Virus record (IMG/VR): IMGVR_UViG_3300011102_000109
Coordinates: 1-35,697 of that record
Direction: 5' to 3' (one strand)
DNA length: 35,697 bases
From: a virus
Taxonomy: Duplodnaviria > Caudoviricetes
In this document: positions 1 through 35,697 of the stretch, piece after piece
Layout of the letters: each line of letters begins with the position of its first letter
How positions within the stretch are numbered: the stretch's first letter is position 1
Made by a program: the position numbers and the translations under genes
The notes under the pieces: model-generated
Seen by the model: only the letters and a program-made list of their open reading frames with translations
Database searches by the model: none
What the model was told of the DNA's origin: nothing

Positions 1-3000
1 TATTTGTGTGGAAGAATTCCAGTTGCCCAAACTAATAGTTAAAGGCGTTATCTTCCACATATTAGACAAAGAAGCAGAACTACCGTTAATCTGAACCCAG
101 AATGCTGCCAATATCCCCGGCGCATTCCATGTTTCACCAGACCTCTGATAGAACATGTGACCTCCTGCTGAATGGATAGCGTATGAGGAGATCGTCTCAT
201 CGTTAGATACAATGGTTAATCCCTTTGCCCCAGTAGCGAACGTACTTATCGACACGCCCGTTCTGGTCGCACTATCCGTTCTAACCGATATTAATGGTGA
301 AATTGGGGATTCGTTAAGTCTTATAAAATCTGATGATGCTCCCGCTGATTCAAATAAAATACGAGCGGTGAAATCAGGATTAGTAAGCGTATTCGAAGAG
401 ACCTGAAAGCCTCCAATGATTGAGGAGGTTATTGTAGCGTTTTCAATATACGCATTATTAATAGTAACATCTTCTATATCTCCATTCTTAAAGTATCCCT
501 CTTCTATATATGCGTTATCAATGTTAACGTCTTCTATGTCTCCGTTTTTAAAGTATCCTTCTTCTGCTTCTATCCGACCTTTTACGGTTAAGTTACCAGT
601 AATGTCCCACGAAATATTACCAGAAGCAAGGAAGCCAGAACCATCCTTGTATAATGCTATCTTCTGTGTTTCAGCCCCACCAATACCGGCAAAGTTATTA
701 ACACCAGCTGCAAACGTAATTGGGTTACTGTCATCCCCATTTATGTAAGCACGTACAACAGAAGAACTATCACGCACACCGATAACACTTCCTAGGGTCA
801 AACCTCCAGAAATAATTGTACTTTTTTGTAACGCATTCTTGAGATACTCCATCTCCTGAGGTGCTGGTGACCACTCGTTTGATACACTGCTGCCTTCTTC
901 TAACTTAATCCAAGTAATAGAAACAGAACCACCGGCAGTATTGTACACAGAAAACACTTTTGTATTACCAGCCCACGAACCACCGTAAACAAATACCAAT
1001 CGATATAAGCCACCTCCTAGTGATTGTGTTGTTCCTAAAGTATTCACCCCGTTGTCATCACGGATAGTGAACGATGTACCACTTCCTTTTATCGTTACGG
1101 TGTAAGTCTTACCACTTTCCAAAGCCTTCACAAGGTTGTATTTACCCAGTAAAGTGTTTGTTGTCGACGGAATAGGTACATCACTGCCCAACACCAGGTT
1201 AACACCACCAACTTCTAAAGCATCGTTCCAATGTGAAGCGTTAAAGCCTCCTGTATTGTTTGTATTAGCAACGTATATTTTTCCAGCATAGAATGTTTTA
1301 CCCCCTGAAGTATAGTTGCTAAACAACCTCATAAATTCACCAGCTTTATAGCTTGATGGGGGTAATGTATATGTTGTTACTTTACTATTAGCAATGTTTA
1401 AAGCATCATTAGCTGTAGTCTGTGCTGCATTAGCTGCTGATTGAGCAGTGTTAGCCTTCGTATTAATCGAGTCGGTAATGCTCTTATAAGCATTTTCAAC
1501 TGCAGTAGTGTATAAACCTATCTTATTTTTAAAATCTGTATAGGCGTTATCAACTGCCGTTTTCTCCGCAGGAGTTGTTTTCCCATCTGCAATAGCGGTG
1601 TTAATTGTAGATAGTAACGAATTTTTTGAAGAATCTAAATTAGTTTTTGCAGTTGCTAGATTCGTTTTCGGTGTCCCTGTTAACAAAGGATCGTTGTAAA
1701 CAACATTGTAACTATTTACAATCTGCTCGTAAGTTTCGTTTACAACATTTATATACTTTTCGATGCTCTTAGCTTCCGCAGCCTCAATTACACCATCTTT
1801 AAATGCCCCGTCTACGTACTCCTCAAGATTTTCGGCTGCGGTTGCTGCTGATGCTGCTGCTGATTGAGCTGCATCTATTTTACTTTGTGTATCAGCAGGA
1901 CTTTCAACCCAATCGAATACCGGTATTGACGATAACGATATTCTGATCCTCCGAATGTTTATGACATTCGAACTGTTCATTGCATCATAAAAAGCAATTG
2001 AACCTGTCGTTAAGCCGGGCTTTTGACCCCAGTTTTTTATTTTTGCAGTAAAGGCGAACCTCTGCCACTCTGTTGTAGCGGCAACTATAAATGGTCGTGA
2101 TGGAGGGGTGTCGATTGAGATACCACTCTCCTGATACGGGTATATTTGAATGTTTGCCGGGATCGTTACTTTTAAATCAAAACTTATCGATACATCTTTT
2201 CCTACATAAGGCTCAAAGATTGAACGAACACCGAACTCATAAAACCTACTTGTACCCCTAACTATCTCACTGTTGTTCAGCAGATTTACGCTACTGATTT
2301 GCAGTTCATCGATTGCATCATAAGGGTTAGACTTCCATTCAGTAGCCTTATTACCTTTCTCTATCTGATAACCTTGTTTATAAGTCCCGTCAGAAGAGTT
2401 TGGAGACCATTTAATATAGGCTACACCGGAAGGTATTGTTATTATTTCTACAGCATTATTACTTGTTGAAACGTATCGGCTAATAAACGCTTTATTTTCA
2501 TCGTAATAAGCTATACGGCTTTCAAGCGAGGAGGGCATTTGAAATGTATATTGCTCACCTGCTTTCACTTCGATGAAGTCTGTAACAAATGCAGTAGAAG
2601 ATGCTGATTCAGTACCGTTTGATTGTATTAGATATGAATTTCTTACTTTAGAAGCTCTAATAAGGTTTACTGCTCCAATTTGAATATTATCTACCGTCTC
2701 CTGTGCAGCATCAGCCAACTGTTTTGCTTTAGCAGCAATAGCGTTAAGTAAGTCTGTTCTTGCATCGTAATATGCCTTAAATGTATTCCTGAAAGTGGTA
2801 GCATTTATATCACTCGTTGTTGATAAGTTAGACAACAACGGTGTAATATAGCTTGAAAGATTATTATAAGCGTTTTGATAAGACGTTTTACTTACTCCAA
2901 AATAGTCAGCCTGAGATTCGTTTTTAGTCTTTTCACTAATTATCGAATCCCACTCTACCTTTACTTGTTTCTTTTCAACAGGAGTAAGTTTACTATCGAG

Positions 3001-6000
3001 TGACATATCAGCTAACAATGCATTAGCTGCATTAGCTGCTGTCTGTGCCGCAGCTATCTTTACCTCCGTATCTGAAAGAGAAGGTTTCCAATTTGTTGAT
3101 ACGTTCCCCTCCTCTATTTGTATCCTTCGATAATCCAGCGGAACCCCTACAGCCCCAGATGTGTTCAACGCTAAATTAGAGCTACTATTTGAAGTAAAAA
3201 GATGAGCCTTACTGGTTATACGCACCCATACATTGGGTGGTACAGACGTTTCCTGCATACTATTTACATCTGCAAGAAAACGAAGTCTTACATTAACATT
3301 ACTACTATGTGAATGTCTAACATCAACAGAAGCTATATATGTTTTACCTGCAGAGTAGGATATGCTAGCTCCCACCACAGAAGCAGCCTTATCTATATTA
3401 GGAGTGACTCTTCGGTAAGGTATCGGCTCGTCATTCATCAATACAGCAGTACCAGAACCAGAGCTTGACGGTGATAGTAGCAACGCTTCACTGTTGTCAA
3501 GCAAGTTAATACCTCCGACCTTGATGTTATTAAGAGCATCGGTTAATTGAGTATTTGTAACAGCGTTACCTGATACTATAATACTTTCAACATCGATATG
3601 TTCTGTACGTATCTTACCACCGCTAATGAGTGTGGTATTACCCGAACCAGAAGGTCCACGAACAATGAGGTTATCGGTATCAATAAGATTGTTTCTAAGA
3701 TAACCCCCTTGCATGATGGTATTACCGAGCTTAGCTACTTCAATTTTGTCAGATAAAGCTGGCTTCCAATCTGTTGCAATCGTACCTAATTCTACTTGAA
3801 CTCTTCTGTAATCTATTACTAAACCAGTAGCTCCAATAGTACTTAAAATAATGTTTGTAGTTACATTTGAGGAAGGAGTGAAAGGTTTTGAATAGATTCT
3901 TGTCCATGTATTAGGAGGAACTGATGTTTCAGTCACAGTATTAACATCAGCCTCAAATCGTATTCTGAATGTAACATTACTACTATGCGAATGTCTAACA
4001 TCTACACTTGAAATGTAAGTTTTTCCGGCTATGTATGAGAAATTAGCTCCGTATAATGAAACGTTTTTATCAGAATCAGGTGTAACTCTTCTATATGGAA
4101 TAGTTTCATCACTCGTTATTACAGCAACACCTGTACCAATGTTTGTATTAAACATTGCTAACGCTTCACTATTCGATATTAAATTCTCTCCTCCGATTTG
4201 AATAGAGGCTATAGTAGATTCACGAAGATCATCAGGATTTGGACTCCAATCTGTAGCCTTATTACCACGTTCTATTTTTATTTTAGCATTCCTTATTTCA
4301 TTTACTGTAATTGTACTATCATTTGTTTTTCTAAATAAAACAACACATTTAGCACAATTTGAATTAGTAGGAGAAAATAAAATAGGATTGTTACCGTTTT
4401 TAGGTAACCATGTATTATCTTTTATCCATACATTGCTGGAGTTATATTCCTGAATAGAAATATCATAATCGGAAGGTATAGTAATACAATAAGTATTACC
4501 ATAAGACATATCTAATAGTACAGTTCTTACACGGGTTGTACTATCTACATATCCATTCGGATATGTCTTACCACTCATATCACCGATATTATGATTATAT
4601 AATTCAGTGACACGAAGTAAATTAGTACCTCCAATAACTATACTATCAATTGCTTCCCATTCAGAAGAAACTACAGGAGTTGTATAAGAAGTGGTACTAT
4701 TGGAATATGTTATTTTAAGTCTGCTCCATAAATATTTTCCAGGCTGCCAAGCTGGAGGGGTAGTAACCCAAGAACCTCCGGTCTGTGTTGTTTTACTAGT
4801 CGAAAGGTAATATTCTTCTACTACATTCGTAATGCTTACCCCATCTTTAGGAGTAATATTAGCTGGAGTAGAAGTAGTAGTATTGCTATTAGAATAGTAA
4901 GTTTTAGTTCTGGTCCACAGTTGTTCTCCGGTTCCTAATGTGGGAGCTGTTGTAGTCCATCCCGAAGTAGGAGGTGTTGAAGGATTGGTATTCTTAGCAA
5001 ATTCTATATCTACGGTAACAATGGATACACCGTCATTACCTTTGAAACTAATGGCATAACTAAATTGACGTGTAAATGTTTTACCGTCTATAACAATGTT
5101 AATCGGAACTGTACCTGACGGACTTGTCATAGAACTAGTAACATTAAATGTAATAACATTACCAGCTATTGAAGCCGTCATGCCGGTAGGCATTGTACCT
5201 ACCGTTATAGATGTAGGTGTTATTGAATTAGCTCCTTTATAAGATATTACTTTAACAGTTGTACTTCCAGCTATTGCAGAATTGGTATTACCCGCAAATG
5301 TATGAGCTTCGTTTTCCAATATTACAGTATAACCGTCTTGACCATCTACTCCATCTTGACCGTCTCTACCAACAGCTCCACCTCCTATGATACCTTTACC
5401 ACCTCTGTATGCAATAACATTTACACTTGTGCTATTAGTTAAACTGTAACTCTCAGCAGCCTCACCAGGTTTTAACGGCCAATTACCATCAGCATCTTTA
5501 GACATACCTATGATAGCATAAGGTTGTCTATAATATTGAGCAGGTTTACCAGGTTTACCTCCAAGATTAACAAATAAGTCTCTTAAAGGACCACTTTCAG
5601 CAATAGCATCGTAACTATATATACAAACAATTTTATCTGTTAAATCTTCTACATAATTAATCAGATTAGTTATATTAGTACCACCAAGATAAGTATCAAA
5701 ACCTTGTTGACTAACAAGATTAAAATCTTTATCCAAAACAACTACTCTATGTCCTCTACTACCGGCTGTAGTTATAACCTCACCGTTTTTCCAAACTCCT
5801 CCTTTTAATGGAGAAGCTAGAGCAGAAGTTCCCCAACATTCCAAATACGGAGCTTGACCATCTGATACCACAGCTATAGTATATGTATCAGAATTAGTAC
5901 CGTCCGATGCTCTAATTGATAATGTCTTGAAAGTAACTGTATTTGGGTTAATGGTAACAGTTTCTCCGGATCTTGACACACCAGTAGGAACTGTAGTTGA

Positions 6001-9000
6001 GAAACTACCCCCGTTCACAGAATACTGCCAAGAAGTTATATTTGTATTTTGAGCTATTCCGGTAACTGTAAATGATGTAGACGGAATCTTATTTCCATCA
6101 TTATCTATTCTTATAATCTGAGTAGAACCTGAAAGAGTTACCAGTTTAGCAGTTTTACTTAAAATATCATTTACAGATGGAATCCAATCGTCACTCAGTA
6201 TATTACCTAATGATATCCTAATCCTTCTGATAGTGATAATATTACTAGAATTACTAGGATCATAAAAAGCTATTGATCCGTTAGAACTACCGGGTATTTG
6301 TCCCCAATTTTTAACTTTGGTAACAAATGAAAATCTTTGCCAATTTGTAGTGGCTTGTACGATTTTCGAAGAACTTGCAGGAACATCAATACTTATACCA
6401 GATTCTTGATATGCATAAATAGAAATTGAAGCTGGTATTGTAACTTTAATATCAAAAGAAATACAAATATCTTTACCCACATAATCTTGCAAAGCAGATC
6501 TTACCCCTAATTCATAGAATCTATCTGTACCACCTTTTTCTCCCTCACTGTTATCTAATAAGTTAGTATTTCCTCCAACCTTAATATTATCGAAGAAATC
6601 TTTTTCAGAAGGTGTCCAATCTGTACCTTGGTTACCTCTTTCTAATTTTATCTTATAAATAGTAGAAGCAGTTGTTCCATTATTAGGAACTTGATATATC
6701 CACAAGCTAGTGTTAGCAGCTGTTATACCGCTATTATAAATTTTCCATTTAAAGGCTTTCCTAAAAATTCCAGGTGAAACTTCATCAGATTTAGTAATAT
6801 GTCCTATTAAAACAGACCCTCCTGAATTGTACAGACTCCATTGAGTTCTATCCGAACCTAATTCACCCCAAATAGTTACACATACTTCTTCATCTGGTTG
6901 TAAAGTATCAGCTAAACCGTAATTGGCAATATTATAATTAGTACTAGTTTTTACTACATTAGAACTATGTAATAAGTTTGTACCACCGACTAAAATACTT
7001 CTCTTTAAGTCGGTAGCACTCATTGACCAATCTGTAGCTTTATTACCCTTCTCAAGTTTTACTCTTGTTAATTTAATCTCACGGTTATTTGAAGAACCTG
7101 CTTGACCTGCGTATATAACAAGATTGTAAGTCTGATTTCCTGCAAAAGAAGATGGAGTAGTAAACGTGAGTTTTTGTTTTTCAGTACTACTTATAGGAAT
7201 ATCTCCTAATATAATAGTATTACTTCCGTTATGAGCAGCTACAGTCATAGCAGTTACAGAAGTACCACTTATAATTTGACTCTTCTCAATAGAAAGAGTG
7301 TACTGAGTATTAGGTTGTAAATACCCTTCAATCTCAAAAAGTTTAAAGGTATATGTATTAGATGAAGGTCCTATAGTAGCTTCAGCTCCACCACTTAAAA
7401 GGTTATAAGAACCTATGTTAATATCATTAAGTGCTTGGTTTAATTGTGTATTAGTTACACCACCAGCGTTCAACAGAATCTGACTAGCATTGATACGAGC
7501 AGAATCTATTGTACCTGTTTTAATTGCAGCAGCATCTAACTGTAATGTATTAATATATGCTGCATTAATAATATTAGATTTAATAGCATTAGCATCTAAC
7601 AAAACAGTATTAATCAGACCTCCTTGTATAAGTGTCTGCCCTCCAATAGCTACATCGGTTATATCTTGAAATGCCAGTGAACGAAGATTACTTACTAAAT
7701 CTTGAAACTCAGAAGAGGTAGTATCTACTTCTTCCCAAATATCCGATATTTCACCTTCTAACTCATCAACTTTACTTTTACGAGCATTTTCTATAGCACT
7801 GATGAGAAGATTCCTAGAAGATTTGTAGTCATTTATATGTGTATTAAAATTCGACGGGGGAGAAAAAGTTTCAGTGCTGGTATTTACAATGGTATTGAAA
7901 TCATTATATAATGTTGTATAATTAGTATTATAATTTGTTACAACACTTCCTGTAATACCATATTGAGAAACTAAAGCATCGATACGAAGTTTTTCTGAAG
8001 CTAATTCCAACATTTCAAGCTCGATCCTCTTTCTATCGTTAGCATTCAGTAGATTTTTATTTACGAGGTTATTGAGTCTAGAAATAGCTGTATTAGCTGT
8101 AGTATCATCTGTATACTTAGAAGCTTTCTGCCAATCTGCTGAATTATAAGATTCAGCAGCTGTACGAGCAACAGTAGCTCTCATGATATCTCCGGAAGGA
8201 CCTTGCACCCATATATCACCAATATCATATGGAGGGAATGGTGTTACAGTAAATATCCTTCTTTTAGAATCAGCAGTATCTTTAGCTTCAGATGCTAACT
8301 GTAAAGCTGCTTGTAAATCAGCATTAACAACTTCCTGCCAGAAATAATCAGAACCGTCTTTAACATAACGGAATGTTTTTCCGTTTTCAGTATTATACCA
8401 TATATCTCCTAAGTGATCTTCCTGCTCATTGTTATCAATCCAATCTGATGTAGGAGGAAGTGAATTATTAGGATCGTAGGTATAGAAATGTTGTTCTGAT
8501 AAACCGTCTAAAGCATTTTCTAAATCTTGAAGTTGACCCGGAAGTACATTATTAATGTAATTCTGAAGTTGAGCTACCGTAGTAGCATTATTTTGAAGAG
8601 ATGTGAAATCTGATTGTAAATTAGAATCGAATGAAGAAAAAGTTACAGCACCGTTAAGCTGAATATTTTTAGCTTGTATCTTAACATTAGAAGGTTCTAA
8701 GTTTATTAAAGAAACAATATTTTCTCCATTAAAATCAGTTTGACTTACCTTTAAAGCTATTTGATTAGCATTCTGAGTAATAGAAGATTCAGCAGAAGTC
8801 ACTCTGTCTTCTAGTTCATCGAAAACAGTTTGACTTACTTTACTCGCAATCTGTGAACCTAAAATAGTTATGTTAGATTCAGCACTTGTAACTCTTCCAG
8901 ATAAAGTGTTAAAATCTGTTTGGTTAACTTTTAATGCAATCTGATTAGCATGTTGTGTAATAGTAGATTCAGCATCTGCAACCCTTCCTTCAAGATCTTC

Positions 9001-11313
9001 AAAATCACTTTCAGAAACTTTTGTTGCTATCTGATTGGCATGTACTACAAGAGTGGATTCAGCAGAAATAACCCTGTCTGTAAGATCATCAACTTCTTCT
9101 TTAGATGCTTTAAGAGATATTTGTCCTGCTTGAACTATAATTTGAGCTTCAGCAGAAGTAACTCTATCTTCTAACTCATCTACTACAGTTTTATCAGCTT
9201 TTAAAACAATCTCATTAGCGTTTTGTGTAATATTAGTTTCAGCTGTTGTAACTCTTAAAGATAAGTCAGATATAGCATTGTTAGTGTTACTTACAAAGTT
9301 ATTATAAGTTGTTTGAGATACTTTAGAAGCTATCTCGTTAGCTTGTATAGTCAGCTGTGCACTATGAGCATCTACTGTATCGGATAAATCATCCACAACA
9401 GTTTTATCAGCTTTAAGTGCTATTTGTGAAGCTGTTTGATTTACAGTGGTTTGTAAATTTGTAACGGTTCCCTCTAAAGTGTCAAAATCACTTTGACTCA
9501 CTTTAGTTGAAATTTCACCAGCTTGTACAATAAGTTCAGCTTCTGCTGAGCTAACTCTGTCTTCTAAATTATCTAGATCAGTCTGAGAAGCTTTTAAAGA
9601 AATCTGTCCAGCTTGAACAACAAGTTGAGCTTCTGCTTCTACAATTCTATCTTCAATATCGTCTACAACAGATTTATCTGCTTTTAAAGCTATTTGATCA
9701 GCAGTTTGAATTATAGCTGTTTCTAAATCAGTTACAGTATCAGATAAAGCATCGAAATCAGTTTGAGATACTTTTGTAGCAATTTGATCAGATTGTATTG
9801 AGAGTTGTGAAGAATGTTCTGATACAACACCTGTTAAATCATCTACAACAGATTTGTCAGCTTTCAATGCTATTTCAGAAGCTGTTTGTATAATCTGAGT
9901 TTGAAGATTATTTACTTCTCCGGTTAAAGTATCAAATTCAGTATATGAAACTTTTGTAGATATTTGATCAGCTTGTATATCCAACTCAGCTTCAGCTTCT
10001 ATTAATCTGTCTTCTAATTCGTCAACAACGGTTTTATCAGCTTTTAGATTAATAGATTCTGCTGTCTGAGTGATCTGAGTTTCTAATGATTCCACATAAT
10101 CTGATAAGTTACTAAATTCAGTTTGACTGACTTTAGAACTAATTTGATCTGCTTGTATAACTAATTGAGATTCAGCTTCTGTAACTCTTCCCTCCAGATC
10201 ATCAACTGTAGTTTTATCAGCTTTTAACGCTATCTGCTCAGATGTTTGTATAATTTGAGTTTGAAGATTGGTAACAACACCTTCTAAAGCATTAAACGTA
10301 CTTTGCGAAACTTTAGTAGCTATCTGACCAGCTTGTATAGTCAGTTCTGATTCTAATTCAGTAACTGCATCGTTTAGTTGATCAACTGTAGTTTTATCAG
10401 CTTTTAACGCTATCTGTTCTGCGGTTTGAGTAATAGTGGTCTGTAAATCAACAACAGTTCCTTCTAAGGTATCAAATTCACTTTTTGAAACCTTACTAGC
10501 AATCTGATCAGCTTGAATAATTAATTCAGACTCCAGTTCTGTAACTGTACCACTTAATTGATCAACAATTGTTTTATCAGCTTTCAGTTCTATTTGTTCA
10601 GCTGTCTGAATGATTTGAGTTTGGAGATTAGTTACAGTTCCTTCTAAGGTGTCAAAAGCACTCTGAGAAACTTTAGTGGCTATCTGATCAGCTTGAATAA
10701 TAAGTTCTGCACTGTGTTGAGAAACAATATTCCCAAGCTCATCTACCAAAGATTGATCAGCTTTCAGTGCAATTTGAGAAGCAGTTTGAACTATCTGAGT
10801 TTGTAATGTCTCAACTAATTCGTCTAGCTGATTAAATTCAGTTTGAGATACTTTTGTTGCAATTAAACCAGCTTGAACAGTAAGTTCCGATTCTAACTCG
10901 GTAATTGATCCGCTTAATAGGTCAACAACAGTTTTATCAGCTTTTAAAGAAATTTCTGTTTCTGTAATAGAAAGTCTGGTATTAATATTTGTAACAACTC
11001 CTTCAATTTCACTGAACGAAGATTTAGTTACATAATTATCTAGAATGCTTAAATCAAAGCCACTATCAATTATATCCTGCAATCTTTGTTCAAATTCTTG
11101 AATCTTCTGCTGAAACAGTTCTTGAAATTCAGCAGTTTTCTGAAGAAGTTCATTGTACTGATCAAAAAAGCTAGGACTTACACTGGAAGCAATGTTAATT
11201 TTAGTAACAGGAGTTCCAGAAGAACAATGAGCTATATTATAAGATTTAACATTGGAAGTGCAGCTAGGATCAGTAGAGGGTTTTATGATAAACTTTTTCT
11301 TTTTACCAGACAT
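1..11313 (-). CDS. Giant modular tail fibre / receptor-binding protein, at least 3771 aa, 3' end outside the window
   Basis: ATG at 11313 (MSGKKKKFIIKPSTDPSC...). The same frame is still open at position 1 (...MWKITPLTISLGNWNSSTQI) and the ORF track lists no closed minus-strand ORF here. It contains about 25 30-aa repeats, nine 'IGGxNLL...K(L/I)ExGNKATDW' beta-sandwich-type modules, a GG/ILEI-like domain and a short Gly-X-Y tract. Confidence 0.85.
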   Translation of the reverse strand, partial: MSGKKKKFIIKPSTDPSCTSNVKSYNIAHCSSGTPVTKINIASSVSPSFFDQYNELLQKTAEFQELFQQKIQEFEQRLQDIIDSGFDLSILDNYVTKSSFSEIEGVVTNINTRLSITETEISLKADKTVVDLLSGSITELESELTVQAGLIATKVSQTEFNQLDELVETLQTQIVQTASQIALKADQSLVDELGNIVSQHSAELIIQADQIATKVSQSAFDTLEGTVTNLQTQIIQTAEQIELKADKTIVDQLSGTVTELESELIIQADQIASKVSKSEFDTLEGTVVDLQTTITQTAEQIALKADKTTVDQLNDAVTELESELTIQAGQIATKVSQSTFNALEGVVTNLQTQIIQTSEQIALKADKTTVDDLEGRVTEAESQLVIQADQISSKVSQTEFSNLSDYVESLETQITQTAESINLKADKTVVDELEDRLIEAEAELDIQADQISTKVSYTEFDTLTGEVNNLQTQIIQTASEIALKADKSVVDDLTGVVSEHSSQLSIQSDQIATKVSQTDFDALSDTVTDLETAIIQTADQIALKADKSVVDDIEDRIVEAEAQLVVQAGQISLKASQTDLDNLEDRVSSAEAELIVQAGEISTKVSQSDFDTLEGTVTNLQTTVNQTASQIALKADKTVVDDLSDTVDAHSAQLTIQANEIASKVSQTTYNNFVSNTNNAISDLSLRVTTAETNITQNANEIVLKADKTVVDELEDRVTSAEAQIIVQAGQISLKASKEEVDDLTDRVISAESTLVVHANQIATKVSESDFEDLEGRVADAESTITQHANQIALKVNQTDFNTLSGRVTSAESNITILGSQIASKVSQTVFDELEDRVTSAESSITQNANQIALKVSQTDFNGENIVSLINLEPSNVKIQAKNIQLNGAVTFSSFDSNLQSDFTSLQNNATTVAQLQNYINNVLPGQLQDLENALDGLSEQHFYTYDPNNSLPPTSDWIDNNEQEDHLGDIWYNTENGKTFRYVKDGSDYFWQEVVNADLQAALQLASEAKDTADSKRRIFTVTPFPPYDIGDIWVQGPSGDIMRATVARTAAESYNSADWQKASKYTDDTTANTAISRLNNLVNKNLLNANDRKRIELEMLELASEKLRIDALVSQYGITGSVVTNYNTNYTTLYNDFNTIVNTSTETFSPPSNFNTHINDYKSSRNLLISAIENARKSKVDELEGEISDIWEEVDTTSSEFQDLVSNLRSLAFQDITDVAIGGQTLIQGGLINTVLLDANAIKSNIINAAYINTLQLDAAAIKTGTIDSARINASQILLNAGGVTNTQLNQALNDINIGSYNLLSGGAEATIGPSSNTYTFKLFEIEGYLQPNTQYTLSIEKSQIISGTSVTAMTVAAHNGSNTIILGDIPISSTEKQKLTFTTPSSFAGNQTYNLVIYAGQAGSSNNREIKLTRVKLEKGNKATDWSMSATDLKRSILVGGTNLLHSSNVVKTSTNYNIANYGLADTLQPDEEVCVTIWGELGSDRTQWSLYNSGGSVLIGHITKSDEVSPGIFRKAFKWKIYNSGITAANTSLWIYQVPNNGTTASTIYKIKLERGNQGTDWTPSEKDFFDNIKVGGNTNLLDNSEGEKGGTDRFYELGVRSALQDYVGKDICISFDIKVTIPASISIYAYQESGISIDVPASSSKIVQATTNWQRFSFVTKVKNWGQIPGSSNGSIAFYDPSNSSNIITIRRIRISLGNILSDDWIPSVNDILSKTAKLVTLSGSTQIIRIDNDGNKIPSTSFTVTGIAQNTNITSWQYSVNGGSFSTTVPTGVSRSGETVTINPNTVTFKTLSIRASDGTNSDTYTIAVVSDGQAPYLECWGTSALASPLKGGVWKNGEVITTAGSRGHRVVVLDKDFNLVSQQGFDTYLGGTNITNLINYVEDLTDKIVCIYSYDAIAESGPLRDLFVNLGGKPGKPAQYYRQPYAIIGMSKDADGNWPLKPGEAAESYSLTNSTSVNVIAYRGGKGIIGGGAVGRDGQDGVDGQDGYTVILENEAHTFAGNTNSAIAGSTTVKVISYKGANSITPTSITVGTMPTGMTASIAGNVITFNVTSSMTSPSGTVPINIVIDGKTFTRQFSYAISFKGNDGVSIVTVDIEFAKNTNPSTPPTSGWTTTAPTLGTGEQLWTRTKTYYSNSNTTTSTPANITPKDGVSITNVVEEYYLSTSKTTQTGGSWVTTPPAWQPGKYLWSRLKITYSNSTTSYTTPVVSSEWEAIDSIVIGGTNLLRVTELYNHNIGDMSGKTYPNGYVDSTTRVRTVLLDMSYGNTYCITIPSDYDISIQEYNSSNVWIKDNTWLPKNGNNPILFSPTNSNCAKCVVLFRKTNDSTITVNEIRNAKIKIERGNKATDWSPNPDDLRESTIASIQIGGENLISNSEALAMFNTNIGTGVAVITSDETIPYRRVTPDSDKNVSLYGANFSYIAGKTYISSVDVRHSHSSNVTFRIRFEADVNTVTETSVPPNTWTRIYSKPFTPSSNVTTNIILSTIGATGLVIDYRRVQVELGTIATDWKPALSDKIEVAKLGNTIMQGGYLRNNLIDTDNLIVRGPSGSGNTTLISGGKIRTEHIDVESIIVSGNAVTNTQLTDALNNIKVGGINLLDNSEALLLSPSSSGSGTAVLMNDEPIPYRRVTPNIDKAASVVGASISYSAGKTYIASVDVRHSHSSNVNVRLRFLADVNSMQETSVPPNVWVRITSKAHLFTSNSSSNLALNTSGAVGVPLDYRRIQIEEGNVSTNWKPSLSDTEVKIAAAQTAANAANALLADMSLDSKLTPVEKKQVKVEWDSIISEKTKNESQADYFGVSKTSYQNAYNNLSSYITPLLSNLSTTSDINATTFRNTFKAYYDARTDLLNAIAAKAKQLADAAQETVDNIQIGAVNLIRASKVRNSYLIQSNGTESASSTAFVTDFIEVKAGEQYTFQMPSSLESRIAYYDENKAFISRYVSTSNNAVEIITIPSGVAYIKWSPNSSDGTYKQGYQIEKGNKATEWKSNPYDAIDELQISSVNLLNNSEIVRGTSRFYEFGVRSIFEPYVGKDVSISFDLKVTIPANIQIYPYQESGISIDTPPSRPFIVAATTEWQRFAFTAKIKNWGQKPGLTTGSIAFYDAMNSSNVINIRRIRISLSSIPVFDWVESPADTQSKIDAAQSAAASAATAAENLEEYVDGAFKDGVIEAAEAKSIEKYINVVNETYEQIVNSYNVVYNDPLLTGTPKTNLATAKTNLDSSKNSLLSTINTAIADGKTTPAEKTAVDNAYTDFKNKIGLYTTAVENAYKSITDSINTKANTAQSAANAAQTTANDALNIANSKVTTYTLPPSSYKAGEFMRLFSNYTSGGKTFYAGKIYVANTNNTGGFNASHWNDALEVGGVNLVLGSDVPIPSTTNTLLGKYNLVKALESGKTYTVTIKGSGTSFTIRDDNGVNTLGTTQSLGGGLYRLVFVYGGSWAGNTKVFSVYNTAGGSVSITWIKLEEGSSVSNEWSPAPQEMEYLKNALQKSTIISGGLTLGSVIGVRDSSSVVRAYINGDDSNPITFAAGVNNFAGIGGAETQKIALYKDGSGFLASGNISWDITGNLTVKGRIEAEEGYFKNGDIEDVNIDNAYIEEGYFKNGDIEDVTINNAYIENATITSSIIGGFQVSSNTLTNPDFTARILFESAGASSDFIRLNESPISPLISVRTDSATRTGVSISTFATGAKGLTIVSNDETISSYAIHSAGGHMFYQRSGETWNAPGILAAFWVQINGSSASLSNMWKITPLTISLGNWNSSTQI
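8740..10980 (-). repeat. Intragenic 90-nt (30-aa) tandem repeat, about 25 units, with a 180-nt higher-order period
   Basis: Alternating 'QIALKADKTVVD' and 'QIATKVSQ(S/T)EF' units. The KAD codons recur every 180 nt (about 10945, 10765, 10585, 10405, 10225, 10045, 9865, 9685), with one longer unit near 9210-9320. Confidence 0.9.
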
Positions 11314-11363
11314 ATAAAAAATTATATTTATAATAAAAAGCCGACTTTAATATCAGACTTAAA

Positions 11364-11591
11364 TTATTCTTGAATAAATTTTAACTGAATATCCCAAGAG
11401 TCACCATTCCATACACATAACGATTTTAAATCTAAATCGTATACCGTCATACCAGCATCTTTTTCAGAAAGAAGGTTTCCTAATTCTAATCTTTCTACTG
11501 TAGTAACCGGATGTAATTTTACATTCACAATTGAATTTCCTGTCATATCTACAGTCATAAAAAATCGTTCTATCAACTTTTTATTTGACAT
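11364..11591 (-). CDS. Small tail-associated hypothetical protein (about 75 aa)
   Basis: ORF-track frame. ATG at 11591 (MSNKKLIERF...) overlaps the end of the upstream gene. The C-terminal 'GMTVYDLDLKSLCVWNGDSW' motif is typical of phage tail-fibre joint domains. Confidence 0.6.
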   Translation of the reverse strand: MSNKKLIERFFMTVDMTGNSIVNVKLHPVTTVERLELGNLLSEKDAGMTVYDLDLKSLCVWNGDSWDIQLKFIQE

Positions 11592-12201
11592 AAGCTTTAC
11601 CGGTAACAGGTGAAGAAAAATGGATTTGTAATACATTAGTGTCTATGTGATCAATAACCCCGTTTATAACAACACCTTCTGAATCTTCTATAGTAACGTC
11701 AGGAATTTTACCTAACATGTGGTTAACAGTCCATACGTCTGAAGGAGAATTTTGAACGTGCACGTGTGTTTCAGGATTAACATCACCCGTGGAACCACTA
11801 GGGTTAAGGTTGATCCTTGTAATATTTCCGTTAGTGTTAATGTCGATTACGTTATGTACAATCCTGTTATCAGTGATGTAGTTAATTTTGAAAGTCTGAG
11901 TAGATTTTTTCATAGAAGAACGATCTTTATATATTATAGAACCAATCCCACCTTCAATACTAAACGAAGAGCCTGGAAGTTCATTTTCATATTCAACATT
12001 AAAGTCAGTATTATATAGAATATTAACTTGATTAAAAGCATCCAGATCCAGCAGTTCTTCCAGTTCTTTTTTATAATATCTAGCTTTCCTTCTGATAACA
12101 TCAAAATCACTTATAGTTCTTGTGACCCCATAAGCTTCTTTTAGAAAAGAACTATAAACGACTTCTCCGTAATCAGTTATTGTTTTGTAATGTTGTTCCA
12201 T
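11581..12201 (-). CDS. Putative tail/structural protein (206 aa)
   Basis: C-terminal 'HVQNSPSDVWTVNHMLGKIPDVTIEDSEG...NVLQIHFSSPVTGKAYV' beta domain common in phage tail proteins; lies within the virion operon. Confidence 0.6.
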   Translation of the reverse strand: MEQHYKTITDYGEVVYSSFLKEAYGVTRTISDFDVIRRKARYYKKELEELLDLDAFNQVNILYNTDFNVEYENELPGSSFSIEGGIGSIIYKDRSSMKKSTQTFKINYITDNRIVHNVIDINTNGNITRINLNPSGSTGDVNPETHVHVQNSPSDVWTVNHMLGKIPDVTIEDSEGVVINGVIDHIDTNVLQIHFSSPVTGKAYVK

Positions 12202-12361
12202 TGAATTGATCAGGATTTTTAGATCTTGATTTTTTAATTTCTAAAATTTTTTCATAAAAAGGTTTACACCCAGCATGTACAGCTCTTCCGTCACTGGCAT
12301 ATTCTAAACTGCAAGAACAAGTGATTTCTCTTCTACAGTTTGAACAAATTTTTTTACTCAT
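12173..12361 (-). CDS. Small Cys/His-rich (putative Zn-binding) protein, 62 aa
   Basis: CxxC...CxC...HxxC pattern (CSNC, TCSC, HAGC); starts 1 nt after the upstream stop. Confidence 0.6.
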   Translation of the reverse strand: MSKKICSNCRREITCSCSLEYASDGRAVHAGCKPFYEKILEIKKSRSKNPDQFNGTTLQNNN

Positions 12362-12362
12362 A

Positions 12363-12917
12363 TTAAGAACAAGATTTACATGAAGATTTAAAATAACGCT
12401 CTAATCTTTTCTTAGCATATAGAAATATTTCCATACCCTTTTCAGCTTCACCACAATACTCTACTTTAATTTCAGCAGTTCTTATCAATGAATTTATAAA
12501 TTCAAGCTCTTTTAATTTTAGCTTTACTTCTTCAATAGGTTCACACCCACTTACTTCTAAATCGCACCAAGCTTTATAGAGCTTATTCATTGTACAAGAA
12601 GTTCTTAAATGATAGTACTCTACGTATACTTCCTCTACAGGATCTACAGCATAACCGATCGTATAAACCCCATCTTGAATAACAGGAGGTTCTTCTGAAC
12701 AATCGGCTCCAGGTATACCCATTGTACAAGCATTGAGAACAATGTCGAAATACGGAAGTATCTCTATTTGAGAAGGATGTTTAAATCCAGGAGCTTTGAT
12801 GTAAATAGTTCCTCCACTAATGTCTAAGTCATCAGAGTAAATACTTACATCTTTTATCCTAAAAGCTCTGGCATTTAAAGTTTTAGGGATTTCTAAAGCT
12901 AATATATGTTGATTCAT
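12363..12917 (-). CDS. Cys-rich putative virion/tail protein (184 aa)
   Basis: Intact ORF directly downstream of a copy of the late-promoter-like motif; position in the structural operon. Function not assignable. Confidence 0.55.
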   Translation of the reverse strand: MNQHILALEIPKTLNARAFRIKDVSIYSDDLDISGGTIYIKAPGFKHPSQIEILPYFDIVLNACTMGIPGADCSEEPPVIQDGVYTIGYAVDPVEEVYVEYYHLRTSCTMNKLYKAWCDLEVSGCEPIEEVKLKLKELEFINSLIRTAEIKVEYCGEAEKGMEIFLYAKKRLERYFKSSCKSCS

Positions 12918-12943
12918 AAGGTATGAAAAAAAAATAAATACAC

Positions 12944-12958
12944 TATATAATAATATAC
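12944..12958 (-). promoter_or_regulatory. Candidate phage late promoter, copy 1 (GTATATTATTATATA)
   Basis: Exact 15-mer (+ strand TATATAATAATATAC) about 26 nt upstream of ATG 12917, just after a terminator. Repeated at 19607, 27742, 29341 and 30735. Confidence 0.65.
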
Positions 12959-13006
12959 TAATTTTTCAGCTGTCATCAAAATACAGCTGTTTCAAGATCG
13001 GTAAAC

Positions 13007-13040
13007 AAAAAAGGGTATGGGAAACCCTCCATACCCTTTT
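13007..13040 (-). terminator. Rho-independent terminator
   Basis: 12-bp inverted repeat AAAAGGGTATGG/CCATACCCTTTT with a U-run on the minus strand, after the 463-aa gene. Confidence 0.8.
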
Positions 13041-13059
13041 GATTTTGATCTACATTTGA

Positions 13060-14451
13060 TTAATATTCTTCAAGTTCTACACCGGTTCCAGCATCATCCA
13101 AGATATCCTCGATCAATGAGGTCAGGGCTGAAGTATCAGTTCCGGCAGGAACGTTGATTTCCAATAAATATTGATCATTGTCAAATACGCTAGTAGAGTT
13201 GTTCAGACGAGGTACATTATGTAGAATCAGAATCTTATCATAGAAAAGACTTCTATCTACAGCTTTAAGTGCAGTATCGTCCAATACTTCTCTTAAACGT
13301 AAACTATCAATAGAGCATCCATCAGGGAAACTTTCTTGAAGATATCTTTGAGACAAGATATAATCACGGATTACAGTTTCTCCAACTCCAGAAGCTTGAA
13401 CAGGAGCTTGTAGCTCAGTAACACCTTCAGAAGTAGAAGAGTTAGCTACAGGATACTCTACACAAGGATCGTTAGCATCATCTGTTACAGACATGTATAC
13501 GAACAGAGGTTCCAGATCGTAAGCATCTTTAACAGAGAAAGTGCAGTTACCGAATTTAGTGTCCATGTATGCTACACTAATCAGTAAGCTGGCTGCAACT
13601 GATTCGATGTCTGATTCATCTGTTTTCGGAGTATAAGCATCAGTAACAGGATCAAAAAATACCAGGTCTCCTGATACAGATCCTACATTAGCTTTATCCA
13701 AAGTAACAGCAGTTCCGTTTACTTCTACAACTTTAGCTCCAGCAGCAACACCAGTACCGAATACAACCTGTCCAACTGCAACAGCAGCATTGGATGCACC
13801 TAAGGTAACAGTAGTACTACCAGAACTACCAGTAGCAGATTGAGTAACTTTTCTTACAATAGCATCAGCTTTAACAAAATTGGAGAAGATAGGATCTCCA
13901 TTAATTTGATCAGCCCAAGCTTTGAATACGATAGCTGGATCAACCGGATCATTAGTACATGGAGCTGAACAATCATTACCGCAACATCCTGTAAAAGCAT
14001 CGAAAGTACGGTACAGATTGTGTTTAAGGAATTTCAGAGCGGGAGAACCTTTTACATCCATTCTAAGGAAGTAAGTATGACCGCAACGGAAGGTCAGACC
14101 AGTACCACCTGAAGCAGCACCATCAGCTCCTAGAATAACTACTTGACTTTGAGGTTGTTTAGCAGCTATCTTAATGAAACGACTGATGTACTTAGGATTG
14201 ATAGCTTTTGATTTAATAGACTCTTGATAACCTCCGTGGAAAGGACTTAGTTTATCAGTAGTATGATAACTACCTTGAACCAACATAAAAGGTTTCAAAG
14301 TGGATGCTGAAAGAGCTTGGAAAGTCTTAGCATCATACAGTCCAATTTCACCAGGAGTAAGATCTTGAGTCTTACCGGTACTTTTCAGAGATAAAGTGCC
14401 ACTCTCTACTTTAGGAATGAACACTTTTTTAAACGCATGAGGAAAATACAT
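13060..14451 (-). CDS. Conserved crAss-like virion structural protein (possible auxiliary capsid protein), 463 aa
   Basis: Located in the capsid module and followed by a strong terminator. Cys cluster GCCGNDCSAPC and an inserted G/S/A/V-rich beta domain. The specific role is inferred from synteny only. Confidence 0.55.
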   Translation of the reverse strand: MYFPHAFKKVFIPKVESGTLSLKSTGKTQDLTPGEIGLYDAKTFQALSASTLKPFMLVQGSYHTTDKLSPFHGGYQESIKSKAINPKYISRFIKIAAKQPQSQVVILGADGAASGGTGLTFRCGHTYFLRMDVKGSPALKFLKHNLYRTFDAFTGCCGNDCSAPCTNDPVDPAIVFKAWADQINGDPIFSNFVKADAIVRKVTQSATGSSGSTTVTLGASNAAVAVGQVVFGTGVAAGAKVVEVNGTAVTLDKANVGSVSGDLVFFDPVTDAYTPKTDESDIESVAASLLISVAYMDTKFGNCTFSVKDAYDLEPLFVYMSVTDDANDPCVEYPVANSSTSEGVTELQAPVQASGVGETVIRDYILSQRYLQESFPDGCSIDSLRLREVLDDTALKAVDRSLFYDKILILHNVPRLNNSTSVFDNDQYLLEINVPAGTDTSALTSLIEDILDDAGTGVELEEY

Positions 14452-14490
14452 AGGTTAATGGAATTTGGTTAACAATAAATAAACAAACGA

Positions 14491-15195
14491 TTAAGTATTT
14501 CTTTCAGCATTCTGAAGGGAACGCTGCAATTGTAAGGTTTGTTCTGTATCACCAGCTAGGATAGCTACAGCTTCATCTATAATCAACTCGGCTATATCAT
14601 CCTTAAATTCACACTCTACATCATTGATGTAGTGTTTTCTGGTATTCGGATTCATAGCCCCTTTTATTTCTATCGATTTGGGGAATCTATAATAGATGAG
14701 ATTTACTTTATCTACTACAAATTCTCCATCAGTATAAATTTTAATGTTATTATTTCCGATGGTATAAAAGGTTTCAGCCCAATCGAAACTAGGTCTGGTG
14801 TGAGGATCTCTTAAGAGTAAATCCACTTCACCTTCTTCAACAAGATATACTACGAACGGTCTAGCTGGGCTATATTCAGATCTTCCGAATAATCTCAATC
14901 TGCTTATATGCAGATAATCTTCAGGAAGAGGTAAACTTTGATATTCGTAAGATTCTTGTTTAGAACAGACTAAAGGAGCATTTTTTATTAAAATCTGTAA
15001 ATCGTCGATTTTAATTTTAGTTTGTTCTTCTCCTTCTTTTCTGATATTATTTCCGATAAGCTGTCTTCTTACCCATTCTATTTGAGCTTTGTTGAAAGCT
15101 TCAATTATCTGCCAATCTTCTATATTGTCAAAATCTCTAGAAGATAGTTTATTAAGTCTTTCTGATATTTTTAATTTCAAAAGAGTGTTGGTCAT
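14491..15195 (-). CDS. Tail ring / tail tubular (head-tail adaptor) protein, 234 aa
   Basis: N-terminal 'LNKL.S.D...I...FNKAQ' helix and C-terminal 'YYRFP...CEF...IAELIIDEAV' pattern of crAss-like ring proteins; synteny after the MCP. Confidence 0.65.
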   Translation of the reverse strand: MTNTLLKLKISERLNKLSSRDFDNIEDWQIIEAFNKAQIEWVRRQLIGNNIRKEGEEQTKIKIDDLQILIKNAPLVCSKQESYEYQSLPLPEDYLHISRLRLFGRSEYSPARPFVVYLVEEGEVDLLLRDPHTRPSFDWAETFYTIGNNNIKIYTDGEFVVDKVNLIYYRFPKSIEIKGAMNPNTRKHYINDVECEFKDDIAELIIDEAVAILAGDTEQTLQLQRSLQNAERNT

Positions 15196-15203
15196 ATCTT
15201 GTT

Positions 15204-16217
15204 TTAAGCTTTCCAGAACTTATCCACTTTGTTCATAAGATCTGTGAGGATTTGTTCGTTAAGAGGATTTTTCAAATACTCCAAAACATCAGAAGGAGTT
15301 CTTCCTAACATACTGTTGCTCTCCATGTGATAGATGTAACCATCAGCTTTAACAGCTAAGAATTTATAATAAGTTGCATCTTTTATTAAAGCTCTGATTT
15401 GAAGAGTTTCTATATCTTGATTAGCAGCATCAATAAATGCTTGTGATGCTTTTCTAACACTCTTCTCAGAAAGTTGACCCTCAATAAACTTATCTAGATT
15501 TTCATATATAATTTCGATAGGAGTACTTTTCTTATATTGTACAGATAATGGATCCAATACTTTAGCCAAATAAAACAGCTTGTTCTGATTCTTATCATAC
15601 AGCTTTTGGAGCTGAGACTTAGCTCTGTTTCTAAGTATGTTCACTTCAATCTTAACAGCAGCAGTTTCTTCAATTTTATCCAAATAGAATTTTGGAGCTA
15701 CATTTCTCTTACGAGCTTCTTCATAAGAAGGAGCAATCATTGAAAAACCACCAGCCAATATAGCATGATACTTAATTACATCGTAAGGATCCTTCAAATC
15801 CAAAGGAACAGGTTCGTTACCTGCTCTTATAGAAATTTTATCCCAAAAATCTGAATTATCTGGTCTAAGCAGTTTTACATTATTCCAGAATTCAGGATCA
15901 TCTGGATCTACAATATTAGAAGCAAGTTCTTTCTCCAACTGAGAAACAGTTCTTCTAATCTCTTTAACCTTAGCTTCTCTTTCTTCTTTAGGTAAAACTT
16001 TCAGTTCAGGAGCAAATTCATTAAGTCCTGTTATGTACCGTTTAGTACCGTTAATTTCTAAACAAGCCAATTGTTCCTCGTGGAACACTCCATCAAAAAC
16101 AACTAGACCGTATTTTTCAAGACCCATGTTTCTTTTATTCGGTTCTAAATACGGTTTGATTGAAATATCGGATACCTTATTGATAGGATATCCTTCTACA
16201 ATAGTTACAGCACTCAT
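15204..16217 (-). CDS. Conserved crAss-like capsid-module protein (gene-75-like), 337 aa
   Basis: Size and position between the MCP and the ring protein as in crAss-like capsid modules; 'RYITGLNE' and 'FW' motifs. Confidence 0.55.
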   Translation of the reverse strand: MSAVTIVEGYPINKVSDISIKPYLEPNKRNMGLEKYGLVVFDGVFHEEQLACLEINGTKRYITGLNEFAPELKVLPKEEREAKVKEIRRTVSQLEKELASNIVDPDDPEFWNNVKLLRPDNSDFWDKISIRAGNEPVPLDLKDPYDVIKYHAILAGGFSMIAPSYEEARKRNVAPKFYLDKIEETAAVKIEVNILRNRAKSQLQKLYDKNQNKLFYLAKVLDPLSVQYKKSTPIEIIYENLDKFIEGQLSEKSVRKASQAFIDAANQDIETLQIRALIKDATYYKFLAVKADGYIYHMESNSMLGRTPSDVLEYLKNPLNEQILTDLMNKVDKFWKA

Positions 16218-16239
16218 ATTGGTTTTTTGATTTAATTAG

Positions 16240-16287
16240 TTCCCATGAAGAGTAACGAACTCTTTAAAGTGTCTTACACCATGGGAA
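16240..16287 (-). ncRNA. 48-nt mini tRNA-like element (acceptor stem, one small arm and a T arm)
   Basis: Minus strand TTCCCATG-GTGT AAG ACAC-TTTA-AAGAG TTCGTTA CTCTT-CATGGGAA: 8-bp closing stem stacked on a 5-bp stem with a 7-nt TTCG T-type loop. Confidence 0.55.
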
Positions 16288-16301
16288 ACAGTTTAGTAAT
16301 G

Positions 16302-16604
16302 TTAACTGATAATTCCTACACTTCTTAACGCTCCTAGTAAAGCGTTGAGTTTAGTTACAGCATCAGATTCATCTGTAGCGTCTGCTATAGTGACTCCAGA
16401 AGCTATATTCGGAATATCTAGATTACTTACAGTATCTTCTAAAGATTCGATTTCATCTGATAGAGACTCAGAAATAGCTGATAACTCTCTGTTGATATCT
16501 TCAACAAGAGTATTCAGATGACCGAATCTGGCTATCGTCATATTCTCAGGACGACCTAACATATGACGATCCGGTTGTTCAGGTTTAAATCTTCTTACAG
16601 CCAT
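16302..16604 (-). CDS. Head fibre / capsid decoration-like protein, 100 aa
   Basis: C-terminal 'IADATDESDAVTKLNALLGALRSVGII' motif typical of phage head-fibre proteins; directly downstream of the MCP. Confidence 0.65.
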   Translation of the reverse strand: MAVRRFKPEQPDRHMLGRPENMTIARFGHLNTLVEDINRELSAISESLSDEIESLEDTVSNLDIPNIASGVTIADATDESDAVTKLNALLGALRSVGIIS

Positions 16605-16624
16605 TGTAATATTTAATATTTTTA

Positions 16625-16660
16625 ATTCCCGATAGCTTCTCTTGGAAGACTATCGGGAAT
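16625..16660 (-). terminator. Strong hairpin after the MCP stop (partial terminator or mRNA stabiliser)
   Basis: ATTCCCGATAG/CTATCGGGAAT 11-bp stem extended by CTTC/GAAG; lacks a clear U-tail. Confidence 0.55.
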
Positions 16661-16670
16661 AGATTAACAT

Positions 16671-18268
16671 TTAGAATGAACCTCCTGTAATAGGGTTACG
16701 CATTACTAGCTTCATCACTTTAGTAGGATCTTTTACCCAAATAGCAGGCATGGTTTGAGTCATGTATACTTTATAACCATTGAACTGACCACTTGAAGCA
16801 AATCCTTTGGTACGTCCCATGTAGTCCATAGTACCGTTCTGATACCACCAACGAAGTTCTTTATCCCATTCCAGTTGCAACAGGAAGATGTTATCGTTTG
16901 TATTATCGGTAACATCAAAAATGATGAAGTTATATGAACTTAGAGGATATCCATCGATAATCGGGTTTTCGATATCGTTAGTGTGTACGTTATCGAAAGC
17001 AGGATTCAGAACGAATTTCACATTAGCCAAGAATGGAATAATGTAAGAAGTATAAGCGTATCCGAATCCAAGATCCATACCTCTACCGGTGATAGCACCC
17101 AGTTCAGAAGCATTCTGGATTAATCCTGAGTTAACAGCCTCTTTCTTGATAGCTTCGTTAACTAGTTTCATGCCACCCATACCGGTTTGCACAATGATCT
17201 CAGTTTTAGGATCAGGACCTTTGAAGTCTACTTTACCGTTGTAGAAGTTGAACAACTCAGAACGGAATAGATCTAGGTTGAAACTAGATTTATTATAGAT
17301 ACGTTTAAAGGAGTTATCTAATTGACCCCAAAGACCTGTAGACAAACGGATATCATCAGGACCATCTTGTTTGATACGTCCACCTTTACCCCACATCAGG
17401 TAATTTTCGATATCGTTGGCAATCTTAGTCAGATGAGCAGCTTCTAGACGAGTTACGAATGTTCTAGACAGCTGACCGGATTGATAAGCTTTTTTAACAT
17501 ATCCGGGACCCATCTTACGTTCCATATCTTCTAAAGAAGTAACGGAAGGATCCAGACTTTTATCAAAGCTTCTCCAAATCTCAATAACAGGAACAGTACC
17601 GTCAGCATTCATACCACCTCTCATCATAAGATCAGCACGAGAACTTACTGAGAAATGTACGTGAGCTTCAGCTCCACCTACAAAGTTGTAGTACTCACGA
17701 TACCCTGTAGAGATTTCACCCAGATCAGAAAAACGTTCACCGTACTCTCCACGTGCAGAACCTACACGGAATAGTTTAGTACCAGTTTTCAAGTATTTGT
17801 TATCCAAATATTTGAAATTGTCATTGTTAACAAGAGCTACGGTGTAGATGTATCCATCACCAGCAGGGATGATATCATCATCGGTAACATACAATTCAGC
17901 TCCATTGTATTTGTCATAAGTGAAAATATCACCGTGACCAAATGCACGTTTATTAATTCAATACCTTTTTGAGCATTAGCTGGTTCAATGTCACCCATGA
18001 AGTAAGGTAGATCGGCTACCAGAGGAATTTGCCATTTCCACTCACCCTTGGGGTTAGATACATTGATGATGTTTTTACCTCCGAAAGAACTTATTTGATA
18101 AAGAGGTCTTTCAATTTTCTGAGCAAAAGCCCACAAATCAACAGGTCCAATATCCATAGGACCAGAATCTTTCAATAGATTCAGCATGTGATAGGAATCC
18201 ACGTGAGAGCTAGTTGTATAATTAGTCTCACGCATAAATATCCCATTGTTTAATACAGGTGTTGGCAT
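16671..18268 (-). CDS. Major capsid protein, split into two frames by a frameshift near 17958
   Basis: The 143-aa ORF (MPTPVLNNG...PANAQKGI) continues in the -1 frame as INKRAFGHGDIFTYDKYNGAELYVTDD into the 407-aa ORF. Position after portal and scaffold, and a joined size of about 530 aa, fit the crAss-like MCP. Confidence 0.8.
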
Positions 18269-18312
18269 AGGTTAGCTAGTTTGTTTAATTTGGTTAAGGT
18301 ATAAGCAGTAGT

Positions 18313-19581
18313 TTATCGTTTAAAAATATTAGTTTGTCTAGGTATACGTTTTGGTTTATTAAACTCCATATCTTCATCTTGATAAGACGGAGATATCTTT
18401 TTCCTATTCTGTTCAGTTTTAAGTTTCCGAACAGTTTCAGCTACTTTTTCATTAGCTCCCATAGATCGGATTTTATTCCTATATCCTTCAGGATCAGAAA
18501 GTAACCAAAGAGCTTCAGCAATGAGTTTATAATTAGGCTCAACAAACTGATATTTCTCAAGAAGATGACCTAAAAGGTTAGTAGGTCTTCCTGATATCGA
18601 ACTATACTGAGGTTGTGTAAGTCCGTAATATAATTTTGATTGAATGTTTTTATCAACTTTAATACCGTTTATTTCACCATCTTGAAGAGCTTCTGTTACA
18701 TTCTGAATATACTTTTCAGAAGCTTCTTTTTGTTGAGCTTTAATTCTTTCTTGTTCTGCTAGTTTTCTAGCAACATTCTCCTCATGAATTTTATCAAGCT
18801 TCGGTTTAAATTGTTTAGATTTCTTTTCAAGAAGGTTTATATCTTTCCAAGTGAGAATTTCTTCTTCAATTTCCTCATCAGTACCGAAGTTTGTCATTTT
18901 AAGATATTGTCTGACAATAGTTTCTTGATCTTCTTCATTTTCAGGATCAAGTTCTTTAACTTCTTCTACTTCAGACAAAGCCTTAAATAGACCTTTTAAA
19001 TCAGTACCTCCATCTGCTACATATTTAGCAGCATATTGTAACTCAGGAGGGAGAGAATTGAAAAAGTCTTCAGGAACTTTTTCTTCAACTTCCTTTTTGA
19101 TATAGTTGATGTTCTCTCTGTAGAGGTCTTTCAATTCTTTTTCAGACAAACTATTTAGATATTCATCAATAGTTTGTTTGGACTCATCGTAGTCATCATA
19201 TAAAAAGAACTCTTCGTTTTCAACTTGCTCTTTTATAAAATCTACTAAAGAAGACTTATTAGATTTAGGTCTTCCTGGTTTTTTAACGCTAGTTTCATCT
19301 TCAACTTCCTGATCCATTTCATCTAACTCCGATAATACTTCATCGAGTTTTACATCATCTTTTTCTTGTTTTACCTCATCCGATGTTGCGTTTTCATCTT
19401 CAGATTTAGACTTTTCTTCTTCAGGTTCATCGATTTTATCGAGTTCTTCATCGAAAGAATTTGAAGAAAAAAATGACGTTTTTTTATTTTCCGGAGTTAT
19501 GATGTTTTCTGCATCAGGAGCATTTAACCAAGAGTCCAGATCGATTTCAATTTGATTAGTTGTAGTTTGTAATTTATCCAT
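18313..19581 (-). CDS. Acidic capsid scaffolding-like protein (gene-77-like), 422 aa
   Basis: Very D/E-rich N-terminus, coiled-coil C-terminal half, located between portal and MCP. Confidence 0.65.
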   Translation of the reverse strand: MDKLQTTTNQIEIDLDSWLNAPDAENIITPENKKTSFFSSNSFDEELDKIDEPEEEKSKSEDENATSDEVKQEKDDVKLDEVLSELDEMDQEVEDETSVKKPGRPKSNKSSLVDFIKEQVENEEFFLYDDYDESKQTIDEYLNSLSEKELKDLYRENINYIKKEVEEKVPEDFFNSLPPELQYAAKYVADGGTDLKGLFKALSEVEEVKELDPENEEDQETIVRQYLKMTNFGTDEEIEEEILTWKDINLLEKKSKQFKPKLDKIHEENVARKLAEQERIKAQQKEASEKYIQNVTEALQDGEINGIKVDKNIQSKLYYGLTQPQYSSISGRPTNLLGHLLEKYQFVEPNYKLIAEALWLLSDPEGYRNKIRSMGANEKVAETVRKLKTEQNRKKISPSYQDEDMEFNKPKRIPRQTNIFKR

Positions 19582-19606
19582 AAAGAACTGGTTGGTTTTG
19601 TATTCC

Positions 19607-19621
19607 TATATAATAATATAC
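19607..19621 (-). promoter_or_regulatory. Candidate late promoter, copy 2
   Basis: Exact 15-mer about 25 nt upstream of the scaffold ATG (19581). Confidence 0.65.
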
Positions 19622-19699
19622 TATTTAAGAATTATTTAAACTTTAAAACTTTATTTGATAAATAAGATTTTTTTCAATATAGAGCTAAAAAGAAAAGAA

Positions 19700-22453
19700 C
19701 TATTTACTCTTATCTTTGTCTCCACCTTTTACGTCATATCTATTCTTATTTTCTTTGGCTATTTGAAGTTGTTTGTCAGAGATTTCTTTACGAGCTTGTA
19801 ACTCTTCTCTTTTAAGCTGCATTTGCTGTTGAGCAAGATTTATTTTATTTATTTCCTGCTCTTTCTTAAAATTCATTTGTTCTTTGAATTGATTGGTGGA
19901 TTCTATTCGATCTAGCAGATCGAAGTAATCATTTTTATTATTCTGATCAAGGTCACTGTTTGCAGCAAATCTTCCAGCAGAGATCTGAGCTACAAGAATA
20001 TCTTTCTGTCTTTCTTTATCATTTTCCTGAGATTCGAACGCTTGTTCTTCTTGTCTCTTAATTCGTTCTGCTTCAGCTTGCATTTCCAGAATTTCTTTCT
20101 GATGATTTCTATCAGCTTCCAGTTGTTGTTGTTGTTTTTCTTCAGCAGATTTGATGATTTCTTGAATTTCAGATAATGAATCTGATTTAAGGACATTACC
20201 CAGATCATATAAAGATGCACCTGTTGTGTTATTATTAAGAGCCAAAGCTTTGAGTTGACTTATTAATTCTCTAATGTTAGTTGTTGTAGTACAGAATACA
20301 TTTATGTCTCTGAGCAATAGATCTGTACCATTTATCTCAAAATTGATTTTTTCATCAAGTGTAGTAGAATATCTAAGTCTTACACTAGGGTTTGTAGAAT
20401 GATAGTATTGAGCTAAGTCAGTTCTCATCTGATGAACCCTAGGCATCAAATAATCACTATGTCTAGTAAAATAATGTTCTGTTTGAGCGTAACTAGCATT
20501 TACACTTTGTTCAATACCTTTAGCTGTTTCTCTACTTATCTCCTGACCAAGTCTTTGAGGTGTAATACCTACTACCTCAAAAGCTTGATATTTAAAGTAA
20601 TTGGCTAGAGATATTCTTCCAAGCAACCTGTTTGTCTGTTCCAAGTTCAGTACTTGGAAATGTTGGAAATTCAAAGCATTTTCAGTATTGGCAATGGAAG
20701 TATCCAAAGGAAGCATCTGGAAATTCTTCATTACCATCCATGCTTTCTGGAAATTACCTTTACCCCAATCTTCTCCTAAAGAATGTCTAGGTAAAGTGTT
20801 TTGATCTAATAAAATTATAGTACCTAGTTCATCAACAAGAATGTCAGCTATCTGATTGTTCACCAGATTATAACCAATCTGGAAAGGTTTCATCATATCT
20901 ACAAGTGAAGTAGATCTAGTATTACGGTCACTAAACACAGTTCCTTCTACAGGAAGTTTGCAACCGTATAAAGAATTGTCACCTTTGAACTGGAATTTTA
21001 ATCTACCTGGTTTACCACCATTAGGACCAAGATAAATAGCATCAAAGAAGTCACCTTTGTCTCCACGGTGACTTAATCTATTAGGACCTATCTTAATACC
21101 ACCCCATACTTCATTGACCCATATCCAATCTATATGTTCTCCAAAGACCAGATTACCGGCAGTCTTATCTTTATAAATAGTGGTATTGTAAATCGGTTTG
21201 TCAGTGATTTTATAATCTTCAGAAACAATGTCCTGAATCATTTCACCGTCTTCCGTAATTTTGGTAAGATACCCTACTTTTCGTTGGGTTTTCCAATAAA
21301 CAGTAGTTACTCTTAAAAGATCTTCTCTAGAAGAATCAAATAAGTCTTGTTCTCCAGAAATGATAGCATCTATATCAAAATCACCTAAACTTGAAAATTC
21401 CAATGCCGTTTTAAATTGTCTCATACCTAGAGACGGAAATTCCGTATTCCATGCATCGGAACGAGAAGGATCATAAAAACCTCCATCATTTTGTACACCC
21501 GGTAGTATGTATTTAAATCTTTTACTAGGATGAATCATTTCTAGAGATTCCAACTGCTCTTGAGTCATCATCCATCCGTAGTTATCGATAACGTCAGAAA
21601 CTGACATCAAATCGATTTTACCTACATAATCCCCTTGAGAAATATACCTTACTTCAGGTGATTTATGAAAGAAAGTAAACACAGGATTCCATACTTCTAT
21701 ATCATAATCATCTTCCAACATTTTAAAATGCCAGAATTCTCTATCAGTAATCAAGGAATCCCTAAACGCAACAGCTTCTAACTCATTCATTCTAAAACGT
21801 TCAACGTCAACGTTATATTGATGAGTAGCCCACTGTTCTACAATACTAGTATATTTCTTTCTGAAAAAATGTTCTATTTCTGGGAGGGTCTTTAAATTTT
21901 CTTCACTAAGATATTGCTGAGCTTCTTCGGAAGAAAGGTCTGCACCCATTTCAACGAGTTTAGACATGATCTTATTGTAGGCTTTAACCAGTAAAACCTC
22001 TTCAATCATTTTTCTTTTTTCTTCCAACTGCTCGTTAAAGGAAATATCGTCTACGGCTCTAAAAATTATTTTTGCATTTCTCTTAGAAAATTCTCCAGTT
22101 AAAACATTAATGACATTTGGAATGATAGGATAGAATTTCAAATCGTAAGCCCCGTCACTAGAATCATCTTTGGTGAGGTATTCTACGAGATCCGGACAAT
22201 CACTTTCTTCAGGGATATAGTCTGTTTTATCTATAATACCTTGAGCAAGTTTATAATTCTTCAGCAGTCTACGAGCCTGTTTTCTTATCTGTTTAATCCC
22301 TTCTGCTTCATAATAATCAATTACTTCTGAACTCCAATTCAAATCTTCTTTTTCTTTAGAAGACAAAAATTGAAGTGGACGGGTTAGTCCGTTCCAAGTA
22401 TGACGTTTAACTTTAGCTCCAGCCTTCAGCTGTAAAGCATTGTATATTTCCAT
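19700..22453 (-). CDS. Portal protein, 917 aa
   Basis: Follows TerL. 'YPIIPNVINVLTGE', 'SLVDMMKPFQ..YN' and 'GITPQRLG' motifs and a long Q/E/K coiled-coil C-terminal barrel, typical of crAss-like portals. Confidence 0.85.
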   Translation of the reverse strand: MEIYNALQLKAGAKVKRHTWNGLTRPLQFLSSKEKEDLNWSSEVIDYYEAEGIKQIRKQARRLLKNYKLAQGIIDKTDYIPEESDCPDLVEYLTKDDSSDGAYDLKFYPIIPNVINVLTGEFSKRNAKIIFRAVDDISFNEQLEEKRKMIEEVLLVKAYNKIMSKLVEMGADLSSEEAQQYLSEENLKTLPEIEHFFRKKYTSIVEQWATHQYNVDVERFRMNELEAVAFRDSLITDREFWHFKMLEDDYDIEVWNPVFTFFHKSPEVRYISQGDYVGKIDLMSVSDVIDNYGWMMTQEQLESLEMIHPSKRFKYILPGVQNDGGFYDPSRSDAWNTEFPSLGMRQFKTALEFSSLGDFDIDAIISGEQDLFDSSREDLLRVTTVYWKTQRKVGYLTKITEDGEMIQDIVSEDYKITDKPIYNTTIYKDKTAGNLVFGEHIDWIWVNEVWGGIKIGPNRLSHRGDKGDFFDAIYLGPNGGKPGRLKFQFKGDNSLYGCKLPVEGTVFSDRNTRSTSLVDMMKPFQIGYNLVNNQIADILVDELGTIILLDQNTLPRHSLGEDWGKGNFQKAWMVMKNFQMLPLDTSIANTENALNFQHFQVLNLEQTNRLLGRISLANYFKYQAFEVVGITPQRLGQEISRETAKGIEQSVNASYAQTEHYFTRHSDYLMPRVHQMRTDLAQYYHSTNPSVRLRYSTTLDEKINFEINGTDLLLRDINVFCTTTTNIRELISQLKALALNNNTTGASLYDLGNVLKSDSLSEIQEIIKSAEEKQQQQLEADRNHQKEILEMQAEAERIKRQEEQAFESQENDKERQKDILVAQISAGRFAANSDLDQNNKNDYFDLLDRIESTNQFKEQMNFKKEQEINKINLAQQQMQLKREELQARKEISDKQLQIAKENKNRYDVKGGDKDKSK

Positions 22454-22470
22454 GGATACGTTGTGTTATG

Positions 22471-24693
22471 TTATCTTAAGTTTTTAAATCCGGATTTCGG
22501 TTTGAAAAAAGGATTGAACTTTACAGAATATCCTCCGATATTAGAAAAGGGACTCCTTATACTTAATTTACTGAAATTTTGTGATTTTTCAATGGAGTCT
22601 TCTGTAACATTTACTTTTTTGATAGCACCTCTGTTACTAGATTGAACCGTAACAAAAGCTACCAATGCTGAAAAAGCCACCAATCGGTCGACGTTCAAAC
22701 CGTGCTGATAAGCTAACATTTCTTTTAAAATCATAGGGTCCGGAATACGTTCTATTCCAAAATGAATCTTTTTAGCCTTTCCGTTTTCATCATAATCGGC
22801 ACTTAACTCTTCTTTTGTAAATTCTATGGCATATGATAAAAGATGGTTTTTGAAGATCGTTCCGGTATTTTTCCATCCATATTCCGCAAATACATTAGCA
22901 TTCGAATTAATTTCTTTTAAGAATAAGAGTTGATCTTTTTTAACCAAATACTTTTGTAACTTCCTGGATATCATATATTGTATGAACAAACTAATGTTAT
23001 TCTCTACAACAGTCCAGGCATTATAATATCTGATCATCAATTCTAATCTCTCATGTGTCTTTTTAATATCATCAAATCTTCCACACCAAGTAGCTACAAT
23101 TTTACCATTATCCACATAAGATTTTACATCCCCTTCCCCTCTATCTTCAATGATTTCTATATCATTCTTATAAATGATAATAGAACAAAGAGAATCAGAC
23201 GATACCGTTCTTCCTTCACCTACCGGGTCTATTGAAGCGTAATAAGTACCCCACGGAGCGTCTTTAATAGGATGTTCCCAAATACATATTACACCTTCCT
23301 TATCTTCTAGTTTTTTAGGAACAGGGAAATCTTTAATAGGTTGTTTATTTGACTTTTTATATTTAACCTTCCCGGTTTCATCCATGTATAAGTCTACATA
23401 TTCACAAGGGTACTCTCCTTCTTCTATTTTTCTTAACTGTGCATTTACAAGATGAGCTGGAAATAACGGTTCTTTTCTTATTGCAAAAGCTTCTTCAATA
23501 TTAATAGGTTTCTGAGATACACGAAGCTGATAGGTTTCAGGGTCCAGATCTTTTTTCCAACGTTCTCTTTCTATCAATATAGCTTCAATAGCTTCTTCAA
23601 CCAAACTGTTTCCGTACTCATCTATATACGGAGGCATACACCATTGTTCCGGAATAAACAGACCGTGTTTTCCGAATGTTTTGTTTTTATCTAAAAGATC
23701 TGATTCTACCGGAAATATATCATTAGCTACAGGATCCAATATCATTTTCTTCAACGGTTCACACTGATCCAAATCACCCACAGAACCGGCTGCTATGAAA
23801 GTACCTGTAGTAACCATACCGGATTGAAGAGCTGGTCTTATGTACTCATATGTCACATCCATTTTCGGAGCAATACCTGCCTCTTCGTGGAAAAAATAAG
23901 TACAAGGACCACCCACCGAATTTGTAGGATCTTTTTCAAATGAAGTTCCTACAATTACGGATTTTAATCCTTTATAAGTATCTCTTCCGTTAATCCTTAC
24001 TTTAAAACGTTGTTGCCAAGACAGAGCCTTATCAGGATCGTTATGTCTATACCAAGCTGTATGTTCATTTAAAAAGTTTCTGTATTCATCCAGAAACTTC
24101 CAAGATCCTTTCTCATTGATGTAATCTTTTAGAGAAGCTCCTAATTTTAATACCGCTCCTTCTTCAAACCAATACTGATTTATCAACTTGGCTATATGAT
24201 AATAGGAAGAACCGAACTGTCTTTTTTTAATGACAGCTACATGTTTAAAATGCAGCTCTGCTAATAACTCGTAAAGAGCCATGTAATACTGTCCATCCCA
24301 AACATCAGGAAACTTAAACTTCTTTGATATCTTATCGTAGATCGGTAAGAAGTTTATCCACATGTAATATTCACGAGTGATATACCATGTTTTATCTTTA
24401 TGTTTGAAGATGACACCGTTACGACATTTATTTTTTTGGTCGTCCCAATATTCCACATAACCTTTAGATCTTACAGGATAATTACAATAATATCCTTTCT
24501 CATTAAAGTTTTGAGCTTGTTCATTAAATTTTCTAGAACATTCATCAAAACCTATTTTACCAGGTTCTATAAAAATGGATAAAATAAAATCTCGAAACTC
24601 CTCTAAAGTATCAAAAGATCTTTCACTCCAGGTATCTGTATCGTAATCGTATAAAGGGACAACCTTGTACGGCACAAGATTAGAGTTGGTCAT
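22471..24693 (-). CDS. terL: Terminase large subunit, 740 aa
   Basis: Walker A-like KKRQFGSS, Walker B FFHEEAG, RNase H-fold nuclease SIDP motif, VVENN and C-terminal NVDR. Confidence 0.92.
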   Translation of the reverse strand: MTNSNLVPYKVVPLYDYDTDTWSERSFDTLEEFRDFILSIFIEPGKIGFDECSRKFNEQAQNFNEKGYYCNYPVRSKGYVEYWDDQKNKCRNGVIFKHKDKTWYITREYYMWINFLPIYDKISKKFKFPDVWDGQYYMALYELLAELHFKHVAVIKKRQFGSSYYHIAKLINQYWFEEGAVLKLGASLKDYINEKGSWKFLDEYRNFLNEHTAWYRHNDPDKALSWQQRFKVRINGRDTYKGLKSVIVGTSFEKDPTNSVGGPCTYFFHEEAGIAPKMDVTYEYIRPALQSGMVTTGTFIAAGSVGDLDQCEPLKKMILDPVANDIFPVESDLLDKNKTFGKHGLFIPEQWCMPPYIDEYGNSLVEEAIEAILIERERWKKDLDPETYQLRVSQKPINIEEAFAIRKEPLFPAHLVNAQLRKIEEGEYPCEYVDLYMDETGKVKYKKSNKQPIKDFPVPKKLEDKEGVICIWEHPIKDAPWGTYYASIDPVGEGRTVSSDSLCSIIIYKNDIEIIEDRGEGDVKSYVDNGKIVATWCGRFDDIKKTHERLELMIRYYNAWTVVENNISLFIQYMISRKLQKYLVKKDQLLFLKEINSNANVFAEYGWKNTGTIFKNHLLSYAIEFTKEELSADYDENGKAKKIHFGIERIPDPMILKEMLAYQHGLNVDRLVAFSALVAFVTVQSSNRGAIKKVNVTEDSIEKSQNFSKLSIRSPFSNIGGYSVKFNPFFKPKSGFKNLR

Positions 24694-25201
24694 AAGCTGT
24701 GTTTAGTCCACCTCTTACTGAGGTTTTTTGTTCTTCCATTAAATCTTTGTATATACCTTTATAAGATTGTCTGATAGCATCGAATTCTTTAGCAGCACGG
24801 ATTATTTGAACTAAGTTTCCATCTCTACCGTCAGATATCTTTGTATTATTCATATAGTCAGCTATACTATCCAGAGCTTTTTTAATACCCAAATAAGCTC
24901 TCATAGTAGGTGTTTCATAAAGCTTTTTACATTTTTCTAAAGCGTAAATAATTATTTCATCATCCAGTGAAAAATCAATATCTAACTCTTCAATAATCAT
25001 TTCTTCTTTTTCTTCTTCAGTAACGAAAAAGAAAGGGTTTTCTTCAGGATTAGGACAACTCATATAAAAAAGATATCCGAAAATTTTCATGTATATCTCT
25101 TCTTCCGGATATTCTTCCATGATTCTTTTTAAGAAATTTAAATTATAACAGTGTTCTGTAGGTATTACTTTACCATTAGAAACTGTAAAAAGTTTTATCA
25201 T
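24680..25201 (-). CDS. Probable terminase small subunit, 173 aa
   Basis: Helical protein overlapping the TerL start, ending in 'VRGG...AYD'; assignment is by synteny. Confidence 0.5.
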   Translation of the reverse strand: MIKLFTVSNGKVIPTEHCYNLNFLKRIMEEYPEEEIYMKIFGYLFYMSCPNPEENPFFFVTEEEKEEMIIEELDIDFSLDDEIIIYALEKCKKLYETPTMRAYLGIKKALDSIADYMNNTKISDGRDGNLVQIIRAAKEFDAIRQSYKGIYKDLMEEQKTSVRGGLNTAYDQL

Positions 25202-25203
25202 AT

Positions 25204-25431
25204 TTAAATATCAAAAGGTTTTATTCTCGTTATTTCAATTCCATAATGCCAAGTTTCAGATTCTCCTAACGATAATCCATATTCAATCACATCAGTACCA
25301 GGGCGTAACCTAAAACCTGTCACAATTCTTTTATATCCATCAGGATCTGTTTTCAAGTATACTTCTTCTCCATAATCAAACTCCACAGATACTAGATATG
25401 TTGTATTCGAGTTATCAGTGTTTTTTCCCAT
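25204..25431 (-). CDS. Hypothetical protein (about 75 aa, SH3-like beta pattern)
   Basis: ATG at 25431 (MGKNTD...) preferred because the track's start lies inside a hairpin. Motif 'FDYGEEVYLKTDP'. Confidence 0.55.
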   Translation of the reverse strand: MGKNTDNSNTTYLVSVEFDYGEEVYLKTDPDGYKRIVTGFRLRPGTDVIEYGLSLGESETWHYGIEITRIKPFDI

Positions 25432-25437
25432 ATAGTG

Positions 25438-25467
25438 AAAAAAGTACACTGAAAATATCAGTGTACT
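25438..25467 (-). terminator. Terminator-like hairpin
   Basis: AGTACACTGA/TCAGTGTACT 10-bp stem with adjacent A and T runs. Confidence 0.6.
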
Positions 25468-25473
25468 GTTTTT

Positions 25474-25653
25474 TTAAAAGTTGGTTTTGTTCAATATTTC
25501 TCTAAAAGCATTTACGACGTCTGGAGCATGTTCACATTGTGACTCCTTAACGTAAATGTTTCCATCCGAATCAAATCGGATAATTTCTTTTCCTTGTTTG
25601 TCAGTAAGTCTAAGCACAGTAGTTTCTGTAACTTTTTCTCTACTTTTTTCCAT
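25474..25653 (-). CDS. Hypothetical protein, 59 aa (not in the ORF track)
   Basis: MEKSREKVTETTVLRLTDKQGKEIIRFDSDGNIYVKESQCEHAPDVVNAFREILNKTNF*; fills the gap in the operon. Confidence 0.65.
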   Translation of the reverse strand: MEKSREKVTETTVLRLTDKQGKEIIRFDSDGNIYVKESQCEHAPDVVNAFREILNKTNF

Positions 25654-25668
25654 TTCTCATTGATTTGG

Positions 25669-26517
25669 TTAAGAATAAATGTTAGCAAGAATCGTTGACT
25701 TGTTTGATACGATTGAAAGAATTTCGGATTTCAAATATGGTACATCATATTTGACAATATCCTTTACAATAGGATTTCCCAATTCATCCAATCTTACAAT
25801 CGGAAAACCGTATTGATCCTTTTCATCTTCCAACTCAAAAAGAATGTGTTGAATAGTCAATTTTCCAGGCTTCAATTTAGGATTTTGTTTTAAAATCATG
25901 TACATATAAAACCCTAATTGCAGCGTATAATGATTCAAGTTACAATCGTCCAGATGGTTTATCGGAGATAACATTTTCTGAACACTACCATCCCAAGACT
26001 TAAACCCTTCAGATTTTATTTCTTTGTTAGTCTTATAATCATCGATACTGACAATTCCATCCTTTACTGTTATCAAATCCACAATCCCATTCATCTGAGC
26101 TGATTTGAGATATACCATATGTTCCGGATATATCCCATCGTTTAATTTTTGTTCAGGCAGCTTTCTAAACCCTTCTACCACTTCAGGAGTAAACACTTTT
26201 AAACCATTTACTTCACCACTATCTATCAAAAACTTTTCTTGTTTTTTATGATACCAGTCCCCTAAATCAGTACTCCTTTTAGCTTCTTTACCCCAGGCAT
26301 CTTTAATCTCTTCTACACTCATCCCGTACCACTTCCCTTTTTTATTCTTAGAAGCCTTTTCAGCAGCCGCATCAGCATCAAAAGGTTGTTTCAAATAACC
26401 GAGAATTTTTGTAACAGAAGTCCATTTAATAGGATTTCCGTTAATATCTTTCATATCATACAGTTCCCAGTAATGTCTCTGAGGAGATATCACCGGAGTT
26501 ATTAAATCTTCGTTCAT
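25669..26517 (-). CDS. PD-(D/E)xK superfamily exonuclease, 282 aa
   Basis: SVT motif, 'G..YH', 'PE', 'GIVDL', 'DDYKT' and 'YTLQL..Y' (RecB/Cas4-like motif order). Confidence 0.8.
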   Translation of the reverse strand: MNEDLITPVISPQRHYWELYDMKDINGNPIKWTSVTKILGYLKQPFDADAAAEKASKNKKGKWYGMSVEEIKDAWGKEAKRSTDLGDWYHKKQEKFLIDSGEVNGLKVFTPEVVEGFRKLPEQKLNDGIYPEHMVYLKSAQMNGIVDLITVKDGIVSIDDYKTNKEIKSEGFKSWDGSVQKMLSPINHLDDCNLNHYTLQLGFYMYMILKQNPKLKPGKLTIQHILFELEDEKDQYGFPIVRLDELGNPIVKDIVKYDVPYLKSEILSIVSNKSTILANIYS

Positions 26518-26875
26518 ACACTTCTTGTCTACGTTTGTTTTCTATTTCAAATTCCTCTTTCAAAGATTTATACTTCTCTAACATTTCTTTATTCTTACAT
26601 GTCATAGCCTTCTTAGCTTTAAGATAAGGTTGATATATTTTATCTTCAGCATTTACAAATCTTTGAAATTTTTCTATGATCTTGTCTAAGGATGGTTTCT
26701 TTATATTGAAACATCCTAAGTTGTGAACATAGATTTTTATAAATCTCAAATCACTCAAACATTCTCTTACCTCTTTCCAGTAAAAAGAAGAAACTTGATC
26801 TATCAAAGTCTCATCAAGTTTTAGTTCTTCAGCAATCTCTCCAACAAACTCTTTAGCTTTTACAGGTCTAAGCAT
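26456..26875 (-). CDS. HU/IHF-like DNA-binding protein, 139 aa
   Basis: Two N-terminal helices followed by an 'IYVHNLGCFNIK' strand-turn, resembling the HU/IHF GFG.F motif. Confidence 0.6.
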   Translation of the reverse strand: MLRPVKAKEFVGEIAEELKLDETLIDQVSSFYWKEVRECLSDLRFIKIYVHNLGCFNIKKPSLDKIIEKFQRFVNAEDKIYQPYLKAKKAMTCKNKEMLEKYKSLKEEFEIENKRRQEVYERRFNNSGDISSETLLGTV

Positions 26876-27234
26876 TATTTCTCTATTGACAATAATTTAT
26901 AAGTCAAAAGAAAATTCTTACCAGAATAGATATTCAATTCCGGATTTATTTTAATTTTCTTTTTACTCTTACCACTTTTAAGAATTAATTTCTCCTTTTC
27001 TACTCTAGTCAACATGTTTCTAACAGTCTGAGTAGATTTGAATATTTTTTTATTATAGATATCATTACAAAAACTAGTCAAGTCTGTTTCACCAGCTTTG
27101 ACTAATTCTAATAAGCAGTTTAAATCAGCTTCACTAATTCTGATATTTTTTAAAAAACAATACGTCAAAATCTGAAACTTTATAATAGTTTCATGATCTA
27201 TGACAGTCTTTTTTTCAATTTGATTTATTACCAT
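26875..27234 (-). CDS. Winged helix-turn-helix protein (about 119 aa)
   Basis: 'KSTQTVRNMLTRVEKEKLILK' recognition helix plus wing. Start moved to ATG 27234 because the longer version overlaps the tRNA. Confidence 0.6.
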   Translation of the reverse strand: MVINQIEKKTVIDHETIIKFQILTYCFLKNIRISEADLNCLLELVKAGETDLTSFCNDIYNKKIFKSTQTVRNMLTRVEKEKLILKSGKSKKKIKINPELNIYSGKNFLLTYKLLSIEK

Positions 27235-27258
27235 TTCTTCACAGAAACTTTTATCTTG

Positions 27259-27329
27259 TTGCGGGAAATGGAGTCGAACCATTCTCAGAAAGGCTTATGA
27301 GACCTTCCGGATCACCGGATCTTCCCACA
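27259..27329 (-). tRNA. tRNA-Met(CAT), atypical D region, CCA not encoded
   Basis: Acceptor TGTGGGA/TCCCGCA, anticodon arm AAGGT-CTCATAA-GCCTT, T arm AATGG-TTCGACT-CCATT, discriminator A followed by CAA. Confidence 0.8.
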
Positions 27330-27464
27330 ATATTAAACCTCCTTTTGGGTGAAATCCACCAAATTCAGCTAGAGGTTTGTGAGTTCTAAGAACAAGCTTC
27401 CGTTCACGTCATAAGACTAACGGATGTCGAATAGTGCTCATCTTCGACCTCCTCATCAATACTC

Positions 27465-27734
27465 TTACACCTTAACCATTTCAGGTTGAGAACTCTCCTT
27501 CTCATTTTCTTTCTCAACTTCATCAGACGATTGTCCTGACTCCTCACCTTCTTCAAGATGCTTTGTAATGTAAGCTATCTTAGCTATAGACTCTAATTCA
27601 TCAGCTCTATACTTAGCTACCTCTGATTGTAGCTTTTGTAGTTCAGCCCTCTTCTTCCAGATTTTAATAGCAATGTCTAAATCTTGAGTCGTAGGACGAA
27701 CTTCTTCTTTCAAGTTGGGTGTGTTATTATTCAT
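27465..27734 (-). CDS. Hypothetical coiled-coil protein, 89 aa
   Basis: Intact ORF directly downstream of a promoter-motif copy. Confidence 0.65.
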   Translation of the reverse strand: MNNNTPNLKEEVRPTTQDLDIAIKIWKKRAELQKLQSEVAKYRADELESIAKIAYITKHLEEGEESGQSSDEVEKENEKESSQPEMVKV

Positions 27735-27741
27735 AGTTGTT

Positions 27742-27756
27742 TATATTATAATATAC
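27742..27756 (-). promoter_or_regulatory. Candidate late promoter, copy 3 (1 mismatch)
   Basis: + strand TATATTATAATATAC, 7 nt from ATG 27734, downstream of a terminator. Confidence 0.55.
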
Positions 27757-27831
27757 TTATTAAGTTTAACTTTTCCAAATTTAAATTTGAGAGTTTAAAC
27801 TCTAAAATATAGTTATAGACAGTATACGGAT

Positions 27832-27857
27832 AAAAAAGCCGGTGTGGTTACCGGCTT
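27832..27857 (-). terminator. Rho-independent terminator
   Basis: AAGCCGGT/ACCGGCTT stem plus U-run on the minus strand at the stop of the 69-aa gene. Confidence 0.8.
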
Positions 27858-28065
27858 ATACTAAATGAATACCTTTTTTATGATCGGATGATTCTATATG
27901 TCCTACCGTTGCTTTTTCATCTGAGTATAGTTGTAATGAGTAACTATAATCTTTCGGTAGGATTTTTCTATTGACACATTTGTCAATACTGTTCATAATC
28001 TTCAGTAGCGTTTCATAATCTGTTGATGTAATTCTCAGCTCTAAAGTTTTTTCAGTTTTACTCAT
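27856..28065 (-). CDS. Hypothetical protein, 69 aa
   Basis: Intact ORF in the operon, followed by a terminator. Confidence 0.6.
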   Translation of the reverse strand: MSKTEKTLELRITSTDYETLLKIMNSIDKCVNRKILPKDYSYSLQLYSDEKATVGHIESSDHKKGIHLV

Positions 28066-28074
28066 AACAAATAG

Positions 28075-28410
28075 TTAAGTTTCTTTTATGAAAATGAATT
28101 TTGGATAACTGCCGTAAATATATTTTATGACGTTTCCAAACCATATCTTGAAATCTTGAATTTCAGGTTTTGTAAATAGATATTCAAACCCTGAACCTTT
28201 ACGTTCTATTCTGGTAAGTTTACCAGAACCTGGATATTCACTTAAATATAGTTTCAACGTTACTTCGGATTTTCCTTTACTGTATATCTCTAAAAGTTTT
28301 CCTGTTTCATTTACTATTTCCAAATCTTTTTTATCTCCTGAATAATCTGATAAATCTATAAACCATTTATTACTCTGTGTGTCTTTATAAAATCTAAATT
28401 TCTTCATCAT
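28075..28410 (-). CDS. Hypothetical protein, 111 aa (resembles DUF6717-type proteins)
   Basis: 'FRFYK...KWFIDL..Y.G.K.DLE.V' and 'IWF..V..YIYG.YP..I' pattern, recognised by eye only. Confidence 0.5.
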   Translation of the reverse strand: MMKKFRFYKDTQSNKWFIDLSDYSGDKKDLEIVNETGKLLEIYSKGKSEVTLKLYLSEYPGSGKLTRIERKGSGFEYLFTKPEIQDFKIWFGNVIKYIYGSYPKFIFIKET

Positions 28411-28753
28411 CTATATTTAAGATTTCAATAGTTACGTTAGCCAATCCTTGTTTAAAAAATCCTAATCGTTTAGCAGCTTCTTTACTGACATCTATAATTC
28501 TACCTTTAATAAAAGGTCCTCTATCATTAATGATAACATTTACAGAATCCCCTGTATCATCATTAATGACTCGGACTTCTGTACCAAAAGGAAGTGTCCG
28601 ATGAGCTGCTGTAAATTTGTTTTGTCTAAATATTTCTCCAGAAGCAGTTTTTCTTCCTTCGAACTTATCCGAATAGTAACTTGCTATTCCTTTTTGTTTT
28701 ATAGGAACTAGCATACATAAACCGAATAATAATGCATATACTATCTGATTCAT
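28394..28753 (-). CDS. rlpA: RlpA-family (DPBB) lytic transglycosylase with N-terminal signal/TM segment, 119 aa
   Basis: GIASYY, GRKTASGE, TAAHRTLPFGT, INDRGPF and RIIDVS..AA..LG motifs. The start is probably ATG 28753 because the upstream part is a tRNA-like element. Confidence 0.92.
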   Translation of the reverse strand: MNQIVYALLFGLCMLVPIKQKGIASYYSDKFEGRKTASGEIFRQNKFTAAHRTLPFGTEVRVINDDTGDSVNVIINDRGPFIKGRIIDVSKEAAKRLGFFKQGLANVTIEILNIDDEEI

Positions 28754-28754
28754 G

Positions 28755-28826
28755 CGGAAACAATCGGAATCGAACCGATGAAGATATCTTACAAGACATC
28801 TTCTCTCCCCCAATGAGTATGCTTCC
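28755..28826 (-). ncRNA. tRNA-like RNA with an extended anticodon-position stem and no variable loop
   Basis: Acceptor GGAAGCA/TGTTTCC, TA linker, D arm CTC-ATTGGGG-GAG, 9-bp stem GAAGATGTC-TTGTAA-GATATCTTC, T arm ATCGG-TTCGATT-CCGAT, discriminator G. Confidence 0.7.
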
Positions 28827-28828
28827 AT

Positions 28829-28858
28829 AAAAAAACCTCCCTAAGACTAAGGAGGTTT
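28829..28858 (-). terminator. Terminator-like hairpin
   Basis: AAACCTCC/GGAGGTTT stem followed by a U-run on the minus strand. Confidence 0.65.
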
Positions 28859-29035
28859 AGGTTGAGAAATTACAAAAACATATGAGACACATGACAAGAA
28901 AGGTAATAACAAATCAATGTTCATCATATGTCCGATCTTTAGAGTCGAAATGTTAAACACCAAACAGGAGATTAACATCGAACTGGAAATGCTATTTCCA
29001 GTGATGTCATGCATTATATAAATTTATAATCTATA

Positions 29036-29296
29036 CTACTTGTAGTAGTAATTACCACCACCTATAGTTATAGTATTTGACTCATCCTTATCGGTAGACA
29101 TGTCAGATGATGATGTCAAAGAATAAACTTTCTGATGTTTGTCGTTACTTATTTCTTTTACTTGAAAAGTTGTAACCGGAAACTCAAAGAGTCTCCTTAA
29201 AAGTTTATCTTTTAAATCATCACTGTCTTTGTCAATAATGACTTTAATGCAAGGAACGTTGGATTCATCAACGTCTAGTAAAATTCTGCTTTTCAT
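29036..29296 (-). CDS. Hypothetical protein, 86 aa
   Basis: Intact ORF downstream of a promoter-motif copy. Confidence 0.6.
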   Translation of the reverse strand: MKSRILLDVDESNVPCIKVIIDKDSDDLKDKLLRRLFEFPVTTFQVKEISNDKHQKVYSLTSSSDMSTDKDESNTITIGGGNYYYK

Positions 29297-29340
29297 AGGT
29301 ATATCATTTTTAAATCTTCAGTAAGGGGTTTCCTTATCTG

Positions 29341-29355
29341 GATATAATAATATAC
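29341..29355 (-). promoter_or_regulatory. Candidate late promoter, copy 4 (1 mismatch)
   Basis: + strand GATATAATAATATAC about 44 nt upstream of ATG 29296. Confidence 0.55.
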
Positions 29356-29471
29356 AAAATATTACTGTAATTATGAAATAATACCACGGAACATTTATGA
29401 ACGGAATGTTATTAAATAAAATAACATTGATAATCAGATAATTATGAACTGTTACATTCACAATATCACAT

Positions 29472-29499
29472 AAAAAAAAATCCAGTAGAAACTGGATTT
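29472..29499 (-). terminator. Rho-independent terminator
   Basis: AAATCCAGT/ACTGGATTT stem with a long U-run on the minus strand at the stop of the 205-aa gene. Confidence 0.8.
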
Positions 29500-30115
29500 A
29501 AGAAAACATAAACTGTTTAATATGTTGAGGGTCAGGAGTAAAATCATCCAAAACCCATTCAAATAATCCTATTTTTCCTTTATACTCAATAACTCTACCT
29601 TTATTTTTCTGTCTTGTGATTTTACAAGCTCTATCTAAATTATTGAGTACAGTATTTCTCATTACTGTAAGTTTACTTCTATTCCCTCCAACAGATTCTA
29701 AAATAGAACTGTTCTCTTTTAGAAGTGTATCAAAAATTTCATCTTTACTTAAAAACCTATCTTCTCTTCTAAGTAAATCCTCAATCATATCCAACCACCG
29801 AAACTTCCTTTGTTGTTTCGGTTTTTTATCGTTAAAAGAAGTAGTTCTTAAAATCCTTAACTCTTTATTAGACTTATCATTATTTTTAAACCTACTGAGA
29901 GCTTCTAAGAGAAGTTTATTATCATCTAACTCTTTCTGTAATTTATCAGTCTCTTCTTTTAACATTGTATATAACTCCTCAGCTTCCTTTAAAGGAGTTA
30001 ACTTTTCATTTAACTGATTCATTAACTCAGTTATCTCAGCTTCAATATTTGAAATCAGTTTAGCAGTCTGAGACTCATTTAAAGTTAATGCATAAAAATC
30101 TTTTGAAACCTTCAT
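29498..30115 (-). CDS. Coiled-coil protein with a possible C-terminal winged-helix domain, 205 aa
   Basis: Heptad-rich N-terminal half; C-terminal 'W...IEDLL......LS..EI...L' helix pattern. Confidence 0.55.
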   Translation of the reverse strand: MKVSKDFYALTLNESQTAKLISNIEAEITELMNQLNEKLTPLKEAEELYTMLKEETDKLQKELDDNKLLLEALSRFKNNDKSNKELRILRTTSFNDKKPKQQRKFRWLDMIEDLLRREDRFLSKDEIFDTLLKENSSILESVGGNRSKLTVMRNTVLNNLDRACKITRQKNKGRVIEYKGKIGLFEWVLDDFTPDPQHIKQFMFS

Positions 30116-30734
30116 AACGAACTTATCTTTTAACGTTCAGTACAGGACGCAAGATAAGCCAAATATTATAATAACAGATATAAAATCTATCTGAAACTAT
30201 AATATTCAGGTTTCATATTAAATAAACTGTTAATAACTTTACTGAATGGATATAACATGGGTTATTAACAGCTTTCAGCTGTTTTATGGTTTATCCGGAA
30301 TTTCTTTACCGGGACCTCCTATCTGCTCACCCTTTTACACACAACCGTGTAAAAAGTTTTACAGTAGTTAAGACCGTTTGGAGACATTTCCCTCGGTAGA
30401 CGTTAGGTAAGTCGGGAGTCTATATTTATTTATTTTACCACTCCACGGTTCATCTCATTTACGTGTAAAAACACCTCTACGAGACTATTACCTTTACTTA
30501 ATTCTTATGTTTATTGATGACCCTTCTAAGGTAGACTGAGTCTACCTCACCCCTCACCATTTGACTCAGGTGAGAAGGATACCTTGTACCATGTTTTACT
30601 GTCCCCACCGCACCGTGTACGAGTAACCGGAGTCACCTCTTCAAACCCGTATCGGGAACTTCCCCCTCACTTAGTGACGGGAGGGAACAACTCCAAAGAT
30701 CTAGTAGGAAGATATTTATACCCCCTATTCAGAG

Positions 30735-30749
30735 TATATAATAATATAC
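30735..30749 (-). promoter_or_regulatory. Candidate late promoter, copy 5
   Basis: Exact 15-mer, pointing leftward into about 600 nt with no credible ORF. Confidence 0.6.
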
Positions 30750-31002
30750 CCCCTACTACTAATATAAAATATTTTTCTGTAATAAGAAAATATAATCCTA
30801 GTCATGTTTATAAATCAGTCCATTATAGAGCTATACGGATTCTGGGTTATTTTGAATGGGTCTGTTGGATTTGAAGGAATGGGTTATTTCGGAGGAATGT
30901 GTTGGAGGGTGTGGTGGGGTCCCCCAAACGAATACCCCACCTCACTACTGGGGGAATGGACCCCCTGTTATCATTATTAATTAACTTCTAAAAACTTAAA
31001 GT

Positions 31003-31305
31003 ATGAACACATTCAAACTTCTTCAGGAAGTAGCAGCTAAAGCTGCTGCTCAGAAATTCGGTCAGTTAACGTTAGACCCTGCCACATTACAGGTTATTCC
31101 CTACAGAAGTAATACAAAATATCGGATGGTAGGGTCCGATGGTAAAGTGTACAGCTTCTGGTTGAGTCACATCGAAGAAATCTTCGATGAACTGGAAGAC
31201 GGTAAACTGGCAGTAAAACCATCTGCTAACATCTTAGCGGATGGAACCATCATTAAAGCATCCGATAATCTGCCATCGGATGATGATTGGATTACTGTAT
31301 CGTAA
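31003..31305 (+). CDS. Hypothetical early protein, 100 aa
   Basis: First plus-strand ORF after the strand switch; A-rich leader typical of Bacteroidota and a strong terminator downstream. Confidence 0.75.
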   Translation: MNTFKLLQEVAAKAAAQKFGQLTLDPATLQVIPYRSNTKYRMVGSDGKVYSFWLSHIEEIFDELEDGKLAVKPSANILADGTIIKASDNLPSDDDWITVS

Positions 31306-31314
31306 TCCAATCAG

Positions 31315-31344
31315 AAAGAGAGAGGTGAACCTCTCTCTTTTTTT
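31315..31344 (+). terminator. Rho-independent terminator
   Basis: AAAGAGAGAGG-TGAA-CCTCTCTCTTT plus T-run. Confidence 0.85.
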
Positions 31345-31529
31345 CAAATAAAAGAATAAAAGATTTAGTAATTCCATAAAAAGTCCCATAAAGATGAGAA
31401 AAATACTATTAAAAACATTAACATATATACCATATATAGTATATGTGTCAGTAGTATTTCTGATACTATTAACATATATATTGATAAGTGTTAACCATTA
31501 TTTATAAAATAAAATTAAAATTGAATATT

Positions 31530-31664
31530 ATGGAAAGAGTTATCAATCTGAGAATTAACAATATGAGTAACTTCTTTAGAATTAGAAGTTACCTGATGAG
31601 TAAGTACGTAGTGTACTCTGCTCATTTAAAACACGGAATAGCATCATTCCGTGTAAAGTATTAA
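31530..31664 (+). CDS. Small hypothetical protein, 44 aa (not in the ORF track)
   Basis: MERVINLRINNMSNFFRIRSYLMSKYVVYSAHLKHGIASFRVKY*, with an A-rich leader. Confidence 0.5.
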   Translation: MERVINLRINNMSNFFRIRSYLMSKYVVYSAHLKHGIASFRVKY

Positions 31665-31781
31665 AATGTCTGTTAAAATATTAACAGAAGATTAACAGAA
31701 CTCTAAAACATCAACATATTAATACACGACCGTTCCTCTCAGAAGACAGATAATTTCTATTATCTGTTAGCTTAGTTACTT

Positions 31782-31811
31782 AAACAGGTAGTGTCTACTA
31801 CCTGTTTTTTT
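31782..31811 (+). terminator. Rho-independent terminator
   Basis: AAACAGGTAG/CTACCTGTTT stem plus T-run. Confidence 0.75.
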
Positions 31812-32228
31812 ATCATTATATATGTTATATATGTTACATATTTTTATAATGTATATATATACATGTTGTTTTTTGAGAATGTGTAAGTGGTTGAGAATGA
31901 GGTAATTACCCACCCACCCCTTCTTCCATCTTCATCCATTCCCAAAAAATCGACACAAAACTAAGAGGATGGTCAATAAATAGCTAAATATGATACTATT
32001 ATACATTTCAATGGTTCTTTCATCAGTGTATATCATCTGTAAAGAACCTACAAATAAAAATAATAAATACAGTATTAAATGGATACTGTGTCTATTATTG
32101 TTTGTAATAACGTATTTAATCAAATTAACCATATACTGATTAAACAGTTCGTTGAAGTGGTAAAAAAATCCGCTGTTGTTTCACTTCGATGAACGTAGTA
32201 ATAAAAAAAAACGACAGCGGTGAAAGAT

Positions 32229-32600
32229 ATGGAAATAAAATTAAAAAACATGGATCAACTCTACTCTACTCTAAAGAGTCTGAGTGGAGAACTTGACGTA
32301 GCGGGTTATGATGCTCGTTACGATGGGTATGTGTTCAACGGAGCCGACACTCTATTGGACTGGTTCTTCAAAAATATTACCTTGTTAAAAGCAGGTGTAA
32401 AAGACCTGCTTGTTTCGTTTCCGTGTGCTATTGGAAACTATCACATCAGTAGAGATTATCTATTCATCTCTACTGAAAAAACCACACTAGGTCTACTAGT
32501 TGTGGTTCGAGTAGATCACGGTTTCTACTATAATGGTGGCCGTGACTACTCAAGTGATAGAGTGAAAAAAGAAATCGTGTTTCTACTAAAACACGATTAA
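32229..32600 (+). CDS. Hypothetical early protein (about 123 aa)
   Basis: Intact ORF (ATG 32229; alternative GTG 32220) followed by a hairpin and T-run. Confidence 0.7.
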   Translation: MEIKLKNMDQLYSTLKSLSGELDVAGYDARYDGYVFNGADTLLDWFFKNITLLKAGVKDLLVSFPCAIGNYHISRDYLFISTEKTTLGLLVVVRVDHGFYYNGGRDYSSDRVKKEIVFLLKHD

Positions 32601-32607
32601 ATATTAA

Positions 32608-32645
32608 ATTTCCCGAAATCTACGGAAAGTAGGGAAACTTTTTTT
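32608..32645 (+). terminator. Terminator-like hairpin
   Basis: TTTCCC...CTAC-GGAAA-GTAG-GGAAA pairing followed by a T-run. Confidence 0.55.
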
Positions 32646-32714
32646 CATTTAACAGGTGAACAACACTACCTATATTAAATATTAAAGTGTGTTGTAAAAC
32701 AAAATGTCATTGTT

Positions 32715-32915
32715 ATGTTAGAGTTCGAACATGGATTCATAGCACAAATTTGTGGAAGATCTATACAGCCTGAAGATGTAAAAGCTGTACTTGATCTTGT
32801 AAAACCATATTTATCAGATGAGCAAATATTTGAAATAAATAAAAATGCTCAAGAAATATTTGATGATATGTGTCAAACAGTGTTAAATAATCCAGAAGAT
32901 TTTGGATTAATTTAA
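32715..32915 (+). CDS. Hypothetical acidic protein, 66 aa
   Basis: Intact ORF on the early strand with plausible composition. Confidence 0.6.
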   Translation: MLEFEHGFIAQICGRSIQPEDVKAVLDLVKPYLSDEQIFEINKNAQEIFDDMCQTVLNNPEDFGLI

Positions 32916-32983
32916 AACTAATAGTTGTGGGTAATCTATAAACCCTCATTTTTTTTATTTATTTAAAACCCAACTGGTATAAT

Positions 32984-33220
32984 ATGAAAAATATTTTCAA
33001 AGTAGTACTATCTACTATAGGAATAATAGTAATTTATCATTTTACTATACTATTTCTACTCTCTTTATGGAGTGTTAAATTAATTTACAAAATTAATTTT
33101 GCTGAAATAAATGGAGGAGCAGTAATTATTTACTTTTTATTTCTATTATTTTCAATAATAGGAGGTCAAATATATTTAAGTGAAAACACTGATTTTTATG
33201 ATTTTGATAATCATAAATAA
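32984..33220 (+). CDS. Small two-TM membrane protein, 78 aa
   Basis: Two hydrophobic segments and a basic N-terminus. Confidence 0.6.
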   Translation: MKNIFKVVLSTIGIIVIYHFTILFLLSLWSVKLIYKINFAEINGGAVIIYFLFLLFSIIGGQIYLSENTDFYDFDNHK

Positions 33221-33251
33221 ATTATTAAGTAACTAATAATAATTATTTGAT

Positions 33252-33674
33252 ATGGAAAAATATATTTTAGTATGTTGGCCTGAAAGCCAAATACTAATGG
33301 AACAAGAATGGTTCGATGAATGTATTTTAATGAATGATGAAAATCATTTAGAAGAAATCGGGTCATCTGCATACTTTGTACCCGAAAATAGACATAATGA
33401 ATTACGATTAAATTCATTGAAAAATATAGTAGTAGTATCAAGCAGTTGGGAAAAAGTTGAAATAGGTTATGTCTCAACTTTTGTCAAATTAGATAGAACT
33501 ACCAATGAAGTACTTTCTGTAAAATATCATTGGAATAAAGAATATGGTGGTACTGACAACCCTAAAATCTTTAGATCATTTGAAAGTTTAAATGCTTTTA
33601 TTAATGAAATAATAGATGCTAAAAATGAGTCAGAACTAAATACATTAGAGTCCCAGACTGATGAAGGATCTTAA
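33252..33674 (+). CDS. Hypothetical protein, 140 aa
   Basis: 'YILVCWPESQ.LME..WF' and 'GSSAYFVP' motifs; intact ORF. Confidence 0.7.
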   Translation: MEKYILVCWPESQILMEQEWFDECILMNDENHLEEIGSSAYFVPENRHNELRLNSLKNIVVVSSSWEKVEIGYVSTFVKLDRTTNEVLSVKYHWNKEYGGTDNPKIFRSFESLNAFINEIIDAKNESELNTLESQTDEGS

Positions 33675-33704
33675 ATACAATAACTAACCTTTAAAAAACA
33701 AACA

Positions 33705-33930
33705 ATGAATCCTTTAAAAAAAATTAGTTCTTTATCCAGTAGCAATCACAGCTATTATAATGCTAGTTACTTTATGTAACTGGTTATTGACAGCTTTTTT
33801 TGCTATGGTATTTAATACAACAATGAATAATGTGGTTAAGAGTCCAATTATCCTATTATATACAGGAAGTGTAGTAGCCATATTATACCTAAGTGTATCA
33901 GCTTGTCGATATGTCGATAAAAAACTTTAA
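33705..33930 (+). pseudogene. Two-TM membrane protein gene frameshifted at an A8 run
   Basis: Removing one A from 33716-33723 gives MNPLKKLVLYPVAITAIIMLVTLCNWLLTAFFAMVFNTTMNNVVKSPIILLYTGSVVAILYLSVSACRYVDKKL* (74 aa). Confidence 0.6.
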
Positions 33931-34709
33931 AATAGCATAGGTAATCCAATGCACTGAATGGTAGTTACAATGTAATTTAATAAATAGGTAAAACATCAAC
34001 TCAAGTGTTCTATTTATCATTGTAATGATTTGAGTTAAAACCTCTTGTAATGTAAATGCTTAAAGCAGCCTAAAACTAATTAGGTATTAAATGTTAATCT
34101 TCTCATGCAATTTAGTTGTAGCTCAAGAAGTACATTACAAGTTTTATAGTGGAAAACAATCTGATGATGACTATTAGTAATTAAGTAACAGGATACATTC
34201 TTAGTTCTTAGATAACTAAGAATTAATGTGAAACTAATAGTGACTTAAACCACTTTAAATAAAAGTTGAAACCTCTTATTACTATAGACCTATGGGAATG
34301 TAGTTGTAAGTTTCATAGTGAGAAAATCCTATGAGTTAAAAGGTTATTGTTAAACCAAAACTTTAGAATCAGCTAATAAAAAAGCTGATGAAATAACTAA
34401 AGAATATGAAAACGCAAAACATAATGGTTGGTTTGATAAATATGGAAATCCATTATGTAAATATCAATCAAAAGCTACAGTTTCAGAAATAACTGTATTG
34501 GATTAATTATTAAGAACACCAGTTTCTTTGATATTGTCTTAATCTTCTAACATTGTATTTATCAATGCTCTGGATGTAGTAAGTGATATCAGTTAATGCG
34601 GGATAGACCTTATACCCTCTTATCCCAGACAATTAACTCCTTATCAAAGTTTTAGGTGTTCTTTTTTTTGTTAATATTTTATTATTTGTTTACATAAAAT
34701 AAAAATACT

Positions 34710-35096
34710 ATGACTATAGCAGAACAACTCAAAATTAAAGAGTTTCCATTCGAAATTAAGGATTCCAATGGAAATCTAATTTATTATGAAACATCAAATG
34801 GATTTTGGTATAGATGTGAATATGATTCAAAAGGTAACGAAATTTATTACATAGATTCTAATGGATATTGGGCAAAGAACGAATACAATTCCATGGGTAA
34901 CCTAATTTATTATAAAAATTCAACTGGATATTGGGTAAAACGTGAATACGATTCAAAAGGTAATCTAATTTACCTTGAAAATTCAACTGTCGTAATCCTA
35001 GACAAACGTCCCAAAAGTCCTAAAACCGAACTAACCTTAGATGAAATTGCACAAAAGTTCGGTATTCCAGTTAATCAACTAAAAATTAAAAAATAA
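34710..35096 (+). CDS. 21-aa repeat (YD-like) protein, paralog 1, 128 aa
   Basis: About 3.7 copies of YDSxGNxIYxxxSxGYWxKxE; C-terminal 'ELTLDEIAQKFGIPVNQLKIKK'. Confidence 0.8.
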   Translation: MTIAEQLKIKEFPFEIKDSNGNLIYYETSNGFWYRCEYDSKGNEIYYIDSNGYWAKNEYNSMGNLIYYKNSTGYWVKREYDSKGNLIYLENSTVVILDKRPKSPKTELTLDEIAQKFGIPVNQLKIKK

Positions 35097-35104
35097 AAAA
35101 TATT

Positions 35105-35611
35105 ATGACAATTGCTCAACAGTTAAAAATTAAAGAGTTTCCATTTGAAATTAGAGATTCGAATGGTAATCGAATTTACTTTGAAAATTCTGACGGATCT
35201 TGGTATAAACGTGAGTATGATTCTAATGGTAATCTAATTTACCACGAGAATTCTGAGGGATATTGGATGAAACGTGAATATGATTCTGAGGATGATCTGA
35301 TTTATTTTGAAGATTTAACTGGCGTCAAGATCATAAAGAAATGTCCCAAAACAGAAGTAGATGAAAAAACCACTACTAATGGCTGGGTGTCTGTAACAGA
35401 AGCCCTTCCAAAACCACTACAAACTGTTTGGCTTACAAATGGAAAAGGGTGGGCATGTTTAGGATGCCGTGTCGAAAATAATGAAGGGTGGCATTGGGCA
35501 GAAAGCAACGGGATTATTTATGTTGAAAATGGTGAAATAGTGTCAGAGTGTGAAAGTGAAGACTTGGATGTTAAATTTTGGCACGAACTTCCTAAGCTAC
35601 CTTATCTCTAA
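35105..35611 (+). CDS. 21-aa repeat protein, paralog 2, fused to a DUF551-like domain, 168 aa
   Basis: Same N-terminus (MTIAxQLKIKEFPFEI) and about 2.7 repeats, then 'WVSVTEALPK...VWL...VKFWHELP'. Confidence 0.75.
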   Translation: MTIAQQLKIKEFPFEIRDSNGNRIYFENSDGSWYKREYDSNGNLIYHENSEGYWMKREYDSEDDLIYFEDLTGVKIIKKCPKTEVDEKTTTNGWVSVTEALPKPLQTVWLTNGKGWACLGCRVENNEGWHWAESNGIIYVENGEIVSECESEDLDVKFWHELPKLPYL

Positions 35612-35667
35612 CGACGATTTCGAGATTAATTTAACTGTGAATTAAAAAAAATAAATATACAAAAGAC

Positions 35668-35697
35668 ATGAAAAAAGTTTTATTGATACTCATTATT
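35668..35697 (+). CDS. Partial ORF starting with a signal-peptide-like sequence
   Basis: MKKVLLILII after an A-rich leader; truncated by the window end. Confidence 0.45.
   Translation, partial: MKKVLLILII

Follow-up and report, generated by a model that had tools for sequence, protein, structure and literature searches.

A tRNA-shaped RNA without a standard anticodon arm beside the rlpA start of a crAss-like phage: a possible cis mark for tRNA-processing enzymes

The acceptor/T helix and the elbow are the parts of a tRNA that are read by tRNA-processing enzymes. Allo-tRNAs were reportedly described by Mukai et al. in 2017 as having a non-canonical serine-like cloverleaf. The t-elements of plant mitochondria, which set mRNA ends there, are tRNA-derived folds with a perfect T arm and a non-canonical remainder that adjoin a protein gene on its 5' side (Forner et al. 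2007, PMC1920247, in the part cited). A lengthened anticodon stem (6 bp) with a shortened variable region is found in tRNA-Pyl and in mammalian mitochondrial tRNA-Ser(UCN), which carry G73, one linker base, three variable bases and a normal decoding loop, and which decode (PMC7609411, in part). In the same part of that source, allo-tRNAs and selC* tRNAs combine a non-canonical serine-like cloverleaf with 8/4 or 9/3 acceptor/T branches and long variable arms. Regarding candidate phage tRNA-like RNAs, those in the cited part of Fremin et al. 2023 (PMC10690425) overlap with predicted tRNAs and have been given no function; five families are named there, none of them described with the geometry reported below, on which the supplementary tables of that source may bear.

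The DNA analysed here (the window, 35,697 nucleotides) is a partial virus record. A tRNA-shaped RNA, hereafter the element, lies at 28755..28826, where the original prediction had placed it without stating a strand; the strand is minus, read from 28826 to 28755. Counted as far as the discriminator G, the element has 72 nt, against 71 nt in other strains, and no encoded CCA. The cloverleaf claimed for it is real: the Rfam tRNA model RF00005 scored 30.9 bits, just above the gathering cut-off of 29, and the folding energy was -25.9 kcal/mol (z -3.35), with equal stability in 1 of 200 shuffles. In a numbering of 1-72 counted from 28826, the 5' strand of the acceptor stem (28820..28826) pairs with 28762-28756 in all seven positions (1-7:65-71, including one G-U) and is of the serine type (GGAAG...), followed by the discriminator G at 28755. 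U8 and A9 are present. The D arm (28803..28817) has a 3-bp stem (10-12:22-24) and a GG-containing loop of 9 nt, or 8 nt in other strains; the loop, AUUGGGG(G)A, has G18G19, and it lacks the A14 and purine 15 of the AAN-GG found in all 25 serine D-loop types listed. The T arm (28763..28779) has five of five Watson-Crick pairs and the canonical loop UUCGAUU. A 7-bp acceptor, a 5-bp T stem, a TTCRA loop, U8 and G18G19 are thus shared with canonical tRNAs, whereas A14, with its U8-A14 contact, and a variable region of either 4-5 nt or long type are missing. The core of 39-40 nt falls inside the type-I tRNA range of 38-44 nt. ARAGORN called the element tRNA-???, with a four-base anticodon and a possible-pseudogene flag.

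In place of the anticodon and variable arms, the element has a central stem-loop at 28780..28803 (minus strand) with 8-9 bp and a 6-nt loop, which agrees to the letter with the third arm as originally quoted. The statement that no standard 5-bp/7-nt anticodon arm can be drawn was likewise upheld, since each of the eight 7-nt loop registers gave at most two of five stem pairs. A 9-bp stem reaching the T stem, as first described, can be drawn at the cost of one D-stem pair; because the ninth pair, G24-C47, takes a base that the D stem needs, the cloverleaf is drawn here with 8 bp. Either the D stem keeps its 3 bp, which leaves an 8-bp third stem and a single unpaired C ahead of the T stem, or the third stem has 9 bp and the D stem 2 bp. 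The 6-nt loop can shrink to 4 nt by pairing of U33 with A38. A stem of at least 9 pairs arose in 60 of 20000 shuffles of the 24-nt arm, and eight contiguous pairs outward from 31:39 were reached by none of 168 type-I tRNAs. A gapless stem of 9 or more bp ending at the T stem was confined to the element's two strain copies among 305 tRNA-shaped sequences of type-I length from the fetched loci. Two bases form the linker and one the variable region. Compared by class, the third arm resembles anticodon arms (Thr-UGU, 1/500 shuffles; Ser-UGA, 8/500), a match that is moderate evidence because many classes were tested. It is unlike serine variable arms (z at most 0.8), so that an origin of the long stem from a variable arm is unsupported.

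Regarding the known systems, the element shares with tRNA-Ser (class II, RF00005) G1-C72, G2-C71, A3-U70 and G73, and U8-A9 followed by a CUC/GAG 3-bp D stem, but has no long variable arm, 7-nt loop or serine anticodon, and its D loop differs as described above. From the tRNA-Pyl type it is set apart by its 8-9 bp, its 6-nt loop, its two linker bases and its one variable base, and from the allo-tRNAs by 7/5 branches without a long variable arm. By the features tested the element is not a canonical tRNA, a tRNA-Ser, a tRNA of the tRNA-Pyl type or an allo-tRNA. A GGTTCRANYCC T arm next to a gene, as in the t-element fold, is present. The element would work most like a t-element, a class defined by ends that coincide with mapped mRNA ends made by RNase P or RNase Z; it differs in belonging to a bacteriophage, where the enzymes would be bacterial, and in having a C after the discriminator. 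No description of the geometry was found in the literature searched, which lay outside subscription papers and supplements.

The tyrosine or threonine identity suggested at first by the nominal triplets GTA and TGT is not the best reading, the body of the element being of the serine type. A pattern taken from the 5' end of the element, scanned over 36 of 64 parts of the collection, yielded 120 viral loci; ARAGORN found complete tRNAs in 87 of them, all tRNA-Ser with long variable arms, and made no call in 33. After removal of the tRNAs selected by the pattern, the average identity over acceptor and discriminator was 8.0/15 for tRNA-Ser (n=60) and 6.2 for the next-best isotype. The corresponding averages were 5.8/15 for tRNA-Tyr (n=13) and 4.6/15 for tRNA-Thr (best 8, n=24), and the acceptor and discriminator do not match tRNA-Thr(UGU) or tRNA-Tyr(GUA). 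The combination GGA/UCC with G73, which the element keeps, occurred in 14 of 44 tRNA-Ser, in two of seven tRNA-Asp and in no other isotype (235 tRNAs not selected by the pattern). Among 494 tRNA-shaped sequences, the best ten non-self global alignments of the element included eight serine tRNAs. A phage tRNA-Phe (L115) has exactly the same T arm as the element and was also the best non-self hit of the element's model. Acceptor and loop indicate different amino acids, and the long variable arm of tRNA-Ser is absent. Judged by these comparisons, the element probably descends from a serine tRNA. The simplest history is likely one in which a tRNA-Ser lost its variable arm and its anticodon arm then re-paired out of register; a chimera or a type-I parent, suggested by the T arm and the model hit to tRNA-Phe, may also be considered.

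The window belongs to a crAss-like phage, as seen from a Crassvirus capsid domain, a portal and a terminase; among the 15 matches listed, the nearest annotated terminases were crAss-like at 26-28% identity. The named relatives of its RlpA are mostly from Chitinophagaceae, which fits a host in the Bacteroidota. Sequencing runs containing at least half of the region's words were labelled compost, soil or sludge, or were unlabelled; two RNA runs contained fractions of 0.12 and 0.05, on neither of which weight is placed. A very long reading frame (1-11312, minus strand) runs off the left end of the window and contains repeats of the kind usual in tail fibres. At about 17895-17957 (minus strand) the major capsid gene falls into two frames, with about 22 bases missing compared with its relatives, nearly all of which have an uninterrupted gene; this is either an assembly error or a defective copy. 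Several G+C-rich inverted repeats lie at 30140-30980, at the late/early strand switch, and a weak RAGATH-34 match (34201-34279, plus strand, 25.7 bits, far below cut-off) lies in a long AT-rich non-coding stretch. Related crAss-like phages have other tRNA-shaped RNAs (L041, 59-148, minus strand; L049, 890-1131, minus strand; L133, G003 at about 2450-3800) in which the AGTCAGG acceptor, the D arm and the T arm are constant while the centres differ widely in length and sequence (48-78 nt core), and which look like a family; in L133, four such T-arm/acceptor ends occur within about 0.8 kb.

An AT-rich 14-base motif, probably a late promoter of the phage, occurs in five copies (12945-12958, 19608-19621, 27743-27756, 29342-29355 and 30736-30749), all on the minus strand and upstream of genes. 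The copy at 29342..29355 is the nearest candidate promoter for the element. The motif was present in two of 80 related loci, one of them from the same species; a control with the reversed pattern gave 4, and since the motif is nearly its own mirror image this control is no test. Read from 29355 on the minus strand, the putative transcription unit comprises an 86-aa ORF of no known family (29036..29296), a structured spacer, a terminator-like hairpin with a U tail, 6 nt, the element, rlpA, a DUF6717 gene (28075..28410), a 69-aa ORF (27856-28065) and a terminator-like hairpin (27857-27836) that closes the cassette, the last two together covering 27836..28065. The spacer (28860-29035, minus strand) is strongly structured (z -5.0 over 306 nt including the element) and varies among strains by an 18-base indel. 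A search of the spacers for ribozymes and riboswitches gave nothing near an Rfam gathering score, the spacer at 28860-29035 being without a family near the cut-off.

The terminator-like hairpin directly ahead of the element (28829..28858, minus strand) has 11 pairs and a U tail, and 6 nt separate its stem from the element. The tRNA-Met(CAU) of the window (27258-27329, minus strand) likewise follows a hairpin with the same arms. Of 60 viral loci with that hairpin and a T-loop motif, 36 (27 distinct) have a tRNA fold 4-21 nt downstream, nearly all of them ordinary tRNAs; the scan demanded the T-loop motif and had no control. As the leader hairpin also precedes ordinary phage tRNAs, it is no special signal and can be simply inherited. 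In many phage tRNA arrays (L355-L414, 36/60), the first tRNA lies 4-21 nt downstream of a terminator-like hairpin with the arms AAACCTC/GAGGTTT and a U-rich tail. The tRNA-Met has a 5-bp D stem and a 4-nt loop, and a counterpart with 75% identity is found in the tRNA arrays of the Cellulophaga phages Calle_1 and phi38:1. It sits in a spacer of about 230 nt, and none of 35 distinct relatives has a tRNA directly upstream of the next gene. Between the spacers preceding the element and the tRNA-Met no convincing alignment was obtained.

The rlpA gene (28394..28753, minus strand) encodes a 119-aa lytic transglycosylase of the RlpA family (DPBB_1), and its AUG begins one base past the discriminator. 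This start was called in six of eight cluster members, as 119 aa or, in the window-type copy, as its in-frame extension. A 144-aa reading frame that runs through the element (ATG at 28828) was rejected as giving the true start of rlpA, because it requires a fifth G in the D loop that is missing in four other copies. The 30 nt upstream of rlpA have the lowest A content (10%) and the highest G+C content (50%) among 23 starts compared, since the element occupies them. A 39-nt hairpin (28716..28754, minus strand) of borderline significance begins immediately 3' of the discriminator and contains the rlpA AUG; it is the most stable of 21 gene starts. None of 200 dinucleotide shuffles was as stable over 41 nt and 18 of 200 were over 55 nt; 37 of 300 synonymous recodings equalled it, which counts against a role in cis.

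The element is very probably non-decoding, and it is rather likely to bear a function. The original prediction of a non-decoding tRNA mimic thus stands as far as the missing standard anticodon arm and the disagreement of acceptor and loop carry it; it had overlooked the adjoining rlpA AUG, and this position suggests a role in cis at least as much as one in anti-defence. The intact processing parts, the composition of the rlpA start and the stable hairpin together favour, tentatively and at somewhat less than an even chance, a non-decoding cut mark in cis for host tRNA-processing enzymes that would head the rlpA cassette, by analogy with t-elements, and hold down rlpA translation. Late transcripts from the motif at 29355 would read partly through the terminator-like hairpin. 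The intact acceptor/T helix and the elbow formed by G18G19 and the T loop would let RNase P cut at 28826, and the upstream RNA would then be ended by the hairpin. RNase P cuts CCA-less precursors and acts ahead of RNase Z (PMC1874595, in part). Until the 3' side was cut or trimmed, the fold would cover the whole ribosome-loading region of rlpA, so that little of the wall-cutting enzyme would be made; a cut past the discriminator would yield an almost leaderless rlpA message with a 5' hairpin cap. The released RNA would gain CCA, be charged poorly and be unable to decode, because SerRS needs a long variable arm (PMC7609411, PMC7954030, both in part) and the loop is not 7 nt long. The complete scheme, in which the mimic buries the RlpA start codon, RNase P and a 3' cut free a hairpin-capped, near-leaderless message and output is tied to tRNA maturation, is a long shot.

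Several results count against the cut mark. A C directly after the discriminator suppresses RNase Z (PMC7479834, in part); the element has such a C, predicted to be paired in the trailer, which should hinder RNase Z. In the folding model, once at least 60 nt of upstream RNA are included, other pairings mostly displace the acceptor stem (probability of the stem 0.02-0.15 in the window and 0.02-0.65 in the strain L149). A designed switch between upstream RNA and acceptor strand was rejected, because the acceptor is disrupted to the same degree by 143 of 300 shuffles of the upstream sequence. Without A14 and purine 15 the tRNA core of the element is weaker, and the terminator-like hairpin would limit its transcription.

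Copies of the element were found in near-identical strains of one phage species only. In three runs, each of a separate study, the region is spanned at 95-99% identity; all of them lack one D-loop G and show no substitution inside the element among the matches listed. L149 is identical to the window except for the fifth D-loop G, whose absence removes the apparent 144-aa extension of rlpA; this identity says nothing on selection, since the whole rlpA gene is also identical. The scans for homologues, which may miss very near relatives, gave no hit to exact stem and geometry patterns in viral contigs or in GTDB genomes; a looser D-arm/T-arm pattern gave 32 loci, which were ordinary tRNAs or chance matches and no homologue, and a pattern of serine acceptor plus short core gave six loci, all coding sequence. 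With blastn against annotated phages and plasmids, no place covered 80% of the element. The covariance model of the element recovered its own genome as a control and gave no hit in 50 phage records, picked by length from 90. Relatives of RlpA were found at 10 viral and 80 metagenome loci, the same phage only in L149, and no tRNA was called beside rlpA in the 10 viral ones. Among 80 relatives found by terminase, 79 had 59-67% identity and one, at 99%, did not reach the region; rlpA and DUF6717 were undetected in these 80, many of whose contigs end too early. The search of relatives at 59-67% terminase identity revealed no element and no rlpA, and a role for the element is therefore not conserved.

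The nearest competitor, judged unlikely in itself, is a relict tRNA-Ser pseudogene, brought in from a phage tRNA array together with its leader hairpin and too young to have decayed. A single deletion would have removed its variable arm, an imperfect inverted repeat rearranged in one step would have produced the long stem, and gene insertion would have placed it near the rlpA start by accident. The restriction to one species, the ARAGORN flag, the Rfam score barely above cut-off and a leader hairpin like that of ordinary phage tRNAs fit this history, as do the tolerated D-loop indel and the uninformative strain identity. Regarding decay, all 23 pairs (7+3+8+5) and the T loop are intact and the changes lie in the D loop, the anticodon loop and the variable region; a relic would be expected to fit less well with changes that cluster in loops without a broken stem, with a G-U pair in the new stem, typical of RNA helices, and with occurrence in the window, L149 and the three runs of separate studies. 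Neutral decay was simulated from 32 serine tRNAs with 20000 runs per rate, counting runs in which all 20 pairs and the T loop survived: these were 4423 (22%) at 5% substitution, which suits the relic, 1709 (8.5%) at 8%, 475 (2.4%) at 12% and 35 (0.2%) at 20%. The intact pairs and T loop therefore favour selection on shape over decay, though modestly, since the outcome depends on the true divergence from the parent; the original claim of a structure maintained rather than decayed finds backing here only to that modest extent. The relic is kept in consideration because the leader is common, the acceptor is out-competed in the folding model and a C follows the discriminator.

A mimic acting in trans comes next and is doubtful. 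It would be processed, supplied with CCA and left uncharged, serving as a decoy for host defence proteins or enzymes that bind tRNA; in a bolder form the long stem, one C short of the T stem like many serine variable arms, would replace the variable arm, and the RNA would be serylated and non-decoding. The element has kept its serine acceptor identity and G73, both of them dispensable for a pure cut mark, and the tRNA-shaped RNAs of related phages, with constant acceptor, D and T arms and variable centres, come from the same genome region. Phage tRNAs counter tRNA-targeting defences (PMC11555353, in part), but the rescue described in that part uses functional tRNAs, not decoys. The bolder form agrees poorly with an arm that resembles anticodon arms and not variable arms, and MenT3, the sole serine-specific toxin checked, loses its preference on deletion of the variable loop (PMC11541572, in part). 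A single copy behind a terminator-like hairpin would also probably be of low abundance.

Very unlikely is a working decoder whose loop has grown to 8 nt on a 5-bp stem (UGU or UGUA) and which would function as a threonine tRNA or a +1 frameshift suppressor. It would suit ARAGORN's drawing of that stem and loop, the exact Thr-UGU heptamer in the loop (the best match among arm classes) and the type-I length. Its open loop, though, is 5.5 kcal/mol less stable than the closed 8-bp drawing, its acceptor is unlike that of threonine tRNAs, and a frameshift target in the major capsid gene, the sole split gene examined, was rejected because the missing bases, not a slip site, explain the split.

The weight of the element is limited by its occurrence in one phage species, and without processing it would be no more than a common relic. 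The usual fate of tRNA-like RNAs in phages is to be classed as undetermined or pseudo and then ignored. The element traces a path leading from a class II tRNA to a fold that does not decode but retains exactly the parts used by RNase P, RNase Z and the CCA enzyme. Processing, if it occurs, would make it a compact and testable case of tRNA punctuation in a bacterial virus, with a wall-cutting enzyme under the control of tRNA maturation.
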